IMG/VR virus record: IMGVR_UViG_2974592485_000001
Coordinates: 32,001-96,000 of that record
From: a virus
Lineage: Duplodnaviria; Caudoviricetes
Length of the DNA stretch: 64,000 bases
Direction: 5' to 3' (one strand)
Shown here: piece by piece, positions 1 to 64,000 of the stretch
Numbering within the stretch: position 1 is the first letter of the stretch
Layout: each line of letters begins with the position of its first letter
The notes under the pieces: generated by a model
Told to the model about the DNA's origin: nothing
The model's database searches: none
What the model saw: only the letters and a program-made list of their open reading frames with translations
Program-made: the position numbers and the translations under genes

Positions 1-14
1 GTCACGAGTTTTCA

Positions 15-212
15 TTACAGTGTTTCCTGAATTTCAGTAGCAAATACACCTAAAGCTAATGCGAACGCTGCCTTGGTCTCATCCGTAACTGCCAGTTCAC
101 TTTTTAAAGCTTCCATAGTGGCATACGTTTTCTGGTACACTTCTTTAGCAGAATCAGGCAACTCGGATAACAGCCCTTTCATCATTAGGGCTACACAAGT
201 ATTTTCGTTCAT
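15..212 (-). CDS. hypothetical protein (65 aa)
   Basis: ORF with AAGGA RBS directly downstream of the promoter at 248-276. Confidence 0.7.
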   Translation of the reverse strand: MNENTCVALMMKGLLSELPDSAKEVYQKTYATMEALKSELAVTDETKAAFALALGVFATEIQETL

Positions 213-247
213 TCGGATTTCCTTTGTTAGTTGACTTTATAATAAAC

Positions 248-276
248 ATTATATCAAATATAGAGTATAAAAGCAA
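248..276 (-). promoter_or_regulatory. T5-type sigma70 promoter
   Basis: Minus strand TTGCTT-17nt-TATAAT with an A-tract upstream. Confidence 0.85.
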
Positions 277-294
277 CTGAATTTTTAGTAAATT

Positions 295-369
295 TGGTGT
301 TCTCCCAGGGAATTGAACCCCGACCCTGTCGTTCGTAGCGACATATTCTCTCCATTAAACTAGGAGAAC
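295..369 (-). tRNA. tRNA-Arg(ACG)
   Basis: Cloverleaf; acceptor GTTCTCC/GGAGAAC, anticodon arm TGTCG-CTACGAA-CGACA, encoded CCA. Confidence 0.92.
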
Positions 370-376
370 ACAAATT

Positions 377-452
377 TGGAAGCGAGTGATAGAATCGAAC
401 TATCCTGTATAGGGATATGAGCCCTAGCAGTTCTCCAGAACTGTAACTCGCA
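377..452 (-). tRNA. tRNA-Met(CAT), initiator-type
   Basis: Anticodon arm TAGGG-CTCATAT-CCCTA with three consecutive G-C pairs; 1:72 mismatch; CCA. Confidence 0.85.
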
Positions 453-458
453 ATTGTA

Positions 459-533
459 TGGTAGTTAGTAGTGGAATTGAACCACTGTCTTCTGCTGTAT
501 GAAAGCAGTGCATAACCATTCTGCCAACTAACT
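459..533 (-). tRNA. tRNA with CAT anticodon (Met or lysidine Ile2)
   Basis: Acceptor AGTTAGT/ACTAACT, arm CTGCT-TTCATAC-AGCAG, CCA. Confidence 0.85.
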
Positions 534-538
534 ATAAT

Positions 539-616
539 TGGTGGCTCCCCGAGGATTCGAACCTACGTACCTTTCGATTATGAGTCGAGTGCTCATACCA
601 TATGAGCTTGAGAACC
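539..616 (-). tRNA. tRNA-Met(CAT), elongator-type (Ile2 not excluded)
   Basis: Arm CTCGA-CTCATAA-TCGAA, T-loop TTCGAAT, CCA. Confidence 0.85.
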
Positions 617-620
617 AATT

Positions 621-697
621 TGGTACACCACCCCAGATTCGAACTGGGAACTCTGAAGTCTTAAGCCTCATGCCTCTGCCAATTGGGCCAGTGGTGC
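621..697 (-). tRNA. tRNA-Leu(TAA) with short variable arm
   Basis: Arm TGAGG-CTTAAGA-CTTCA, 5-nt variable region, CCA. Confidence 0.88.
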
Positions 698-703
698 GTT
701 AAA

Positions 704-862
704 TTATTTCTGTTCTACTTTTAGAACATCTAAATGCTTTTGATTATTAAAGAAGTCCGTCCTAAGTCTAAATTCTGACTTAGCATATACACAGAAAGGT
801 GGCTGAGGCTTCCCTCTCTTACTACCTTTATTATAGCATGTGGTAACTAGGAACTTAATCAT
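704..862 (-). CDS. small hypothetical protein (52 aa, MIKFLVTTCY...)
   Basis: Hand-translated ORF below the track cut-off, starting 1 nt after the stop of 864..1202. Confidence 0.6.
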   Translation of the reverse strand: MIKFLVTTCYNKGSKRGKPQPPFCVYAKSEFRLRTDFFNNQKHLDVLKVEQK

Positions 863-863
863 A

Positions 864-1202
864 TTATCGAATCTCGTAACCTTGATGATACCGTGGGAAA
901 GGGGAGCCTACTTCAAAACAAATAGCCCACTCAATCTCGATTAGCTCTACTTTACTGTAGCTTTGCCCACGATCAGTAAATACGTACTGCATAAACGAAG
1001 GTGCAATAATCTGCGCATCGTCTTCAGACAAGTACACTAAATCTTCCGTGCGAAGACCCTCGTATTCTTCGAAAAATCGTTCAACAAAAAACTCTGGAAC
1101 AATAATAGTATCTTGCTCAACTGTATCATCAGTACGGTATACTTTGATACTGAAGAGAGACACACCGAGTAAGTTAATAGCAGGAGTTGTAAAAAGTTCC
1201 AT
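864..1202 (-). CDS. hypothetical protein (112 aa)
   Basis: ORF track; start overlaps upstream stop (TAATG). Confidence 0.75.
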   Translation of the reverse strand: MELFTTPAINLLGVSLFSIKVYRTDDTVEQDTIIVPEFFVERFFEEYEGLRTEDLVYLSEDDAQIIAPSFMQYVFTDRGQSYSKVELIEIEWAICFEVGSPFPRYHQGYEIR

Positions 1203-1387
1203 TACGCACCTTCAATATCTAGAGAAATTTTAAAAACAGGATTAATACCTGTTCCCTTGCATGTGGGACATTCCCATACAATATAGCCTATGTCCCCTGG
1301 TTCTGCGTCATCTTGTGTACCTGTACCCCAACAATCAGTACACATACACTCTTCAAGTTCTTGCTGTAGCTCTTGAAACCTAGACAT
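1202..1387 (-). CDS. small DnaJ-type zinc-finger protein
   Basis: Two CxxCxGxG motifs (CTDCWGTG, CPTCKGTG); AGGAG RBS. Confidence 0.8.
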   Translation of the reverse strand: MSRFQELQQELEECMCTDCWGTGTQDDAEPGDIGYIVWECPTCKGTGINPVFKISLDIEGA

Positions 1388-1406
1388 GCTATCTCCTAGT
1401 TAAAAT

Positions 1407-1485
1407 TGGTAGACCGCCTGGGACTTGAACCCAGAACCTTCCGATTAAAAGTCGGGTGCTACTAAACCTATTGAGCTAGCGATCT
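1407..1485 (-). tRNA. tRNA-Lys(TTT)
   Basis: Arm CCCGA-CTTTTAA-TCGGA, acceptor AGATCGC/GCGGTCT, CCA. Confidence 0.92.
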
Positions 1486-1490
1486 ATATC

Positions 1491-1583
1491 TGGTAAAGGG
1501 TGTAGGAGTCGAACCTACATACTAGAAGCTCGAAAGTCTAGTGCATTAGTCCTTGCATTCACGCGTTACTATGCTAACCCTTT
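1491..1583 (-). ncRNA. aberrant tRNA-like RNA (expanded D loop, 10-nt anticodon loop)
   Basis: Perfect acceptor AAAGGGT/ACCCTTT+ACCA and T arm GTAGG-TTCGACT-CCTAC, but ~24-nt D loop and CTAGA-CTTTCGAGCT-TCTAG arm. Confidence 0.75.
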
Positions 1584-1589
1584 AGAATT

Positions 1590-1668
1590 TGGTGGAGAAT
1601 AACGGATTCGAACCGTTCTGGTATCCTCGGTGCAAGCGAGGCGTCCACTCCAAGCAGACCCATTCCCC
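1590..1668 (-). tRNA. tRNA-Ala(TGC)
   Basis: Arm CCTCG-CTTGCAC-CGAGG, G3:U70 pair, CCA. Confidence 0.92.
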
Positions 1669-1677
1669 TGAATTTTG

Positions 1678-1839
1678 TTATATAGTACGACCGTTTGACC
1701 AACAAGACAACCACTGTTTAACCATACTAATATTTTCGTCAGAGTGGCCTTCCTTTCGCATGATCGCCTCTAGCTGAATGTAAGAGTACTTCTTTCGGAA
1801 CACACGTTTAGCGTATAAGTAAGCGTCATTTTTAGTCAT
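1678..1839 (-). CDS. small hypothetical protein (53 aa, MTKNDAYLY...)
   Basis: Hand-translated ORF filling the gap between tRNAs; AAGGG upstream. Confidence 0.6.
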   Translation of the reverse strand: MTKNDAYLYAKRVFRKKYSYIQLEAIMRKEGHSDENISMVKQWLSCWSNGRTI

Positions 1840-1857
1840 ATCGTACCCTTAATAAAT

Positions 1858-1935
1858 TGGTCTCCCCGACAGGATTCGAACCTGTGACCCGATGCATCCA
1901 AGGCACCTACGCTGACCAGACTGCGCTACGGAGAG
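1858..1935 (-). tRNA. tRNA-Pro(TGG)
   Basis: Arm GGTGC-CTTGGAT-GCATC, CCA. Confidence 0.92.
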
Positions 1936-2152
1936 TTATTATTCATACATTTTAAGAATATATTCTTTTGTTTCTTCAACACTAGAAAGACTTATACTCT
2001 CAAAAGAATTAAAGATGGTAGTTTTAACATTGCCATTTACAGGCAAATTGATTTTCATTATCTTAATTTCATTATGAAAAACAGATATTGGTACCATCTT
2101 TTTCTTCAACAAAATCTATCATTTGATTTCCTCCCTAACTTTCAATACAAAT

Positions 2153-2181
2153 ATTATATCAAACTTTAAGGAAGAAAGCAA
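2153..2181 (-). promoter_or_regulatory. T5-type sigma70 promoter
   Basis: TTGCTT-17-TATAAT. Confidence 0.85.
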
Positions 2182-2188
2182 ATAAATT

Positions 2189-2536
2189 TTAAAACTTTTT
2201 AGTAAACCAGTTAATAGTCTCACCAGTATCCTGCTCATACCAGTTAACAAGCTCAGCTAGATTTCTAGGAGCATCCGTAGTTTTAAGATTTGCTAAATAA
2301 TGGCCAAGTCTATTCCAACTTTGCATATCCATTAAAGGCACACCTAATTCGCTACCAAAAGGTGAGGCGTCATGGATATCTACACGTCCTGCCCCATATT
2401 TGGTTTCATAAGTTCGAATCTTAACTACTTCACCTAAAATAGAGTTGAACTTCTCTTCCTCGGTATATGGGATATTATTCTCCTCATACCACCTATTGCT
2501 AACTGGCCCCATCCAATTTAGGAAATAAGTAACCAT
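2189..2536 (-). CDS. hypothetical protein (115 aa)
   Basis: ORF track, operonic with 2538..2882. Confidence 0.75.
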   Translation of the reverse strand: MVTYFLNWMGPVSNRWYEENNIPYTEEEKFNSILGEVVKIRTYETKYGAGRVDIHDASPFGSELGVPLMDMQSWNRLGHYLANLKTTDAPRNLAELVNWYEQDTGETINWFTKKF

Positions 2537-2537
2537 T

Positions 2538-2882
2538 TTATGCCCTTACTTTTGTTAAAGTAATCCCTAGACTTTCTAAGAATCCTTTAGCTCCATACAT
2601 ACTATCTACAGCCGCAGGGTTGTGGGAATGGATATTGATTTTTTGTATAGAAGAAAGTTGCCCATTGAAAATTGCTTCTTCAATAAAACTTAGTACATCT
2701 TTACCTTCTTTTTCAGTTCCTAGATCATTATCCAAAGAAACATAAGTTATATAGGGTCTTTCTTGCAAAAGACGTATAGCATCCACATAGTTATCAACCC
2801 ATATAACATGATTGATTCCCTTAGTAAAGATAGGGTAATCTTTAGGATCACGTAAATCATCAACCCAAAGTAATGTTTCCAT
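2538..2882 (-). CDS. cyclic-phosphate-processing receiver (cREC)-like protein
   Basis: Motifs LWVDDLRDP, VSLDNDLG, GKDVL, IHSHNP typical of this stand-alone receiver family. Confidence 0.75.
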   Translation of the reverse strand: METLLWVDDLRDPKDYPIFTKGINHVIWVDNYVDAIRLLQERPYITYVSLDNDLGTEKEGKDVLSFIEEAIFNGQLSSIQKINIHSHNPAAVDSMYGAKGFLESLGITLTKVRA

Positions 2883-2912
2883 TTGTATTTCCTCTCACTA
2901 ATTTATGAACAT

Positions 2913-2941
2913 ATTATACCCTAAATTAAGAAGAAATGCAA
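2913..2941 (-). promoter_or_regulatory. T5-type sigma70 promoter
   Basis: TTGCAT-17-TATAAT. Confidence 0.85.
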
Positions 2942-2953
2942 ATGAATTTTTAG

Positions 2954-2977
2954 AAAAATAAAGCCACCGAAGTGGCT
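2954..2977 (-). terminator. intrinsic terminator
   Basis: AGCCAC-TTCG-GTGGCT followed by a U-rich tail. Confidence 0.75.
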
Positions 2978-2985
2978 GTAAAATC

Positions 2986-3255
2986 TTAAACTCGATGAAT
3001 AATCTTTACTGTCTGGCCTTGGTCATTCATGAGGTATGAAGACTCGTTCTTATGAACGAAGATGGTCTTATCCTCAGAAACAACAGACGCAACTACGGAA
3101 TCAGAGTCTGGGCTACTGTAGCCTTCAAAGTGAAACTGAACTCTTACATCTACACTTAACTCAATAAAGTGCTCTTCTTCATCTACCTCAAAGGGTACTG
3201 AATCGAAAATTCTTGTCCCCGCAGGGAGTTTGCGAATAATTTTTAAAGTATACAT
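2986..3255 (-). CDS. hypothetical protein (89 aa)
   Basis: ORF track; AAGGAG RBS. Confidence 0.75.
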   Translation of the reverse strand: MYTLKIIRKLPAGTRIFDSVPFEVDEEEHFIELSVDVRVQFHFEGYSSPDSDSVVASVVSEDKTIFVHKNESSYLMNDQGQTVKIIHRV

Positions 3256-3286
3256 AGTGCTCCTTAGTAGTATTTAGTAGTACTAT

Positions 3287-3784
3287 TGACACGGGTATTG
3301 CCCTTCCGAAGAAGGGCTAACCCAGGCTTGTAACTTGTCATTTCTGTTTTAAGTTGGATAAGTAGTCACATAAGGGGATCTTTGTAGTTAGCCGATAGAG
3401 TACCTTATATGCTAAACCATTGACTGAAAGTTGATAGCTTCCCATACTTTGACAAGGGGATCTCTTTTGTTTTTAACGTGGATTCGTTGATCAGTTGAAC
3501 CACTACGTCTGGTCTCCCAAACGCTAGGGCAATGGCTATCTAAAGCCCTAGCTTCTACAACTCAGTGGATAGCATGAGTTAGTTATGCTGTCTCGTATCG
3601 ATTTACAGGCTTGTGGGACAGTATCCGCTGATTATTCATAACTATAGTGTAGGTTACGTGTCAGTCCAACAAAGTGAGACTATCATCCTACGTACTGGCA
3701 AGGACGGTGAACCAGTACCGTTTACACATTTTAAAGTCAACCGTCATCCTTGCTAGAAGACAAGCCCCTAGACTTACCGTGTCA
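3287..3784 (-). ncRNA. candidate ~500-nt large structured ncRNA
   Basis: No sense ORF; ends pair (3287-3294/3777-3784); many internal stems, a cUUCGg loop and a pseudoknot. Confidence 0.65.
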
Positions 3785-3818
3785 CCGTTGTTTCAGGATC
3801 GTACTTGCCCATCAGTGA

Positions 3819-3977
3819 TCATTCTTTTAACTTTGCTATTGCGTCAAATAGTGCTGATAATTCAGCCTCGGCATTAACAATGCTTGTATCTAGCTCGGTC
3901 TTTTCCTTGTTGAGGTTCCTTAATCTTTGCTCAACAATGCTAGCTCGATTCTCTAGAAGTGATAGAGGTGAATTCAT
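3819..3977 (-). CDS. small coiled-coil protein (52 aa, MNSPLSLLENR...)
   Basis: Hand-translated ORF with AAGGA RBS; heptad pattern. Confidence 0.65.
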   Translation of the reverse strand: MNSPLSLLENRASIVEQRLRNLNKEKTELDTSIVNAEAELSALFDAIAKLKE

Positions 3978-3991
3978 ATTTGTTCCTTAAT

Positions 3992-4066
3992 TGGTGCTCC
4001 CACTAGGATTCGAACCTAGTTCTGATGCTTACAAGGCAACTGCATCGCCATCAATGCTTTGGAAGC
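3992..4066 (-). tRNA. tRNA-Thr(TGT)
   Basis: Arm GTTGC-CTTGTAA-GCATC, CCA. Confidence 0.9.
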
Positions 4067-4075
4067 TAAGTTATA

Positions 4076-4279
4076 TTAATCTTTCAGAGGTTTGGATGTA
4101 CGAGTACCTTTATACTTATACATTTTACGACGCTGCTTTTCTCGCTTATAAAGTTCACGTCCACAACCAGCAGCTAAAACTCGTGGGTATCGACCTGCCT
4201 CATATGTAGTTTCCTGTGCAGGTACACCATACCCTTCTTTCACAATACGACGACATAATTTTGCTTGCTTACCATTCAT
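4076..4279 (-). CDS. small basic hypothetical protein (MNGKQAKL...)
   Basis: ORF track; start moved to the ATG with AAGGA RBS. Confidence 0.7.
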   Translation of the reverse strand: MNGKQAKLCRRIVKEGYGVPAQETTYEAGRYPRVLAAGCGRELYKREKQRRKMYKYKGTRTSKPLKD

Positions 4280-4299
4280 ACTTAGGTTTCCTTTTGTTA

Positions 4300-4427
4300 A
4301 GTTTGGGAGATATCTATTGATATCACACACTGTACCCCTGCCACGAATTTGTGGTTCCTGTGTGATCCTACCTGAGCACTCCTCGTGGAAACTGCTCTAG
4401 TAGTTCATAAAAGATATCACCTAAACT
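4300..4427 (-). ncRNA. candidate structured RNA with loop-loop pairing
   Basis: Closing inverted repeat 4300-4315/4412-4427 (14/16); inner stems; CCACGA/TCGTGG complementarity between loops. Confidence 0.5.
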
Positions 4428-4433
4428 CAACTC

Positions 4434-4581
4434 ACTTATTAAGACGCTCTTCTCGTATTATGAGTACACTGAGGAATAGAGGTGCGAGTTCTATTATTAT
4501 CCTAACCTTACCGCCGTAAAGTTTCAGAGTCGTCTTAATAAGTAAACTTTCGTTTACTTATACTCCTGTCGGCGGTAGGTT
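4434..4581 (-). ncRNA. candidate pseudoknotted/switchable RNA
   Basis: 13-bp stem 4434-4446/4531-4543, crossing stem 4504-4516/4570-4581, competing GAAA hairpin 4539-4560. Confidence 0.5.
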
Positions 4582-4723
4582 CTAGTGCGGCCTAGAATGT
4601 CTACCCTACAATACAGAAGATTTTAGCAAGCAGAACGGCCGGAACTAACTTGCCTTGTTTACTACTAGCCTAGTAGACACACAAGCTGTTACACGAATAT
4701 GCAAGCTCAGCCTTAGTAGATTT

Positions 4724-4868
4724 TGGTGCGGTCAGAGAGGTCATTCTAGACAGGTATCGAACCTGCTATCACCACTGCGGAATTACGAGCTTGCCCTTTG
4801 ACTTCTACGGAATTGAACCGTACCTCAACCCTCGAATGGCTGGTTTCCCCATCAACCACGCTAGAATG
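4724..4868 (-). ncRNA. tRNA-like RNA with two T arms
   Basis: Acceptor-like stem 4742-4749/4861-4868, D-like arm, T arms at 4750-4766 and 4806-4822, CCA at the end of a 3' extension. Confidence 0.6.
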
Positions 4869-4939
4869 TTTATTAATGAGCAGAGTCCGGTGTAGCAGTC
4901 CGTAAGGGTGCACCTACTGTAGCCTTTACTCTGTTTGTT

Positions 4940-5016
4940 TGGTACTCCCAGAAGGACTTGAACCTTCAACCCTCCGCTTAAGAGGCGGTAGCTCTAACCA
5001 GTTGAGCTATGGAAGT
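4940..5016 (-). tRNA. tRNA-Lys(CTT)
   Basis: Arm ACCGC-CTCTTAA-GCGGA, CCA. Confidence 0.9.
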
Positions 5017-5127
5017 GTTTAATGAATAGCCATAAAAATGACTATTGGTTAAACACATCTTTGTGTTCGTCGGCTTGCATCTTTCAGCGTCGCAGGGAGA
5101 GTACCGTCTCTTTACCCCTACCCAATT

Positions 5128-5202
5128 TGGCGCTACCGATGGGATTCGAACTCACATATTCCCCGTGAGAGAAGAGTATCATATCCACTAGACTATAGTA
5201 GC
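5128..5202 (-). tRNA. tRNA-Glu(CTC), degenerate stems
   Basis: Loop CTCTCAC, G discriminator, CCA; mismatches in acceptor, anticodon and T stems. Confidence 0.65.
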
Positions 5203-5208
5203 TTTAAT

Positions 5209-5285
5209 TGGCGGGCAGTGCTGGGTTCGAACCAGCTATCCTTCGCTTAACAGGCGAGCGCATGTACCATATATGCTCACTACCC
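5209..5285 (-). tRNA. tRNA-Asn(GTT)
   Basis: Arm CTCGC-CTGTTAA-GCGAA, CCA. Confidence 0.9.
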
Positions 5286-5289
5286 AAAT

Positions 5290-5585
5290 TTGTTGCTAGG
5301 AAGAAACCTGATTCGGAAAAACAATCCCAGCGATTTTTAGCAGACTTTTAGTTATTGGTTTAGATTAAGCGGAGTTTCCTCGGCAAATCCCTGATCAAGC
5401 TGGCTTTTGCACAGCCACCCACTTGAAACTGCTTACCTCACGCCACAAGTTAATGTCAGTATGGCGATTGACTTAGTGCAAATTCTTTATACTGCTTTGG
5501 GTGTTTCGGGGTTACTCAATACTGGTTCTACTATTAACCCTTATTCGAACTGCTAACCAGTTTAAGAGCGTACTCACAGTATAAA
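5290..5585 (-). ncRNA. candidate cluster of small structured RNAs
   Basis: ORF-free; stems 5366-5378/5425-5435 and 5486-5494/5577-5585; two apparent pseudoknots. Confidence 0.45.
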
Positions 5586-5587
5586 TT

Positions 5588-5661
5588 TGGACGACGATAC
5601 TGGATTTTAACCAGTCTAAAGAAGTTTGCAATTTCTCACCTAGTCACTCGGACAATCGTCG
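5588..5661 (-). tRNA. tRNA-Cys(GCA)
   Basis: GCA anticodon, U73 discriminator, CCA; atypical T loop TTAAAAT. Confidence 0.8.
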
Positions 5662-5687
5662 GTTCTTTACTAACTTTCAATATAAAT

Positions 5688-5716
5688 ATTATATCAAATA
5701 ATATAGCTGAAAGCAA
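5688..5716 (-). promoter_or_regulatory. T5-type sigma70 promoter
   Basis: TTGCTT-17-TATAAT directly upstream of tRNA-Cys. Confidence 0.85.
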
Positions 5717-5724
5717 ATGAATTT

Positions 5725-6201
5725 TTAATCAACAAGCTTCAGAGTAGGGCAATATTTTTCTTTTTTAGCCTTCAGGAACTCAACCGTAATGTTAGTTGCG
5801 GATACTAACTTTTTGTTAGATACTGCCGCCAGTTTTCCTACTGAAGACTCTTTAAGGTTTCTTTTACGTGCAAACTCTGTAACCCTGCCCCAGTTTTTTC
5901 TGATCAAGAATCCTAGACCAAAAATTCCGGAGGCTACTGCTGCACCTACTAAGGGTAGCACGTACAGAGTTGCTAGCGTACCTTTAAGCCCTACTAGGAA
6001 ACCTGTTGCCATTCCCACTAATCCACCAATGATTAGTAATACTGCCCAAATAAACACTAAAAGTGCAGCAGTTTTGGCTACGTTGCCAAACGTATACCAA
6101 AAGTATTCACAACCGTTTTCTAACTCATCTGCTGTGAATCTACTACCCATAGCTCGGTTAAATCGATGTAACTTAGAAGACTTACTAATAGTCCAAGACA
6201 T
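5725..6201 (-). CDS. membrane protein (two hydrophobic segments)
   Basis: Hydrophobic stretches AALLVFIWAVLLIIGGLVG and LYVLPLVGAAVASGIFGLGFLI. Confidence 0.75.
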   Translation of the reverse strand: MSWTISKSSKLHRFNRAMGSRFTADELENGCEYFWYTFGNVAKTAALLVFIWAVLLIIGGLVGMATGFLVGLKGTLATLYVLPLVGAAVASGIFGLGFLIRKNWGRVTEFARKRNLKESSVGKLAAVSNKKLVSATNITVEFLKAKKEKYCPTLKLVD

Positions 6202-6202
6202 A

Positions 6203-6397
6203 CTATTTCCTTATCACAATAAAATGTTTTCTTAAGCAAGAAGACGAAACCCACACTTCTTTACCTAGGTCATCAATTATTAGTAAACCTGCTCTTCTAG
6301 CACTTCTTGCTATTACAGGGTATTCTACCCCCATAGAAGTATGCTCTAATAAATGACCCCCTATGAAAGTTTCGTTATACTTTCTAGTAAGTTTCAT
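6203..6397 (-). CDS. hypothetical protein (64 aa)
   Basis: ORF track; AGGAA RBS. Confidence 0.65.
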   Translation of the reverse strand: MKLTRKYNETFIGGHLLEHTSMGVEYPVIARSARRAGLLIIDDLGKEVWVSSSCLRKHFIVIRK

Positions 6398-6411
6398 ACT
6401 ACTTTCCTATT

Positions 6412-6486
6412 TGGCAAACCCGCTAGGATTCGAACCTAGACCAGCAGTTTTGGAGACTGTTATGCTACCATTAACACCACGGGAAT
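6412..6486 (-). tRNA. tRNA-Trp(CCA)
   Basis: Loop CTCCAAA, G73, CCA; two U-U mismatches in the acceptor stem. Confidence 0.8.
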
Positions 6487-6492
6487 ATTGTT

Positions 6493-6599
6493 TGGAGCCT
6501 AGCCTAGGATTCGAACCTAGATGTATTTAACTCTACTGTTAGTTCGAGTACGTTTGACCAGCCTGGATGGGCTGCGCCAGTCCAACTGGCCACTAGACT
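6493..6599 (-). ncRNA. 107-nt tRNA-like RNA (6-bp D stem, 6-nt anticodon loop, very long variable region)
   Basis: Acceptor AGTCTAGT/GCTAGGCT+CCA, D arm GCCAGT-TGG-ACTGGC, CAGCC-CATCCA-GGCTG, T arm CTAGG-TTCGAAT-CCTAG. Confidence 0.75.
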
Positions 6600-6605
6600 A
6601 TAATT

Positions 6606-6680
6606 TGGTGCCCCCTGTTCGTAACGATCGAACCTCTCAAGCTCTTCAGGCAAGCGCTAATCCGTCTCAGCTAAAAGGGC
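6606..6680 (-). tRNA. tRNA-Phe(GAA), atypical
   Basis: Loop CTGAAGA, CCA; T loop ATCGTTA and two U-U mismatches in the anticodon stem. Confidence 0.8.
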
Positions 6681-6688
6681 ATAATTTG

Positions 6689-6994
6689 TTATTCTTCAGG
6701 ATTCATTGCTTCGTCAATGAGGTCACTTAAATCAATCATACCAATTGACAGGTTACGAAGTTTAAAGACCCGTAAAACCGCTTGGTAGTCTTCTTCCTGA
6801 ATAGAATCTAGCTCTACGGCTAATTCGTTAACTTGAACGGCTTCATTTGTGCCAAAGTAAATCTCCTCAGTAGAAGAGAAGCACGCTCCTTGGGTAAGTA
6901 CCAGAAAGGCTGCCTGCTCGGCAGAGATCTCGTGCAAACCAGAAACATCAAATTCATCTGCATAATTACCTGAAATCCTAAGAATGTGTCGCAT
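6689..6994 (-). CDS. hypothetical protein (MRHILRISG...)
   Basis: ORF track; start moved to the ATG with AGGAG RBS. Confidence 0.75.
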   Translation of the reverse strand: MRHILRISGNYADEFDVSGLHEISAEQAAFLVLTQGACFSSTEEIYFGTNEAVQVNELAVELDSIQEEDYQAVLRVFKLRNLSIGMIDLSDLIDEAMNPEE

Positions 6995-7076
6995 TGTGTA
7001 TCTCCTAAGTAATATTAATGAATAGCTATTATGCTGGAACAAAATAACTATTGGTTAATACCTCTTTGACGATATT

Positions 7077-7153
7077 TGGCAGGGAATGCAGGACTTGAAC
7101 CTGGCTCTATGGGAGTCAAAGGCCCATGTGCTAACCTGTTACACCAATTCCCA
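7077..7153 (-). tRNA. tRNA-Gln(TTG)
   Basis: Loop CTTTGAC, weak 1:72 pair, G73, CCA. Confidence 0.88.
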
Positions 7154-7159
7154 ATTGTT

Positions 7160-7235
7160 TGGTACACCCAACGGAACTCGAATCCGTATTCTTACCTTGA
7201 AAGGATAATGTCCTAACCTATTAGACGATGGGTGC
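7160..7235 (-). tRNA. tRNA-Glu(TTC)
   Basis: Arm TTATC-CTTTCAA-GGTAA, CCA. Confidence 0.9.
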
Positions 7236-7242
7236 ATTTGTT

Positions 7243-7324
7243 TGGTGGGGCGTCTTGGATTCGAACCAAGGTGTGGTATGCCGGATTTACAGTCCGGTGC
7301 CTTCAACCGCTCAGCCAACTCCCC
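7243..7324 (-). tRNA. tRNA-Tyr(GTA)
   Basis: Arm CCGGA-CTGTAAA-TCCGG, extended variable region, CCA. Confidence 0.9.
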
Positions 7325-7333
7325 CAAAATTCT

Positions 7334-7636
7334 TTATGTATTTGACACATCTGGCATCCCAACATACTTAGGGACTACCTGTAGTTGAAACACCCAAGAA
7401 GTTACGTCTTCAAAGGTATCATCATTGTACTGACTAATAGTAGCAACCATATTAGTTAGGTTAATCTCTAAGTCTAGCCGTTTACTATTATCCACAGGTA
7501 CTTCTGCATCTTGCAGCTCTGTTAGAACTTCTGGAGTTAACACTACACTGTAGAATACCATCCATTCGTTATCCCCGTCCCAACCATCCCATGAAGTTAC
7601 TAAGCAACTCTCAATACCGCTAGCAATTAATCTCAT
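7334..7636 (-). CDS. acidic hypothetical protein (100 aa)
   Basis: ORF track; AAGGT RBS. Confidence 0.7.
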   Translation of the reverse strand: MRLIASGIESCLVTSWDGWDGDNEWMVFYSVVLTPEVLTELQDAEVPVDNSKRLDLEINLTNMVATISQYNDDTFEDVTSWVFQLQVVPKYVGMPDVSNT

Positions 7637-7683
7637 ATCAGTATACCTTTAGTAGATGAAATTTTCAAGATAATAATTTAATT

Positions 7684-7773
7684 TGGCGGAAGGAGAGGGA
7701 CTTGAACCCACAAGGCTGTTTTGCAACCCACTGATTAGCAGTCAGCTCACTTACCAAATTAGTGTATCCTTCC
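7684..7773 (-). tRNA. tRNA-Ser(GCT)
   Basis: Arm GCTGA-CTGCTAA-TCAGT, long variable arm, G73, CCA. Confidence 0.92.
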
Positions 7774-7787
7774 AAATTTATAAATAT

Positions 7788-7816
7788 ATTATATAATAAA
7801 ACAAAGCGTTTAGCAA
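7788..7816 (-). promoter_or_regulatory. T5-type sigma70 promoter
   Basis: TTGCTA-17-TATAAT just upstream of tRNA-Ser. Confidence 0.85.
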
Positions 7817-7841
7817 ATGCATTTTTATATAATCTATCTAT

Positions 7842-7861
7842 TGCCCCACCGAAGTGGGGCA
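7842..7861 (-). terminator. GC-rich hairpin at operon end
   Basis: TGCCCCAC-TTCG-GTGGGGCA; weak U tail. Confidence 0.55.
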
Positions 7862-7871
7862 TACTAACAGC

Positions 7872-8459
7872 TTACTGTGCTCTTAGAGAGATTGGAGACT
7901 GAACTCCACTATTAAAAATCTCTTGAGTACGTGAATCAGAAATTACCTGACAGAGTGTGTCCAAGTTCTTCTTAGGGAACCCAGCAAACTTCAGCCAATA
8001 ACCTTTCCAGAAATAATCCAGATTGGTACGGTAATTACGACACTCTTGTAGTTTAAGGGTCTGAGCAATACGGAACTCATCTCGACCTGCCTCAATAACA
8101 GTCTGTAGATTTACAAACAGTTTTGAATCGAACTGTAAGTTATTTTCCTGAATCCACTGCATTACTGCTTTAGAACCACCAGAGCCGTAACGGCCTTCAA
8201 ACGTTGCCTTGATGACCTCTTTCAAGTCATTTTGGTACATCTCAGGAACTTGAATCATCTCCTGAATCTTAACTGTGTATGTAGACAGCTTATTTTCAGA
8301 ATCCTGATTTAGTAACACGATCTGGTTTTCAAACCGTGCACCCTCATTAGTAGCACTAACATAGCTAGCAAATAAAGTACCTCCAATTACCAAAGCAAGT
8401 GCAAAAAGACCTGCCAATACAATCCCAACTTTAGCTCCAACGGTAAGTTCTTTGCTCAT
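7872..8459 (-). CDS. N-terminally anchored helical protein, LemA-like
   Basis: Start MSKEL with GAGGA RBS; single TM then helical domain ending ...YRTNLDYFWKGYWLKFAGFP, reminiscent of LemA. Confidence 0.6.
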   Translation of the reverse strand: MSKELTVGAKVGIVLAGLFALALVIGGTLFASYVSATNEGARFENQIVLLNQDSENKLSTYTVKIQEMIQVPEMYQNDLKEVIKATFEGRYGSGGSKAVMQWIQENNLQFDSKLFVNLQTVIEAGRDEFRIAQTLKLQECRNYRTNLDYFWKGYWLKFAGFPKKNLDTLCQVISDSRTQEIFNSGVQSPISLRAQ

Positions 8460-9522
8460 TAAACAAATCCTCTTTGTGTACATAGTATGCTGCGCCAATA
8501 GATGCTAGCAAGTTAACAATCATTAGGGTGATTAACACTGACATAGGTATTTCAATACTTTCCACCATGTACTTAAATGTTTCGTTAGGTAGACGATGAA
8601 ATTCCTTTGCTATCAGATCAGTCTGACGTTGCACTAACTCTAGTGAGAGAGCACTATCAATAGTCTCAATCCTCAGTCTAGCAAGTAATTCTCTGTTATC
8701 TTGACCATCAGCAAATGAGGTAGCTTTAAACCACTTAACTTTGCTAGAGTCTTTTTCTAGACCATAAACTAGAACCACATCATTTTTCTTACCACCTTCC
8801 CAAGCATGATAAAGAGCTTGGTAGAAGTCTTCTTCAAACTCAGTAACTACAACAGTTATGTTAACCTGCTTATCGGCTCCCAAAGTTTTAAGACGTTCGT
8901 TCAAATAGTGGTTAATGTAGTCATAGTTCTTACCATTAGTAGTTACCACTCGGTTAATCTTGTAGTAATCGTAAATACGAGGATATTTAGGAACTCTACC
9001 CTTGTACTTTTCTACTATAGTTTCATCAGTATGAAAACGAGATTCATCAATTAGCAGGAAGTTTCTAGTAAACTTTTCATCTGCTGCAAAGTCTCCAATA
9101 CTTACTTGAGTAAAACGAGGAGGTTCTTTAAGACCCCTACGGTCTACACGGTCTATGTCAAAGTAGCCTACGGTAGTTTTAACTGTCCAGTCTATATCGT
9201 AAGAATGCTCATCACAGTATATTGGAACACAGGTCTGGTTACCTTTAGAGTCCGTACTACAAGTTTGCCCACACTGGTACTGATGCTCGCATGAGACTTT
9301 CTCACTGTACTTATCTAATACATACCCATTCCAAATTTCTGTATCGCCTGTTTTGGCGTGCATAGCTAACGCTAGAAACCCACAGAGGAGTGCGGTAACT
9401 CCTAAATTAGCTAGAAACTGAACACCCCATTCTTTCAATGTAATTGTGTGGTGAAATACCCACTTAGCTAAAACTGTTACACACAGTGCAGGCAACATAA
9501 GTAGTAAAAGATAATACCCCAT
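8431..9522 (-). CDS. multi-TM membrane protein with Cys-rich and TPM-like exported region
   Basis: Two N-terminal TMs, Cys-rich segment, ...WEGGKKNDVVLVYG..., C-terminal TM. Confidence 0.65.
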   Translation of the reverse strand: MGYYLLLLMLPALCVTVLAKWVFHHTITLKEWGVQFLANLGVTALLCGFLALAMHAKTGDTEIWNGYVLDKYSEKVSCEHQYQCGQTCSTDSKGNQTCVPIYCDEHSYDIDWTVKTTVGYFDIDRVDRRGLKEPPRFTQVSIGDFAADEKFTRNFLLIDESRFHTDETIVEKYKGRVPKYPRIYDYYKINRVVTTNGKNYDYINHYLNERLKTLGADKQVNITVVVTEFEEDFYQALYHAWEGGKKNDVVLVYGLEKDSSKVKWFKATSFADGQDNRELLARLRIETIDSALSLELVQRQTDLIAKEFHRLPNETFKYMVESIEIPMSVLITLMIVNLLASIGAAYYVHKEDLFNEQRTYRWS

Positions 9523-9875
9523 TAGTCCTCCACAAGTATGTCAGAGGATTTGTGAATTAACTCTGCTTTTGTAGACTCAAATGCTGCTGCTAGTAGCAAG
9601 TATTGAGTTGATAACTGACTTCGTACCTCAGATATATCAACTTGCAACCCTTCTGTAAAACCTTCTCTGACTTTATCGTAAGCAGCCCTCATTACATTAA
9701 GATAATTTCTATCTGTTTCAGGGATATCTGTAGAGTACTGTATTCCGTTTACTTCAACATATACCTTAAAAGGTATTTGAGTACACCCTGAAATGGCTGC
9801 TCTAACTCTCTTTAAATTCCCTAGCCTAGACTGTAGTCTAGAGATTTCACGTTGTAATTCTTCTACAGTAGCCAT
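9522..9875 (-). CDS. hypothetical protein (117 aa)
   Basis: ORF track; AGGAG RBS. Confidence 0.75.
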   Translation of the reverse strand: MATVEELQREISRLQSRLGNLKRVRAAISGCTQIPFKVYVEVNGIQYSTDIPETDRNYLNVMRAAYDKVREGFTEGLQVDISEVRSQLSTQYLLLAAAFESTKAELIHKSSDILVED

Positions 9876-9897
9876 AGTAGCTCCTAGTTAGTAAAAT

Positions 9898-9972
9898 TGG
9901 TACGCCCTATAGGAATCGAACCTATATCTACGGCTTAGAAGGCCGCTGCTCTATCCATTGAGCTAAGGGCGC
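9898..9972 (-). tRNA. tRNA-Arg(TCT)
   Basis: Arm GCGGC-CTTCTAA-GCCGT, CCA. Confidence 0.93.
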
Positions 9973-9974
9973 GT

Positions 9975-10960
9975 TGTATTTTTAAGAACTCTCGTAAAAG
10001 CTCTTAAAGATACTGACTAGAAATAGTATCCTGACGATACAGGTTTACTCCTAGTCAATAGTCTCAGTTTTTAAAGTCATGCGTAGACTTGTTCACGGTT
10101 AGTGGAGCTAATCTCCAACAGGTATTACATCCTAGACCTTATAGGGTCATGACTCCACATTTTCGTCTAGGCACCATCGCAACATATTTTGCGTGCACCA
10201 TCGTATGTTTATTGATGTCCTTTACCCATCTTCTCAATGAGTTATCCCGTGCGTTTGGTTGAGGGCTGAGAGGCCACCTCAGATTCACTCAACTATCCAA
10301 GCTCTGTACTAAACGTTACAAACTCGAACCAGAGCGTAGAGTTTATGAGCAGTTTTACAGTCTGACAACTGTACGGTTTAGCTATTTCGATCTAACCTTG
10401 ATAAGACACATCGTGGCCGATTTGCCCTCATAGTATGTACTCTAGCAGCGATCGCGTAGCTATACGCATCAAACACCTAACTCTTTCCCACTGTAGGACT
10501 CGAACCTACGCCTGTACCCCTAGGGTACTATCATTTCCAACTAGACCAAGAGGGCAGTGTTGTTACGTGATCAATTTCGACACCCCGTAATTTGTGGCTG
10601 GTACACCCCTAATAAGACATCCTATTGGCATCCTACTCCAGACATACACTTCCCACATTTAGTAAAGAAGAGTTTACGAGATTCTCAGTCAGCACTGAGG
10701 TTTTCTAGAGGAGAGCGAGCCACAATTCCGAACTTGTCATTCCTCAAACTCACAGATTCTCTCTAGGTATACTCACGATCCAGTTTCACCCGCTAAGACT
10801 ACTACATCCACGTGTACCTCAGCATAGTCTGCCTGCTGTTCTTTACTACATAAATTAAAGCATTTTAGGTGTGCGGTGTGGCACTTTAACCTCTTAAGAG
10901 TACCCGAAGTGAACTTTTAGGATCTGACTCCCTCTGTAAACCTTCTTTTCTTTAATTTAT
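9975..10960 (-). ncRNA. ~1-kb ORF-free structured RNA region with an embedded tRNA-like domain
   Basis: Lies directly below the promoter at 10967-10995; dense stems and pseudoknots; D/T-arm module at ~10486-10554 without CCA. Confidence 0.65.
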
Positions 10961-10966
10961 GAATCT

Positions 10967-10995
10967 ATTATACAGATTATTTAGCTAAAAAGCAA
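10967..10995 (-). promoter_or_regulatory. T5-type sigma70 promoter
   Basis: TTGCTT-17-TATAAT. Confidence 0.85.
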
Positions 10996-11003
10996 ATGAA
11001 TTT

Positions 11004-11276
11004 TTAATTAAATTCGTCCAACAACTTAACTATTATATCCCCATGACACAGGTTAGGCTTACAAAAACAACCTAAACGCTTCCCCTCTAAGGCTAGAAGT
11101 CTATCTTTAAACGTAGAATCTGTAGATAGCCTATTTCTTAAATGCATCTCATATAATTTAATGCATTTTATTAGGCCATAATCCCTAGCCTCAAAAGGGT
11201 TTCCAAACTCAGAAGGGCGACCTATGTACACATCATATTCTTCGCCCTTCTTTATATTTACTACTTTAGTAGTCAT
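11004..11276 (-). CDS. DUF4326-family protein
   Basis: YIGRPSxFGNPF ... LGCFCKPxxCHGD motifs. Confidence 0.85.
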   Translation of the reverse strand: MTTKVVNIKKGEEYDVYIGRPSEFGNPFEARDYGLIKCIKLYEMHLRNRLSTDSTFKDRLLALEGKRLGCFCKPNLCHGDIIVKLLDEFN

Positions 11277-11722
11277 TTTCCTGCTTCTTTCAAAACTCTG
11301 TCAGCAATCTGTGATGCCATCTTACCATCATACTGACCAGCAAACTCTGCCTTAAGTAGTCGCATTAAAATGGCTTTAGTAATCACAGTATCTGTGTTTA
11401 GGTCAATAACTTGATTGAAGTACTGGACTAATTGGGCTTCCGATAGCAGTACAGGTGCATAACGTTCCCATAGCTCATCTAGAAGCTCTACAAACAGCTG
11501 ATCAGGTTGATAATCAATCCCCAGCTCATTGGCTTTTGCTTCCGTAGTCTCAATAGCTTTATTTTGAGACTTGATATATTTTAAGAGTTCATCACGACTA
11601 ATGTAATCTTTGTTTATACGTTGTAAGTCCCCTAACACTGTAGATACCGCTACAGTTGGATAACCGTTTTTACGAAAGGTTTCTAGGATTTCTCGTAGAA
11701 CCGTAAGCATATTTTCGCCCAT
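11273..11722 (-). CDS. GatB/YqeY-domain protein
   Basis: Helical protein with ...YAPVLLSEAQL... and ...GQYDGKMASQI as in YqeY; T5-like synteny. Confidence 0.75.
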   Translation of the reverse strand: MGENMLTVLREILETFRKNGYPTVAVSTVLGDLQRINKDYISRDELLKYIKSQNKAIETTEAKANELGIDYQPDQLFVELLDELWERYAPVLLSEAQLVQYFNQVIDLNTDTVITKAILMRLLKAEFAGQYDGKMASQIADRVLKEAGK

Positions 11723-11730
11723 GATACTTC

Positions 11731-12183
11731 CTATGTTTTTGGTTTATAAAACTTATGCCCATCTATTTTCTTTGTTTTATCTAAGCTCTTAGCCCAATAA
11801 GGGTCTTTTCCACTATGGAAATATAGTGCCCCATGTGTCAAGTCCTCTGTCCAACCTTGGTAATATGTGATTTCAGCTAGTTTCTTAGCCTTATCCCACG
11901 CTTTCTTATTTTTTATCTTTAAACTTTTGTGCTTAGTCCATGTGAATTGACTTGGCTCGTATACTACGGAACAATATGTTGTAGGAAATTTGTTACTATA
12001 AACCCTGTTCCTAATAACTTGTCCCACAGCAGCCTGACCTTCTAAGGAAGTACCTCTAGCTTCAAAGTATATAGCTTGTGCTATACAAGAGATTTCCTTA
12101 GTGTCTTTAGCACTTTTAGTAACCGTACCTACAGTATCATGAGGAATAGTTAGTAAAAGTGTTAACAGCAGCTCTGTTATCAT
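11731..12183 (-). CDS. SleB-like cell wall hydrolase
   Basis: CIAQAIYFEARG, AVGQVIRNRV, QFTW, GALYFH, IDGHKFY. Confidence 0.92.
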   Translation of the reverse strand: MITELLLTLLLTIPHDTVGTVTKSAKDTKEISCIAQAIYFEARGTSLEGQAAVGQVIRNRVYSNKFPTTYCSVVYEPSQFTWTKHKSLKIKNKKAWDKAKKLAEITYYQGWTEDLTHGALYFHSGKDPYWAKSLDKTKKIDGHKFYKPKT

Positions 12184-12191
12184 ATTACCTC

Positions 12192-12553
12192 CAGTTCTAG
12201 GGTAGCTCTATCCTGTAAACAGCCTAGCGGTGTTAAGAGTCATATCTTATGAACTGCTAACCGTTAGTCTAGGATTTCATTAGCTCTGTACTCTGTATTT
12301 TCAAGTTTGATCTTTCAAGTTTAAACTTTTATCGCTAACCTTTAAGCTTGTAAGCTTTAACCTTTGAAGATATGTTAGGCGCGCAGCCTATCAACATTTT
12401 AGAATACGGATTAAATGTCCGGTCTATAACGTCAATCTCCTAGTGAGATTTACCTTTAGGTTTGGTTAGCCACTAAGTTTAACCCCCCGACGTGGCTAAT
12501 AAGGGGTAAGATGTTATCAACTTCGTAAACAGAATAAAGCTACCTTAGAACTG
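12192..12553 (-). ncRNA. candidate ~360-nt structured RNA with an internal heptamer-repeat tract
   Basis: 25-bp terminal stem (two G-U pairs on the minus strand), pseudoknots, 13 in-phase ~7-nt units at 12277-12368. Confidence 0.75.
12277..12368 (-). repeat. degenerate 7-nt periodic tandem repeat (consensus ~ NTYAAAG)
   Basis: TTCAAAG GTTAAAG CTTACAAG CTTAAAG GTTAGCG ATAAAAG TTTAAAC TTGAAAG ATCAAAC TTGAAAA TACAGAG TACAGAG CTAATGA. Confidence 0.85.
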
Positions 12554-12578
12554 CCCTATTTCTAGGGCAGGATTACTA

Positions 12579-13211
12579 TCAAACTTCGATAGTAGTCTTA
12601 GCGTTAGACTCTGACAAGGCAAAGTCAACGTTAAGCTCAAAATCTTCAATAGACTCTTGAAGGGCTTTGATTCGAGCGTCAAGACCAATTGGGTCTAGGA
12701 CGTTAGGAGTGCTACGAACCTCGATAGGCTGAGTAATCATAGCAATATCCTCTGCGGATACCTTCTTATCCTTGCCAAAAGCTGCTGCTCTAGCGTCTTC
12801 TAGCTTCTTGTTAAAGCCTTCCAGACGAGTAGCATGCTCCCGATCCATTTGGATTTTCTGCTTAGTCATAGAGATAAGCAACTGCTTTTCATACCCAATG
12901 CTACGCTTAGCCTCAATTGCAGCAGCTACAGTCATAACCTTCTGACCTATAGTTACCTCTGTTACTGCGTTAGAGGCTACGATAGCTGCTTTGATCTTAG
13001 CTCGCTCAGAAATCATATCAGTAACACTTTGAAGTGCTCCAGTGATCTGGGAGGTCACGTCTTCTACGGTGTTAGAGTAGCCCGCAACCTTAGTAAAGTT
13101 ACCTGTACCATCTGTTTGTGCGTAAAACTTCAAACGAGGAAGCTCACGCTCAATTTTAGCATCCAGTGCCTTTGCAGTTGCCAGTGCTTTAGTAATTGTC
13201 ATAGTAGTCAT
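12579..13211 (-). CDS. coiled-coil protein (210 aa), loosely DIP1984/septicolysin-like
   Basis: Start moved to MTTMTITKAL (AGGAG RBS); long helices; C-terminus ...DFALSESNAKTTIEV. Family label is from memory and weak. Confidence 0.8.
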   Translation of the reverse strand: MTTMTITKALATAKALDAKIERELPRLKFYAQTDGTGNFTKVAGYSNTVEDVTSQITGALQSVTDMISERAKIKAAIVASNAVTEVTIGQKVMTVAAAIEAKRSIGYEKQLLISMTKQKIQMDREHATRLEGFNKKLEDARAAAFGKDKKVSAEDIAMITQPIEVRSTPNVLDPIGLDARIKALQESIEDFELNVDFALSESNAKTTIEV

Positions 13212-13251
13212 GTGTATTCTCCTAATTAATCTTTGAGGTTTAGTTTTTTTG

Positions 13252-13401
13252 TTATTCTTGGTTAATAACCTTAACCAGTCCACCTGTAGCTCGGTTCAGC
13301 AGGGCTAGTACTTTGATATGCCCTGAGGTAATTTCTTTCTGTTTACGTTCATCACGAGCTGAAGACTGTTTGATTTTGCGTGGCTTTTTGGATACTGGCA
13401 T
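13252..13401 (-). CDS. small basic protein (49 aa, MPVSKKPRKIK...)
   Basis: Hand-translated ORF with AAGGA RBS between the promoter and the coiled-coil gene. Confidence 0.6.
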   Translation of the reverse strand: MPVSKKPRKIKQSSARDERKQKEITSGHIKVLALLNRATGGLVKVINQE

Positions 13402-13432
13402 TTTTATTTTCCTTTGTTCAAATTAGATAAAT

Positions 13433-13461
13433 ATTATACGACATTTTTAAGCATCAGGCAA
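13433..13461 (-). promoter_or_regulatory. T5-type sigma70 promoter
   Basis: TTGCCT-17-TATAAT. Confidence 0.8.
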
Positions 13462-13469
13462 ATATAATT

Positions 13470-14159
13470 TTATACAAGCTGACTAATTAATCGGATTTCA
13501 AATCCTTCTACCAAGGCATCATATACGGGATCATGTTTGGTTGCAGTTCTAGCCTTTCCTAGCCCAAACATTTTGAAGTACTCGATTGTTAAATCTACCG
13601 CTACCTTCTGAATATCTGTTTTATACGAGTCTGCCCCGTATCTACTAGTATAAAGAGCACGAAGACTCCGGAGGTTTCCTTGCTGCCAAAAATCACATAA
13701 AGGTTTTTCAAACCCTAAGTCATGGTAGTGTGCTTCTAGAATCTTATGGTCGAACTCATTACCATTACCGTAGCTCATGTCATACTTACCCGTATTGGCA
13801 GAATACCATTGCTGGATATCCCTTAATACTTGAGTGTTGTTAGCTACTTTAACAGTAGGTATACTGTCTGATTCTTTGCCATATACTGTAACCTCTGGAG
13901 TAATATCTCCAGAAAGGATGCTAATAATCTCATCAGATGGCAACGTATTTTTATACGCTTCTTTCATCCAAAAGGCTATAGTTGAAGCTGTTGCTACGGC
14001 TCCTCGGTTAAATTGCTCCTCTACATTGAGAGTAGCCATGATTACCTTAGGATAATCATTATCGGGGAATACAGCAACTGCTACACTAGGCATAGCAATA
14101 AGGTTAGTTGTACCAGAGTTTGTACCTAAAGTCTCAATATCAATTACTGAAAATGTCAT
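13470..14159 (-). CDS. DEDDh 3'-5' exo(ribo)nuclease
   Basis: VIDIETLG, GNGNEFD, KHDPVYDA (ExoI/II/III motifs). Confidence 0.85.
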   Translation of the reverse strand: MTFSVIDIETLGTNSGTTNLIAMPSVAVAVFPDNDYPKVIMATLNVEEQFNRGAVATASTIAFWMKEAYKNTLPSDEIISILSGDITPEVTVYGKESDSIPTVKVANNTQVLRDIQQWYSANTGKYDMSYGNGNEFDHKILEAHYHDLGFEKPLCDFWQQGNLRSLRALYTSRYGADSYKTDIQKVAVDLTIEYFKMFGLGKARTATKHDPVYDALVEGFEIRLISQLV

Positions 14160-14184
14160 TAGTTTTTCCTCTTGTTAAAAACGC

Positions 14185-14403
14185 TTAACAATCTCTAGTA
14201 TTGTTAAGCCCTTTCTTGGGCTTTGGAGGGGTAATCCAGTCCTGGTCTACTCCCCAGTTTTCCTCATTACTAGGACTAATGAAACCATCAAACTCATCCG
14301 CCATTTCTAGCAACTGTTTAGTTGTAAGGCGCGTATAGTCCTTACCGGACTTGTGCGCGCCTCCTACGTTAAAGTCATGTTTTGCTACTAGATTATTAGA
14401 CAC
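14185..14403 (-). CDS. hypothetical protein (72 aa)
   Basis: ORF track; NxVAKHDFN...GAH motif seen in phage proteins. Confidence 0.7.
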   Translation of the reverse strand: MSNNLVAKHDFNVGGAHKSGKDYTRLTTKQLLEMADEFDGFISPSNEENWGVDQDWITPPKPKKGLNNTRDC

Positions 14404-14695
14404 CTAAATACTCCTTACAGTATCGATCTAAGGCTTCTTTAGCTTCGTTTTCTGACAAGAAGAAACCTTGAGAGAATTGACCGCATTCATCAGAATATTC
14501 AAACCATTCAGCTTGCATGAGGTATAAAGACTCTGTATCAGGGCTACTAGCAACTGTCAATCTAAAAATATTTGGAGTACTGGTAGCGTGTGAAGTAATA
14601 GCACCCTCATAAAATAGTCTGTCTACTATTACTCCCAAAATATAACTTGGTGCTGGCATAACAAATTCCTTAGTAGGGGCTTTCGCCCCTGTCAA
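14396..14695 (-). CDS. hypothetical protein
   Basis: ORF track; true start may be the internal ATG. Confidence 0.65.
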   Translation of the reverse strand: MTGAKAPTKEFVMPAPSYILGVIVDRLFYEGAITSHATSTPNIFRLTVASSPDTESLYLMQAEWFEYSDECGQFSQGFFLSENEAKEALDRYCKEYLGV

Positions 14696-14696
14696 A

Positions 14697-15182
14697 TTAT
14701 TTTGATTTACGACGTGGCTTGCTGCTAGAACGCTTGATTCCTAGGTGGAAGCAGATTGCTCGAGCATCCTCAGCATCGTACTCTTTGCCAAAGAGATTTG
14801 GCTTCACTGAACCAAAGGTTGCTCTTTGTTCCATAATAAACTTAGACAACTCACGACGTCGACTAGACATCTGTCGGGTGTAGTCCTTCGGTGCCATAGT
14901 ACCTTTAGGGTAAAACTCGTTATCCAGATATGTTCCTGTAACTACAGGGACGCTTTTGTGTCCGTATCCTGCAACAAAGGCTACTAGCCGAGCTTTAGCT
15001 CGGGACTTGGTAGAACCTTTAACCTGAGGCTTAGCTCGTGGCGTAAAGCTCTTAACTGCTTTAGCAGTCTGTGCATCGTTTGGGTGTGCCTTCAAATGGC
15101 GCGCCAGACGACGAGCACGATTAGCTTCGGTTTTGCTGGTGTCTTTTACCACTACAGTTTTTGTATTTTTAGACTTAGCCAT
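14697..15182 (-). CDS. highly basic hypothetical protein (161 aa)
   Basis: K/R-rich, RBS and own promoter. Confidence 0.8.
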   Translation of the reverse strand: MAKSKNTKTVVVKDTSKTEANRARRLARHLKAHPNDAQTAKAVKSFTPRAKPQVKGSTKSRAKARLVAFVAGYGHKSVPVVTGTYLDNEFYPKGTMAPKDYTRQMSSRRRELSKFIMEQRATFGSVKPNLFGKEYDAEDARAICFHLGIKRSSSKPRRKSK

Positions 15183-15219
15183 TTTTATTTCCTTTGTTTG
15201 TTCATTAATTTATGAGATA

Positions 15220-15248
15220 ATTATACGCTTTATTTTGATAAATAGCAA
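15220..15248 (-). promoter_or_regulatory. T5-type sigma70 promoter
   Basis: TTGCTA-17-TATAAT. Confidence 0.85.
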
Positions 15249-15263
15249 CTAAAATTTTATAAA

Positions 15264-15539
15264 TTATCGTCCGATCGTTTTTGCTTGTTCTTCGCTTGCA
15301 ATATACGTGTACGCCCCTTTATTGAATGCGGGTGCTGTGCATAGCTTCTTACGCTCTATTTCTTCCAAAGCTTTAGCTTCTCTAGCAGCCATTTCAGGAT
15401 CGAGAATCTCTTTTTGGACTGGTGGTGGAGGGTTCCTAGTACTAGGCTCTCCGATGTTAATCCCTTTGTTCGGTCTACGAGGAGACTCAGCTCTTTTACG
15501 TAAGGGGATAATCCAAGGTGGTGAGTTATACGTTGGCAC
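15264..15539 (-). CDS. hypothetical protein with APAFNKGAY motif
   Basis: GTG start with AAGGAG RBS; C-terminal motif recurrent in phage proteins. Confidence 0.7.
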   Translation of the reverse strand: MPTYNSPPWIIPLRKRAESPRRPNKGINIGEPSTRNPPPPVQKEILDPEMAAREAKALEEIERKKLCTAPAFNKGAYTYIASEEQAKTIGR

Positions 15540-15745
15540 GGGTTCTCCTTGTAAACTACATGTGAGTCTGTTCTGTAAGCAAGCACTAGGAAACCTTTTT
15601 CTTGTAGTTTCTTAGCTGCCGTAACGGTTTGATGATAGTAACCTGTAGGATTCCTGGAGACTCTGAACTCCCCATAGGCTATTAGATGGCAGGCAACCCT
15701 CTCTGCAAATTCTTTTGTTACTCCGAATTCCTTAGTAGTTGCCAT
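15356..15745 (-). CDS. hypothetical protein, overlapping the next gene by 184 nt
   Basis: AAGGA RBS directly below the promoter at 15776-15804. Confidence 0.6.
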   Translation of the reverse strand: MATTKEFGVTKEFAERVACHLIAYGEFRVSRNPTGYYHQTVTAAKKLQEKGFLVLAYRTDSHVVYKENPCQRITHHLGLSPYVKELSLLVDRTKGLTSESLVLGTLHHQSKKRFSILKWLLEKLKLWKK

Positions 15746-15775
15746 TTGCTAATCCTTCTCTAAATTTATGGAATA

Positions 15776-15804
15776 ATTATACAGATTATTAGGCTAAATA
15801 GCAA
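15776..15804 (-). promoter_or_regulatory. T5-type sigma70 promoter
   Basis: TTGCTA-17-TATAAT. Confidence 0.85.
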
Positions 15805-15957
15805 ATAAAATTTTAAAAAACATTTTCTAACTCTTTTGCGTAGTTAAATTTAAACATAGATAGGCGCCATAACCGGTAGTTTCTTTCCTCTATACTAGAG
15901 GAAAAATAAACACTACGTTTTATATCGTGATATGTACGCCTAATACCTAGGATATAT

Positions 15958-16437
15958 TCAGGACTTAAGATAATCATCTAATTCGTGCTCCGATAGTACA
16001 ACATTACACAATGCGTCAACCCTGTCATTTCTAGGATCTCCCGAATGCCCCTTAACCTTAATAAAGGTTGGAATCTCCCCATGAAAATCCTTATATTTAG
16101 TTAATAGCGTGAATGCCTCTTTCCACAATTCTAAGTTTAAGGGGGTCTGGCCATCTGCCTTCTTCCACCCCTTCCTCTGCCACGACCATAACCAAGACTC
16201 CATACCATTTTTAACATAGGTAGAGTCAGTATATACTTTAATGGGTCTTCCATCAGATTTAGTTGCCCACCTAAGTAGCTCTACTACTGCAGTTACTTCC
16301 ATCTCATTGTTGGTAGTTTCTGAACTATAACCTGATTTCTTCCCTAGCATATCGTCGTTTTCATCAAACACACAGAAAGCCCAGGATCCTTTCCCGGGGT
16401 TACCTCTGCAAGCCCCATCAGTAAATACGTGAAACAT
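15958..16437 (-). CDS. rnh: ribonuclease HI
   Basis: FTDGACRGNPG, TTNNEME, TDSTYV, VKGHSG, NDRVD. Confidence 0.96.
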   Translation of the reverse strand: MFHVFTDGACRGNPGKGSWAFCVFDENDDMLGKKSGYSSETTNNEMEVTAVVELLRWATKSDGRPIKVYTDSTYVKNGMESWLWSWQRKGWKKADGQTPLNLELWKEAFTLLTKYKDFHGEIPTFIKVKGHSGDPRNDRVDALCNVVLSEHELDDYLKS

Positions 16438-16661
16438 TATTGATAACCTCTCTCATTTGGGTGCTCCAGTTGTGCTGGAGGTGGTGGAGGTGGAGGTATG
16501 CCCCTACGGGCTGGACTAATAATACCTAGCAGATTGTTTAGAATGTAGTCAATACCTTCTCCTATCATTTTGTCTAATATAGGTTTTGTGTAGTGGGGTA
16601 CCAAAGCTTCATATTTTCGTTTCTGCTTTTCATCTAAGTAAAATTTTGGTGTAAAAATCAT
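16437..16661 (-). CDS. hypothetical protein with poly-proline tract
   Basis: ORF between td and rnh. Confidence 0.7.
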   Translation of the reverse strand: MIFTPKFYLDEKQKRKYEALVPHYTKPILDKMIGEGIDYILNNLLGIISPARRGIPPPPPPPAQLEHPNERGYQ

Positions 16662-16669
16662 ATTAATCC

Positions 16670-17503
16670 TTAGGCTGACATTTTGCCCACTAGTTTGCCA
16701 TGTGGGTTATAGTCCTTTAAGATAAAGTCTTTAGCATCTAGAGCTAATACCTCTTCTAAAGTAGAAAACTCAGGTAAGATTAATTCTGGTAAGTCTTTAG
16801 GCTCTCTGGTGAGTTGTTCTGTAATCTGATCTATGTGGTTCTGGTAGATGTGCGTATCCCCTAGATGTACACATAGTTCTCCAACATCTAGCCCACAAAT
16901 CTGTGCTAAAATATGTGCTAGTGTTGCGTAACTTGCAATATTATAAGGTAACCCTAGGAATACATCACAACTAGGCTGATACCAAGTAAGATTTAACTTA
17001 TTCTTGCGGGTATTAACAACGAACATAAGATGACACGGAGATAGTACCATATCTGGTAAATCTAAGGGATTCCATGCGGATACAATCATTTTACGATTAT
17101 GGAATGTATCGTTCTTAATATCTTTGATTAACTTAGTGATCTGGTCTACTTGGATAAATGATCGCCATTGTTTACCATAGATTGGTCCTAGGTAACCATC
17201 TTCGTACCCCTTTTCTTTACCCTGCTTCTCGTAATTACCCGTCCAGATAGTACCCCTCTCGCCTCTAGTGCCGTACGTCCGCTCTTCCAGATCATACATG
17301 TTAGTAGAGCCTGAAAGGAACCAAAGTAACTCCGCAACTACTCCTCTAAAGAATAGATGCTTTGTAGTAACTGCTGGGAATCCCTTTTGCAAATCGAATT
17401 TTAACATACGGTTTAAGACAGACACTGTGCCAGTCCCAGTCCGATCCATAATCCAATCACCGTTAGCTAGTACGTCTTGTGCTAGATCTAAATACTGCTG
17501 CAT
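16670..17503 (-). CDS. thyA: thymidylate synthase
   Basis: DRTGTGT, ELLWFLSG, GPIYGKQWR, LSPCH, LGLPYN, GDTHIYQNH. Confidence 0.96.
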   Translation of the reverse strand: MQQYLDLAQDVLANGDWIMDRTGTGTVSVLNRMLKFDLQKGFPAVTTKHLFFRGVVAELLWFLSGSTNMYDLEERTYGTRGERGTIWTGNYEKQGKEKGYEDGYLGPIYGKQWRSFIQVDQITKLIKDIKNDTFHNRKMIVSAWNPLDLPDMVLSPCHLMFVVNTRKNKLNLTWYQPSCDVFLGLPYNIASYATLAHILAQICGLDVGELCVHLGDTHIYQNHIDQITEQLTREPKDLPELILPEFSTLEEVLALDAKDFILKDYNPHGKLVGKMSA

Positions 17504-18093
17504 TAATAAATCTCCCTATACTGAGCAAACTTGTTAGTGTTGGTAGCATTCTCATTGACCTTATGCATGAGAATCCTGGTTGGGGAATTTAAAGTACTGG
17601 AGGGTAAAGTTAAGTAGGTATGAGGATAGTGTGACCATCCCTTAGATTGAACTATAGAAACTAAAGCCTCAGAAATTAAGTCTAAGGAGTACAGTGTAAT
17701 TAGTAAATTAGCTCCCCCTATGCATATTCCAGTATATCCTAGACCTTCTAAGTACATATCTAAGGACTTTCCTACCTGAGATACTCTAAGGTGCCTATCT
17801 AAAGCTCCTAAGCTATACTCTTCTGACTCTTTTTGGTTTCTGCCTACTAGTACCCATTTAACGGTACCTGCCGCTTCCTCTATTTTATGTAGTATGCTAG
17901 AAGGTGTGGATTCGTACCATTTTTCTGTAGTTACTAGTATAGGTTCTTTTTCTTTACTTTTGATTTTCAGTGAGAAGTTATTTAGCCCCCAATAGAATCT
18001 TTCAAGCTCTTCGGGGTATGAGCCCCACGGTAATCCATTACCATGGTTAGACCCAAATTCTCCTCGTGGTCCTTTAGCATAAACTGCGTACAT
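17503..18093 (-). CDS. frd: dihydrofolate reductase (divergent)
   Basis: N-terminal ...GEFG...GLPWG, CIGGANL; adjacent to td as in T5. Confidence 0.8.
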   Translation of the reverse strand: MYAVYAKGPRGEFGSNHGNGLPWGSYPEELERFYWGLNNFSLKIKSKEKEPILVTTEKWYESTPSSILHKIEEAAGTVKWVLVGRNQKESEEYSLGALDRHLRVSQVGKSLDMYLEGLGYTGICIGGANLLITLYSLDLISEALVSIVQSKGWSHYPHTYLTLPSSTLNSPTRILMHKVNENATNTNKFAQYREIY

Positions 18094-19229
18094 TATAGAT
18101 CTCCAATTAAGTCTGACATGTTTTCGATCTCACTATCAGACGTGGCTTTTGTTTGTCCCATCTTATAATTGGTTATTTGCATCTCTTGTGGGGCTACTTG
18201 TTGACTAGATGGGTCTAACCACTTGTTAATCCACAAGATTGGATTTTTTTCTACTACAGGAAGATTATCCGGCCATGCAATGCCTACCCCTGCAAATGAA
18301 TTTCTAGCTATAAAGTATAAATATTCAGGTAGATTGGTAGAATTTAATCCAATTATCTTTCTACCTTCTGAGAAGATAAACTTAGCCCAGTTTATTTCCG
18401 TATCTAATACGGAGGCCATGATTTCTGGTGCTGCTGCTTCTGCCTCTGCCCACTCCTTTGGAGTTACTTGAGTTTTCAGAATATTTAGAATCTCACGGCT
18501 TGCTACTGTATGCAAGGCCTCGTCCTTAGCAATCAGTTGCAAACTTTTTGCAACTCCAGGCAGTATATCCTGCTCAGCTAGTGCAAACGTACATGCAAAG
18601 GATGCATAAAACATAATAGACTCTAGGGCATAGATAGCAAAGTATACTTTACATAATAGTACCCTAAGTTCTGCTTCTACTTCTTCCAATTCTGTATCCG
18701 GATAGTCTTTAGGGTTATCCCTAACGAATGTCCAATATAGACCCTTTTCTGCTAACTCATCTAAAATACCTATGCTATTAGCTACCCTAGCAAATGCGTG
18801 TTCGTTCTTGTTAACGGACTCGATAAATTCTGAGGGGTCTGTAAGTACGTTCCTAATAATATTAGAATACGCTCTAGAGTGTAAGTTCTCAAAGTATGAC
18901 CATTGGATTAGTAGGCCTTCTAGCTCTGGACGTGATACTAGTTGAGAAATGGCTGTTTCAGGTGCTCGTGTAATCAGAGAATCTGCAATGGTCTGCCACC
19001 CAAGGTTAAGTCTAGTAATGTCCTTAATATGTTCGGGAAGTGTAGGCCACTGGGCTTTATCCTTCTCTAAGGATATCTCATTCTCATACCACATTTGGCT
19101 TCTTTGCTTTAGTGCAAGGTCTTCCAATACTTGGTATTTAACATTTACATAGTCAGCTACCCCTAGTTCATCCCCTAGGAATAACTTTTCTTCATTTAAA
19201 TTGTAGTCTCTATTATAAACTGTTGCCAT
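18093..19229 (-). CDS. nrdB: class Ia ribonucleotide reductase beta subunit
   Basis: ENLHSRAY, ESIMFYASF and DEALH di-iron/radical motifs. Confidence 0.96.
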   Translation of the reverse strand: MATVYNRDYNLNEEKLFLGDELGVADYVNVKYQVLEDLALKQRSQMWYENEISLEKDKAQWPTLPEHIKDITRLNLGWQTIADSLITRAPETAISQLVSRPELEGLLIQWSYFENLHSRAYSNIIRNVLTDPSEFIESVNKNEHAFARVANSIGILDELAEKGLYWTFVRDNPKDYPDTELEEVEAELRVLLCKVYFAIYALESIMFYASFACTFALAEQDILPGVAKSLQLIAKDEALHTVASREILNILKTQVTPKEWAEAEAAAPEIMASVLDTEINWAKFIFSEGRKIIGLNSTNLPEYLYFIARNSFAGVGIAWPDNLPVVEKNPILWINKWLDPSSQQVAPQEMQITNYKMGQTKATSDSEIENMSDLIGDL

Positions 19230-19257
19230 AATACCCTCCTATTAAATTTCAATACCT

Positions 19258-19306
19258 AGTATAGCAAAAATAAAGAAGCCTAGCAAGTGTAATTTTGCTA
19301 GGCTTT
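19258..19306 (-). promoter_or_regulatory. promoter overlapped by an inverted repeat
   Basis: TTGCTA-17-TATACT (19258-19286); AAGCCTAGCAA/TTGCTAGGCTT inverted repeat covers the -35. Confidence 0.65.
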
Positions 19307-19310
19307 AGTG

Positions 19311-21590
19311 TTACAGTGTGCAACCACCAGATGAACAGCCTACTCCATTAGCAGACTCTGACTCAATTAAGAAGTTAGCGTAGTATAGGTTTTTTACTCC
19401 GTACTTAGACAGTAGAATTAAATCCTTAATAACAGCAGCATTAGGAATTATTCCTCCCTCATACTGATTGAAGTCGTAGTATAGATTAGTGCTTATAGTT
19501 TGTTGTACAAACTTTTGCAATACTGCCAACCATTTAATATGTTCCTCTCTGTCGATAGAGAAAGCATACTTATAGGATAATCCTGTATCCCAGTCTGATA
19601 GACCTGGAACTACAGTTACTACTGCACCTTGAGCACTAGACTTAATAGTCACAGGCTGTCTAGGAGGTTCTACGGAGTTTGTTACTCCTAACAATACAGA
19701 ACTAGACTCCCCAGGCATACAAGCTGTTAGTACAGAGTTTCTCATACCGTATTTTTTGATATCTTCTCTGAGAGAATTCCAGTCCTGCTCTAAGTCTACA
19801 GTTACTAGAGTATCTACAGATTTTTTATAGGTATCAATACACAGTATATTCTCGCTAGCCTGAGTTCTATCAAACCAGTCACATTTACCTAGTTCTCTAG
19901 CCAGAGATACGGAGGCCTTATACAAGAAGTACTGGGCTTTTTCCGCCTCTCTATGGATCCAGTTCCTAGCCTCTACACCTTCGAACGCTAAGCCCTCTTT
20001 AGCCATAGCACCCGCGGCATTCATTAAGCCTATACCTACATTTCGTCTCGCTTTAGCTGTATACTCTAGGGATGGGTATGGGTAGTACTGAATATCAATT
20101 ATGGAGTCTACAAACTTAAGTAGTACATAAGCAGTATGCTCCCAATTGCTGATATTTCCTAACACTAGTCCCCCAAGGTTACACAGGGATACTTCTCCAG
20201 TGGTTTCGGTCTTAAACAAGTCAGCTACTGATTCGTAGGGGGTTGTAGGCTGTAAAATCTCTTGACATAGGTTACTCATTCTAATAGGGTCTTTGTAAGG
20301 GGAGTTCCTATTAGCCTCCATAACGTTCATGGCATATACTCTGCCTGTTTCTAGACGAATAGTTGCCCATTGATCTAGTAGTGTAGCTGCTGGGATAGAT
20401 TTTACTCTGGATAGTCTTTGCCCTCTAAATCCTACTACTGTAGAATCCTGAAGTCTATTTTCCGCTTCTTCGTAAAGTCTGTCGAACAGCTCCTCGTCAC
20501 CCGAATGGAACGCTTCCCACACCTCAGGGGCATCCAGGATAGAGAACAGTGTTATATTTTTCTTTTGTAGATAACGCTTCAGAAGTAGGTTACTATACTT
20601 AAGACTGTAGTCCATCTTATCTATTTTATTCTCTTCTGGAGTTCTCTGAGACTTAACTTGCATAAGCTCTAGAATCTCAGGGTCGAAGAAATTATAATGT
20701 ACAGTTGCTGAACCTCCCCTGCTCTGCTGCTGATTAGCCTTTACTGCCCTATCAATATGCTTATAATAAGGGATTTTACCAGAGTGAGAGAATGCTCCGT
20801 TTCTAACTGGATTTGCAATAGATCTGCTTTCTAAGTGATATCCAATACCTGCTCTAGCAGCAGTCATAGTATATACTACTTCCGCAGCAGCCCCTATACT
20901 CCCTAAAGTATCCCCTGCGTCAACTAAACAGCAGGAAGCAAAACCATTATCTCCTGATCGTAGACCTACCAGAGGAGGTGTAGGGACATTTATACGGTGT
21001 AGGGATAACTCATTGTATAGATCAATGCCGTCCTTAACAGAGTACTGAGGTAGTTGGAGCATCTCTAGAACCATACCCATATACATGAACTGAGGGGTTT
21101 CGTATGTCTGCCCTGTAATTGTGCTGCGTCTAGAGTACTTATCTAAAAACTGTTTTAATCCCCCACTAGTAAATAGGTGATCCCTAGAGTGGTCTATTAC
21201 CTCATTTAAGGCTTCGAACTGTTCATCGGACACCCACTCAGATTTATCTGACCATTGCCCTAAGGTTACCATCCAGTCATGGTAGGCTCTAAGAGATGGA
21301 GGGTAGTAAGAGTCGAATAGTCTCTTTCTCATCTGAGCAATCATTAGTTCTTTAGCGGGTATATCATAGTCAGGATTTTCCTGAATCATGTCTATAGCTG
21401 TTCTGATTAAAACTTCTGTTAGTTCATCTGAATCAACCACAGTATCGGAGATACCTTTTATGGCACGCATGACCAGATCTGACCAGTTAGCTGTAGATTC
21501 TCCTACTGCCCATTCTCCCCACTGGTTAAGTTTCTCTGGCATGAAAGCCTCTATAGTACCGTCTCTTTTAATTACTTTTTCAATTGCCAT
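19311..21590 (-). CDS. nrdA: class Ia ribonucleotide reductase alpha subunit
   Basis: ATP cone (VIKRDG), ASCC, SNLCQE, C-terminal CSSGGCTL; start moved to MAIEK (GGAG RBS). Confidence 0.96.
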   Translation of the reverse strand: MAIEKVIKRDGTIEAFMPEKLNQWGEWAVGESTANWSDLVMRAIKGISDTVVDSDELTEVLIRTAIDMIQENPDYDIPAKELMIAQMRKRLFDSYYPPSLRAYHDWMVTLGQWSDKSEWVSDEQFEALNEVIDHSRDHLFTSGGLKQFLDKYSRRSTITGQTYETPQFMYMGMVLEMLQLPQYSVKDGIDLYNELSLHRINVPTPPLVGLRSGDNGFASCCLVDAGDTLGSIGAAAEVVYTMTAARAGIGYHLESRSIANPVRNGAFSHSGKIPYYKHIDRAVKANQQQSRGGSATVHYNFFDPEILELMQVKSQRTPEENKIDKMDYSLKYSNLLLKRYLQKKNITLFSILDAPEVWEAFHSGDEELFDRLYEEAENRLQDSTVVGFRGQRLSRVKSIPAATLLDQWATIRLETGRVYAMNVMEANRNSPYKDPIRMSNLCQEILQPTTPYESVADLFKTETTGEVSLCNLGGLVLGNISNWEHTAYVLLKFVDSIIDIQYYPYPSLEYTAKARRNVGIGLMNAAGAMAKEGLAFEGVEARNWIHREAEKAQYFLYKASVSLARELGKCDWFDRTQASENILCIDTYKKSVDTLVTVDLEQDWNSLREDIKKYGMRNSVLTACMPGESSSVLLGVTNSVEPPRQPVTIKSSAQGAVVTVVPGLSDWDTGLSYKYAFSIDREEHIKWLAVLQKFVQQTISTNLYYDFNQYEGGIIPNAAVIKDLILLSKYGVKNLYYANFLIESESANGVGCSSGGCTL

Positions 21591-21641
21591 TTTATCTCCA
21601 AGATAAAAATACCCAGACACTAGGCCTGGGTATTTGAGTTG

Positions 21642-21863
21642 CTATGCTAATTCTGGTTCTGTTAAGTTAAGGTTTATTTCCATGGCTTTTCTCATTAGCT
21701 CTGATGGGGATCTATAGGAATATGCTAGCCTAGCTGCCTCCATTACACTAGACTGCAGCGATAGTCTAGTGTCCTCATCCATTCTAGCTAAAATGGAATT
21801 TGCTAACTCAAGGTTTCTATGCGTGCCTTCTTTAGCGCTACGAAATTTATACACGTTGGTCAT
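21642..21863 (-). CDS. hypothetical protein (73 aa)
   Basis: Coupled to the phoH stop. Confidence 0.7.
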   Translation of the reverse strand: MTNVYKFRSAKEGTHRNLELANSILARMDEDTRLSLQSSVMEAARLAYSYRSPSELMRKAMEINLNLTEPELA

Positions 21864-22621
21864 TATACCAATCCCTTATCTTTAAAGATGGAGTAGAAAG
21901 CAGAAGACTCTGGTGATCTAACATTATCTGTCAATTCAATTAGATTGAAGGGTACATATTCGTACTCGTCCCTAATGTCCATTAACAGTTGTAGGCCTGA
22001 ATTAGCCTTAATGTCTTTTTGTGCCACATCTCCGCAAATAATTAATTTACAGTCTAGACCTACACGAGTTACTAGACACATCATAGCCTCGATAGATATA
22101 TTTTGAGCCTCATCTACAATAACGTACGCGTTATTAAATGTTCTACCTCTAGCATGTTCAATGGCTAGGTACTTTATGGTGCCTCTATTGACCATGTTCT
22201 TATACGCGTGTTCCCCAATAGCCCACTTTATACCGTCTGCTATAGGTTCTAGCCAAGGCTCTAGCTTTTCTGCTAGGTCTCCAGGTAGCATTCCTAGGGC
22301 TCTACCTAAAGGCTCGTTTGGCCTAACCATGATTATATGGTCATAGACTGAATTGGGTTTAGTCAACTCCTGTGCAGCTTTAACTGCTGGAATAAACGTT
22401 TTACCTGTGCCCGGTTCCCCTATTGCAACAGTTACTTTGTTGTTGTCAATAGCATTGACGTACTTTCTTTGCCCGTCATTTTTAGGCTGAAGAGCTTTCA
22501 CTACAGTAAAGCCAGTATCAGAACGATCTTCATATCTTTCAGTACGGTCTACTTGGGTGCTTCTACGATTATTGGTTGAAACACGTTGAGCCCTTTCTTT
22601 TCCTCTTTTTCTTCCACCCAT
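21863..22621 (-). CDS. phoH: PhoH-like ATPase
   Basis: GEPGTGKT, LPGDLAEK, RGRTF, DEAQN, GDxxQxD. Confidence 0.95.
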   Translation of the reverse strand: MGGRKRGKERAQRVSTNNRRSTQVDRTERYEDRSDTGFTVVKALQPKNDGQRKYVNAIDNNKVTVAIGEPGTGKTFIPAVKAAQELTKPNSVYDHIIMVRPNEPLGRALGMLPGDLAEKLEPWLEPIADGIKWAIGEHAYKNMVNRGTIKYLAIEHARGRTFNNAYVIVDEAQNISIEAMMCLVTRVGLDCKLIICGDVAQKDIKANSGLQLLMDIRDEYEYVPFNLIELTDNVRSPESSAFYSIFKDKGLV

Positions 22622-22693
22622 AAAGTCTCCTAAGGTATTACTACGAAACGCTGTGTACGTCCGCTAGTTAATAGATCTCTACTTTTCACATAT

Positions 22694-22722
22694 ATTATAT
22701 CAATATCTACTCTCGATGGCAA
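22694..22722 (-). promoter_or_regulatory. leftward sigma70 promoter
   Basis: TTGCCA-17-TATAAT. Confidence 0.8.
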
Positions 22723-22914
22723 GAGAAATTTTTGGTTCGCTCAAGGAAAGTATAAATAAAGCCTAAATATTATTTGACTTACAGTGGGCAAGTGTGTTAT
22801 TAGATAGTCATTTATTTATTATACGCGCGCGTACGTATATCATGTACAGGGACTCATTAGCAAATACAATTTTGTTAAATTTGTGTAACATCCGTTGTTA
22901 TACAAATAATTGGA

Positions 22915-22943
22915 TTGACATACACGATAGAATAAGGTATAAT
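22915..22943 (+). promoter_or_regulatory. consensus sigma70 promoter for nrdD
   Basis: TTGACA-17-TATAAT. Confidence 0.9.
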
Positions 22944-22972
22944 GTTGTATATTAATTGCTAAGGAGGACTAT

Positions 22973-24826
22973 ATGCAAAATAGGCTGCACAAAACCGCAA
23001 TCAACTGCAAAGAAATACTTGAAGAGACTGCTAATGATGAGCTGCTCTTTAATAACGCTAACAAACCTTCAGAACGTTTCTCTACTCAGAGGGATATGTT
23101 AGCAGGGGAAATAAATAAGTTTTTAGTTCTTGAGGAAATGCCTCACAACATTAAGATAGCACATGAAATCGGGGATATTCATTTTCACGATACTGATTAT
23201 GCTGCTCAAGGGTATACTAACTGCTGCCTTATAAATTTGGCAGATATGCTAGAAAAAGGTACTACAGTAGGTAATGCTGCTATAGAAAGCCCTAAGTCTA
23301 TTACTACTGCTGCTGCTATCACATCACAAATTATTGCTCAAGTAAGTTCCCACCAATATGGGGGGCAATCTATCGATAATATTGATATTGTCCTAGCCCC
23401 TTACGTTAGGCGTAGTTACGATAAGCACTTAGCTTTTGCTAGACGCTGGTTGAAAAATGAGGCTAAGGCTGCTGTTATGGCTACTGATATGACTGAGAAA
23501 GAGGTGTATGATGCCTGTCAAGCTTTGGAATACGAATGTAATTCCTTATATAACTCTAATGGGCAGACTCCGTTTGTTACCTTTGGATTTGGTTTAGGGG
23601 AAAGCTGGGAAGCCAGACTAGTACAGAGAGCCATACTAGAAGTTCGCATGACTGGTCTAGGAGCAGATAAACGCACGGCCATATTTCCTAAACTAGTATT
23701 CGCTCTTAAAAAGGGCTTGAATGCTGATGCAGGGGATCCAAATTACGATATTAAGCAACTGGCCATTAAATGTACGTCTGAACGAATCTATCCTGACTAT
23801 GTATTCTATGATAAAGTGGTAGAGGTTACAGGGGATTTTAAATTCCCTATGGGATGTAGATCTTTTCTAGGCTCTGTACCTTCTGGAGAGACGTCTGGTA
23901 GAAATAACCTTGGAGTTGTCACGGTCAACCTGCCGCGTATTGCTATAGAATCAGAAGGGGATGAGTATAGATTCTTTGAAATTCTAAAGGCTAGAGTAGA
24001 GCTTGCTATCCAAGCCCTCAACTGGAGAATAAAACGTCTAGAGCATGTTCAAGCTAAGGCTGCCCCTATCCTATATATGCATGGTGCGTTTGGTCTTAGA
24101 TTACCTCCTAATGAATATGTGCTAGATCACTTAAGAGATAGGGCTTCAGTGTCTCTAGGGTACATTGGCTGTAATGAAATGCTACAATTCATGTTTGGTA
24201 AGGATATAGACCCTTTATCGGACAAAGCTATCAGTTTTGTGTCTGGGGTTCTAGGGTATATGAAGTTTAGAGCTGAAGTGGAAAAAAGAGATACAGGTTT
24301 TGGGTTCTCTCTTTATGGCACTCCTTCTGAGTCCTTATGCGATAGGTTTAACCGTCTCGATAGGGAATGGTACCCAGAGCATGAGGATATTCTAGGTAAG
24401 GGATATTATACTAATTCGCACCACTTAGACGTAGAACGTAAAGTCTCCCCAAATACAAAGATAGATTATGAGAGCAATTTTACTATCTTAGCTACAGGGG
24501 GTTGTATCACTTATGTAGAGCTACCAGATATGAAGAAAAATCTTAAGGCTCTTGAGTGGGTTGTAGACTATGCTAGTACTAAGGTACACTATTTCGGAGC
24601 TAATAGCCCCATAGATTCCTGCTACGAGTGTGGGTTTTTAGGTGAAACAGTAGCTACCGAGAACGGATTCTCGTGTCCTCACTGTGGTAACCATAACCCT
24701 GAGACTATTGAAGTCACTAGGAGAGTTTCCGGGTACCTAGGTAACCCAGGAGCAAGACCTTTCAATCCTGGAAAACAGCACGAGGTCATGGGAAGGGTTA
24801 AGCACTCAGATATTCGAGCTAAGTAA
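22973..24826 (+). CDS. nrdD: anaerobic (class III) ribonucleotide reductase
   Basis: NCC, MGCRSFL, two CxxC, RVSGYL glycyl-radical motif. Confidence 0.96.
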   Translation: MQNRLHKTAINCKEILEETANDELLFNNANKPSERFSTQRDMLAGEINKFLVLEEMPHNIKIAHEIGDIHFHDTDYAAQGYTNCCLINLADMLEKGTTVGNAAIESPKSITTAAAITSQIIAQVSSHQYGGQSIDNIDIVLAPYVRRSYDKHLAFARRWLKNEAKAAVMATDMTEKEVYDACQALEYECNSLYNSNGQTPFVTFGFGLGESWEARLVQRAILEVRMTGLGADKRTAIFPKLVFALKKGLNADAGDPNYDIKQLAIKCTSERIYPDYVFYDKVVEVTGDFKFPMGCRSFLGSVPSGETSGRNNLGVVTVNLPRIAIESEGDEYRFFEILKARVELAIQALNWRIKRLEHVQAKAAPILYMHGAFGLRLPPNEYVLDHLRDRASVSLGYIGCNEMLQFMFGKDIDPLSDKAISFVSGVLGYMKFRAEVEKRDTGFGFSLYGTPSESLCDRFNRLDREWYPEHEDILGKGYYTNSHHLDVERKVSPNTKIDYESNFTILATGGCITYVELPDMKKNLKALEWVVDYASTKVHYFGANSPIDSCYECGFLGETVATENGFSCPHCGNHNPETIEVTRRVSGYLGNPGARPFNPGKQHEVMGRVKHSDIRAK

Positions 24827-24831
24827 CCACA

Positions 24832-24863
24832 TAAGCCAAGTCAATTGACTTGGCTTTTATTTT
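24832..24863 (+). terminator. intrinsic terminator
   Basis: AAGCCAAGTCA-AT-TGACTTGGCTT followed by a T tract. Confidence 0.75.
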
Positions 24864-24865
24864 AT

Positions 24866-24894
24866 TTGCTAAATAGGTGTAATTTTGGTATAAT
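24866..24894 (+). promoter_or_regulatory. T5-type sigma70 promoter
   Basis: TTGCTA-17-TATAAT. Confidence 0.85.
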
Positions 24895-24925
24895 AGCTTT
24901 ATTAAATTAATAAAGGAGATTTACC

Positions 24926-25291
24926 ATGACCTTACCTAAATATTTGGTTGTACATAGTTCAGGATACTCTCTAGGGGTTGCTGAGTATAATGATGCTTTA
25001 TTTGCCATTCTGGGCTGCCGTGATATTTATGCCAATCACAGCTATCCTAGTGTGGTGGCTGACTTTTTTGAAAATACTAGCAGTGAGTACTATGTTTGGA
25101 GTATGGATGGCTTTCTAGGGTGGGAAGATAAAGAAGTTACTGATACTCTAGAGCAGCAGCTTAAGTACATCGAAGAAAACTTCAAAGTATTTATACTCTG
25201 GACAGATGAAGAGGGTCATAACGGTGAGTATGAGAACATTACCAAGATGTTCTATAAATCTGCTAGGGAGCTGGTAACTGAATGTCTATAA
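24926..25291 (+). CDS. hypothetical protein (121 aa)
   Basis: AAGGAG RBS. Confidence 0.8.
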   Translation: MTLPKYLVVHSSGYSLGVAEYNDALFAILGCRDIYANHSYPSVVADFFENTSSEYYVWSMDGFLGWEDKEVTDTLEQQLKYIEENFKVFILWTDEEGHNGEYENITKMFYKSARELVTECL

Positions 25292-25452
25292 AACGAGATA
25301 TTGAAGTACTAGAGGATCAACTTCAGTTTGGTAGAAAGCTAACCATACCAGAAACCTTTATGGTAATAGAGTTTTCAGATAAGCCCCATCTACGGGTTCA
25401 AGCTTTTGAACAGTATCGAGAAGGGAGGGTTAAGAGATGCCAAGACGAGTGA
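25282..25452 (+). CDS. small hypothetical protein (56 aa, MSIKRDIEV...)
   Basis: Hand-translated ORF bridging its neighbours. Confidence 0.55.
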   Translation: MSIKRDIEVLEDQLQFGRKLTIPETFMVIEFSDKPHLRVQAFEQYREGRVKRCQDE

Positions 25453-26237
25453 TATTTATCAGTGGAGCCGGTATTAGTGTGGAGAGTGGGATTAGAGCCT
25501 TCCGTGTAGATACTGATAGTGGACAAGCTATGTGGGACGAGTATTCACTAGATGAAGTCTGTGAGATTCAGGCATTTGAGAGAGGGTACTGGAACTATCA
25601 GGGGGAAAGCGATCCTGCAGGGTATGATAAAGATGGTGTGGATTTGTATACTAAAACACACCAGTTCTACGATAAGCGTCGCCAAGAACTAGAAACTGTG
25701 GAGCCTAATTTAGCACACATGCGTATTGCTGAGTGGGCCTTTCACTACCCAGGTCAGGTACTTAACATAACCACTAACGTTGATGATTTATTTGAACGTG
25801 CGGGTATAGACAGATCTGACATTGTTCACGTTCATGGCTATCTTCCGGAGGTTAAGACCGATCGTTCGGGCACCCTATTAGATGTGGGGTACAGTCCTTC
25901 CAACTTTGAGCAGTACGACTATTGCAAACCTAACGTTGTGTTCTTTGGGGAAGTTAGTGGGTACTATAAGGATATGTATAATATTCTGGATACCTTAACG
26001 GCTCAGGATATGGTTGTAGTTGTAGGTTGTAGTAACCAAGTTATTAACTTCAATTGGGAGATATTTCCTGCAATGAATTGGGGGGTTAAAATGGCTGTGG
26101 TTAACCCTAGAATTAACTACCTAGAAGAGCAGGAGTATGCTCAACGGGGTGTTGTAGTGTATAGGGCAGGGGCTGTAGAGACCTTTAGTAATATTAACTT
26201 TATCAGTATGATTGAGAGGCATCTAAATGGTGCTTGA
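25437..26237 (+). CDS. Sir2-family NAD-dependent deacylase
   Basis: SGAGISVESGI, TTNVDDL, HVHG, KPNVVFFGE, VVGCS. Confidence 0.93.
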   Translation: MPRRVIFISGAGISVESGIRAFRVDTDSGQAMWDEYSLDEVCEIQAFERGYWNYQGESDPAGYDKDGVDLYTKTHQFYDKRRQELETVEPNLAHMRIAEWAFHYPGQVLNITTNVDDLFERAGIDRSDIVHVHGYLPEVKTDRSGTLLDVGYSPSNFEQYDYCKPNVVFFGEVSGYYKDMYNILDTLTAQDMVVVVGCSNQVINFNWEIFPAMNWGVKMAVVNPRINYLEEQEYAQRGVVVYRAGAVETFSNINFISMIERHLNGA

Positions 26238-26394
26238 TTTATCGCAGATTATACAGGACGCTACAGCAGCAATTATCTACTGCTTGATCCTAGTGTTTGT
26301 ACTACTACCTCTCATGCTGGTGGGCAGTATTTTACTACTATGTTTCGGATCGAAAGTTAAACTTAGTGAACGGCGTAATATCCCTGGACATTGA
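26227..26394 (+). CDS. small membrane protein (55 aa)
   Basis: Hand-translated ORF with a long hydrophobic run; GAGG upstream. Confidence 0.55.
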   Translation: MVLDLSQIIQDATAAIIYCLILVFVLLPLMLVGSILLLCFGSKVKLSERRNIPGH

Positions 26395-26456
26395 TGCACT
26401 CAACTCAATATCCTATTAAATAGGTCACTACAAAACGTTAAATTATAGGAGAATGT

Positions 26457-26708
26457 ATGTTAAAGCGAATTGGTAAAGGTTTAGGTTCAATTGGATTGGG
26501 TATCTTCTTAGCCCTAATTATGGTAGGTGCAGGTTTGTGTAAGGGTATTCAACATATTTTTGTAGGAGATAAGCCCAGTAAAAAAGATTTTGGCAATTTT
26601 GCAGGGGTAACTATCCATACTACTAAAGATAGTGTAGGCAGTTGGTTCGTTCAAGTTGAGAAGGACGGTGAAAACGTCTACGAGGAAGAGGTTGCTACTA
26701 ATGCCTAA
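26457..26708 (+). CDS. small membrane-anchored protein
   Basis: AGGAG RBS; N-terminal TM. Confidence 0.75.
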   Translation: MLKRIGKGLGSIGLGIFLALIMVGAGLCKGIQHIFVGDKPSKKDFGNFAGVTIHTTKDSVGSWFVQVEKDGENVYEEEVATNA

Positions 26709-27099
26709 AATCTATAATGTGTGTTGGGATGCTGTCTACCCTTACCTAGTAGATGAAATGCTAGGAGTATTCGAATCAGTATTAGGCATGGCTAATCCTA
26801 GAGTCGTCCTTAACTCTTTTGGTGTTAGTGTAGGGATATCCCATGATCGAGATGGTTCTCACATATTTTCAGAGGTTATTGACTGGAATGCTCTATCAAA
26901 GATGGGGCTTATTGTTTATCTGAATAATAAGATTTTTCACCCGCAAGGGTTGGCTCTTGCTAGAGACCCTGAACTAGGCACTAGCCCTTACTTTCAGAAG
27001 GTAGACAATGATGTATGGGAGTATGATGACTATGCACTTGAAGAGGCAGAAGTTAAGCTTAAGCAGGCAGGCTTATTTCTCCCGCTAAATAGAAACTAA
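26701..27099 (+). CDS. hypothetical protein
   Basis: Start moved to MPKIY (GAGG RBS). Confidence 0.75.
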   Translation: MPKIYNVCWDAVYPYLVDEMLGVFESVLGMANPRVVLNSFGVSVGISHDRDGSHIFSEVIDWNALSKMGLIVYLNNKIFHPQGLALARDPELGTSPYFQKVDNDVWEYDDYALEEAEVKLKQAGLFLPLNRN

Positions 27100-27114
27100 G
27101 TGCCCAGACCCATA

Positions 27115-27142
27115 GACCAAGTCAAAATGACTTGGTCTTTTT
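27115..27142 (+). terminator. intrinsic terminator
   Basis: AGACCAAGTCA-AAA-TGACTTGGTCT followed by TTTT. Confidence 0.75.
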
Positions 27143-27183
27143 CGTGTTTAAAGACCCTCCCAGTCCGAATATAAAAATTTTAC

Positions 27184-27212
27184 TTGCAATTTATCTCCGG
27201 AGTTGTTATAAT
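27184..27212 (+). promoter_or_regulatory. T5-type sigma70 promoter
   Basis: TTGCAA-17-TATAAT. Confidence 0.85.
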
Positions 27213-27693
27213 ATTTGCATCAGTTGAGAGAACTTAGACAAGTTTTTTGATTTGTCTAATTTTTCTTTGCTAATAGGGATACGGAACAGTTCGGCTGCCC
27301 CATCGCCTTTTGATTATTATACAGTAGTATATTTAGTCGTAAACAGAGCATTAGTTATCTACACCCCGTAGGGACTGCGAAAAGGCCAGAGTCCGAAACA
27401 ATCTAGCAATTAAGGTGATTGTGACGTGGAGCGGGAGGGGCTAATAAACCCTGAGAAGTGTTACTGAGTATATTCTTCACTTAGTCTGCGGTTAAGTCCG
27501 ACAGTAAGTGGGTGCGGGTGGGCTTAGCGGCCTCCTTAACCCTGCACTTGAGTATATATCGGTCAGTGTAGGACGATGAGGGAGTTGCCACCCCAAACGA
27601 TGCTTGATGCGGCTATTTATATTCTGTATAATAATTCTTCTTTCCTAGGAAAGTTGGGTTAAAGGAATATTTGTTGTAACTAACTAGAAGGAA

Positions 27694-30516
27694 GTGCGAA
27701 TGTTCTCTATATTGGAAGGACATGATAGTTTCTCCAGAGACCCCTCAACAGGTTTATGGAAAAGTACTAAGACGGCTGAGTACTCCTTTGCTAAGGAGTT
27801 TAGTCTAGAGCACCCTAATGGTAGGCCTTCGGCTCTACCATTTAAATTTAATGTAGTTGACGAAGTATACCCAGAAACTTTGGGTGATGCATATCGTCTT
27901 CTGAAAAGGCTCACTACGAACCCCCATGTTGTCGCTGTTAGGGGTAAATGTGTTGTGCCTAAGAAAGCCCTCCGTAGACGTAAACCTAACTTTGATGTAT
28001 CTGTTCCTAGTAGAATTATAGCTATGGACGTTGACGGCATTACCTTAAAAGAGGATATTCCGTTTTGGGACATTAATAGGTTAGCTAAACACGTTATCAA
28101 GATGCTTAATAGTATTAGTGAGGATATGTTCCCACTTAATGCAGGGTTTGTAGCTCATGCATCGTCTTCTGCTGGTCTTAAGCCAGGTATTCGTATGCAC
28201 TTGATGCTAGAAAGTAATATACCTGTAACTCAAGGGCAGCTAAAATTTTTATTTACTACTATTAATGACTCTAGTAAATTAAAGTATGGTGGTGAAATCG
28301 CCGACCTAGCCTATTACTCTTCTGTGCAGGCACACTATTTTGCAGACCCAATCTTTAAAGATGGTATTGTCGATCCGTTTATAGCGGAGAATAAATCACG
28401 TCTAGTATTTGTTAGGGGTGCAACGGTCAACTTACCTACTAATCTGCCTGACTTTGAAACTACTCGTGGAGAGTTTAAGGAAGAGTTTCTTTCCCTGTTA
28501 GACCAAGTAACAGGTATTACGGGTGCTACTGAGAAAGTAGAAGCAACTATTTCTGAGTTAGAGGAAGCTGACGATGGTGTATATCTACGTATTATACCTA
28601 AGCTTTACCACAGAGCTTTGGAAGACGGGGTAGACTTTGCTTGGCTAGAACGTGAGATAACTCCGGCTCTAAGTGAATATATTGCTACCAAGGATAACTC
28701 CAGAACTATTGTTGATTACTTCAATAATGGTCGTAGACAGGCGCTCAAAGCATTTGTTAATAATGCTAAACGCGAGATTCCTGAAAGTAACTTGAAAGGT
28801 ATTCCACTTAAGAAGTTATCTGCGGACATAGAACCGCATAACAACTACTTGAAAATGACAAAAGTACCACCGGAAGGCACACTTACTTTTGTAAAGGCTA
28901 GTCTTGGTACAGGTAAGACAACAGCTGTGGTTAAATGGTTAGAGGCTGGAGTACTTCCCGGAAAGTTCCTAGCTATCACAAATACTAGGGCATTGGTATC
29001 TTCAAACGCTAAAAAGTTTATGGCAGGGCAGTATAACCAGTCAGTGGACATGCTCAACTTTAAGAGGGGGGCGGAACAACGAATGTCCTCCACTATTCAC
29101 TCTATACATAAATTTAAATCATTTGTTGGTGAGATAGATACTATATTTATAGATGAATGTGACGCCGTTATGAATGACTTATTATTCTCCCCCGTTGTAA
29201 AACAGCGGAGAGAGTGTATCTCAGTGCTGAGAGATATTTTAATTAGCGCAAAACGTGTTATTCTGTCTGATGGGGATATCAGCGGGGAGACTATCGAAGC
29301 ATATGGTAGTTTGATAGACTTTGATAAACCTATTAACTATTATGTGCATCACCGTAAGATGTTAACAGGAGTACACGCCTACGAGTTTCCAGACGAAAAT
29401 AGTATCTGGGTAGCGTTACAAACTAGTCTAGAGCTAGGGGAGAAGTGCATTCTAGTATCAGACTGTGGCCCTGACGAGCTAAATGAAAAGGGTATGTCCC
29501 TGCGTAACAGTACTGATTGTATAGTTAAAGAAATTCACTCTAATTCAACCTCCGATGTGGATATTAGACGTATACTGGACTACACTAGTGAAGAACTAGT
29601 TGCACAACAAATTGATGCCTTACTATGTAGCCCTTCGGTAACTAGCGGAGTTGACTTTAACTACTTTGATAGTGTATTTGTTATAACAAGAACATCCAAT
29701 CAGGCGCCAAACATGCGCTTTCAGGCAATTAGGCGCGACCGTGGAGCTAAAAATATCTATTACTTCATAGATAAGTCTACTAGTGGTTTCTCCGCAGGAT
29801 CTGATCAGTATAATATAGATGAGGGCTGGTTTGAGTTTTCCCAGCAGCTTTACGCGAAGCGTAGGGAGCTGGAGTCTAAGAATTACATTAGTACTCTTAG
29901 ATACTATCTATTAGATCAAGGAGCATCTATAAACATCTTCAGTGAAAGTTGGGGCAATATTGATAGTGCATCAGCAGAGTACACAGAAGAACGTGTTAAA
30001 GCAATATTCCATAGCACCCCGGAATACTCTATGCCTAGGCATGCAGATGCATATGAAGCTAAATTGCTACTGATGCAGTATTACCATCTAGAGAAATTAT
30101 CAGACATAACTGAAGAACTTGTGCTACAGTTTATAACCGAAAAACCAGACCAAAGGGCAGCGTTTCTGCATAAGTTGCAGGATATATTCTGGCCTTCCAT
30201 ACTAAAGTGTAACAACGTTACTTTGTATCCTTTCATAGAGGCACTGCGTAACCATAAGAAAGACTTTTTTATTAGGACTGGACAGAGTGCTAATCCTAAG
30301 TATGCTAGAATGTACTTGGGTATGATGGGAATTAAATCAGACTTTAACTTTGATCAGGTAATAGACTGGTATAGAACCTATTGCAAGATAGAAGGAATAC
30401 CTGTTCCAGTCCAATTTATGACCAAGGAAGAGGTAGCTATGCATGAGGAGACCAGAGCAGAATTAGGGGCTAGAAATGGATCAGAGATGGAAAGTGCCGA
30501 AGAAAAAGAAAGCTAA
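27694..30516 (+). CDS. obp: replication origin-binding protein / SF2 helicase
   Basis: ASLGTGKT, FIDECD, SPSVTSGVDF; N-terminal DVD and MH motifs; T5 synteny. Confidence 0.88.
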   Translation: MRMFSILEGHDSFSRDPSTGLWKSTKTAEYSFAKEFSLEHPNGRPSALPFKFNVVDEVYPETLGDAYRLLKRLTTNPHVVAVRGKCVVPKKALRRRKPNFDVSVPSRIIAMDVDGITLKEDIPFWDINRLAKHVIKMLNSISEDMFPLNAGFVAHASSSAGLKPGIRMHLMLESNIPVTQGQLKFLFTTINDSSKLKYGGEIADLAYYSSVQAHYFADPIFKDGIVDPFIAENKSRLVFVRGATVNLPTNLPDFETTRGEFKEEFLSLLDQVTGITGATEKVEATISELEEADDGVYLRIIPKLYHRALEDGVDFAWLEREITPALSEYIATKDNSRTIVDYFNNGRRQALKAFVNNAKREIPESNLKGIPLKKLSADIEPHNNYLKMTKVPPEGTLTFVKASLGTGKTTAVVKWLEAGVLPGKFLAITNTRALVSSNAKKFMAGQYNQSVDMLNFKRGAEQRMSSTIHSIHKFKSFVGEIDTIFIDECDAVMNDLLFSPVVKQRRECISVLRDILISAKRVILSDGDISGETIEAYGSLIDFDKPINYYVHHRKMLTGVHAYEFPDENSIWVALQTSLELGEKCILVSDCGPDELNEKGMSLRNSTDCIVKEIHSNSTSDVDIRRILDYTSEELVAQQIDALLCSPSVTSGVDFNYFDSVFVITRTSNQAPNMRFQAIRRDRGAKNIYYFIDKSTSGFSAGSDQYNIDEGWFEFSQQLYAKRRELESKNYISTLRYYLLDQGASINIFSESWGNIDSASAEYTEERVKAIFHSTPEYSMPRHADAYEAKLLLMQYYHLEKLSDITEELVLQFITEKPDQRAAFLHKLQDIFWPSILKCNNVTLYPFIEALRNHKKDFFIRTGQSANPKYARMYLGMMGIKSDFNFDQVIDWYRTYCKIEGIPVPVQFMTKEEVAMHEETRAELGARNGSEMESAEEKES

Positions 30517-30700
30517 AATAAAGCCTAGAGACTCTGTAGAAATGTGCAGAGTCCTCCCAACACGACTAGCTAATATTAAAGGCAGTGTGGACTGGTTGAG
30601 GAAATATCCTCGCACTAAGTTAGGGGAAAATATATCTCATGACCTTAATAATCTATATAAGCAGTTAGCTGAACTGGTAAAGGATTCGGAGATTAAATAG
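30476..30700 (+). CDS. hypothetical basic protein (74 aa)
   Basis: ORF overlapping the end of obp. Confidence 0.65.
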   Translation: MDQRWKVPKKKKAKIKPRDSVEMCRVLPTRLANIKGSVDWLRKYPRTKLGENISHDLNNLYKQLAELVKDSEIK

Positions 30701-30703
30701 TAT

Positions 30704-30732
30704 TTGCAAAGTAGCTGAGAATTTGATATAAT
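30704..30732 (+). promoter_or_regulatory. T5-type sigma70 promoter
   Basis: TTGCAA-17-TATAAT. Confidence 0.85.
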
Positions 30733-30761
30733 GTATTTATAAATTGAATAAGGAATTAATT

Positions 30762-31460
30762 ATGTCAACTCGCAGAAAGAAAAGCATAAACGATATCAGT
30801 GATGAGGTGTTCAAAGCTGTTATTGCCCACCTAGAAAATGGAGGTACTAAAAAGGCAGCTTGTGAAATGCTATCCGTATCTTCTAATGCAACTATGGAAA
30901 GAATGGTTGAGGAGTGGAAAGACCTTCAGATTCTAACCGCAGAAATGAAGAAGAAAAAGAGAGGAACCCCAATTGAGGGGGTAGAACTTGCAAACATGAT
31001 TGAATCCTATTTGCAGGGGGACTCTTTTGAGGAGATAGCTACTAGAAACTATCGCTCTACTGCTATGGTTAAAGCAGTTCTAGAACGCAATGGTGCACTA
31101 CTACGTGTTCAGGGGTCTGTAGACCCACTTAATCCTCCAATGATTCCTGACGAGGCTGTATCAGAATCTTTTGAAGTAGGGGAACACGTATGGGTAGCAG
31201 GATACCAATGTATTGGTGAAGTAATGAAAGTAATGGATAACCCTGTGGGGGCTTACAGGGTATACCTGTTGAGCGAAAGTACTCAACAATACGTTCACGT
31301 AATGTTCTATGAGCTGGCTTCTGTTAAGCATCTAGAAGAGCTGGGAGTTAATATCAAGTCCCTAGGGTACAAATGGTCTAAGGAAGACTCCTACACCCTA
31401 CTCAATGCTGCTGTAGCGTCAGCTCTTAAACGGGAAAAGGGAGACAAGAATGCACGTTGA
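30762..31460 (+). CDS. D2: T5 D2-like protein
   Basis: HTH-like GTKKAACEML; position after obp as in T5. Confidence 0.75.
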   Translation: MSTRRKKSINDISDEVFKAVIAHLENGGTKKAACEMLSVSSNATMERMVEEWKDLQILTAEMKKKKRGTPIEGVELANMIESYLQGDSFEEIATRNYRSTAMVKAVLERNGALLRVQGSVDPLNPPMIPDEAVSESFEVGEHVWVAGYQCIGEVMKVMDNPVGAYRVYLLSESTQQYVHVMFYELASVKHLEELGVNIKSLGYKWSKEDSYTLLNAAVASALKREKGDKNAR

Positions 31461-31638
31461 AGAAATAGACATTGGGGTTAGCTCACGGCTTTTTAGTTAC
31501 AGATGACTTACCTAATTGTTGCTATAAATTGGAGTTACTCTACTGGTTAGTAGATCCTACTGAACTAGGGCTACATTTAACTGCCCTAGGGTGGGGGCTA
31601 TACACGCAGATGACTGACTGCTTAGTGCAAAATTTTAG

Positions 31639-31667
31639 TTGCTAAGTCTACAAACACTTGATATAAT
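31639..31667 (+). promoter_or_regulatory. T5-type sigma70 promoter
   Basis: TTGCTA-17-TATAAT. Confidence 0.85.
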
Positions 31668-31703
31668 TATTGTATAAATTAATTACACAACCGAGGAAAT
31701 AAA

Positions 31704-32108
31704 ATGTCAACACCTACCCAATGGACCGATGAACTGTTCTCCACTCTGGCTTCTGAATACACGTCTAAAATCACTGCGTATCCAGAAGATGAACGAGCTG
31801 GTGTGAGCATGGAGATTGTTAGTGAAGTAGCAAAAGCAGCAGGCGTTACCCCAAACGGCTTTCGTATTAAGCTTACCAATGCGGGTCTTTATATTAAGAA
31901 GGGAGCAGCATCTAAAGAAACTGCGACCAAGTCTGAGGCTAAATCTGGTGGAGCTAGAACATCCAAAGCAGATGCCCACAACGCACTGCGCTCAGCATTT
32001 TCAGATGCTGGTTTAGAAGACGATTTTTTAGATGTTGAAATCGTGGATAAGTTAACCGGTAAAGCTGCACTGCACTTAGCAGAAGCTGTTCGTAAAATTA
32101 CTAAATAA
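31704..32108 (+). CDS. D3: T5 D3-like DNA-binding protein
   Basis: QWTDEL, TPNGFRIKLTNAGLYIKK, KLTGKAA; synteny. Confidence 0.78.
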   Translation: MSTPTQWTDELFSTLASEYTSKITAYPEDERAGVSMEIVSEVAKAAGVTPNGFRIKLTNAGLYIKKGAASKETATKSEAKSGGARTSKADAHNALRSAFSDAGLEDDFLDVEIVDKLTGKAALHLAEAVRKITK

Positions 32109-32117
32109 GGATAGTCT

Positions 32118-32420
32118 ATGACTAAATCAGAAATCGAATCCAAATGCAAAGAGTACGGTGAGTTCTATATTCAGTTTGAATATATCAAAAAGTCTTTTAA
32201 AGGACGAAAAACCACGTACATACAAGGTACCATGGAGTTCGATGAATCGCAGGATAAATACCTAGCAAAACGTTACGCTCAGGAAAATATCAAACCTGCT
32301 GATAAAGATCACATTTTAGTGTTTAGTCGTACAGGGAATGTGTTTCGATACATCCCAGTATCTAAAGTTCGTAGAGTAACTAGTCTACAATACGAACTGG
32401 ATAAAGCTAGACCAGTATAA
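32118..32420 (+). CDS. T5-like hypothetical protein (100 aa)
   Basis: RBS; synteny. Confidence 0.8.
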   Translation: MTKSEIESKCKEYGEFYIQFEYIKKSFKGRKTTYIQGTMEFDESQDKYLAKRYAQENIKPADKDHILVFSRTGNVFRYIPVSKVRRVTSLQYELDKARPV

Positions 32421-32716
32421 TGGAAGTTAACCAAGATTACTCTGGTCATGAAGATGACCAGAGTTTCGTTATATTTGAGAGAGAAGGAACAGAGATAAGA
32501 CTAACAGTATCTGAATTTAGAGATAACCTTTACCTAGGATTTAGATTGTGGTTACAAGATATTAATGGAGACTGGTTCCCCACTAAATCTGGCTTTTCTT
32601 TTCCATACTCAATAGAGACGACATCACGTATATTCAGAGCGTTCACCAAGATACTTAGTGAATCTGAAGTACTTCATGAAGTATCGGAACGAGCTAAAGA
32701 AAAGGCAGAAGAATGA
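32420..32716 (+). CDS. PC4/p15-like ssDNA-binding protein
   Basis: RLTVSEFR..YLGFR.W...GDWFPTKSGFS PC4-like signature. Confidence 0.8.
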   Translation: MEVNQDYSGHEDDQSFVIFEREGTEIRLTVSEFRDNLYLGFRLWLQDINGDWFPTKSGFSFPYSIETTSRIFRAFTKILSESEVLHEVSERAKEKAEE

Positions 32717-32737
32717 TACTCTTCTGCCTTTTTTATT
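32704..32737 (+). terminator. intrinsic terminator
   Basis: GGCAGAAGA/TCTTCTGCC followed by a T tract. Confidence 0.75.
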
Positions 32738-32764
32738 TCATAAAGTATTTCTTAAAGAAGAGAG

Positions 32765-33334
32765 ATGAGGATGACTAATTTTTATACTGGAATAGGCTCT
32801 CGAGAAACACCCATAAGCATAACAGACCATATGTCTGATATAGCAGTTGAGCTGTATCACTTGGGTTTCTGGCTTAGAAGTGGTAGAGCTAAAAGGGCAG
32901 ACTATGCATTCCAACGTGGTGCAGAGTATGCTGCTAAGGATACTAGAGTATATCGTCAAGAAATATATTTGCCGGACACTTCTTTTGAGAAACAGTTTGG
33001 TAATATAGGAGCTATATTGCCCAGTAAGTTTGACAACTATGAAGACGCGGAATACTTAGTATCGACAATCCATAAGGCCGGAGACAATTTAAGGGGTTTT
33101 GCTAGGAGAGCACACACTAGGAATATGTATCAAGTGTTAGGGCAGGACTTGAATACTCCCTCTAGATTCCTTATTTGTTATGCTAAACCGGAGGGTAAAA
33201 CTAGAGTATCTGGGGGCACTAATAGTGCTTGGGTCCTAGCCGGAAGAAATAACGTTCCTAGGTATAACTTATGGTATGATTCAGCTCTACAAGACGTGTA
33301 CTCATTAATAGAGGATTTAAAATGCAAGCCTTAA
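32765..33334 (+). CDS. SLOG/DprA-like protein
   Basis: YTGIGSRETP, LRSGxAxxAD, RNMYQVLG, GGTNSA. Confidence 0.75.
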   Translation: MRMTNFYTGIGSRETPISITDHMSDIAVELYHLGFWLRSGRAKRADYAFQRGAEYAAKDTRVYRQEIYLPDTSFEKQFGNIGAILPSKFDNYEDAEYLVSTIHKAGDNLRGFARRAHTRNMYQVLGQDLNTPSRFLICYAKPEGKTRVSGGTNSAWVLAGRNNVPRYNLWYDSALQDVYSLIEDLKCKP

Positions 33335-34299
33335 AAGATTTTATAAAACAATGCCAAGATGCGTATGATAGAGGTTCCCCGCTTCTAACTAACGAGGAGT
33401 ATGATGCCTTAACAAGGCGCAACCCTAGAGTGGAGGAGGAAATAGGTGTGGAAGGAGACCAGCCTCACATCTTCCGAATGTACTCTCTACAAAAAGTGTA
33501 TAAGTCTCGTGGAGAAGACCATGAACTTATTGACTCTCCTACGTCGGTAGAAACTGACAAACTGGATGGTTGTGCTATATCGCTTCTATACTTAGATGGT
33601 GTTTTAGTACAAGCGTTAACTAGAGGTAACGGCATTAAAGGGGAAGACGTAACTCTTAACGCTAAGATGTTGAATGTACCTCGAAAGATTGATATTCCAG
33701 GAATTCTACAAATCACAGGAGAAGTCTTAGTAACAAAAGAGCTAGACAATATGCGTAACTATTCCTCTGGAGCCATGAGACTTAGTAGCACAGACGAGTT
33801 TTTTGATCGTATTAAAGAGGCAGGGCTAGTATTTGCAGCATATGGAGTTCAGGGATCTACGGAGTCTGTAGGATTATTCCCTACTTATAGAGAAGATCTT
33901 AAATGGTTAGTTACCCAAGGTTTTCTTACCGTAGGAGATATTAATGACCATTTTGATTGGTTTCCTACGGATGGTAAAGTTTACCGTTTAGATTCTAATA
34001 CTGCTTTTGTATCCAAAGGGTGGACTAATAAGTTCCCTAGAGGGGCTATAGCATTAAAAGAAGATGCAGAAGGGGAGATTACTACCTTGCGCAAAGTTAC
34101 TTGGGATGTAGGTGCTTCAGGTAAAGTAACGCCAGTCGGACATTTTGATCCTGTAACTATTGACGGTGCTACAATAACTAAGGCTACCCTTAATAACCAA
34201 GAGTACATTAGCGGTCTGGATCTTGAGTTAAACTGCATGATAAAGGTAATACGTGCTGGCGGGGTTATACCCAGGATCATAGAACGTATTTACGACTAA
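33322..34299 (+). CDS. ligA: NAD-dependent DNA ligase, subunit A (adenylation and OB domains)
   Basis: KLDG, LTRGNG, TDGKV, KVTPV, ATLNN, RAGGVIP. Confidence 0.93.
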   Translation: MQALKDFIKQCQDAYDRGSPLLTNEEYDALTRRNPRVEEEIGVEGDQPHIFRMYSLQKVYKSRGEDHELIDSPTSVETDKLDGCAISLLYLDGVLVQALTRGNGIKGEDVTLNAKMLNVPRKIDIPGILQITGEVLVTKELDNMRNYSSGAMRLSSTDEFFDRIKEAGLVFAAYGVQGSTESVGLFPTYREDLKWLVTQGFLTVGDINDHFDWFPTDGKVYRLDSNTAFVSKGWTNKFPRGAIALKEDAEGEITTLRKVTWDVGASGKVTPVGHFDPVTIDGATITKATLNNQEYISGLDLELNCMIKVIRAGGVIPRIIERIYD

Positions 34300-34343
34300 A
34301 ATAGCGCTTAATCATACCTCCTTACCCAAATAATAAAACCTAA

Positions 34344-34372
34344 TTGACAACACGTCAATTTACATGTATACT
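34344..34372 (+). promoter_or_regulatory. sigma70 promoter with a palindrome over the -35
   Basis: TTGACA-17-TATACT; AATTGAC-AACAC-GTCAATT. Confidence 0.7.
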
Positions 34373-34429
34373 AGTTTCATTGATCGGGTAAGGAGCATCA
34401 ACTCACAGCATACTGGTAGAAAATTCTAC

Positions 34430-34458
34430 TTGCTATGTTAGTATATTCTTGATATACT
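34430..34458 (+). promoter_or_regulatory. T5-type sigma70 promoter
   Basis: TTGCTA-17-TATACT. Confidence 0.75.
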
Positions 34459-34488
34459 ATGTGTATAGTAATTAATAAGGAAAATCAA

Positions 34489-35238
34489 TTGAAGATTGAA
34501 ATACCCTCTCATTGCCCTTCTTGTGGAGAACCCCTAGAACTGGTTAACTCCCAACTATTTTGTAGGAATAAGGCGGAATGTCCAGCCCAATCTTCTAAAT
34601 TACTAGAGCAATTTTGTAGCAAGCTTAAACTTAAGGGGTTTGGCCCCAAGACTTTAGAGAAGCTAGAGATATCCTCTATCCCTGAGTTATGGAACCTTTC
34701 TAAAAAGGATTTAACCAATGCTTTAGGGGATAAAGTAGGAACTAAACTAGCTACAGAGCTTGATACTAAACTAAAATGTCCTTTACTTTTCCAAGATTTA
34801 TTAGGGGCGTTAGGAATACCTTCGTTAGGGGAAGTAGCTGCTAGAAAACTGGCAGAAAAATACAACTCTTTTAAAGGTATACAGGCAGAAGGTAAATTAG
34901 GAGAACATCTTAATAACTGGTTAGATAGTACCGTAGGCAAGGACGTAATTGCTCTTCCTTGGAAGTTTATATCTAAAAAGGATAAAAGGCTTCCGCAACC
35001 TCTAGGAGTAGAGGTTTGTATTACAGGGGTACTCTCAGCTTTCTCTAATCGAGCAAAAGCTATAGAGTATCTAACAGGCTTAGGTTTTACAGTAAAAGCC
35101 TCAGTTTCAAAAAGTGTCAAATATCTTATTTGTGAGGATGAGAATCGAGTCAATTCCTCTTCGTATCAGAAAGCAAAACAGAATGGGATCGAAATCCTGT
35201 CAATTAAACAACTTTTGGAGAAAACATGTCTAAATTAG
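34489..35238 (+). CDS. ligB: NAD-dependent DNA ligase, subunit B (Zn finger, HhH, BRCT)
   Basis: CPSC...C....C, HhH motifs, BRCT (VCITG, SVSKSVKYL); TTG start with AAGGA RBS; split ligase as in T5. Confidence 0.88.
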   Translation: MKIEIPSHCPSCGEPLELVNSQLFCRNKAECPAQSSKLLEQFCSKLKLKGFGPKTLEKLEISSIPELWNLSKKDLTNALGDKVGTKLATELDTKLKCPLLFQDLLGALGIPSLGEVAARKLAEKYNSFKGIQAEGKLGEHLNNWLDSTVGKDVIALPWKFISKKDKRLPQPLGVEVCITGVLSAFSNRAKAIEYLTGLGFTVKASVSKSVKYLICEDENRVNSSSYQKAKQNGIEILSIKQLLEKTCLN

Positions 35239-35984
35239 TATGGAATGAAGAAAACACTAACGCCCTTGAAGCAAAAGCAAAAGCACTGTCCGCAGATGTT
35301 GTAAGTCAAGAACACGTAGCAACGATTGCTGCTGAACTGTCCGAAGAAACTGGTAAAGACGTATCCACTCGCTCTATCGGTTCTAAGCTGCGTAAGCTGG
35401 GGTACTCTGTACAAAAAGCTAATGAAGCGGTTAAGTCTGCTTGGAGTGACGAGCAAGAAGCTGAACTGGTTGCTTTCCTGACCAACTATGCAGGTGCGTA
35501 TACTTATGCAGAAGTTGCTGCTGCTGTAGCAGGTGGTACATTTACTGCTAAACAAGTTCAGGGTAAGATCCTTAGTCTGGAACTTCATGGCTCAGTTAAA
35601 CCTACGGAACGTACTGCACCCGCTCGTACTTTCAGTGTAGATGAAGAAGCTAAGTTCATTAGTCTTGCAGCTCAAGGTAAGTCTATTGAAGAAATCGCAG
35701 TAGCTTTCGATAAGACTGTTAAGCAGACTCGTGGTAAGGCACTCTCACTGCTACGTGAAGGCCGTATTCAAGCTATCCCTTCTCAATCTGAATCCGCCGC
35801 AAAAGCGCGTGAAGATGTTCTGGAAGGTCTGGATATCGAATCTATGATCGTTTCAGAAATCGCGGAAGCGACTGGCAAGTCTGAACGTGGTGTAAAATCT
35901 ATGCTGTCACGCCGTGGCCTTGTTGCCAAGGACTACGATGGTGCTGCAAAGCGTCAGAAGCTGGACGACAAAGCTGCTAAGTAA
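35226..35984 (+). CDS. D5: T5 D5-like DNA-binding regulator
   Basis: Repeated Myb/HTH-like units; synteny. Confidence 0.85.
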   Translation: MSKLVWNEENTNALEAKAKALSADVVSQEHVATIAAELSEETGKDVSTRSIGSKLRKLGYSVQKANEAVKSAWSDEQEAELVAFLTNYAGAYTYAEVAAAVAGGTFTAKQVQGKILSLELHGSVKPTERTAPARTFSVDEEAKFISLAAQGKSIEEIAVAFDKTVKQTRGKALSLLREGRIQAIPSQSESAAKAREDVLEGLDIESMIVSEIAEATGKSERGVKSMLSRRGLVAKDYDGAAKRQKLDDKAAK

Positions 35985-36003
35985 TTAGCGCATTTTCAAC
36001 CTT

Positions 36004-36043
36004 AGGGGATGGGGCATTTGTCCCATCCCCTTTTCTTTTATTT
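36004..36043 (+). terminator. intrinsic terminator
   Basis: AGGGGATGGG/CCCATCCCCT followed by a T tract. Confidence 0.85.
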
Positions 36044-36072
36044 AACGGCGGTAATCGCATAAGAGATTAGGT

Positions 36073-37524
36073 ATGATAAACGTCCAGTCTGTAGTGCTGA
36101 AAATGCTTCTAACTACTACACATAAAGATTTAGCATTAGAGACTTTTTCCAAATTACGAAAAGATCACTTTAACGATGCCTTCTCCGCTATATATCAATC
36201 CATACAGAACTATTACAATAAACACAAAGAAATGCCCACCCTTGATGCATTAGTATTAGACTCTAGTAGAAATGCAAGACTATCGCAATCATTAACAGTT
36301 CTTAAAAGTACTGAGATACCTGATGTAGAACTAGCTCATGCTATAGAGGTGTTGCAGACGGAATATACTCAGGAAACTTTTCTTAAACTGTTAGAAACTG
36401 ATGTGCTAAATGATATAGCCTACTTAGACCAAGGGGAAATATTAGATAGGGTAGCCGCGCTACACCTTAAGCTGGAAGAAAAGGTAAACGTAAGTGGAAA
36501 AGTGTTTAATGCTAATGAGATCCGGTTGTTTAGTAAGGAAGAAGACGTACAGCTTAACTTCATAGCTTTAGGAATAAGTAACGAGTTGGATGCCCTATTA
36601 AAAGGACTAGCTAGAGGGGAGACTCTTCTTATAGGTGGTTGGAGAGGCACAGGGAAGTCTATTATATGCTCTAACGCTCAAGTTAACCAGTATAACAATG
36701 GGGATATAGCACCATATTTCACTATAGAGATGAACGAAACTGAAGTATTCAGAAGAAATCTAGCTATTATGTCTGGAGTTTCAGCTCTCGCTATACGTAA
36801 CAACAGCGTTCAAGGTGCAGACCTATTAAAACTGGCCAGAGCTAGAGCAGGTATGTTTCATGGTGGGGGAGATCTATTAGCTCAGTATATACGAAAGTAT
36901 ACTCTTGATAAGATGGGGGACTATTATGACTTAGAAAGCGAGCTAATGAAAAACTATGAGCTCCATACTCCTATGATAATTATTCATGACCCAGAACTAA
37001 GTACTGCTACAATAGACGTAGAGATGAACAAACTAGTCACTAAATATGGCGATAGAGTAACTATGACTATTCTTGACTATATAAACCAGACTAGGCTACC
37101 CAATACATCTATGCTAGATGCGTATGATTGGAAGCAGCAGATGTTAGTAAGCTCTACTTTCAAAGGAATAAATCAGAAGTACAACACAGCAGGCTTAGCG
37201 CCTTTCCAGATAGATAAGGATGGTAAAGCAAGGCTATCCCAAGGTATACTAGACTCATGCGATATGGCAGCTAACCTAAATGCAGCTAAATCTCCTAGCG
37301 GGTTTGGCGGAATCATGTTAAATTTTGTGAAAGCAAGATCATCTGATGCAGGTATTTTTATACCTGAGATTGACTGGACTAGTCTGAAGCTAGATGGAAC
37401 ATCTAATCTATCTTTGGCAGATTTAGAAAAGGCTAACGCAGAATTCGTAATACCAATTGATACGCCAAAGAAGACTAAAAAGTCTTCTGGCAAACAATCC
37501 GGAGAAGAGGCTGCTGATATATGA
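36073..37524 (+). CDS. DnaB-like replicative helicase
   Basis: GGWRGTGKS, FTIEM, ILDYIN, KAR. Confidence 0.9.
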   Translation: MINVQSVVLKMLLTTTHKDLALETFSKLRKDHFNDAFSAIYQSIQNYYNKHKEMPTLDALVLDSSRNARLSQSLTVLKSTEIPDVELAHAIEVLQTEYTQETFLKLLETDVLNDIAYLDQGEILDRVAALHLKLEEKVNVSGKVFNANEIRLFSKEEDVQLNFIALGISNELDALLKGLARGETLLIGGWRGTGKSIICSNAQVNQYNNGDIAPYFTIEMNETEVFRRNLAIMSGVSALAIRNNSVQGADLLKLARARAGMFHGGGDLLAQYIRKYTLDKMGDYYDLESELMKNYELHTPMIIIHDPELSTATIDVEMNKLVTKYGDRVTMTILDYINQTRLPNTSMLDAYDWKQQMLVSSTFKGINQKYNTAGLAPFQIDKDGKARLSQGILDSCDMAANLNAAKSPSGFGGIMLNFVKARSSDAGIFIPEIDWTSLKLDGTSNLSLADLEKANAEFVIPIDTPKKTKKSSGKQSGEEAADI

Positions 37525-38396
37525 GTAGAATAGTAGATCTTTTAAGTCAAAAAGGAATCCCCTTCAAAGATACTGGAGGGGATATAATCATTCAGTGTTT
37601 AAACCCAGAGCATACGGATGCAAACCCTAGTTTACGAGTAGACCCTAGTACGGGAGCTATGCACTGCTTAAGTTGCGGATTTGGTAAAGGTATTCCTAGC
37701 ATATTCCACTACTTTAACGAAAGTATTAATGAGGCGTCTGCCTCACTATTAAGAGTTAGGAAACTGGTTGGAGAGCTATTACGGGGAGTAGAGTATTTAA
37801 GTATACCAGAAGACGCCAATTTATTTAAGGAAGACTACAGGGGAATATCTTCTAGAACACTAGAAAGATACTTCCCTTTTCAGCACGTTGATTGGGTAGA
37901 CAGGTTAGTATTCCCTATAACGGATGCTGTAGGTAGAATTCTCTTCTTCTTAGGTAGACGGCAGAATGGTACTAACTCAGTAAAATATATGGTTAAACCC
38001 AAGGGCGTACCTCCCCCAGTGTTCCCTATGCGACACAACGCACCTGTTTTAGTGCTAACAGAGGGTATATTTGATATGCTTAATCTGGAGGACAAAGGAG
38101 TACATGCACCAGTGTGCTGTTTCGGTACCCACCAATTTACAGCTAGCAACGTATTGGATAAGTTGTCCCCTTTCATTATTTCAGGTACTAAAACGGTATT
38201 CATATTACTAGATAATGATGAATCAGGAATGAAAGCGTCAGAAATACTATTCAGGTTAATACGTGACAAAACTAACTTACGACCAATTATAGCCACAGAT
38301 CTACTTCCTGCAGGAAAAGACCCTGGAGAGTTGACTCAGGAGGAAGTCGATAAACTAGTTATGTATATGGAAATATTACTTGCAGAAGAGGCATAA
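37521..38396 (+). CDS. DNA primase
   Basis: Zn finger (CLNPEH...CLSC), TOPRIM EGIFD and LDND. Confidence 0.93.
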   Translation: MSRIVDLLSQKGIPFKDTGGDIIIQCLNPEHTDANPSLRVDPSTGAMHCLSCGFGKGIPSIFHYFNESINEASASLLRVRKLVGELLRGVEYLSIPEDANLFKEDYRGISSRTLERYFPFQHVDWVDRLVFPITDAVGRILFFLGRRQNGTNSVKYMVKPKGVPPPVFPMRHNAPVLVLTEGIFDMLNLEDKGVHAPVCCFGTHQFTASNVLDKLSPFIISGTKTVFILLDNDESGMKASEILFRLIRDKTNLRPIIATDLLPAGKDPGELTQEEVDKLVMYMEILLAEEA

Positions 38397-38408
38397 TTAT
38401 TATATAAT
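38380..38408 (+). promoter_or_regulatory. sigma70 promoter for pol
   Basis: TTGCAG-17-TATAAT. Confidence 0.7.
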
Positions 38409-38460
38409 AGTTGTGAAAAGTAAGAAAAGCCCTGATAGGCACATCTTAGAGGAGAACTAG

Positions 38461-41022
38461 ATGCAGATAGCAATTGTAGATAAATCACTTAATAATACTA
38501 AGTATCAGAAGCACTATAAGTTACAAGAGCACGATGTTGATGTATTCCACATGTGTAACGAAAAGCTGACAGGCAGGCTTCTTAAGAAGCATATAACTAT
38601 TGGTACTGAAGAAAACCCTTTCAATCCTTTTGACTATGATGCTGTCATACTTATTGGTGCAGAACCTTTTCTGTATTTTACAGGTAAAAAAGGTATTGCA
38701 GACTATTCGGGTAAACGAGTAGAACATAATGGGTATACTAAATTTATAGCAAGTATAAGCCCAGCTCAGTTGCATTTTAAACCAGAAATGCAGCCTATCT
38801 TTGATGCTACTGTTGAAGAAATACATCTTATCCTAGAAGGAAAGGAAAAGGTAGCAAAACCTGGGGACTACAAACCTATAACCTCAGAAGAGGAAGCCCT
38901 AGAATACATCAAAATGGTGTACACGATGATTCGTGGGCCAGTATCATTTGACTCCGAATCATCTGCACTTTACGCTAGAGATGGGTATATGCTGGGACTC
39001 TCTATGAGCCACCAAGAATACCAAGGTGTATACATAGACTCCGAAGTACTCAATGAAGAGTGTGTAGTATATCTACAAAAAATACTAGACAGTGAAGAAC
39101 ATACTATAGTATTCCACAACCTTAAGTTTGATATGCATTTTTATTCATATCATTTAGGTTTGAACTTTGAAAAAGCACATGCCGATCGTAGATTACATGA
39201 CACCATGCTTCAACATTATGTATTAGACGAGCGCAGAGGTACTCATGGTTTGAAAGCCCTAGCCATGAAGTATACTGATATGGGAAACTATGACGAGGAA
39301 TTAGATTTATTTAAAGATCAGTACTGTAAAACCCATAAAATGAAGAAAGAGGATTTTACATATGATCTAATACCCTTCGAAATAATGTGGCCGTATGCTG
39401 CTAAAGATACTGATGCAACTATTCGCTTGCATAACTTTTTCTTACCTAAGATAGAGGCTAATGATAGGTTAGCTAGTTTGTACTATGACGTTTTGATTCC
39501 CGGATGTGTGTTCCTCCAAAGAGTTGAGGACAGAGGAGTACCGGTTAGCAAGGCTAGGCTTAAAGCTGCCTTGAGCTATCTAACGGAAAAACTAGCTTCC
39601 AAGACAAAAGAGTTGTACACCTTCGAAGAAGTTATAGCCCTTGAAAAAGACCAAGCGTCACCTTTCAATTCTAACTCTGTACCTCAGCTTAGGAAGTTAC
39701 TATTCGACTACATAGGTTTAGAACCTACTGGTAAATTAACAGATACAGGTGCGGATAGTACTGATGCAGATGTGTTAATGGAGCTGTCAAGTCAACACCC
39801 TATTGCAGGTGTTTTACTAGAGATGCGGAAAACCACAAAACTCCTGTCAACTTACGTTAACAAGATGCTGCTTAATATAGACGCAGATGGCTGCATACGA
39901 ACAGGATTTCATGAGCACATGACTACATCTGGTAGATTAAGCTCTTCTGGTAAGTTAAACTTACAACAGCTACCTAGGGATGAGTCTATAATTAAAGGGT
40001 GTATTGTAGCTCCAGAAGGCTATCGTGTAATTTCTTGGGACTTAACCACAGCGGAAGTCTACTATGCAGCTGTGCTATCAGGAGACCGTGAGTTACAACA
40101 AGTCTTTATCAATATGCAAAATGATCCTGCAAACTACTCAGACTTCCACGGTAGTATTGCACACCTAGTATTCGGATTAACCTGTAAGCCTACAGAAGTT
40201 AAAAAGCTATTCCCTGCACTACGTCAAGCAGCTAAAGCAATTTCCTTTGGTATCTTATATGGTTCTGGTAAAGCTAAGGTTGCTGCTTCTGTAAATGAAG
40301 CACTGCTAGAACAGTCGGTTAAAACTGGGGAACGTTACGTCGAGTGTACTCCTGCTGATGCTCAAGGATACATCGATACATATTTTGATAAGTTCCCAAG
40401 ATTGAAAAAGTGGATTGCACAGTCTCACGACCAGATTAAGAACTATGGGTTTATCTATAGCCACTTTGGGCGTAAGCGTAGACTACACAATATTAATTCT
40501 GAGGATCGTGGAGTACAGGGGGAAGAGATTCGTAGTGGGTTTAACGCTATCATTCAGTCCGCCTCATCAGACTCTTTACTCCTAGGGGCTATAGACGCGG
40601 ATAATGAAATTATCTCCATGGGTCTGGAAAACGAAATGAAGATAGTTATGCTAGTACATGACTCCGTAGTAGCTATTGTTCGGGAAGACTTAGTAGATCA
40701 GTATAATGAGATTCTGCTTAGAAATATTCAGAAAGACAGAGGAATTAGTATTCCTGGTTGTCCTATTGGAGTAGAGTCTGACTCAGAGAAGGGGGGTTCT
40801 AGAGACTATTCTTGTGGTAAGATCAAGGTTCAACACCCTGAAATAGCTGTGCTAGAAGACCCTGAGTTTACACAATACGTATCCGAATTGATTAACGATC
40901 CTGCATTTAGTGAGCTAGTACATGTTGCTAAAACAGTGGATCATCCCGAACATAAGGATATGACTAAACTTGATAAGGCAATATGTCTTAGAGATTGGTC
41001 AGAAACCGCGTTAGCAGCATGA
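38461..41022 (+). CDS. pol: family A DNA polymerase with 3'-5' exonuclease
   Basis: FDSE, HNLKFD, YAAKD; TSGRLSS, DLTTAE, RQAAKAISFGILYG, VHDS. Confidence 0.96.
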   Translation: MQIAIVDKSLNNTKYQKHYKLQEHDVDVFHMCNEKLTGRLLKKHITIGTEENPFNPFDYDAVILIGAEPFLYFTGKKGIADYSGKRVEHNGYTKFIASISPAQLHFKPEMQPIFDATVEEIHLILEGKEKVAKPGDYKPITSEEEALEYIKMVYTMIRGPVSFDSESSALYARDGYMLGLSMSHQEYQGVYIDSEVLNEECVVYLQKILDSEEHTIVFHNLKFDMHFYSYHLGLNFEKAHADRRLHDTMLQHYVLDERRGTHGLKALAMKYTDMGNYDEELDLFKDQYCKTHKMKKEDFTYDLIPFEIMWPYAAKDTDATIRLHNFFLPKIEANDRLASLYYDVLIPGCVFLQRVEDRGVPVSKARLKAALSYLTEKLASKTKELYTFEEVIALEKDQASPFNSNSVPQLRKLLFDYIGLEPTGKLTDTGADSTDADVLMELSSQHPIAGVLLEMRKTTKLLSTYVNKMLLNIDADGCIRTGFHEHMTTSGRLSSSGKLNLQQLPRDESIIKGCIVAPEGYRVISWDLTTAEVYYAAVLSGDRELQQVFINMQNDPANYSDFHGSIAHLVFGLTCKPTEVKKLFPALRQAAKAISFGILYGSGKAKVAASVNEALLEQSVKTGERYVECTPADAQGYIDTYFDKFPRLKKWIAQSHDQIKNYGFIYSHFGRKRRLHNINSEDRGVQGEEIRSGFNAIIQSASSDSLLLGAIDADNEIISMGLENEMKIVMLVHDSVVAIVREDLVDQYNEILLRNIQKDRGISIPGCPIGVESDSEKGGSRDYSCGKIKVQHPEIAVLEDPEFTQYVSELINDPAFSELVHVAKTVDHPEHKDMTKLDKAICLRDWSETALAA

Positions 41023-41513
41023 TACAGTTACCCGTATATGCAATAAGATCCTATGAGGAAATAGTTAAAGAAGGGGACTATGTTATTATAGTCTCCAAAT
41101 TTAACAAGTATATTTTAGATAAACCTAAATTAGGGGGCTCTTTTAGACAGAGAAGACTAGAGTTAGCTATAACTCCTACGTCTGAATTACCTTATAAGCT
41201 GTACCCTTTAAAACGAATGCTTACTAAGCTGTCGCAGTTAGTAAAGAGCAAATCTAAGGTATTCGTGAACTCAGATGGTCGAATTCTAAAGCGTAAAAAG
41301 GAGAAGATGTATCCTATAGAGGTCAGAAAGATAGTTTCAGGAAGCAGACTGTTTAATGGAAAGTTCCAATGCTTTGCTAAAGGTATAAACTCCCCCTTTA
41401 TATTGGATCACATACCTAAGTATGTTTCAGTTATTAAATTCAATAATAGCTATTTAATATACGAGGTGCACGAGGAGATTCCAGAAGCTCCTAGAGTAAG
41501 AGTTAAGATATGA
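41019..41513 (+). CDS. T5-like hypothetical protein
   Basis: ATGA coupling to pol. Confidence 0.8.
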   Translation: MIQLPVYAIRSYEEIVKEGDYVIIVSKFNKYILDKPKLGGSFRQRRLELAITPTSELPYKLYPLKRMLTKLSQLVKSKSKVFVNSDGRILKRKKEKMYPIEVRKIVSGSRLFNGKFQCFAKGINSPFILDHIPKYVSVIKFNNSYLIYEVHEEIPEAPRVRVKI

Positions 41514-42865
41514 AAGTCATATTGTCAAACAAGGCGTATATAAAACCCACTGAAGAGTTATGGGAGTTTTGTAGTACTCAAACAACCTATCAGGTACAGG
41601 ATAAAACCTCTAGGTACCCTAAAATATTCCGAAATAGTGGAAGTATTGGTAAGGAGGTAAAATGGATACCTATAACTAGGCTAGATCTTTTAGAGGCTAA
41701 AAAAGTACCTATCCAGATTATAGATAAGCGGGTAAGAGTACCTGCTAGAATACCTGTACCTAAAGTACCCTTACGTCTAGATCAGAAGGAGATTTACAGT
41801 CAATGTACTGATACTTGCATAATAAATGGTAAGCCAGGATTCGGAAAAACTATTCTAGCTCTATGGATAGCACATAAATTGGGGCAAAAAACACTTGTGG
41901 TGTGTACCAATACTATGATACGCGCTCAGTGGGAAAAAGAGGTCTTCAAACTATTTGGATTCAAGGCAGGAGTTATAGGATCTGGAAAATTTGATACTGC
42001 CCCTCCTATTGTTGTAGGTAACATACAAAGTATTAAGAAGTACTCTTTAGAGCTGTCCAAAATGTTTGGATTGGTAATTGTTGATGAGGTGCACCACTGT
42101 GTAGCTTCTACATTTACAGAGGTACTGGAAAGCAGTCATGCTAGGTATAGAATAGGCCTATCAGGTACTTTGAAGAGGAAGGACGGTCTAGACGTAATGT
42201 TCAAAGATTTCTTTGGATTTACTATCTACTCTCCAGCAGTAGCTAATACTTTAACACCTATTATACATAGGTACCAAGTACCCATAGAGATATCCGGAAA
42301 TATGATAGTACCTTGGGCAGATAGGGCTAGTGCTGTATATTTTCATCCTTTGTACAAGAGAACTTTAGTGTCTTTGGCTTTACTATATTACAAGTTAGGA
42401 CATAGAGTCCTGTTAGTATCAGATAGAACTAAGCTTTTAGCAGAAATCAGACAGGAGCTAGAAAGCGCAGGAGTTATACCCTACTTTATTGTGGGCTCTA
42501 CAGACTTAGACAGTAGAGATAATATTCTAGAGGCAGTAGCAGAGGAAGAAAGTGCAATATTACTGGCTTCCCAGTCTATATTTGCTGAAGGAGTTTCATT
42601 AAATGAATTATCCTGTGCTATCCTAGCCAGCCTTATTAATAACGAGTCCCTAGTGGAACAGTTAGTTGGTAGAGTCCAGAGAATGGTGCGTGATAAGCCT
42701 AAGCTAGACCCAGTAGTAGTTGATTTAATGATGTCTGGAGGAGTAGGTTTCAATCAGGCATCAGGTAGGATGTCAGTGTACCATGCTAATGGTTGGGACG
42801 TTAAGTATATTTCTAATGAGGATGCTCTAGAAATGACTAAAATTGCATTTGGCAACAGTCAATAA
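41510..42865 (+). CDS. D10: D10 SF2 helicase
   Basis: GKPGFGKT, DEVH, LSGT, QLVGRVQR. Confidence 0.9.
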   Translation: MKVILSNKAYIKPTEELWEFCSTQTTYQVQDKTSRYPKIFRNSGSIGKEVKWIPITRLDLLEAKKVPIQIIDKRVRVPARIPVPKVPLRLDQKEIYSQCTDTCIINGKPGFGKTILALWIAHKLGQKTLVVCTNTMIRAQWEKEVFKLFGFKAGVIGSGKFDTAPPIVVGNIQSIKKYSLELSKMFGLVIVDEVHHCVASTFTEVLESSHARYRIGLSGTLKRKDGLDVMFKDFFGFTIYSPAVANTLTPIIHRYQVPIEISGNMIVPWADRASAVYFHPLYKRTLVSLALLYYKLGHRVLLVSDRTKLLAEIRQELESAGVIPYFIVGSTDLDSRDNILEAVAEEESAILLASQSIFAEGVSLNELSCAILASLINNESLVEQLVGRVQRMVRDKPKLDPVVVDLMMSGGVGFNQASGRMSVYHANGWDVKYISNEDALEMTKIAFGNSQ

Positions 42866-42902
42866 TTGTTATATAATATTTACATTGATTAGCGAGGAAG
42901 AG

Positions 42903-43265
42903 ATGTTATTTTTCAATTATGAAAAGATATATATCCTGTCAAAAGGCAACCCTCAGTTAATCGTTCAGTGTCTATCTAATCTTGTGTCTAATCCTGAGGC
43001 TAATGAACTGTTAGTGGGTAACTCATTCATTGTTAATGAGAACGTGATTATCAATAACCCTTACAATCTTTCAGCTTTAGAACTATCTGAATACCTAGGG
43101 ATCTTATCTTTTAGGAATTATAGTGATTATCATACTCAGAAAATCACAAGCTTGGATATACAGTCAGTTCCATTGTGGATACCTAAACTGGTTATTACAA
43201 CCAATAAATTAATCGAAATTAATCGAGATAAATTAATCTTTATAGAGGAAAATATATATGGCTAA
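42903..43265 (+). CDS. T5-like hypothetical protein
   Basis: Start moved to MLFFNY (GAGGA RBS); TTGGCA-17-TATAAT at 42849-42877. Confidence 0.75.
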   Translation: MLFFNYEKIYILSKGNPQLIVQCLSNLVSNPEANELLVGNSFIVNENVIINNPYNLSALELSEYLGILSFRNYSDYHTQKITSLDIQSVPLWIPKLVITTNKLIEINRDKLIFIEENIYG

Positions 43266-44019
43266 GTCATGGGGCGATACTACTGGTGGTTCTAACGATA
43301 AAGTAGACTTTCTGAAATTTAACAACGGCGTAACCAAAGTCCGTGTTGTATCCGGAGTACTACCACGTTATGTTTACTGGATTCCCAACAAAGACGGTAA
43401 AGTAGCACCTTTTGAATGCCTGCGCTTTAACCGTACCAAAGAGTCTTTTGTTCGCGGCAAGGCTGATCCCGTACACGATATGGGTTTCTACGAAAAAGAG
43501 CTGGATAAGAAGACCAATGAAAAGGTTCTTCTGAAACCTAAAAAGAACTACATTGCCTTTGTTATTGACCGTTCTGATAACAAATTAAAAGTAATGGAAG
43601 TTAAGGCTACCATTCTGAAAGGCATCCAGTCTACCATGAAGCAGCTAGACTTGGACAACCCTTACGATATCGATATCGAGATCGAGAAGAAAGGTACAGG
43701 TTTTGACACTGAGTACGAAGTTCGTCAAATTTCAGCAATGAAGTTCCAGACTGCTCTTACTAATCCAAATAGTGTAGAGTCTAAGCGTTATGAACAGGAT
43801 ACTACTGATATCCTTGGTGAAGCACTAACAGACGATGAAGGTGACTTCTTGAAGTTTGAGAAGGTACCGTCTCTGGATGAGCTTTACCCTGTATCTTCTT
43901 ACGAAGAACTTAAAGAGGCTATCGAATCTTGGATTGAAGGTCGTAGCGAAGAGTCCACTGGGAACGCTTCTTCTTCAAGTAAGAAGATCGATTCCGAAGC
44001 TGTTAGTGAGCTAGACTAA
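43258..44019 (+). CDS. D11: D11 (putative ssDNA-binding protein)
   Basis: Acidic tail; synteny with T5. Confidence 0.8.
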   Translation: MAKSWGDTTGGSNDKVDFLKFNNGVTKVRVVSGVLPRYVYWIPNKDGKVAPFECLRFNRTKESFVRGKADPVHDMGFYEKELDKKTNEKVLLKPKKNYIAFVIDRSDNKLKVMEVKATILKGIQSTMKQLDLDNPYDIDIEIEKKGTGFDTEYEVRQISAMKFQTALTNPNSVESKRYEQDTTDILGEALTDDEGDFLKFEKVPSLDELYPVSSYEELKEAIESWIEGRSEESTGNASSSSKKIDSEAVSELD

Positions 44020-44028
44020 CAATATATT

Positions 44029-44059
44029 AAAGGGAGCCTAACAAGCTCCCTTTATTTTT
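44029..44059 (+). terminator. intrinsic terminator
   Basis: AAGGGAGC/GCTCCCTT followed by a T tract. Confidence 0.8.
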
Positions 44060-44070
44060 ATGAGGATTTA

Positions 44071-45060
44071 ATGAGAATTTTATTTACCGCAGATCATCAT
44101 ATTAAGCTCAAGTCTAAGCAAGTACCTAAAGACTGGCAGAAGAATAGGTTTGATATGTTAGCTAACAACTTAGTTGACATATTTGATAGTAACTCCTGTG
44201 ACCTACATATTATAGGAGGAGACCTACTGGACGTGGCGCACCCATCTATGGAAGAGTTAGAACTTATGTTTAGCTTTTTAGCTAAGTTGAAGCACAAAGG
44301 TATTATATATACTGGAAACCATGAGGCACTCAATAAAAATGTGTCTTGTATGTATTACCTTGCGGATGCAATTCAAGAGGTGACCAAAGGCAACTGGACA
44401 GTTATTACAGAACCTTATAGAAGCCCCGAATTTGATATTGTGGACTTTGTAGAGCTACATAAAAAAGAGTGGAAAGACGCACATTCTAACTTATGCTTCA
44501 CACATGTTAGGGGCTGTATTCCTCCCCATGTGGAGCCAGAAATTGATTTGAAAAGGTTTGTAGATGCAGGCTACTCCTTAGTAGTAGCAGGGGACTTACA
44601 CAGTTATCAAAACTCCCAAAGCATTGAAGATATTCCCTTGGTCTACCCCGGGTCACCAATGACTACTTCCTTTCACAGATCTAGGACAACTAATACTAAC
44701 GGTGCACTGTTAATAGACACAGATACTTTAAGTACTGAATGGGTGGACTTATCAGAACTGCCACAGTTAATACGCCTTACTGTTAGCAATAAAGAAGAGA
44801 TGATCAAAACAGATTATGATCATACTATTTATGAAGTCTCTGGGGATGTACTAGACTTAAAAGCTTTAGCTAGGGTAGACTCGGAAATATTCGACAAAAA
44901 GATTAATAACACTGTAACCTCCGAAGCCAAACTTAATCTAGAAGGGTTATCAATAGCTGAGGAAGCAGCCCTATATCTTAGTGAGATTCAGAATCTTGCC
45001 TCAGATAAAATCTCTAGGGTAGTTGGGAGAATACAGAAGTATGTCCAAGGTAGTATTTAA
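44071..45060 (+). CDS. D12: D12 SbcD/Mre11-like nuclease
   Basis: ADHH, GGDLLD, GNHE, GDLH, YPGSP. Confidence 0.92.
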   Translation: MRILFTADHHIKLKSKQVPKDWQKNRFDMLANNLVDIFDSNSCDLHIIGGDLLDVAHPSMEELELMFSFLAKLKHKGIIYTGNHEALNKNVSCMYYLADAIQEVTKGNWTVITEPYRSPEFDIVDFVELHKKEWKDAHSNLCFTHVRGCIPPHVEPEIDLKRFVDAGYSLVVAGDLHSYQNSQSIEDIPLVYPGSPMTTSFHRSRTTNTNGALLIDTDTLSTEWVDLSELPQLIRLTVSNKEEMIKTDYDHTIYEVSGDVLDLKALARVDSEIFDKKINNTVTSEAKLNLEGLSIAEEAALYLSEIQNLASDKISRVVGRIQKYVQGSI

Positions 45061-46873
45061 TACACTAAAGTTTAGCAACGTTATGTCTTATGGAGACGAC
45101 GTTCAAATAACATTTAATAATCATGCTGTAACTCAGTTAGTAGGTAGTAATGGGGTAGGTAAGTCCACCATCGCCACTGTTCTGGAAGAAGTCTTATACA
45201 ATAAGAATTCTAGAGGTATTAAAAAAGAAGATCTATTCTCATGGAATAGCGATAAGAGAGAGTACTCTATATCTTTATGGTTCACTAAGGATAATGATGA
45301 GTATCTAATAAAGAAGGTAGTGAAATCTAGCGCTAAAGTAACTTTATTAAAAAACGGGGTAGATATTAGTGGGCATACTGCTACACAAACATATAAACTA
45401 ATAGAGGAAATTCTAGAAACTGATTTTCAGACTATGACTAAGTTAGTCTACCAATCCGTGGGATCTAGCATGGATTTCTTAAAGACTACGGATGCAGCTA
45501 GAAAGAACTTTCTAGTAGGTTTACTGGATTTGCACAGGTATTCTCATATCTCGGATAAGCTTAAAGAAGAAAGAAAAACACTAGGAGCTAGGCTCTCCTT
45601 CTTAGAAGGCAAAGAAGAAGCACTAAACAAAGCTATTAAATTAGCTGCTGAAGTTCCTGACCCAATCCCTCTTATAGCAGAACCAGAAGATCGTACTAGT
45701 GAGTTTATTAGTGAGCTGTCCAATCTCAACTCTCAGCTAAGAGACATAGACAGAGTATCTCAGATTCATGCTAAAGCTAATAGCCTCAGAAGTCGAGCAG
45801 AAAAAGAAGAGAAAGCCATACTTGGGTTGGTGGCCCTAGAGTTTGATGAGAGTACTCTTATAAAAGTATCACAAGAGTACCATACGGCTAATGCTTTAGC
45901 TGAAAATACTAAAGCAGAGTATAAAAAGTTAAAATCAGAAGTAGATGGTAAGGTATGTCCTACATGCGGTAATGTAATGGATGTTGCTGAAGCCGAAGAG
46001 GCTATGGCAGTATTAAAAGCTTTGTTTATAAAACAGGCAGCCACTAGAGACTCTTTAAAGGCAGAAAAAGATACGTTAACTTCTGCTCAGCTAGAGTTTA
46101 AAGCTGATGTTGCTAAAAGAGCTTCGGTTAAAAAGGTAATTTCTGAATACGAGACGTATATAGAGAGTAATAAAGAAGCTATCGCAGCTAGTACAGATAG
46201 TGGGTTTATTTCTACTCAGAAGAAGATTACAGAAATATCTCTTCTTAGTCATAAAGAAGAACTGGAAAAAGTAAGAAACTTCAATAATAGGGCTAGCGTT
46301 TCCAATGCTAGACGGGAAGTTATACTGGAGCAAAAGGTTTCTGCGGAAAAAGAGTATTCTGAAGTTATGGATGAGCTAGTAGAAGTAGAGCAGTCTATAG
46401 CAGAACTGGATGTTGCTATACTAACTATGAAAGACTTAGTTTCTTACAAAGTAGAGTATAGTATTAAATCCTTTGAAGCCCTTATTAACCATTACTTATC
46501 TATTATGACTAGGGGGGAATTTGCTCTAGGATTTGAACTGGAAGATACTAAGCTTAAGGTAGTAGTGTTCAAAGACGGTAATAAAACTAATATGGAAAAC
46601 TGCTCCACAGGCCAACAATCTAGAATAAGTATAGCTACCTTATTAGCTATAAGGAAAACTTTGGCAAAACTTAATAAAGTAGACGTTAACTTGCTGTTCT
46701 TAGATGAGGTAGTTAGTTTTATAGACCCAACAGGACTAGAGACTTTAGTAGAGCTATTAGCCGAAGAACATGAGCTAAACTCTGTAATAGTATCACATGG
46801 AAGAACACATCCTTTAGCTCACAAGGTATCTGTGGAGCAAGACCAATATGGTAAATCATTTATAGAAGAATGA
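45041..46873 (+). CDS. D13: D13 SbcC/Rad50-like ATPase
   Basis: GSNGVGKS, CPTC hook, STGQ, LFLDE. Confidence 0.92.
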   Translation: MSKVVFNTLKFSNVMSYGDDVQITFNNHAVTQLVGSNGVGKSTIATVLEEVLYNKNSRGIKKEDLFSWNSDKREYSISLWFTKDNDEYLIKKVVKSSAKVTLLKNGVDISGHTATQTYKLIEEILETDFQTMTKLVYQSVGSSMDFLKTTDAARKNFLVGLLDLHRYSHISDKLKEERKTLGARLSFLEGKEEALNKAIKLAAEVPDPIPLIAEPEDRTSEFISELSNLNSQLRDIDRVSQIHAKANSLRSRAEKEEKAILGLVALEFDESTLIKVSQEYHTANALAENTKAEYKKLKSEVDGKVCPTCGNVMDVAEAEEAMAVLKALFIKQAATRDSLKAEKDTLTSAQLEFKADVAKRASVKKVISEYETYIESNKEAIAASTDSGFISTQKKITEISLLSHKEELEKVRNFNNRASVSNARREVILEQKVSAEKEYSEVMDELVEVEQSIAELDVAILTMKDLVSYKVEYSIKSFEALINHYLSIMTRGEFALGFELEDTKLKVVVFKDGNKTNMENCSTGQQSRISIATLLAIRKTLAKLNKVDVNLLFLDEVVSFIDPTGLETLVELLAEEHELNSVIVSHGRTHPLAHKVSVEQDQYGKSFIEE

Positions 46874-47352
46874 CAGACAGCAGAGAAAAAGGAAAGAGAG
46901 GGGAGTACCAAGTACGGGACTCCCTCAGATCACTGACAGGGTTAGAGTGGGAGAGAGTACCCGGTTCCGGAGCATTTGGGCAAAATCATGGGTTGAAAGG
47001 GGACATATACCTACCTGCCACTAGCCCTAGGATTAGCAAATACTGTTTTGAAGTTAAATGGTATGCTGGAGATAATATTTCTAGCAATCTTTTAAATTCT
47101 ACGGAATCTCAATTAGAAAAGTGGTGGGGACAGACGGTGCGAGAAGCGGGTCAAATGGGTACGCTACCCATTCTTGTATTTAAGAAAGATAGAGGAGAGT
47201 GGCTTGTAGCACTCGATAGTACTGACCCATTAGCAGACATTTTATTTTCAACAAACCATTTTCTCCTATCTAAGAATGGTGTTGAGATGGTTATAGGTAA
47301 CTTTAACAATTGGTTAAAGATTGCTGCAAAAGATATCACTAAAGAGAGGTAA
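46870..47352 (+). CDS. D14: D14 PD-(D/E)xK nuclease / Holliday junction resolvase
   Basis: KGKRGE, RVPGSG, GD...FEVK. Confidence 0.85.
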   Translation: MTDSREKGKRGEYQVRDSLRSLTGLEWERVPGSGAFGQNHGLKGDIYLPATSPRISKYCFEVKWYAGDNISSNLLNSTESQLEKWWGQTVREAGQMGTLPILVFKKDRGEWLVALDSTDPLADILFSTNHFLLSKNGVEMVIGNFNNWLKIAAKDITKER

Positions 47353-47353
47353 G

Positions 47354-48238
47354 ATGAAGAGTTGGAAAACTATGGCTCAAGAAGCCGAAGCAGAAATTAA
47401 ATCTAGGCGCAATTTAGTAATAGTGGACGGTACAAACCTAGCATTTCGGTTTAATGGTAACAAAGGGGAATCCTTTTCTACCAGCTATATAAAAACTATT
47501 AACTCTTTTGGAAAATCCTATAACGCAAGACATATTATTGTTCTAGGAGATAAAGGCAAGTCTATATTCAGAACAGAAATAGATCCTGGCTATAAGGCAA
47601 ATAGAGACGCTAAGTATGAAAATCAGACAGAAGCAGAACGTGCGGAGGCAAAAGCGTTTTTCGAATGTGTGGATGAGGCCTTTGAACTATGTGCAACAAC
47701 TCTACCAACTTTACGGATACGTGGAGTAGAGGCAGACGACTTGGCAGCGTATATTAAGGCACAAATAGGTCATCTATACGACCATATTTGGTTAATTTCC
47801 ACAGATGGAGACTGGGATATACTGTTGGACGAAAATACCTCTAGATTTTCTTTCCAGACTAGAAAAGAGTACCGCATAGAGAATATGTTTGATTACCATG
47901 GTGTTGACACGGTTGATCAGTTTGTATCTCTAAAAGCTATCATGGGAGATACAGGAGATAACGTAATAGGTGTTGAAGGCATAGGTGTCAAGAGGGGGTA
48001 TAATCTAATTAAAGAATACGGCAGTGCCCTTGATATCGTAGACCAATTACCTCTACCAGGGAAGCAGAAGTTTATCCAAAGTTTAAATGCCTCAGGAGAC
48101 CTGATCACTAGAAATCTAATGTTAGTAGATCTCAAAAGTTTTTGTGGGGAAGCTTTAGCAGCTGCGGGAGATACTGCTATTAACGCTGTGTCTGAATTAC
48201 TAGCAGGATTAGAGAAAGAAATCTTAAATGGGGAGTAA
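47354..48238 (+). CDS. D15: D15 flap endonuclease (T5 5' exonuclease)
   Basis: IVDGTNLAFR, YKANR, EADD, STDGDW, GDTGDNV. Confidence 0.95.
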   Translation: MKSWKTMAQEAEAEIKSRRNLVIVDGTNLAFRFNGNKGESFSTSYIKTINSFGKSYNARHIIVLGDKGKSIFRTEIDPGYKANRDAKYENQTEAERAEAKAFFECVDEAFELCATTLPTLRIRGVEADDLAAYIKAQIGHLYDHIWLISTDGDWDILLDENTSRFSFQTRKEYRIENMFDYHGVDTVDQFVSLKAIMGDTGDNVIGVEGIGVKRGYNLIKEYGSALDIVDQLPLPGKQKFIQSLNASGDLITRNLMLVDLKSFCGEALAAAGDTAINAVSELLAGLEKEILNGE

Positions 48239-48239
48239 A

Positions 48240-48719
48240 ATGGATAAGTTAACACTAAACACACCTACATATGGGCTTAAGGCTACTTTAGATAACCTAG
48301 GGTGTATGCCTAAGATTGGTAGTAAAGATGCGGCAGCGCTAGATCTTAGGGTTTATTTAGGCAATAAAAGTACGGATGTTATGAGTGTGCTCCCAGCAGG
48401 GGCTACTAAACGCTATAGAACTGGAGTTAAGATTCAGATCCCTACGGGATGGTGTGGTTTAATATTACCCCGAAGTTCTACGGGAAAGCTACACTGTATC
48501 TTAGCTAATACTGTAGGATTAATAGACTCAGACTATCGAGGAGAGTTAGCACTAGAGATTACCAACTTAGGCACTGAGGACGTCATTTTGGAAAACTTTC
48601 AAAGGGTATGTCAAATGGTAGTTGTTCCACATCTAAATCCTAATACCCTAGTAATTGTAGATACTTTAGATGATACTGACAGGGGGGAATCTGGATGGGG
48701 TTCTTCAGGAAAGGTTTAA
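48240..48719 (+). CDS. dut: dUTPase
   Basis: AALDL, PRSS, GLIDSDYRG, RGESGWGSSG. Confidence 0.95.
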   Translation: MDKLTLNTPTYGLKATLDNLGCMPKIGSKDAAALDLRVYLGNKSTDVMSVLPAGATKRYRTGVKIQIPTGWCGLILPRSSTGKLHCILANTVGLIDSDYRGELALEITNLGTEDVILENFQRVCQMVVVPHLNPNTLVIVDTLDDTDRGESGWGSSGKV

Positions 48720-48865
48720 ACTTAAAATTCAGGTTTAAAGAGGGATTTGGTATACAACTATATAGTCTTGATGAGATTACTGTGCTAAAGCAGCTGTATA
48801 TTCAGGGCATAGGTGTCAAGAAAGCGCTAGTACAAGCAGTACACAAAAGAAAAGCCAACCTGTGA
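48695..48865 (+). CDS. small hypothetical protein (56 aa, MGFFRKG...)
   Basis: Hand-translated ORF filling the gap to the terminator. Confidence 0.45.
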   Translation: MGFFRKGLNLKFRFKEGFGIQLYSLDEITVLKQLYIQGIGVKKALVQAVHKRKANL

Positions 48866-48879
48866 GGGTTGGCTTTTTT
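48850..48879. terminator. bidirectional terminator between convergent units
   Basis: AAAAGCCAACC-TGTGAG-GGTTGGCTTTTTT. Confidence 0.85.
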
Positions 48880-48884
48880 ACTTA

Positions 48885-50729
48885 TTAAGTATTACTGTAC
48901 ACGTTGCTATGTAGAGTTTTACTTGTAGGAAGTGTATACACAAACTCTTCTCTAGCTGGCATCTGTACTCTCAAGCTAACAAATGAATCACTAGGAATAT
49001 CTATAGGATCACCTTCTGAGACTCCAGGTATTTCATTTCTGGCGAATTCCATAGCACTAGGATGGGTTCTATGATACGTCTTTAAAATAATAGAACCATC
49101 TTCTTCTATGTCGTAGTCTAACCAAAGTTTTTCCAGACCATTACGACATTTAGGCCCAACTATACCTCCCTCTATACCCCCCCATGCTAGATCAGAATTT
49201 AATCCTAGGCAGCCAGAAATTCTGTATACCCCAGTACTTAGTCTCTCTGTTTCCAGTCCCTCAGACTCTTCATTTACTTCGGAACTCCCGTTGGAAAACA
49301 CTTTTACGATCGGTGAGGCTGCTTTTAGGAACCCGTTAGCGTCCACAGTAACGTTACCTGTATGGTAGATGTCTACGCCCGCCCCCCAAACTCCGGCCCT
49401 CATCTTAACAAATCTGAAGTTATGTTGGTTGTTAGTCATATTATCATCTACTAGAACAAACCCCCACTGGTCTGAGTCACTCCCCCCATTTTCCCTATTT
49501 GAGTTACCTCCACGATGTCTGACGTTTATGAACGTGCGCCATCTACTATCGGAATTGTCCAGCGCTGAGCCCATAGCTTGTTCACCGCGCCAGCTGTCGA
49601 GTATTGCGGTAATATTATCGTATCCCGGAGCAGCCCTCGCATTTCTAACAAAACCTTTTGATGCAGGAAAGATTATGGATTGAGCGTCTAAGGATATTGT
49701 GCTGTTAGCTTTTTGGTTACGAAGAACTAGCGTATTGTCACCTTGAGTTGGGCAACCTAAAATCCATCGAGTTGAGCCGTCGTTGTCCTGCCCCTCAATC
49801 CAGCTAGCTCCCCCTAGCGTAGCAGACTGAAGCATGAAACTAGCGTAGTCACGAATAAATACTTTAAGTGAGTTTATAGCCTGTACTGTATCTGTTGTCA
49901 TTGGGCTAAGGTTTTTACTATTCCACCCCGTAGACCAGGCGTTTTCCCAGGTACCTTGGTTACAACTAATTTGAGCAACCCTACCTTGTGCATTAGGGAA
50001 CTCCGCAGCTATAAGAACTCCAAAAAAATTAGTGAAGTCAATAACGTTCCAGTAAAGGATGCAGTTAGTGAAACCGGCGGGCCTATTTATAGCTGTTGGG
50101 TTAGTCCAGTATAGACCACTAGCTCTTGTAGCTGTAAAATAGTCAAACAAGTTAGTTCCATCAGGGATCCTAACCGCTTTTCCACCCCACCCAAACTGAC
50201 CGTTAGTTGTTTTGGTAGACAGCTGAGTATTAACGTAAGAAGTATCTGCCTTATTTGCTAGAAGAGCTGTAACACCTAAGTTATCTCTAGAAGCAGGTTT
50301 GTTAGGTAGATCTGCTAAGTTTTGGTCTTTACGCAGTGCTAGCCCTAACTCCGCAGCAGCGTCTTGGGCAGATTGTTCCGCAGCAGTTGCAGAGTTAGCA
50401 GCGGATGTTGCACTATTAGCAGCATTCGTAGCATGACCTTGAGACTGAGTTGCGCTAGTTGCAGAGTTATTTGCACTAGTCAGAGAGTCCTGAGCAAATC
50501 CCTGTGACTGTGTAGCCGAGTTAGCAGACTGAGTAGCACTATTAGCAGCGTCTTGGGCAGATTGTTCCGCAGCAGTTGCGGCAGTTTGTGCATCCTCTAC
50601 AGCTTCATAAAGCTCTGAAACGGTAATTCCAGCTAGACTAGTTGCCAGCTGGATTGTGTATTTAGGGTATTTGCTAACAGATAATTCATCTGTAGGAAAT
50701 ATCTGTTGTACTATGATTTTAGTTGCCAT
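48885..50729 (-). CDS. side (L-shaped) tail fibre
   Basis: T5 pb1-like N-terminus, S/A-rich coiled repeats, NLADL motif, C-terminal GFLKAASPIV...DPIDIP domain of enterobacterial fibres. Confidence 0.85.
   Translation of the reverse strand: MATKIIVQQIFPTDELSVSKYPKYTIQLATSLAGITVSELYEAVEDAQTAATAAEQSAQDAANSATQSANSATQSQGFAQDSLTSANNSATSATQSQGHATNAANSATSAANSATAAEQSAQDAAAELGLALRKDQNLADLPNKPASRDNLGVTALLANKADTSYVNTQLSTKTTNGQFGWGGKAVRIPDGTNLFDYFTATRASGLYWTNPTAINRPAGFTNCILYWNVIDFTNFFGVLIAAEFPNAQGRVAQISCNQGTWENAWSTGWNSKNLSPMTTDTVQAINSLKVFIRDYASFMLQSATLGGASWIEGQDNDGSTRWILGCPTQGDNTLVLRNQKANSTISLDAQSIIFPASKGFVRNARAAPGYDNITAILDSWRGEQAMGSALDNSDSRWRTFINVRHRGGNSNRENGGSDSDQWGFVLVDDNMTNNQHNFRFVKMRAGVWGAGVDIYHTGNVTVDANGFLKAASPIVKVFSNGSSEVNEESEGLETERLSTGVYRISGCLGLNSDLAWGGIEGGIVGPKCRNGLEKLWLDYDIEEDGSIILKTYHRTHPSAMEFARNEIPGVSEGDPIDIPSDSFVSLRVQMPAREEFVYTLPTSKTLHSNVYSNT
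50355..50579. repeat. 36-bp exact direct repeat in the fibre gene
   Basis: 50355-50390 = 50544-50579, 189 nt apart (in frame). Confidence 0.9.
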
Positions 50730-51102
50730 CTGTTACTCCTAAGCTAACAAAGATTCTACCCTGGATAATTCTAGTAGTCATTGAAGTCCTGCTAACTAAA
50801 ATATCATAGTAACCTACGAATCTTTTTCTTGTATCGAATTTATCCACAGGAGTTGTACTAGCGTTAGATACTAGAACGGCTACCTCCGCTTTAGTTAAGG
50901 ATATGGTAGCCAGCCCTGCTTCCGCATCTCGTATAGTTGAGGTGAAGTTAACTATAGGATTTGCGCCTAGACTGGTAGCTATGCTACCTGAGATGGCCAA
51001 TCCTGTTAGATCTGTAGGACCATCATCTTCGGAGAATTGAAGTAATAGAGAGTAATCTATGTTCTCATCTATTACTAAGTCTAAATTTTTGTTTTCTGTC
51101 AT
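50719..51102 (-). CDS. tail fibre adaptor/collar protein (T5 p132/BppU-like)
   Basis: DLTG...G.ATISLT...YYDI...RIIQG pattern; position before the fibre. Confidence 0.7.
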   Translation of the reverse strand: MTENKNLDLVIDENIDYSLLLQFSEDDGPTDLTGLAISGSIATSLGANPIVNFTSTIRDAEAGLATISLTKAEVAVLVSNASTTPVDKFDTRKRFVGYYDILVSRTSMTTRIIQGRIFVSLGVTDGN

Positions 51103-51104
51103 TG

Positions 51105-51773
51105 TTAGGTTCCTAATACCTGTTGGTAATATTGGTCATAGAAAGTAGTATCTATGCACAAGGGGGCTGCTTGAGTATCTGTCCTACTAAAAGCAGAGTT
51201 AGTATAAGTAATTCTAACTTCTACAGACATTACCCTATGTTTTAGTATAGACCCAGTGTAGATACCATTAAAACCAAAAGCGGATATAGCCGTCCAATAG
51301 CCTGAACCCCCAGTTGGGTCCACTGTTTCAAGACCAGAATATCCAGGAGTTATGGCTATAGGAATAGTACTTACTAAATCTTCTGTCAAGTCTACTAGTC
51401 TACATTTTAAAGGTAAAGTATTTGCATGCCATACTATCTCTCCATTGTTGTATACAAATATTCCCCAATCGGGAGTGTTTACTAAGTGGTTGGCAAATAC
51501 ATATACTAAAATAGGGGTATTAATACCGGGAGGTACTAGTACTTGAAGTCGTACAAACTCTTGGTCTTTTAGTATGTCCACTACGCATACAGCAGGTACT
51601 GTAGGAGAGTACACCACAGGCCTGTAAAATACTAGAACCTCTTTAGAAGATGGGACTTTAGTAGTGATTATAGTTGTACCTACAGGACATTGTTGATAAT
51701 GAACTAAGTTAGCGGGTATTTGATTAGGAGAAATAGCTAACTTGTCATTTTTCATTAATTCAACACCAAACAT
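51105..51773 (-). CDS. tail tip-associated protein (candidate receptor-binding)
   Basis: FGV/WGI.V repeat pattern of small proteins that follow J-like tips. Confidence 0.55.
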   Translation of the reverse strand: MFGVELMKNDKLAISPNQIPANLVHYQQCPVGTTIITTKVPSSKEVLVFYRPVVYSPTVPAVCVVDILKDQEFVRLQVLVPPGINTPILVYVFANHLVNTPDWGIFVYNNGEIVWHANTLPLKCRLVDLTEDLVSTIPIAITPGYSGLETVDPTGGSGYWTAISAFGFNGIYTGSILKHRVMSVEVRITYTNSAFSRTDTQAAPLCIDTTFYDQYYQQVLGT

Positions 51774-52057
51774 TATATACCCTCCATAGTTACTAGTATT
51801 CTAGAGTTAACAGGGGTATTCCAAGTAATAGTGTTGCCAGTTACTACCAATGGGGTAGTAATAGAAGTATATACTTCTCCGAGTACTAAGTAACTACAGG
51901 ATGCTACTAGCTTAAACCCCTGAGGAATACTGTATGTTCTCGTACCCGAGGTGTTGCCTAATGGGTATATTATATCTATAACATAACTAAAGTCTATAGA
52001 GTTAAATGCGTCAAAAGAGGTGCCCTTTAAAAACGTTTGTATACCGAAATCACTCAT
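51773..52057 (-). CDS. small tail tip-associated protein
   Basis: FGIQTF...SGTRTY...VTGNTITW; coupled to the straight fibre. Confidence 0.55.
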   Translation of the reverse strand: MSDFGIQTFLKGTSFDAFNSIDFSYVIDIIYPLGNTSGTRTYSIPQGFKLVASCSYLVLGEVYTSITTPLVVTGNTITWNTPVNSRILVTMEGI

Positions 52058-54276
52058 AAACGTCTTCCTATAACTACAGCAACTTGATTATTATCGTCGT
52101 ATACTATAATTCTGTCATTTTTAATGTTCATTCTCCCTGCCCCAGCGGTACCCCCGTTCATTTCTATAACCCCTGTTGCAAAGTTTAATGACGTGCCCGT
52201 AGTATTAGGTACATAGTTATCCGAATTTATAGTTTCTGCAATTTTAGCTCTAGTAATTGCAGCATCTTTAATCTTGGCAGACTCTATAGTCGCATTAGCT
52301 ATCTTGGCATTAGTAATAGTGGCATCAGCAATTTTAGCACCAGTTATAGTAGCATCTAAGATCTTAGCATTAGGAATGGTACCGTTAACTATCATATCCC
52401 CGTGAACTACTAAATCCGGAGTACCCCATGCTGTTCCATTCCAGTATCTAGTATATGCTATGCTAGGGGTTTCAGGTCTGTACTGAGTCAAAACATCTCC
52501 CAAGACTGGGCCACTACCAAAGTTGCTATTAAAGAAAGCATTAGCAGTGGCAACATTAAACCCTACTGTACCTGGAACTGGTTGAGTATATATACCTGCT
52601 CCTCTTCCGCCTTCTTCTGAGGAACCCTCTGAACCGGACCACTGAACTGGTGTAGACCAAGAGGTACCCGACACTAGAGTATTAGTAATTGGGTCTAACG
52701 TGCCTGTAGAAACGTATATGTTTTGTGTGGCTACGTCTCTGGCAGGAGGAGTTGTTGCCCATCCAGGAGGTGGGTATCCAGAGTTAGTAGGTGTTGCGGG
52801 AGTTGTAGATGCAGCAATATATATAAATACTGTCTGCTTACCTTGTATACCCTCACCTAAAGGTATATCCCCGTTAGGAGTTCCTAAAACTACCTGCCCG
52901 GATATTCTAAGGGTATCCCCATCATATCTAATGTACTGGGTAGAGTTACCTAAGTCAAATTTTGGTTTTAAGGTAGTGTTATCTATACCCATCCAAATAC
53001 CGGAATTAGCATCTCCCCAAGATTTACCTTGACTGTATATTGCGGGATTGTCTTCACCCGTTAAGTTAGTCAATATAAAACTAGCAGAGTATATACTTTT
53101 AGTTATAACTGATCCATCAACGTTAACTATCTTGCTAACAGGATCGAAGGATATTGGTGCCCTGCCTTGGCCATCTAAAGCACCTAAACTTACACTACCT
53201 GTGGCAGCATCTATTAAGAAGGATTGTTTTCTAACCCCACTGTCTAGAAACGTACCTTTAATATGCGCGTAGTTGACCTCTATTCCTGTTTCATTAGTAA
53301 AGCTAGAGTCTAGTGGAGTATCTGGAGTAAGTATAAACTCTACTGGATCAGACTCTGTAACTGCTTGGGTATCTGGACCCCACGCTATAGAGGATACTTT
53401 AAACCTATACGTTCTGCTTAAAGGAAAGGATGTTATAGTTGCCGCTCTGGCTGCACCCACATTTATAACTTGAGCCTTAGACCACCCTGTAGCTGCGTAT
53501 TCTGAAGACTCTATATAGTGGAGAGAGAATTCTCTAACATTAGCACCTGTCTCCTTCTCCCAATCCCACTCTACTCTAAGGTCATAACGTTCCTTACCAT
53601 CTTGAATCCTAGCTACTCTAAACCGCATGTTTTTAGGGGCTGTAGGGGGTACAAAGTTATACTTAACATCTAGTACGCCCGGAAATTCATAAGGTATTGA
53701 ACTTTCTGTAGTAGTGCCATCAGGTAAGGTTATAAAACCAGATATGCGCACGTTATACTGACCAATAGGTACTCCACTAAAGGAAATACTAGGACTTATA
53801 GGACCAGTGTAGTATCTTACCCATTGTGTGCTACCTACTAACTTGAACTCTATAACGCAGTAGTCAGCATCCCCAGAAGTACCTATAGTAACCCTAGGCG
53901 GTCCTACACCTACGTCTACAGATTCTGCAATAGAATTTGCAGATGTTATAGTAGGGTATACTTTAGTGGTAAATGTAGTAGGATCTGATAAGTTAATACC
54001 TATCTGCGCCCCTAGTAGCTCTGAATCAACCATAGCATCGAAAAACGCACCCCTTATAGTATAGGCTGCGTTAGGGACAAAACTAGATAATGTTACAAAG
54101 TTTATACTAGTGTCAGTAATGTCTCTACGTTCAGATACCCCTCCTGGACCAGAAGTCCAGAAGGATCTACCTACAACGTCATAGTCTCTGTAGATACTAT
54201 GTAATATATAGACTTTAGTATACGATGCAACCAAAGACTGTATAATTAATTTTTCTGTTGCATTGTTAACTATCAT
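52054..54276 (-). CDS. central straight tail fibre (pb4-like) with J-like C-terminus
   Basis: FN3-like N-half as in T5 pb4; (I/T)TxAKIxxA repeats; ending ...IIVYDDNNQVAVVIGRRL. Confidence 0.8.
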   Translation of the reverse strand: MIVNNATEKLIIQSLVASYTKVYILHSIYRDYDVVGRSFWTSGPGGVSERRDITDTSINFVTLSSFVPNAAYTIRGAFFDAMVDSELLGAQIGINLSDPTTFTTKVYPTITSANSIAESVDVGVGPPRVTIGTSGDADYCVIEFKLVGSTQWVRYYTGPISPSISFSGVPIGQYNVRISGFITLPDGTTTESSIPYEFPGVLDVKYNFVPPTAPKNMRFRVARIQDGKERYDLRVEWDWEKETGANVREFSLHYIESSEYAATGWSKAQVINVGAARAATITSFPLSRTYRFKVSSIAWGPDTQAVTESDPVEFILTPDTPLDSSFTNETGIEVNYAHIKGTFLDSGVRKQSFLIDAATGSVSLGALDGQGRAPISFDPVSKIVNVDGSVITKSIYSASFILTNLTGEDNPAIYSQGKSWGDANSGIWMGIDNTTLKPKFDLGNSTQYIRYDGDTLRISGQVVLGTPNGDIPLGEGIQGKQTVFIYIAASTTPATPTNSGYPPPGWATTPPARDVATQNIYVSTGTLDPITNTLVSGTSWSTPVQWSGSEGSSEEGGRGAGIYTQPVPGTVGFNVATANAFFNSNFGSGPVLGDVLTQYRPETPSIAYTRYWNGTAWGTPDLVVHGDMIVNGTIPNAKILDATITGAKIADATITNAKIANATIESAKIKDAAITRAKIAETINSDNYVPNTTGTSLNFATGVIEMNGGTAGAGRMNIKNDRIIVYDDNNQVAVVIGRRL

Positions 54277-57107
54277 ATGTTAGTCCACCCAATTGACTGT
54301 TCTCCTTTAGACCCTTCTGCTCGGATTCTAAAGTCTAAGTTTCTGTTTATACCGAGAGTTTGATGCTCTGCTTGATAGTCCTGTTTGTTAAACACTAGAG
54401 AGTAGGTGTATGTTAAGGAGGATGTTAAAACCTCACGTATCATATTACTGCTAGAGTATACCTGGACTCTGTAAACCAAGTCTTCGATTATGCCCGTTTC
54501 AGGAATAGCGCTCCAACGTAACTGCACGTCAGATCCTGCAAACTCATTAGTACCCGCTACTCGGTTAACTACTTCAAAGTTAGAAACCATGGACAAGTTA
54601 GTAGCAGGATTTAGCATGAAAGATAGAGTTACAGGCGAGCTTCTCTTACCAGTAATGTCTACCGCTCGTATTTCTATAGTTACTAGACCTTCTGGCTGCT
54701 CTCTAATTACAAATCTCATTCTCTCATTAGGATTAGGGTTTATAGACTCAACTACAAAACTGTCCGCAGAGTATGATGTTCTTACACTGTAATACGTAAC
54801 ACTATTAGTTAAGCTAGGAAGCCATGATACATATCCGTTTACCCCGGGTACCCCATCTGCAATTACCGCAGCTTCATAAAGTACGTCCCTAGGAGGTAGT
54901 ATAGTGTTTGTCTCAATAGGTATAGTGGTATTATTTTCCGTTTGGGGAGAATTAATAAATACATCCTCACCGTATTCTTGCAGTACAACATCTAAACTAC
55001 CGTCTGTGTTATTTTCAACCTCATCTACCAAGAAATACTTATCTTCCCAACCATATCTATCGTAAGTGAAAGATATAGCATCATTAGGCTCTATACCTAT
55101 GAACTTATAAGGAAGCGTGAAAGATAAAGTTCGGCTATATCTAGACTTCTTGAGCTCTCTAGCTGCGAAAGATCTAGCAGTATAGTAGTTAGTTATTGCC
55201 CCAAAGGATAGCTGAAGTTTTTTATCCAGACCATTGTCTTGTTTCTTAAAGTTAGAGTCAAAGAAAGTTACAGAGTTTGCTTTCCACCCCATAGAAGGGT
55301 CAGAAAGAGAGGCCTGAACAGAGTTAAACTTATTACGCCCAGTAGTATCAGATAACTCAAGATTACCAAAGGTATCTAAGAAATTAATCTTTCTAGGGTT
55401 AGCGTCCCATTTCTCTATAGTTATTCGGTATTCTCCAGATAACGTATTAATAGCCCCCTTATATGAGTCTAAAACCTCCTGAACGTTCTTGAACACAGAT
55501 TGGGCTGTATCTATAATAGTGTTTAGTTGCACTACTTGTCTATTTTCAGCAAAACGTACTTTCCAGCCTGTGTATCTCCAGTATGTATTCCAGTTAACTT
55601 CGTAACTAGTATCTATAATGTCTAGTAGTTTAGCTTGAGCAACCATGTTATCTAGCGGTATTAGGTCTAATGGTATACCTGCCCCATAAATATCTGAAGT
55701 AAGGTAATCCAAGGTCTGCCAGATACCGTTTAGAGATGTTTCCTGATTGGATACTAAGCCGTTTTCGTTATACACTCTAATCTTTTTACCTGCAACATCC
55801 GCATTTATTGTGGGTATATCAGCTCTATTCTCATTAATGGTATACCTAGCTATTACGTATGCAGTATCTAACAGCTGATATCTACTATCCCAGTATTCGG
55901 GGCCTATGTTATCCATAGACTGTAGGTAAAATCCTTGAGTAGCTGCTAAGTCAACCAATACCTGCGCAGCTTCTTGATTGGATTTACCGTGGAACGTCCA
56001 AAAACGTATCTCTCCGTTCCCATCATTATATATATACTCCTGCCCATGAGTACTAGGGTCGGATGTAGGTAAACCTGATGCAAGCCTATGCATCGTGTCA
56101 CCATTAACACGCTTTCTACCAAAACACGTTCTATCAGAAGCATCAGAGTCATCGTAGCATATTAAAGGGGCGTCCCCTACTTGGATGTCTAAGAATCCCT
56201 CTATTTCCCCTTCACAAAAGGCGTATATAACATACACTATGTTAGGGTTATTCTTCTCAGTATCTGCAAAAATAGGAATACCCGGAACATTTTGCACACC
56301 ATATACTACAGGTAGAAACTTCGCAGCAAGGTTAAAGTCTATATCAACTGTTTTAGTAACAGTCTCATAGTACTCTTCCATACTATAGCTAGCAGACAGA
56401 CCAAACAGTTTCTTCTTTTTATTAAGTCTATATCTAAGTTCTTGTACCTGATATTTAGCTAAGATATTAACAGATTTGTTGGAGTGGTAGAATCCCATAT
56501 CTGTTTTATACTCTTCCCTCTTAACGGAATCTGAAGGTACTAGCTCCCCATTAACAACCTCTAAGGCTCTATGAGTTGCATCATCTGTGTATCTGCCATT
56601 TACTCTATCAAAATCATAAAATTGGTTGGAACACTGCCATGTTATTACTGAAGACCCGTTACCAGAAGTAGTAACATTATCCTTGATACCTCCACTATTG
56701 ATCTTACCGTTGAAGTATAGGAAGGGGTCTTGCGTGTCATCATCAGAGAAAGGTAAAATAGATCCATCTTCCCTAATAACAGCTTGATATATAACTACGG
56801 ATCTATCTAAAAAAGATACACCATTCTGAACTAGTTTAACCACCTCATCTTGGTCAGTGCCTGCTACAGTAAAGGATATAGATCCAATAGTCAGCTTTCT
56901 GTCCTGTTTGTGGGAGGATATAGAACGTATCTTACCCGATACATATAAGTTACCCCTAAAGGATATATTTTTATAGTAGTTAGTAAAATACGCATAGCTC
57001 TGGGTGGAACTACCATCTGAAGGTAGTTGAATAGCTACTAGACAAGCCATGTCTATTCTACTTGTATTATCTAGATATTCTATAGCGCTGTCTAGTACTT
57101 TCTTCAT
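54273..57107 (-). CDS. baseplate hub protein (pb3-like)
   Basis: LPVVYG, FCEGEI, LDYLTSDIYGAG; synteny. Confidence 0.88.
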   Translation of the reverse strand: MKKVLDSAIEYLDNTSRIDMACLVAIQLPSDGSSTQSYAYFTNYYKNISFRGNLYVSGKIRSISSHKQDRKLTIGSISFTVAGTDQDEVVKLVQNGVSFLDRSVVIYQAVIREDGSILPFSDDDTQDPFLYFNGKINSGGIKDNVTTSGNGSSVITWQCSNQFYDFDRVNGRYTDDATHRALEVVNGELVPSDSVKREEYKTDMGFYHSNKSVNILAKYQVQELRYRLNKKKKLFGLSASYSMEEYYETVTKTVDIDFNLAAKFLPVVYGVQNVPGIPIFADTEKNNPNIVYVIYAFCEGEIEGFLDIQVGDAPLICYDDSDASDRTCFGRKRVNGDTMHRLASGLPTSDPSTHGQEYIYNDGNGEIRFWTFHGKSNQEAAQVLVDLAATQGFYLQSMDNIGPEYWDSRYQLLDTAYVIARYTINENRADIPTINADVAGKKIRVYNENGLVSNQETSLNGIWQTLDYLTSDIYGAGIPLDLIPLDNMVAQAKLLDIIDTSYEVNWNTYWRYTGWKVRFAENRQVVQLNTIIDTAQSVFKNVQEVLDSYKGAINTLSGEYRITIEKWDANPRKINFLDTFGNLELSDTTGRNKFNSVQASLSDPSMGWKANSVTFFDSNFKKQDNGLDKKLQLSFGAITNYYTARSFAARELKKSRYSRTLSFTLPYKFIGIEPNDAISFTYDRYGWEDKYFLVDEVENNTDGSLDVVLQEYGEDVFINSPQTENNTTIPIETNTILPPRDVLYEAAVIADGVPGVNGYVSWLPSLTNSVTYYSVRTSYSADSFVVESINPNPNERMRFVIREQPEGLVTIEIRAVDITGKRSSPVTLSFMLNPATNLSMVSNFEVVNRVAGTNEFAGSDVQLRWSAIPETGIIEDLVYRVQVYSSSNMIREVLTSSLTYTYSLVFNKQDYQAEHQTLGINRNLDFRIRAEGSKGEQSIGWTNI

Positions 57108-57721
57108 TGAATATGTTCCCGTAGTTGGAGAGTAGGAGGAGAGTAAATGCCGTCAATCGTGATACTCTCTCTAAAATTATCTCCATTCATAAGTTTTGTC
57201 GTAAACAGTATACCAGTAAATACAGGCTTCTCATTACCAGTAGTTGTTATAAATAGATCAGGGTATAGTCCTAGTGTCCAAGAATTAGCGTTCTCGGTCA
57301 AACTAACTATCTTATACACCTTGGAATGGTTGCTTAACTTAAACAAATCTCCTAGATTAGGTTTACCCGATAAGACGTTAGTATTATTTATTACAAGTGA
57401 ATTACCCTTCTGACCTAAAGGTATACTAGTAAGCGCAGTATTGCCCCTTACTCTATAGGCCTCATATTGAGGTAATACTACCTCAAACGTACCCCTAGAA
57501 CGTTTGTAGTTCAGTATACTAGCGGATAAAATGTTATACTCTTCAGGGAGCATATCAGAATACCCTATTTCTATGCCCCAGTATTGGGCAGATATATGTA
57601 TCTCACTAACCTTTCCGTTAGGTAATTCTTCTCGTATAACCGGGTCATTGTCTATCAAGTCTGCGGTTGTAAATCCTAAGCCAGGATACATAGGATGTGT
57701 AAAAGGATCTGGTAGTCTCAT
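57104..57721 (-). CDS. distal tail protein (pb9-like)
   Basis: MRLPDP start, 205 aa, position after the tape measure gene. Confidence 0.88.
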   Translation of the reverse strand: MRLPDPFTHPMYPGLGFTTADLIDNDPVIREELPNGKVSEIHISAQYWGIEIGYSDMLPEEYNILSASILNYKRSRGTFEVVLPQYEAYRVRGNTALTSIPLGQKGNSLVINNTNVLSGKPNLGDLFKLSNHSKVYKIVSLTENANSWTLGLYPDLFITTTGNEKPVFTGILFTTKLMNGDNFRESITIDGIYSPPTLQLREHIQ

Positions 57722-57745
57722 AGTGGTAACTCCTTAATATAACCA

Positions 57746-57774
57746 ATTATATCACTATAAACAAAAATTTACAA
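57746..57774 (-). promoter_or_regulatory. sigma70-type promoter for tail tip genes
   Basis: TTGTAA-17-TATAAT. Confidence 0.7.
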
Positions 57775-57792
57775 GGACATTTTTTTATTCAT

Positions 57793-57818
57793 AAAAAGGG
57801 GCACGTACTGTGCCCCTT
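57793..57818 (-). terminator. intrinsic terminator
   Basis: AAGGGGCAC/GTGCCCCTT followed by a U tail. Confidence 0.85.
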
Positions 57819-57828
57819 AGTTTGCGTA

Positions 57829-60800
57829 TTACCTATTTAGTCTATCTAAAGAAGTACCTTGCTCGTTAAGAGCCTGTTCTACAGCGTTCCTCACAGCATC
57901 ACTGTTATTAGCTAAGTAATCTTTCAGGCTTAGAGCATCGAATGCTGTAAGTTGAAGAGTCAAGTTACCAATAGCAGGGCCTGAACCAGACCTAGATACT
58001 TCTTCCGCCGGAGTTACTTTCATAGGTACTAGAGGTGTAGCCACTTCCATCCCATGTTCTCCTAATCCGTAGGAAACTCCAGGGTACATATTACCCCCTT
58101 CTGCTCTAGGAACGAACGTGTTAGCATTACCTATACCTTTTTCTCCTCTGATATATGATAATTCACCTTGGTTTGCAGACATAGAAACATCAATATTTTT
58201 CTGTCTTTCCCCTAGAGATAGAGAGGAAGCTGTATCAGAGCTACTATCACCAATACTAGACATGCTACTAGCGTTACTTGCCTGAGCTAGCGCTAAAGCA
58301 CCTGCTAACCCAGCCGCAACCATTAAAGGTATAGACCATGGGTAAGGTACAGATGTTGCAGCTTGCATAACTGCTACCGCAGTTTGAATGATGATTTGCT
58401 TCTTAGCAGCGTCTTGTTGAATCTTAACTTTTTCAGCTTCTAGACGTTTAATTTTGGCCTTAGATTCTTCAGATTTACCATCACGCTTTTGTTCCGCAGC
58501 TATAGCCGCATCAATAGCAGATACTTGGTTACTAGTAGAGTACTGGATCATTGAAGATACAGACTGCATACCAGCTGCAACCATCGACGTCATGTCCAGA
58601 GAGCCTTGGGAGAACTGCATAACAGAGTTAGTTAGGTTACCTAAGCTTTGTCCTACAGCAGTAGCCTCAGAGTTAAGTTCAGACATTTTAGATATAGCTT
58701 GGTCATAGGATGCCATTTTATTCTGCATATCTGCGAACTCTTTATCTTCCCCTGTTAGTCCTGTAGTAGGAGTATACGTAGCACCTAGAGAAGAACCGAC
58801 CATAGATTGCATCTCTCTTTCTCTTTGTACACGTAGTTCCGACATTGCTACACTAGTTTCCCTAATCTTAGCCGCTAGTTCAGCTTGAGCTTCAGAGTTC
58901 CCTTTCAGCTGTTCTTTTCTACGAGTATAGTAGTCTAGATTTTCCTGAAGGTTAGCTGCCTGACCTGTACTACCTCGCTGTCTCTGAGCTAATTGCATTT
59001 CCCTTTCTTGGTTAGCTGTAGTAGTGTTCTGCATAGACATTCTGTTTTCCCACTGTTCCCTTTCCAGTTGGGCTATACGTTGTCTAGTCTGTTCATGCTC
59101 TGCTAACTTGTCTTTCTGTTTAGAATAAAAGTCTAGTTTTTTCTGCTCTATAGCTAATTCCGTGTTTAATTGAGCTACTTTATATTGTTGAGCTGTCATA
59201 GTCCTGTTGTTAAGCAGGGCTATTTGCTCTTCAACACCTAGATATTTATCTCGTCTATCCTTAGTCTTTTTATCCGCCTCCATTCCTTGGTTCTGCAATT
59301 TTAACTGTTCATATCGGCTTTCAATTATTTCCTTTTCTAGAGCCTTATTACCTTTGTTGGTATCCAGTATTGCTTGTAGGTAGGTCTGTTGTTGCTGTAG
59401 CTGCTTAATTTCTAGAGCTCTACCTGCCGCAGTAGCTTTGTCCTTACTACCTGTTTCCTTGTAAACTTTGGCTATCTCTTGTTCAACCTCTAGTTTATGC
59501 TTACTATCATCCAATTGGTTCTTGGAGTAGTTAGTTATGGCAGTAGACTGTGCCTTCAACTCAGACATGCTATTAACACCTAGCTTAAGATTTGCAACTA
59601 GAGTATCCATGTTTTGACCTGTCTTTTTAGACAAGTCTTCTATAACTCGAACAACGTTAGACAAAGATTGTGCTGCTTTACCCGCAGTGTCTGTGCTTTG
59701 AGCTACGTTCTGAATATCCGAATTAATGTCTTGTGACGTTTTCTGTATCTGCTGATACTCTTTAACTGCGTCAGCGACATTAGCTAGTGCAGTGCTGTTG
59801 AAGTCCACACTAGCTCCAGGGGTATCCATGTCTCTAGTTAAACCAATAAACTGCTGAAGTTCAGGACTAGCCTGTTTTGCTTTTTCCCCTGCCAGCTCTA
59901 CCGCCCTATTCCAAGCACCTAAATCCTCGGTGGAATCTTGGATTTCCTTATTAGCAGCGGTAAGTTGGTGACCCATCATAGCAATAGTCTCTACCGCAGC
60001 TTGGTTTTCCTTAGAAGTACCGGCAGCCGCAGATAAGCTTACAGGTATACCTTGACCTACTTGATCAATAGCAACCCTACCTAGATAGCTAGCCTTTTCG
60101 TAGGCTTTGTTGTATTCGTCTTGAAGCTTGTTTCTAGCTGCTAGAGCCTCTCTATATCTCGATAGCGCGTCACTGTAACCCTTCTGAGAACTGGATAGGC
60201 TTAAAGCTACTGCTCCTGTATCAGAAGAATTAACTTGCCTATTAGTATTTTGTTGTGCTATAGCTGCACTAATAGATCCCTCAGCTTGAGAGGATGCAAT
60301 GACTGCGTTTATAGATGCGATAGTTGGGCCTAAGAAGCTAGCAGCAGACTGCTGAATTTTTCTTAATGCAGAATCTGCGGTAGCCGCAAATTGCTCCCAT
60401 GGAGTTGCACGAAGTACCTTGTCTAAATGGCCAAATCTTTTGGTGGATTCTTCAATAACAGCATTTGCATATGCTTGCTGCTTCTGGAACGTTGACAAGC
60501 TATTCATGTTGTATTGAAGACCAGTGTTAGCAGCGTTAAGTCTGTTAACGTAAGTAGCATACGCATCATTAAGACGAATAGTTACACCTAGTTCATCCAA
60601 AAGTTCAATTTCCTGCTTAGATACACCCTTAATAACACGGTTAAGTGCGTCAGTCATATCTACCCCTAGAACAGCAGCAGCACGTCTTGCGACTAAACCA
60701 AACTGTTCTAACTGTGTGGAATCAAAACCGTAAGCAGAAGCGGACGAAGCTTGTCTCATTGCTTCTTCGTATGAGACTGCGTAACCCACTGCTTCTTGTA

Positions 60801-61512
60801 GAGCTATAGCTAGGGACTGTACAGGAGTACCTGTTGTAGTACCAACAATAGAACCAAACTGCTCAAGACGATTCAACTGATCACCTAGCTTTAACTGTTC
60901 AAAAGCAGACTGTAATACGAATATATTGGAGGCAATGGCTGCGTATAAAATAGGTAATGTACCCCCCACTTTAGCCATCGCCGCAAAGTCTCTAGTTAAT
61001 CCTCTAGAAGATCCCGAAGTATCACCAAGAGCCCTGCTAGCTCTCCTAGCATTATTACCCATACCATCTAAACCCTGCCCAGCACGCACAGTAGTTCTAT
61101 GTAGGTCATTAATACCGTCTTCAACTCTCTCTATAGATCTACCAACATTATTGCTCATGTTCCTACTAGATTTGACCATGTCTTCAAATCCTATTTTGGT
61201 CACATCAGCTAGCTCTATCATTACTAGGGATAGATCATCTATTTTGTTAGCAAGTTGAGTTAACGTAGTATTGATAGCACCCATACCCCTAGTAACTGCT
61301 ACCTTCCCTAAACTTCTTCCTGCTCTATCTGCGGCCTTTTCAATAGACATTAGGGTTTTAGGCAACTTATTCAGTTGCTCATTTGTAAGCTCTGCTCCAG
61401 CAGCAGCATCTTGAAGGCCGTCTACTATAGAGTTCAATGTCTTTGTAACTTTGGTCGCACCCTGTTGCTTGACATTAATTAGTAATTCTCTAATAAGTTT
61501 ATCAGTTGCCAT
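57829..61512 (-). CDS. tail tape measure protein (pb2-like)
   Basis: ~1230-aa helical protein with hydrophobic segments; start moved to MATDK. Confidence 0.92.
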   Translation of the reverse strand: MATDKLIRELLINVKQQGATKVTKTLNSIVDGLQDAAAGAELTNEQLNKLPKTLMSIEKAADRAGRSLGKVAVTRGMGAINTTLTQLANKIDDLSLVMIELADVTKIGFEDMVKSSRNMSNNVGRSIERVEDGINDLHRTTVRAGQGLDGMGNNARRASRALGDTSGSSRGLTRDFAAMAKVGGTLPILYAAIASNIFVLQSAFEQLKLGDQLNRLEQFGSIVGTTTGTPVQSLAIALQEAVGYAVSYEEAMRQASSASAYGFDSTQLEQFGLVARRAAAVLGVDMTDALNRVIKGVSKQEIELLDELGVTIRLNDAYATYVNRLNAANTGLQYNMNSLSTFQKQQAYANAVIEESTKRFGHLDKVLRATPWEQFAATADSALRKIQQSAASFLGPTIASINAVIASSQAEGSISAAIAQQNTNRQVNSSDTGAVALSLSSSQKGYSDALSRYREALAARNKLQDEYNKAYEKASYLGRVAIDQVGQGIPVSLSAAAGTSKENQAAVETIAMMGHQLTAANKEIQDSTEDLGAWNRAVELAGEKAKQASPELQQFIGLTRDMDTPGASVDFNSTALANVADAVKEYQQIQKTSQDINSDIQNVAQSTDTAGKAAQSLSNVVRVIEDLSKKTGQNMDTLVANLKLGVNSMSELKAQSTAITNYSKNQLDDSKHKLEVEQEIAKVYKETGSKDKATAAGRALEIKQLQQQQTYLQAILDTNKGNKALEKEIIESRYEQLKLQNQGMEADKKTKDRRDKYLGVEEQIALLNNRTMTAQQYKVAQLNTELAIEQKKLDFYSKQKDKLAEHEQTRQRIAQLEREQWENRMSMQNTTTANQEREMQLAQRQRGSTGQAANLQENLDYYTRRKEQLKGNSEAQAELAAKIRETSVAMSELRVQREREMQSMVGSSLGATYTPTTGLTGEDKEFADMQNKMASYDQAISKMSELNSEATAVGQSLGNLTNSVMQFSQGSLDMTSMVAAGMQSVSSMIQYSTSNQVSAIDAAIAAEQKRDGKSEESKAKIKRLEAEKVKIQQDAAKKQIIIQTAVAVMQAATSVPYPWSIPLMVAAGLAGALALAQASNASSMSSIGDSSSDTASSLSLGERQKNIDVSMSANQGELSYIRGEKGIGNANTFVPRAEGGNMYPGVSYGLGEHGMEVATPLVPMKVTPAEEVSRSGSGPAIGNLTLQLTAFDALSLKDYLANNSDAVRNAVEQALNEQGTSLDRLNR

Positions 61513-61524
61513 AATTTTTCCAAT

Positions 61525-61555
61525 AAAAAAGCTCTGGGCAAAAGCACCCAGAGCT
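61525..61555 (-). terminator. intrinsic terminator-like hairpin upstream of the tape measure gene
   Basis: AGCTCTGGG/CCCAGAGCT followed by UUUUU. Confidence 0.7.
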
Positions 61556-61588
61556 AAGCCCCACAATAAAACACCACTTGGAGAAAAC

Positions 61589-61957
61589 TTATTTACCCCC
61601 AGGCCTAGAATGCGGCTTGGTGGTTGGTTTGGTTTTCGACTTTTTACCTAGCTGTTCAATTCGTTTTTTAGACGCTTGTACAGCTTTAGTGTCAAATATA
61701 TTAATTATGTTAAGTATAAACTCCTTCTCTACTAGTTCTGTAATTGCATAAATCTCAAATAGAACTGGTAGGGAGGACTTGTCTTTACCTATATAGGCAG
61801 GCAAGTCCCCAGGAACATATTGGTCTAGTAGGTTGTTGTATATTGTAATACCTACTCTCACTATTTCGGGAAAGTCCTCTAACTCAGCAGGTAAAAGAGC
61901 AGGATCTGGGGCCTGCCCTAAAGACTCGCATAAAGTTAGGTACTGTTCTCTAGTCAT
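61589..61957 (-). CDS. tail assembly chaperone, second frame (gpT-like)
   Basis: Between the chaperone and tape measure genes; frame stays open upstream into the end of 62019..62426. Confidence 0.8.
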   Translation of the reverse strand: MTREQYLTLCESLGQAPDPALLPAELEDFPEIVRVGITIYNNLLDQYVPGDLPAYIGKDKSSLPVLFEIYAITELVEKEFILNIINIFDTKAVQASKKRIEQLGKKSKTKPTTKPHSRPGGK

Positions 61958-62018
61958 TTTAGATGCAGAGCTTTTAACACACCTCTCTGCAAATTTTTCT
62001 ACCTCTTTTAAGAGAGTA

Positions 62019-62426
62019 CTATTCTGTTTTTGAACGAAAGGAGTCTAAATGAAACACCGTCCTGTTAATAAAGGAGTCAAATGCAGTAGACTCTCGCATT
62101 AACATAACTGCGTTATCGATACTAAACTCAATAGGTGTATTAGGATCTTGATCTCCAAAATCTACTAGCATAAGTTTCTCAACATCACCTAGTGTTAGTC
62201 CAGTCCATCCCTTAATAGCCTCTTTTACAAAGCTTTCTGTAAATAAGTCCTCGTTCTGAGAGTGAACAAGTTGACCATTAACCCACTCACCTTTCTTGGA
62301 CGCTTCTACTACTTTCTTAGACTGAGCCCTAGACATATACGCTAGGGTGATTTTAAAGTTAGGCATTCCTTCATAAACTACTTCAATTTCTCTAGTAGAA
62401 ACGCTGATATCTCTTAAGTTAATCAT
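62019..62426 (-). CDS. tail assembly chaperone (gpG-like)
   Basis: IKGWTGL motif; position. Confidence 0.85.
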   Translation of the reverse strand: MINLRDISVSTREIEVVYEGMPNFKITLAYMSRAQSKKVVEASKKGEWVNGQLVHSQNEDLFTESFVKEAIKGWTGLTLGDVEKLMLVDFGDQDPNTPIEFSIDNAVMLMRESTAFDSFINRTVFHLDSFRSKTE

Positions 62427-63307
62427 CTTATTTTCTCCATAAATGATATTGTTACAGGGTCTGAATCCTCAGTAGGTATTATGTCATACTCTAGTTTGAA
62501 AACATCTGAGAAATCAGCTCTTTTGGTTATTCGGGCTAAAGGTATGTTAAGACTAAATATATTATTTCTTATTGTAATAGGTGCGTATTCCGGTAAAAGA
62601 ACCGATTGCCCACTTAGTCTACTAACCATGTAGGTAGATACAGTAGCGGACACATTTAATTCTCTAACGTAAGCTTGAGAGTTAGAGTATATAGTGCCTA
62701 TACTGTGTATAGATCGGTTATCTATCCACTCACATTGCTGTTGTAAAGATATGCTAGCAGATACAAGACCCGGAGTTTCTGTGTTATCGTATAGTACAGA
62801 AACAGGATAAAAGGGCATAACATCGCCTTGAATCATACTTCCTTGAGGAGGATACGTACCTTCATAAAAGTTGCCCGATTCAAAACCTAGACTTATTGAT
62901 GGAACACTCTTCTCTAGAACAATGTCCATAGCTGATAAGTAGCAATTAGTAAAACAGATGTAGTCTAACTCTTTAAAACATAGATAAATATTGAACATCT
63001 TAGGAGTTACTGAGCGGTTAAATTTTGGCATCTCATAGGGGATTTTATCAGTATCCCATCCTAGAAGATGTAAAAGAAGACCTTCTACTCCACCCATAGT
63101 GAACGGGGTTTGGATGCTAATACTGCTAGGCTCCTGTTGAACTATCTTAGAGTACGCGTAGTTAGATCTATTATGAATAGTCTTCCTTAAAGATTTGTAC
63201 TCCCCATAAGACGTGCTACCAGAAAAGGAAGATAAAGCATCCATAGTGAATGCTCTACCCTCGTACTCAATAACTACCCTAGACTCTCTAAGAATAGGGT
63301 AAATCAT
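62423..63307 (-). CDS. minor tail tube protein (T5 p140-like)
   Basis: Follows the major tail protein; synteny. Confidence 0.78.
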   Translation of the reverse strand: MIYPILRESRVVIEYEGRAFTMDALSSFSGSTSYGEYKSLRKTIHNRSNYAYSKIVQQEPSSISIQTPFTMGGVEGLLLHLLGWDTDKIPYEMPKFNRSVTPKMFNIYLCFKELDYICFTNCYLSAMDIVLEKSVPSISLGFESGNFYEGTYPPQGSMIQGDVMPFYPVSVLYDNTETPGLVSASISLQQQCEWIDNRSIHSIGTIYSNSQAYVRELNVSATVSTYMVSRLSGQSVLLPEYAPITIRNNIFSLNIPLARITKRADFSDVFKLEYDIIPTEDSDPVTISFMEKIR

Positions 63308-63309
63308 TA

Positions 63310-64000
63310 TTATTCTACCTCAATAGTTGCAGTGTCTGTAAACGTTCCTGAAGGAGTAGTTACAGAAGCCTGAACCTCAACTGTTCCAGTAGTAGCGGTA
63401 ACCTTGGTTACTAGACCAGACGCATTAACTGTAGCCGCTGTACCAGAAAGAACAGACCATGAAACAGTAAATCCTGTAGCTCCAGCAGGTGTAGGAGTTA
63501 CTGAAAGCTGTACCGTGGTGTTGGTATCATCAATAGTAGCAGTAGCAGGAGTTACAGTGATTGCTGTAATACCAGGGTCTGCACCATTACCTGTAGCTAC
63601 TAGGTTTGCAATCTGAGTTTTAGTATACACAGGTGAGAATCCTAGGAAACCTTCATCACCAGTATCTAGATCAGTAGGAATAGCTTTGAATTCCACACTA
63701 GTACCAAGAACGTCGTCGGTTTCTATAGTAGGGATGTTAACCTGAGCCTGTTTAGCTACTAGAACTGCCGCAGGTCTACCGTTATCATACTCCCCACCTA
63801 GAATCAGGGCAATTTCAAACTTATTAACAACTGATAGCTGCTCAATTAGATCCTTATATAGTTCTAGGGAGCCAAGAGAGTTATCATTTAAGTATGCTGT
63901 AATAGTACCAGTAAGTTCAAATGCACCCGTAAAGGAACCAATAGGAATGTTAACCCTAGACATGATGTTTGGAGTTAAGTAGGTAACGTTGTTATTAATA
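63310..64000 (-). CDS. major tail tube protein (pb6-like), 5'-truncated by the window, with C-terminal Ig-like domain
   Basis: Frame open to the window edge; ITVTP...VSWS...ATVNASGLVT Big_2 pattern. Confidence 0.9.
   Translation of the reverse strand, partial: INNNVTYLTPNIMSRVNIPIGSFTGAFELTGTITAYLNDNSLGSLELYKDLIEQLSVVNKFEIALILGGEYDNGRPAAVLVAKQAQVNIPTIETDDVLGTSVEFKAIPTDLDTGDEGFLGFSPVYTKTQIANLVATGNGADPGITAITVTPATATIDDTNTTVQLSVTPTPAGATGFTVSWSVLSGTAATVNASGLVTKVTATTGTVEVQASVTTPSGTFTDTATIEVE

Follow-up and report, generated by a model that had tools for sequence, protein, structure and literature searches.

Comparative evidence for a conserved, pseudoknotted RNA structure beside the tRNA genes of T5-like phages

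Comparison of related phage sequences showed that a conserved, predicted pseudoknotted RNA structure spans positions 3295–3632 on the minus strand of the window, the window being the whole stretch of 64 000 nucleotides analysed here, which is part of a 106-kb record from a T5-like (Demerecviridae) virus. We consider it probable (approximately 0.6) that this interval encodes a structured, non-coding, pseudoknotted RNA of ∼340 nt belonging to T5-like phages, which would be transcribed with tRNAs, processed, stable and active in trans.

Results

The structure lies in an ORF-free stretch between tRNA genes and an 89-amino-acid ORF

Every tRNA and every plausible ORF around the RNA region is carried on the minus strand, and the structural features described below are read from that strand. 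In the order of transcription, tRNA-Thr (3992–4066) is followed by a 52-amino-acid ORF (3819–3977, 159 nt), an ORF-free stretch of 563 nt (3256–3818), an 89-amino-acid ORF assigned to phrog_8729 (2986–3255) and, 3′ of this ORF, an intrinsic terminator (2962–2977). All six frames of 3295–3632 are closed, with 5–10 stops apiece. Neither ARAGORN nor the tRNA covariance model (E ≤ 1) detected a tRNA within 3256–3818, where the helices form no acceptor-closed cloverleaf, and no paralogue of the RNA was found elsewhere in the window. An earlier note, made from the sequence of the window, had described an ORF-free structured RNA within the tRNA cluster; this description held, as all of the frames are closed and a comparative pairing signal is present in 3295–3632.

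Searches of Rfam with cmscan under permissive filters (E ≤ 1), covering window positions 1–12000 and the loci of four relatives, yielded only tRNA-type matches. RNase P RNA, group I and II introns, known ribozymes and riboswitches were rejected as identities, giving no match at this threshold, as was tmRNA, which was found neither by ARAGORN (in the window) nor in Rfam and for which the only end pairing is at chance level and unconserved. The earlier note had proposed such a search against GOLLD, ROOL, tmRNA, RNase P and introns and had itself been unable to match the RNA to GOLLD or ROOL by eye.

Three other minus-strand intervals of the window (542–616, 5131–5202 and 6609–6680) matched the Rfam tRNA model with 41, 35.6 and 33.4 bits respectively and received no ARAGORN tRNA call, each marking an additional gene for a tRNA or a tRNA-like RNA. 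Another ORF-poor stretch of the minus strand (4331–4745) is located between an 84-amino-acid ORF (4076–4330) and the next tRNA-like elements.

Homologues are found in several groups of T5-like phages

The core of the region (3521–3580) matched ∼170 phage records at ∼80–85% identity when ∼50 000 phage records were searched by blastn, and nearly all of the records with the core were from T5-like phages of Salmonella, Escherichia and Klebsiella. By the same method, Salmonella phage KKP_3831 aligned with 3261–3581 at 78% identity and Enterobacter phage KKP_3711 aligned with 3261–3496. Pectobacterium phage My1 was 70% identical over 3301–3405 and carried two blocks of 98% identity, 3585–3638 and 3682–3730, in swapped order. 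These blocks correspond to 2622–2675 and 2501–2549 of the My1 locus (L003) and their flanks are only 70–86% identical, which suggests that small RNA modules have recently been exchanged by these phages. In every phage the corresponding region lacks ORFs and forms a gap of 375–650 nt next to tRNA genes.

A degenerate 26-mer identified a few true relatives among viral and metagenome contigs and gave chance matches only in bacterial genomes, the matches of a 16-mer scan of viral contigs were mostly due to chance, and a pattern combining the linker and loop described below gave two chance matches in AT-rich DNA without tRNAs. No relatives were found among viral contigs by way of the 89-amino-acid neighbour protein. 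A covariance model of the core had no match in the whole record of phage T5 st0, and at the syntenic site T5 has tRNA-Met directly beside a PFL-like gene. Full-text searches of the literature found no paper describing the RNA, and the ∼340-nt RNA was annotated as RNA in none of the records inspected. On these comparisons the putative RNA is an undescribed RNA family, carried by Epseptimavirus, Sugarlandvirus, the KKP_3831/KKP_3711 group and, in part, My1.

'Hypothetical protein' calls overlie the RNA in some GenBank records (L005, 1329–1559; L007, 1441–1752 and 1779–1907; L041, 683–859; L043, 730–858; positions within each locus). When their translations were compared, frames and lengths differed, acidic residues were absent and the proteins were alike only where the DNA is conserved; these calls are probably spurious annotations.

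The predicted fold contains a loop–loop kiss, a pseudoknot and a long-range helix

Read from its 5′ end, the transcript would fold into a hairpin (B′), two hairpins joined by a 6-bp kiss, a hairpin with a GNRA loop, an H-type pseudoknot, a 3′ domain closed by helix P-g and a terminal hairpin with a cUUCGg loop. Of these, the kissing loops, the pseudoknot and the long-range helix (3334–3340 with 3450–3456) are the strongest features and had been missed by the earlier note.

The 5′ hairpin module B′ (3585–3632, stem 3588–3592 with 3617–3621) shows no variant among relatives that are 97–98% identical to the window. In My1 its counterpart is 98% identical and comes immediately after tRNA-Thr; in the Klebsiella phages and Eos diverged homologues come immediately after tRNA-Val, and in Epseptimavirus they precede P-a. 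B′ starts a few bases past the encoded tRNA CCA in My1, Eos and the Klebsiella phages, and the closing stem is retained by means of G-U pairs in locus L019 and phage phiR201.

The kissing-hairpin module (3523–3579) consists of two hairpins, P-a (3560–3564 with 3575–3579) and P-b (3523–3530 with 3545–3552), separated by a conserved junction (3553–3559), the loops of which pair over 6 bp (GAUAGC, 3535–3540, with GCUAUC, 3568–3573). The letters of P-a vary between lineages, reading ACUCA/UGAGU in the window and ACUCC/GGAGU elsewhere. P-b, formed by GCUAGGGC and GCCCUAGC, has two-sided changes in three pairs, a GG/CC to AA/UU replacement in KKP_3831 and G-U pairs in S113; the earlier note had recognized this helix, which is real and covaries. 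Over 23 sequences the kissing helix was 97.8% paired, with two pairs changed from UA/AU to CG/GC in 10 sequences each and a G-U at one pair in 11. In the Klebsiella phages and Eos the two kissing loops have been altered in concert, reading GCCGUC and GACGGU.

Adjoining P-b without an unpaired base is P-c (3507–3522), a hairpin of the form GUUUGG-GAGA-CCAGAC with a GNRA loop, in which a U-G pair exists on the minus strand only. All four of the pairs counted in P-c have two-sided changes, and the hairpin becomes GUGA-GCAA-UCAC in Epseptimavirus. Eos and loci L047 and L051 combine a longer P-c with a short 3′ domain. The Klebsiella phages Boggle, Roth37 and their relatives carry in place of P-c a homologue, ∼140 nt long, of the tRNA-like T5 RNA1. 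This insert occupies exactly the P-c position, at ∼1690–1830 in the Boggle locus (L007) and also in L043 and L059–L062, and has a D-arm-like segment (GCCGGAAUCGGUAUACGG) and a T-arm (GAAGGUUCGAUCCCUUC).

The H-type pseudoknot (3459–3503) is built from P-d (3478–3485 with 3497–3503, one bulged U), an A-rich linker, GUUAAAAACAAAAGA (3463–3477), and a pairing between GAUC in the loop of P-d (3489–3492) and the GAUC downstream of the linker (3459–3462). The window itself has only 4 bp in this second helix, a GAUC/GAUC pairing that by itself is not above chance. Within Epseptimavirus, otherwise 93% identical, four covarying variants were found (CAGGAG/CUCCUG, CAGGAA/UUCCUG, CUGGAG/CUCCAG and CUGGAA/UUCCAG), and the Klebsiella phages pair CCCCAA with UUGGGG. 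The pseudoknot helix was 90.4% paired over 23 sequences, with two-sided changes in two pairs. In P-d the third pair switches from U-A to G-C, while the linker that follows is nearly invariant (ACGUUAAAA(A/U)CAA; family form GUUAAAA(A/U)CAA). The automatic pseudoknot finder misplaced P-d in the Klebsiella-type and Eos sequences, and those pairings were read by eye.

The 3′ domain (3334–3456) is closed by the long-range helix P-g (CUUGUCA, 3450–3456, with UGACAAG, 3334–3340) and holds P-h (3403–3411 with 3367–3375) and P-f (3426–3430 with 3438–3442, loop CUAUCAA at 3431–3437). An alignment-free search located a helix of 6–12 bp at the place homologous to P-g in all 18 sequences, representing every lineage; its versions include CUUAUCA/UGAUAAG, UUAUUC/GAAUAA, CUGUUAGUUACA/UGUAACUAACAG, CAAAUAUUAGG/CUUAAUAUUUG, CUUAUUAA/UUAAUAAG and others. 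RNAalifold, applied to nine sequences, identified compensatory changes in P-f, P-h, an inner hairpin and the terminal hairpin.

Between P-g and the terminal hairpin, just 3′ of P-g, lies the motif ACAAGCCUG (3323–3331), a second copy of which is carried by B′. All lineages, Epseptimavirus among them, carry the form CAAGCCUG, for which no pairing partner was identified. The earlier note had drawn attention to two direct repeats, CAGGCTTGT at 3323 and 3606 and AAGGGGATCT at 3372 and 3454; all four copies exist in the window but the repeats are not conserved as pairs, conservation across lineages being confined to the 3323 copy of ACAAGCCUG and the 3372 copy of AGAUCCCC.

The terminal hairpin (3300–3317, GCCCUUC-UUCG-GAAGGGC) is the likely 3′ end of the RNA. 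Its stem exists in five covarying versions, including GCCCUCC/GGAGGGC, CCCCUC/GAGGGG, CCGCUC/GAGCGG and CCGCCC/GGGCGG, and its cUUCGg tetraloop had rightly been taken in the earlier note, which had also found this helix, to point to the minus strand. A 22-nt sequence at 7839–7860 is 82% identical to the terminal hairpin region (3296–3317), with a blastn E value of 4.4 at which a chance match is possible.

Pairing is conserved beyond chance on the minus strand

The covariance model was made from ten Epseptimavirus sequences and contained nested helices only; 23 distinct homologues were aligned to it and pairs were counted after adding the two pseudoknotted helices, the kiss and the pseudoknot, to the nested set. 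This alignment and the alignment-free helix search were used as MAFFT misaligns P-c, P-d and P-g between lineages. Over the 23 sequences 95.8% of 731 cells were able to pair, compared with 36–43% when the partners were slid by 1–3 columns. Two-sided changes were present in 19 of the 38 pairs, many of them representing few independent events in sequences that come from a few close-knit clades, and the covariation score was matched by none of 500 shuffles. The kissing and pseudoknot helices are both absent from the model used for alignment and yet they hold, so fitting of the alignment does not explain them. The same picture was obtained from an ungapped MAFFT alignment of the ten Epseptimavirus seed sequences, which was not fitted to structure.

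With regard to strand, there were 22 G-U cells and 7 A-C cells over all of the pairs, an excess which argues for selection on the minus-strand transcript, and the UUCG and GNRA loops are correct on the minus strand only. Comparison of folding energy with dinucleotide shuffles, a check put forward in the earlier note, gave a divided answer: for 3287–3784 z was −2.56 (minus strand) and −3.70 (plus strand) and for 3295–3632 it was −1.96, but for 3633–3818 it was 0.0. Folding energy is only modestly better than that of shuffles, so thermodynamics alone would not carry the finding. The signal beyond chance is the comparative one, in the predicted helices of 3295–3632.

The modules of the RNA are lost, replaced or reordered

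The order B′, kissing module, P-c, pseudoknot, 3′ domain and terminal hairpin is kept in most lineages. P-a, P-b and P-c are cleanly deleted in KKP_3711 when it is compared with KKP_3831. My1 has no kissing hairpins or P-c and possesses B′, a full 3′ domain and a pseudoknot module of its own, arranged as hairpin-GUUAAAAA-pseudoknot, in which CGAGG pairs with CCUCG and UCUAGC with GCUAGA. These module losses and reorderings, together with a T5 genome devoid of the core, indicate that the element is accessory.

The conserved block ends at the terminal hairpin and at B′

Contigs from two public runs, X1 and X7, represent relatives that are 97–98% identical and match 3295–3998 of the window. Before 3295 they have promoter-like sequence in place of the 89-amino-acid gene, and this break in homology places the end of the RNA block at the base of the terminal hairpin. 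The window has at 2900–2952 a module of ∼50 nt with a promoter (TTTGCA-18-TATAAT), which is repeated at several places in related phages. In X1 and X7 a copy of this module directly adjoins the terminal hairpin, which implies that the 89-amino-acid gene was inserted, or deleted, between two such modules. A sigma70-like promoter directly follows the terminal hairpin in X1/X7, the Klebsiella phages, Eos and My1, and in the latter three it is near consensus (TTGCTA ... TATAAT).

Variant sites in the relatives numbered 3 in 3295–3635, 11 in 3636–3818 and 6 in the 159-nt ORF, from which it follows that the upstream half is less constrained than a protein gene. Seven of the 11 sites lie in the spacer after the 52-amino-acid ORF (3736–3818), for which blastn against phage records found no homologue outside near-identical relatives. 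The remainder is occupied by a lineage-specific module, C (∼3640–3735), comprising a hairpin (3692–3698 with 3712–3718), a GUAGG/CCUAC pairing and a variable hairpin; it is shared with My1 only, where its place is not upstream of B′ but between a pseudoknot module and the 3′ domain. The earlier note had proposed this hairpin and a pairing of its loop with 3740–3752. Both are present in the window but are lineage-specific, and the loop pairing, which is no more than a candidate and has one compensatory change in My1, loses one pair to A3704G in run X7. The interval 3633–3784 is a lineage-specific spacer plus one movable hairpin module, and does not form part of a single closed 500-nt molecule. 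A promoter-like site at 3641–3668 was rejected as the RNA's own promoter: T3645A destroys its −10 element in all close relatives and My1 is without the site.

Discussion

The results are consistent with the following course of events. The RNA would be co-transcribed with the neighbouring tRNA genes and tRNA 3′-trimming nucleases may free its 5′ end, given that B′ starts a few bases past the encoded CCA in four lineages. Its 3′ end would be at the terminal hairpin, followed in most lineages by a new promoter. More tentatively, the RNA might persist as a stable species and act in trans during infection by binding to a protein or RNA of the host or phage, in a function that would be accessory and non-essential, like those of the stable RNAs of the T5 and T4 tRNA regions. 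A metatranscriptome run contained, from a 901-nt stretch, a single contig of 251 nt (3322–3573) which indicates neither strand, ends nor level and may derive from DNA carry-over; this is a weak hint of expression, compatible with an abundant stable RNA. The parts of the stretch left uncovered in that run, and the habitats of runs holding small shares, were given no weight.

The extent of the molecule and the existence of any function in RNA have both to be weighed against other readings. The earlier note had envisaged a single ornate RNA of ∼500 nt occupying 3287–3784, its ends closed by pairing of TGACACGG (3287–3294) with CCGTGTCA (3777–3784), resembling GOLLD or ROOL and possibly multimerizing through the repeated CAGGCTTGT sites, which would dock at 3760–3766. 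All of the motifs that it listed were found where it had placed them, the minimum free energy structure of 3287–3784 uses the end pairing (z −2.6) and the setting in a phage tRNA cluster resembles that of GOLLD and ROOL. Nevertheless, we regard such a molecule as very unlikely. The left arm of the closing stem falls beyond the conserved block, and neither the 97–98% identical relatives X1/X7 nor KKP_3831 has it; the right arm carries C3777T in one relative, and a pair of 8-bp inverted arms at least 300 nt apart occurs in 36% of shuffles of the region. Moreover, the part from 3633 to 3818 folds like its shuffles and accumulates variants faster than the ORF beside it, the docking site falls within the fast-evolving lineage-specific spacer (3736–3818), which also contains the right arm, and has no counterpart in other lineages, and the likeness to GOLLD and ROOL does not extend to an Rfam match at E ≤ 1. 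It is more improbable still that the region has no function in RNA at all and consists of tRNA genes in decay, the remains of small ORFs or an element acting in the DNA, such as a promoter or terminator spacer, an origin or a nick site. The tRNA islands of T5-like phages are mosaics with pseudo-tRNAs, small ORFs are annotated here in some records and promoter-like hexamers are present. Against this, tRNA models gave no match at E ≤ 1, the frames are closed, the annotated ORFs are unconserved in frame and length and the promoter-like site at 3641–3668 is not retained in close relatives, while compensatory changes, an excess of G-U on one strand and strand-specific tetraloops all argue for selection on RNA pairing.

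Two further readings accept a structured RNA and differ over what it does or how many molecules it comprises. The structure may be a leader acting in cis on the downstream ORF, like a riboswitch or a processing or stability element, or may protect the 3′ end of the tRNA operon transcript. In the window, KKP_3831 and KKP_3711 the 89-amino-acid ORF begins ∼45 nt past the terminal hairpin with no promoter between them and a terminator after the ORF, Epseptimavirus has a GrcA-like gene directly downstream, also with no intervening promoter, and aptamers typically have conserved junctions and pseudoknots. The downstream gene nevertheless differs from lineage to lineage (the phrog_8729 ORF, the GrcA-like gene, My1_064 or a 93-amino-acid ORF), a consensus-like promoter separates the RNA from the next gene in the Klebsiella phages, Eos, My1 and X1/X7, and the terminal hairpin has no overlap with a ribosome-binding site. 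The differing downstream genes and, in most lineages, the intervening promoters speak against a leader, which we consider unlikely. On the available sequences the element could be more than one RNA, and B′, the kissing module, the pseudoknot and the 3′ domain might each be an independent small stable RNA or processing signal, placed side by side and shuffled by recombination. Modules are lost or reordered independently of one another, as in KKP_3711, which is without P-a, P-b and P-c, and in My1, with its 98% identical blocks in swapped order; the tRNA-like element in place of P-c in Boggle and Roth37 could recruit the cleavage that processes tRNAs, and T5 itself has runs of adjacent stable RNAs of 100–170 nt. 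Yet the order of the modules is kept in most lineages, P-c adjoins P-b with nothing between them and the boundaries of the modules show no evident processing sites, and we judge separate RNAs to be quite improbable.

As to the role of the ∼340-nt trans-acting RNA that we favour, it might represent a new class of phage RNA with a complex fold and an active part in infection, either as a decoy or inhibitor that captures a host defence or RNA-processing protein, within the arms race in which the neighbouring tRNAs take part, or as a new ribozyme or ligand-binding RNA in which the junctions, the kiss and the pseudoknot form a pocket. This suggestion is speculative and we hold it with low confidence.

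T5-like phages are model phages and candidates for therapy, and their tRNA islands matter against bacterial defences that target tRNAs. The ∼340-nt RNA would join a small set of large phage RNAs, and it lends itself to experiment. Carriers, for example Bas30 TrudiRoth, and the non-carrier T5 both grow on E. coli K-12, KKP_3711 and KKP_3831 form a natural partial deletion pair and the covarying helices provide ready designs for mutants in which pairing is disrupted and restored.

Among known systems, GOLLD (RF02032) and ROOL (RF03087) are large conserved non-coding RNAs with multiple helices that are often encoded beside phage tRNA genes. They measure roughly 580–800 nt, whereas the RNA described here is of ∼340 nt, is limited to some Demerecviridae and has no Rfam match at E ≤ 1. 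tmRNA is likewise an RNA of similar size with multiple pseudoknots, but the ∼340-nt RNA has neither the end pairing of the acceptor and T-arm nor a tag reading frame. The species 1 and species 2 RNAs of T4 (rnaC and rnaD) are small and stable, are co-transcribed with the phage tRNAs, are cut out by the tRNA-processing machinery and are dispensable; they are shorter than the ∼340-nt RNA and are not known to contain kissing loops or pseudoknots. The stable RNAs of T5, annotated as misc_RNA in AY692264 (RNAI, RNAIII, RNAIV, RNA1, RNA2H and rna2), resemble the present RNA in being non-coding, structured and located between tRNA genes and early-region promoters. They differ in size, the six being 103–172 nt compared with ∼340 nt and pseudoknots here, and a blastn search of T5 st0 (24–42 kb) with word size 7 gave only chance matches to the present RNA. 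One of them is nonetheless linked to this RNA directly, in that a homologue of T5 RNA1 has been inserted at its P-c position in the Klebsiella phages. By analogy, the stable RNAs of the T5 and T4 tRNA regions appear to be its closest counterparts, with GOLLD and ROOL comparable in setting only.

Follow-up and report, generated by a model that had tools for sequence, protein, structure and literature searches.

A protein gene strictly linked to a knotted noncoding RNA with a heptamer array in phages and Bacillales chromosomes

In the 64,000-nt stretch of phage DNA analyzed here (the window), a gene for a 210-aa helical protein is followed on the same strand by a structured noncoding RNA of ~360 nt (positions 12192 to 12553, minus strand). 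This RNA is real, strand specific, and, by cross-lineage comparison, a member of a conserved family; in phages as in bacterial chromosomes, the linkage of gene and RNA is strict whichever of the two is taken as the starting point. We interpret the pair as a self-contained protein-RNA module in which the protein would coat an array of ~7-nt units in the RNA and would feed back on its own synthesis, a reading to which we assign a probability of about 0.5.

The locus has an operon-like order on the minus strand, where all features described below lie: promoter, 49-aa open reading frame (ORF), 210-aa ORF, ORF-free RNA region, and next gene. The promoter proposed in the sequence-only reading (i.e., an earlier inspection of this DNA from its letters) was recovered as a consensus match: the sigma-70-like TTGCCT-17-TATAAT (13433 to 13461) scores 10/12 and is the top promoter-like match in 11600 to 14300. 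Both ORFs that had been placed behind it are present as well. The first (13252 to 13401) encodes a basic 49-aa product (pI 10.7) with a weak match to phrog_5252. Its homologues occur only in My1, the nearest relative of the window phage, and in T5-like loci; because its conservation is limited to T5-like phages, we rejected it as a third component and do not count it in the core module. The 210-aa ORF (12579 to 13211) belongs to the T5.085/phrog_1491 family (phrog_1491 E value, 6e-72) and terminates in three in-frame stops. Immediately 5' of its Shine-Dalgarno sequence (AGGAG, 13223 to 13219) stand two in-phase units resembling those of the RNA array (ACUAAAC and CUCAAAG, 13231 to 13244), which form a candidate autoregulatory site.

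Right behind the stop codons is a hairpin, CUGCCCUAG-AA-AUAGGGCAG (12551 to 12570), that is terminator-like but without a U-run and shares its final 3 nt with the closing stem of the RNA. It received no terminator score in a terminator scan; it is kept in My1 and missing in T5-like phages. The RNA starts ~26 nt past the stop codon. The stretch behind the gene is free of ORFs, as had been noted, with none of at least 30 aa on either strand within 12184 to 12544. The next gene encodes a cell-wall hydrolase (ATG at 12183), and its Shine-Dalgarno sequence (12192 to 12188) adjoins the 3' strand of the closing stem.

The minus-strand RNA folds with an energy z score of -6.0 relative to shuffles; the plus strand, at -5.3, is nearly as good, so that energy alone cannot decide the strand. 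The closing stem P1 pairs 12529 to 12553 (5' strand) with 12216 to 12192 (3' strand). Read as minus-strand RNA, its 25 positions comprise 22 Watson-Crick pairs, 2 G-U pairs, and 1 mismatch, in agreement with the 25-bp stem described previously, and a comparison with My1 showed one compensatory change. P1 is followed by the junction UUACGAAG (12521 to 12528; family consensus after P1, CGAAAAC) and by a leader, AUCUUA (12507 to 12512), which pairs over a long range with the loop UAAGAU (12249 to 12244) to form one of two pseudoknots. The other, an H-type pseudoknot at 12466 to 12506 that the sequence-only reading had already recognized, consists of stem S1 (CCCC, 12506 to 12503; GGGG, 12486 to 12483), stem S2 (UUAGCCAC, 12499 to 12492; GUGGCUAA, 12473 to 12466), and an A-rich loop (UUAAACU, 12482 to 12476). 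A variable region (12376 to 12451) with three hairpins follows (12451 to 12434; 12422 to 12407, with the 7-nt loop CAUUUAA; and 12390 to 12376).

The array itself (12277 to 12368) holds the 13 phased ~7-nt units that had been reported from the sequence, with the family consensus YUNAAAG. Its lag-7 autocorrelation has a z score of 5.8, Tandem Repeats Finder (TRF) gave periods of 14 to 15, and in the fold of minimum energy, segments of it can close into weak A-U hairpins. A search for a regulon found no further arrays of at least five units in the 64-kb window. The 3' domain (12220 to 12278) comprises GAAAUCC, the helices P3 (CCUAG, 12273 to 12269; CUAGG, 12227 to 12223) and P3a (CGG, 12263 to 12261; CCG, 12230 to 12228), the hairpin P4 (12255 to 12238), and an invariant CUG (12222 to 12220). 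P3 corresponds to the second crossing helix drawn earlier between 12223 to 12230 and 12261 to 12273. Also drawn at that time was an 8-bp stem (12241 to 12248 with 12367 to 12374); it exists here but is absent in My1 and in all other lineages, and the conserved partner of the loop region at 12241 to 12248 is the leader AUCUUA (12512 to 12507).

Homologues of the protein gene carry the downstream 7-nt repeat tract and covarying stems for which the earlier reading had suggested a search, and a covariance model of the family could be built. This model, R1, describes the 3' domain (AAAUCC, the 5-bp P3, an internal hairpin, P3', GCUG, and then the P1 3' strand) and was derived from 37 lineages, with the window phage and My1 left out. 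R1 matched 12210 to 12285 on the minus strand (31.9 bits; E value, 1.5e-6), its sole match in the 64-kb window and in the 106-kb genome. P3, the best-supported helix of the family, is paired in all 42 of 42 lineages, its individual positions showing as many as six kinds of base pair; four of its five pairs covary (covariation score, 0.52 versus 0.19 in shuffles). The leader-loop pairing is likewise maintained across lineages by different sequences (e.g., AUCUUG/CAAGAU, UUAAAUCA/UGAUUUAA, UCACGCA/UGCGUGA, CAAAUG/CAUUUG, and others), with a matched score of 14.3 versus a mismatched score of 11.1 (permutation P value of at most 2e-4). In 45 of 46 lineages, a P1 was found next to the CGAAAAC junction and the GCUG motif. 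Equivalents of the H-type pseudoknot, differing in sequence, are present in nearly all lineages, including phiLLS, GAP31, JSF12, Wyman, UAVern, RAY, and metagenomic lineages; the best-scoring knot was above the average of shuffled sequences in 45 of 45 lineages, with the helices chosen by the automatic parse not always identical. The best repeat lag was 7, 8, or 14 in 43 of 46 lineages, and across lineages the spacing of AA[GC] motifs peaked at 7. The G-U pairs and compensatory changes are consistent with the gene's strand only.

Across the family, the RNA is always found 170 to 480 nt 3' of a same-strand gene of the T5.085 family. Homologues of the 210-aa protein were detected in 728 phage records, and an unannotated gap of 360 to 500 nt lies behind the gene in all ten annotated phages examined. 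The pair occurs in T5-like, Vequintavirinae, Bastille-like, jumbo, Vibrio, Pseudomonas, and Lactococcus phages and in T5 itself, as gene T5.085 plus the adjoining unannotated gap, where the RNA would be a minus-strand species of ~340 nt from about 43,150 to 43,490 of NC_005859. Among nonredundant viral loci, the RNA was identified by pattern in 46 of 52, and R1 recovered the other six; among bacterial loci, it was present in 77 of 80. When R1 was applied to 934 kb of bacterial loci, each of its 78 matches (78 of 78) lay immediately behind the gene and in the same orientation. In the opposite direction, a plain motif scan of viral contigs gave mostly chance matches, among which only those with P3 intact or with one P3 mismatch had the gene upstream. 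Every convincing match had the gene 208 to 484 nt upstream, and the three intact-P3 matches without the gene equal the number that chance predicts.

The surroundings of the pair vary. The downstream neighbor differs by locus (a hydrolase, tRNAs, or unrelated genes), and in many phages the module is inside or adjoins same-strand tRNA arrays. Lysinibacillus, represented by many species, accounts for ~25 of the retrieved loci. In the three chromosomal loci examined (Lysinibacillus, the Bacillus pumilus group, and Brevibacillus), the pair is flanked by genes for fumarase, a transporter, AhpC, and the like, and neither prophage genes nor tRNAs are near it. The variable site of the RNA is occupied in other lineages by tRNA-like modules, and RNAs of other lineages contain full tRNAs, T-arms, or a YrlA-like piece. 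In the T5 group, an RNA hairpin has the loop CUUUUAA or CUCUUAA, both of which are Lys anticodon loops; the loop of the window is CAUUUAA, that of My1 is different again, and no such hairpin is present in many lineages. The idea that the anticodon-like loop covaries with the repeat unit was unsupported, the hairpin being lineage specific.

The 210-aa protein was modeled by AlphaFold2 (pLDDT, 90) as long helices with a small four-stranded sheet, and it has conserved SNA-x-T motifs. Its pI of ~6 (4.9 to 8.7 across relatives) is near neutral, and no recognizable RNA-binding domain was found in Pfam, PDB profile, or fold searches. A PDB sequence-profile search returned coiled-coil noise only. Foldseek and VIA-align searches against the PDB gave as best match 3kdq, a Corynebacterium protein of unknown function (E value, 0.012; Z, 9.9; root mean square deviation, 6.4 over 151 residues), and otherwise generic helical bundles; BFVD and the ESM Atlas contained uncharacterized relatives only. 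Weak CARF-type matches were confined to residues 46 to 117 (CARF_m13 E value, 3.7e-4; Csx1 E value, 5.9e-3), and a Crn1 match reached 13 bits against a cutoff of 125. These CARF and ring-nuclease (Crn1, Csx1) matches are probably noise and were set aside, as the AlphaFold2 model shows a helical bundle and a four-stranded minisheet rather than a Rossmann-like fold. The label "tail fiber protein," widespread in databases, is unsupported and is corrected by these results: the protein has no tail-fiber Pfam domain, its gene belongs to the early region, where its neighbors are genes for tRNAs, nucleotide metabolism, an exonuclease, and RNase H, and bacterial homologues stand alone.

We propose the following working of the module. 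The gene for the ~210-aa helical protein and the ~360-nt noncoding RNA would be carried on one transcript. The RNA would fold into a rigid core, built of the long closing stem, the H-type pseudoknot near the 5' end, and the second pseudoknot between leader and 3'-domain loop, and this core would display the array, some dozen YUNAAAG units that are mostly unpaired. The neighboring protein may then coat the array with one protomer per unit, or with one dimer per two units (cf. the 14-nt subperiod), to give a ribonucleoprotein (RNP) of defined size. Through the one to three similar units at the gene's ribosome-binding site, free protein may repress its own translation; the RNA would thus set the amount of free protein. 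Binding of the RNA by the protein is inferred from the strict linkage and from those repeat-like units, and cotranscription, stoichiometry, and feedback are likewise part of the proposal. Repeat-like units were present at -35 to -1 of the gene in 56% of cases versus 33% of Shine-Dalgarno-bearing control ORFs (Fisher P value, 1.4e-4), a modest enrichment (1.7-fold) that overlaps an AAAGGAG-type Shine-Dalgarno context and comes from phylogenetically nonindependent sequences. Linkage alone would equally fit a protein whose sole connection with the RNA is to process it, to act as its chaperone, or to be regulated by it. As for the target, we lean toward some universal component of RNA metabolism or of translation, because the pair stands alone in housekeeping surroundings in Bacillales and is found in or beside tRNA operons in many phages. 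More tentatively, and at rather less than even odds, we suggest a new self-sufficient RNP in which a doubly knotted RNA ruler seats ~12 copies of the helical protein along a heptamer track; Bacillales cells as well as large tRNA-rich phages such as T5 would employ it on some universal component of RNA metabolism or of translation.

Several other explanations have to be weighed against the coated-array module. The RNA may be the working part, alone or with a host factor bound by the array (ribosome, RNase, PNPase, or tRNA enzymes), while the protein helps in its folding, processing, or stability. An elaborate fold with two pseudoknots and a long closing stem would suit such a role, as would a protein that is not basic and the repeated insertion of tRNA-like modules at the variable site; the unit consensus is also constant from phages of Proteobacteria to chromosomes of Firmicutes, as a universal host partner predicts. 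We nevertheless consider this explanation unlikely, if still a serious one. A mere helper should have been lost or replaced in some lineages, whereas linkage, order, and spacing hold across very wide distances, stand-alone chromosomal copies included, and the units at the protein's own ribosome-binding site suggest that the protein recognizes the unit. The region might alternatively be a cis-regulatory untranslated region or terminator of a flanking gene, or a DNA element (iterons, an origin, or a recombination site). The almost equal fold energy of the plus strand, the contact of the P1 3' strand with the next gene's ribosome-binding site, and the potential of short A/T-rich repeats to serve as DNA-binding sites could be cited for this, but its probability is very low: the strand preference of the G-U pairs and compensatory changes, the strand specificity of all 78 model matches, and the variable downstream neighbor disagree with it, covarying pseudoknots are meaningless in duplex DNA, and a 7-bp period differs from the DNA helical repeat.

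The tRNA context invites the idea that the module works as a decoy for, or a shield from, host nucleases that attack tRNAs: units resembling anticodon loops or codons, joined in some lineages by the tRNA-like modules, would soak up anticodon nucleases or protect phage tRNAs. Consistent with this idea, the unit has the length of an anticodon loop, many phages have the module within or next to a tRNA array of the same strand, the T5-group hairpin carries Lys anticodon loops, and tRNAs or pieces related to them are found within the RNA of other lineages. Yet these parts are lineage specific (CAUUUAA in the window and none in many lineages), the Bacillales copies have no nearby tRNAs and no obvious need for a decoy, and the protein is left unexplained; we regard a decoy as improbable. 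Similarly low odds apply to a toxin-antidote-like pair, in which the repeat RNA sequesters a harmful or strongly regulatory protein. Tight linkage of gene and repeat RNA in one transcription unit, the terminator-like hairpin between them in the window phage and My1, and occurrence on mobile elements and chromosomes alike recall such systems. Against this, no signature of ToxN/AbiQ/CptN-type or other nucleases was found, the units are 7 nt rather than 34 to 45 nt and lie downstream rather than upstream, the large conserved nonrepeat core is unlike antitoxin RNAs, and the intergene hairpin is missing in T5-like phages. Many Lysinibacillus species carry the pair, which resembles stable inheritance. 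The type III toxin-antitoxin-like pair raised in the sequence-only reading fails on every defining feature tested. The rest of that interpretation is supported in part: the repeat tract, the covarying stems, and the pairing of gene and RNA hold up, and a ring, filament, or sponge with one subunit per unit would be a possible form of the complex.

The literature searched contained nothing on the module or its function, nor on T5.085, DUF7203, or RAGATH-27. No mention of the module was found in a catalogue of ~10,000 viral structured RNAs (PMC10690425) or in a paper on tRNA arrays (PMC8421152). AcrIIIA1, a 10-kDa protein-RNA anti-CRISPR that binds host t(m)RNA fragments (PMC11662646), was rejected as a known counterpart on account of that size and those ligands. 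No Rfam entry matched the window, whether the gathering score or an E value of ≤10 was applied, and no characterized family matches the locus. The closest catalogued RNA is RAGATH-27 (RF03100), an orphan candidate small RNA of 86 positions with one annotated hairpin. Its model aligned over its full length with the opening 86 nt of the RNA in a distant lineage, the metagenomic phage L086 (59 bits; E value, 1.7e-7), its best match anywhere and one that falls below the gathering score of 76.1. The aligned stretch comprises the P1 5' strand, CGAAAAC, leader, and pseudoknot, and RAGATH-27 is therefore a catalogued fragment of the heptamer-repeat RNA family from one lineage. The model has no match in 12100 to 12650 of the window even at an E value of ≤10, nor on the T5-like, Vibrio, Bacillus, Pseudomonas, and Lactococcus versions, and the Rfam entry is without the second pseudoknot strand, array, 3' domain, closing stem, and partner gene; the relationship rests on common architecture, not on the Rfam model. 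In L041, a subthreshold twister-P1 match lies directly behind the RNA, which agrees with the RAGATH name.

Proteins that read evenly spaced short motifs as oligomers offer a mechanistic parallel. In Bacillus, HutP reads NAG triplets 7 nt apart on hut mRNA, and TRAP likewise binds evenly spaced short motifs of the trp leader as an oligomer; the units here are in effect AAG-N4. The RNAs of TRAP and HutP are mRNA leaders with 6 to 11 triplets and no structured scaffold, whereas the RNA here is stand-alone and knotted. The protein has no Pfam or NCBIfam match to the MtrB (TRAP) or HutP families, and both are absent from the Foldseek and VIA-align lists, an absence compatible with distant fold similarity. 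In the CsrB/RsmZ RNAs, many GGA hairpin-loop motifs titrate CsrA/RsmA, a protein that recognizes the motif at the ribosome-binding sites of its mRNA targets. This sponge logic is the one proposed here, but motif, protein fold, and layout differ, sponge and protein being unlinked in the Csr system, and no Csr-family matches were found in Rfam or Pfam. The type III systems ToxIN, CptIN, and TenpIN share with the module a gene and a repeat RNA in one operon, a hairpin between them, and a distribution over phages and bacteria. Theirs, however, are 34- to 45-nt pseudoknot repeats upstream of an endoribonuclease toxin, with no large nonrepeat core, unlike ~7-nt units downstream of the gene inside a 360-nt structured RNA. 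No ToxN/AbiQ/CptN-type endoribonuclease family was detected in Pfam, PADLOC, or NCBIfam, and the helical-bundle model is unlike the folds of these toxins, with distant similarity left possible by the fold searches.

Few large RNAs with an intricate fold and an unknown function are on record from bacteria and phages, and every one solved so far gave new biology. Y RNAs (YrlA, RF02553) resemble the RNA described here in their paired ends and in an internal module, which some lineages of the present family have in tRNA-like form, and the RAY copy has a partial, subthreshold YrlA match (44.5 bits); OLE has a partner gene (oapA) beside the RNA gene; and ROOL and GOLLD share the phage and tRNA neighborhoods. 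None of these has a heptamer array, and the tRNA-like part is not conserved in the present family. YrlA, OLE, ROOL, and GOLLD have no Rfam match at the window, where no Rsr/TROVE protein was found among the neighbors tested. The advantages of the present system are a dedicated protein partner, a two-pseudoknot architecture with a phased 7-nt array, and a very wide range, i.e., hundreds of phages of unrelated families plus chromosomal copies in many Lysinibacillus and related Bacillales. Its presence in the model phage T5 makes it directly testable by standard genetics and biochemistry. If the proposal is true, the module represents a new class of RNP comparable to the OLE or Y-RNA particles.

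The window originates from a 106-kb T5-like phage (Demerecviridae; 17 to 19 tRNA genes), for which the nearest record is Pectobacterium phage My1 (~70% nucleotide identity across the locus). All genes of the locus are on the minus strand and are ordered as follows: an exonuclease-like gene, a promoter-like site (13461-13433), a 49-aa basic ORF, a 210-aa ORF (12579-13211), 395 nt without ORFs, and a cell-wall hydrolase gene. The 210-aa gene ends in three consecutive in-frame stops (TGA TAG TAA; 12573-12581). A further ORF-free stretch, approximately 1 kb long (9973-11003), separates two same-strand tRNA genes. The 49-aa ORF is conserved only among T5-like phages and is outside the core.

Nearly all of the features listed in the sequence-only reading for this ORF-free gap were found in the sequence. 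Read as minus-strand RNA, the closing stem P1 (12553-12529/12216-12192) contains 22 Watson-Crick pairs, 2 G-U pairs, and 1 mismatch. Folding of the gap was much more favorable than that of shuffles (z = -6.0), but the complementary strand scored almost equally (z = -5.3), so the energy cannot by itself identify the strand. The H-type pseudoknot and the 13 units of ~7 nt (12368-12277) were present; the array had a lag-7 autocorrelation of z = 5.8 and TRF periods of 14 to 15, and no further arrays of at least five units were detected elsewhere in the 64-kb window. The proposed "second crossing helix" is real and corresponds to P3 (12273-12269/12227-12223), a 5-bp helix of the 3' domain. The 8-bp stem thought to loop out the array (12374-12367/12248-12241; CAUAUCUU/AAGAUAUG) did not hold up, as its pairing is confined to the window phage and the conserved partner of the loop is the leader (12512-12507). 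This window-specific pairing competes with the conserved leader-loop pairing for one loop and may represent chance or an alternative conformer.

The My1 gap was alignable end to end with that of the window, with the stem and pseudoknot retained. The 210-aa protein had homologs in 728 phage records that span widely differing groups. We examined 10 annotated phages (My1, phiLLS [T5-like], T5, Vibrio JSF12, Vibrio Wyman, Cronobacter GAP31, Bacillus JBP901, Pseudomonas UAVern, Erwinia jumbo phage RAY, and Lactococcus P1048), and in all 10 an unannotated gap of 360 to 500 nt followed the gene. These gaps and those of 80 viral-contig loci (52 nonredundant) had one architecture in common. Its 5' part consists of P1, a CGAAAAC-like junction, a leader, the H-type pseudoknot, and a variable module; its 3' part consists of the ~7-nt repeat array, UCGAUAAAAUCC leading into P3, an internal hairpin, and the second strand of P3, after which come GCUG and the 3' strand of P1. 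P3 was paired in all 42 aligned lineages. Four of its five pairs covaried and showed as many as six pair types; the score for covariation (0.52 vs. 0.19 ± 0.02 in shuffles) dropped once the partners were slid. The leader, just 5' of the pseudoknot, pairs over a long range with the 3'-domain hairpin loop, and complementarity is kept as its sequence varies by lineage (score, 14.3 for own-lineage vs. 11.1 for mismatched lineages; permutation P ≤ 2e-4). For the H-type pseudoknot, the statistics are based on searching each sequence individually, and the resulting parses did not agree in every case. The repeat period was 7, 8, or 14 in 43 of 46 lineages, and the unit consensus was YUNAAAG. We conclude that the RNA is conserved.

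A covariance model of the 3' domain, prepared from 37 lineages with the window phage and My1 left out, gave one match in the window, at minus-strand positions 12210-12285 (31.9 bits; E = 1.5e-6, with E values being rough owing to a shortened calibration), and likewise only one when applied to the entire phage genome. The same model matched T5 (NC_005859, 43,149-43,224, minus strand), My1, RAY, and every locus missed by a simpler pattern. Neither of the T5 records examined (AY692264 and NC_005859) has an RNA annotated in the gap. T5p083 of AY692264 (T5 st0; L006:5160-5957) is annotated on the strand opposite T5.085 of NC_005859 and is probably a miscalled ORF overlying the real gene.

A motif scan of viral contigs yields many chance matches. 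Among the 20 matches in which P3 was intact, the protein gene lay 208 to 484 nt upstream in 17, and the 3 without it equal the number predicted by chance; three further matches, each with one P3 mismatch, also had the gene at this distance. Relatives of the protein were encoded by 171 coding stretches in bacterial contigs representing one genome per species, and the model matched 77 of the best 80 of these 171 loci. All 78 bacterial matches were on the strand of the gene, 170 to 360 nt past its stop codon, and none occurred away from the gene in 934 kb of bacterial loci. Regarding the misses, one (L213) gave a match at a weaker threshold, one was a 1-kb contig, and one (L253) had no match even at E ≤ 1 in the ~590 nt after the stop. 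The linkage holds whether one starts from the gene or from the RNA. In a Parabacteroides MAG, two 3'-domain matches 360 nt apart follow a single protein gene (L214:5248-5326 and 5610-5684), possibly representing two RNAs in tandem.

In many phages and metagenome bins, the module is inside or adjoins same-strand tRNA arrays. The pair also occurs in Lysinibacillus (~25 species), the Bacillus pumilus group, and Brevibacillus, where it is surrounded, in the three loci whose neighbors were examined, by ordinary chromosomal genes (including those for fumarase, an MFS transporter, AhpC, a Crp-family regulator, an amino-acid permease, and a two-component system), with no phage genes or tRNAs within 6 kb. 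The module stands alone. These analyses show an RNA that is strand specific, contains two pseudoknots and a phased array, and is co-inherited with one protein gene, the two being sufficient as a pair. A partial group I intron match (41 bits; 5' end cut) lies at the edge of one module-bearing metagenomic phage locus (L054:1-185).

AlphaFold2, supplied with 32 relatives, predicts the protein with high confidence (pLDDT, 90) to consist of long helices that run antiparallel, one end of the model carrying a small four-strand sheet. The invariant positions comprise two SNA-x-T motifs together with a few Lys, Asn, and Asp residues, and the pI is ~6. Sequence, profile, and structure comparisons found no solved structure or family that explains the protein. 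The "tail fiber" label is based solely on PHROG/RefSeq propagation and is contradicted by the early-region gene position and the chromosomal copies. We infer that the protein binds the array, as supported by repeat-like units that immediately precede the Shine-Dalgarno sequence of the gene itself (56% vs. 33% of Shine-Dalgarno-bearing control ORFs; Fisher P = 1.4e-4), a modest enrichment confounded by Shine-Dalgarno context and shared ancestry; further upstream of the gene, there was no enrichment. In the window, this position (13244-13231) is occupied by two units in phase, ACUAAAC and CUCAAAG. Such 5' units would be expected of an RNA-binding protein that regulates its own synthesis and is titrated by its own RNA, and the 14-nt subperiod would fit dimers on the array.

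Between the pseudoknot and the array, tRNA-like parts have been inserted repeatedly in separate lineages. They include complete tRNAs (L056:2238-2311 and L085:2203-2266), a lone T-arm near +110 after the stop codon (L083 and L088), a permuted YrlA-like piece in RAY (L009:2154-2217; RF02553; 44.5 bits, subthreshold), and, in the T5 and Pseudomonas groups, Lys-anticodon-like hairpins (located ~135 nt past the stop in T5-like loci L013 to L037; also L050, L077, and L008). The 7-nt loop of these hairpins is CUUUUAA (12 loci) or CUCUUAA (4 loci), the sequences that form the anticodon loops in the two Lys tRNAs; the equivalent window hairpin (12422-12407) has the loop CAUUUAA. The tRNA-like parts are not conserved, and the window lacks a clear one. 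Their repeated insertion hints at a connection to tRNA or translation.

The suggested analogy to type III toxin-antitoxin systems breaks down on four counts: the family of the toxin, the length of the repeats, the order of the genes, and the architecture of the RNA. At locus L041, a subthreshold type-P1 twister ribozyme match (2487-2548; 41 bits vs. a gathering score of 67; E = 1e-5) starts 4 nt past the RNA 3' end and could mark that end; it agrees with the naming of "RAGATH" RNAs, which occur near twister and hammerhead ribozymes. No paper text was found for RAGATH-27 (RF03100), and its model did not match the window or the other phage groups. At locus L086, the whole model aligned with the first 86 nt of the RNA, scoring 59 bits against a gathering score of 76; the aligned part takes in the 5' strand of P1, the junction, the leader, and one pseudoknot helix of the two. 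The catalogued part is thus only an orphan fragment of the RNA in one lineage.
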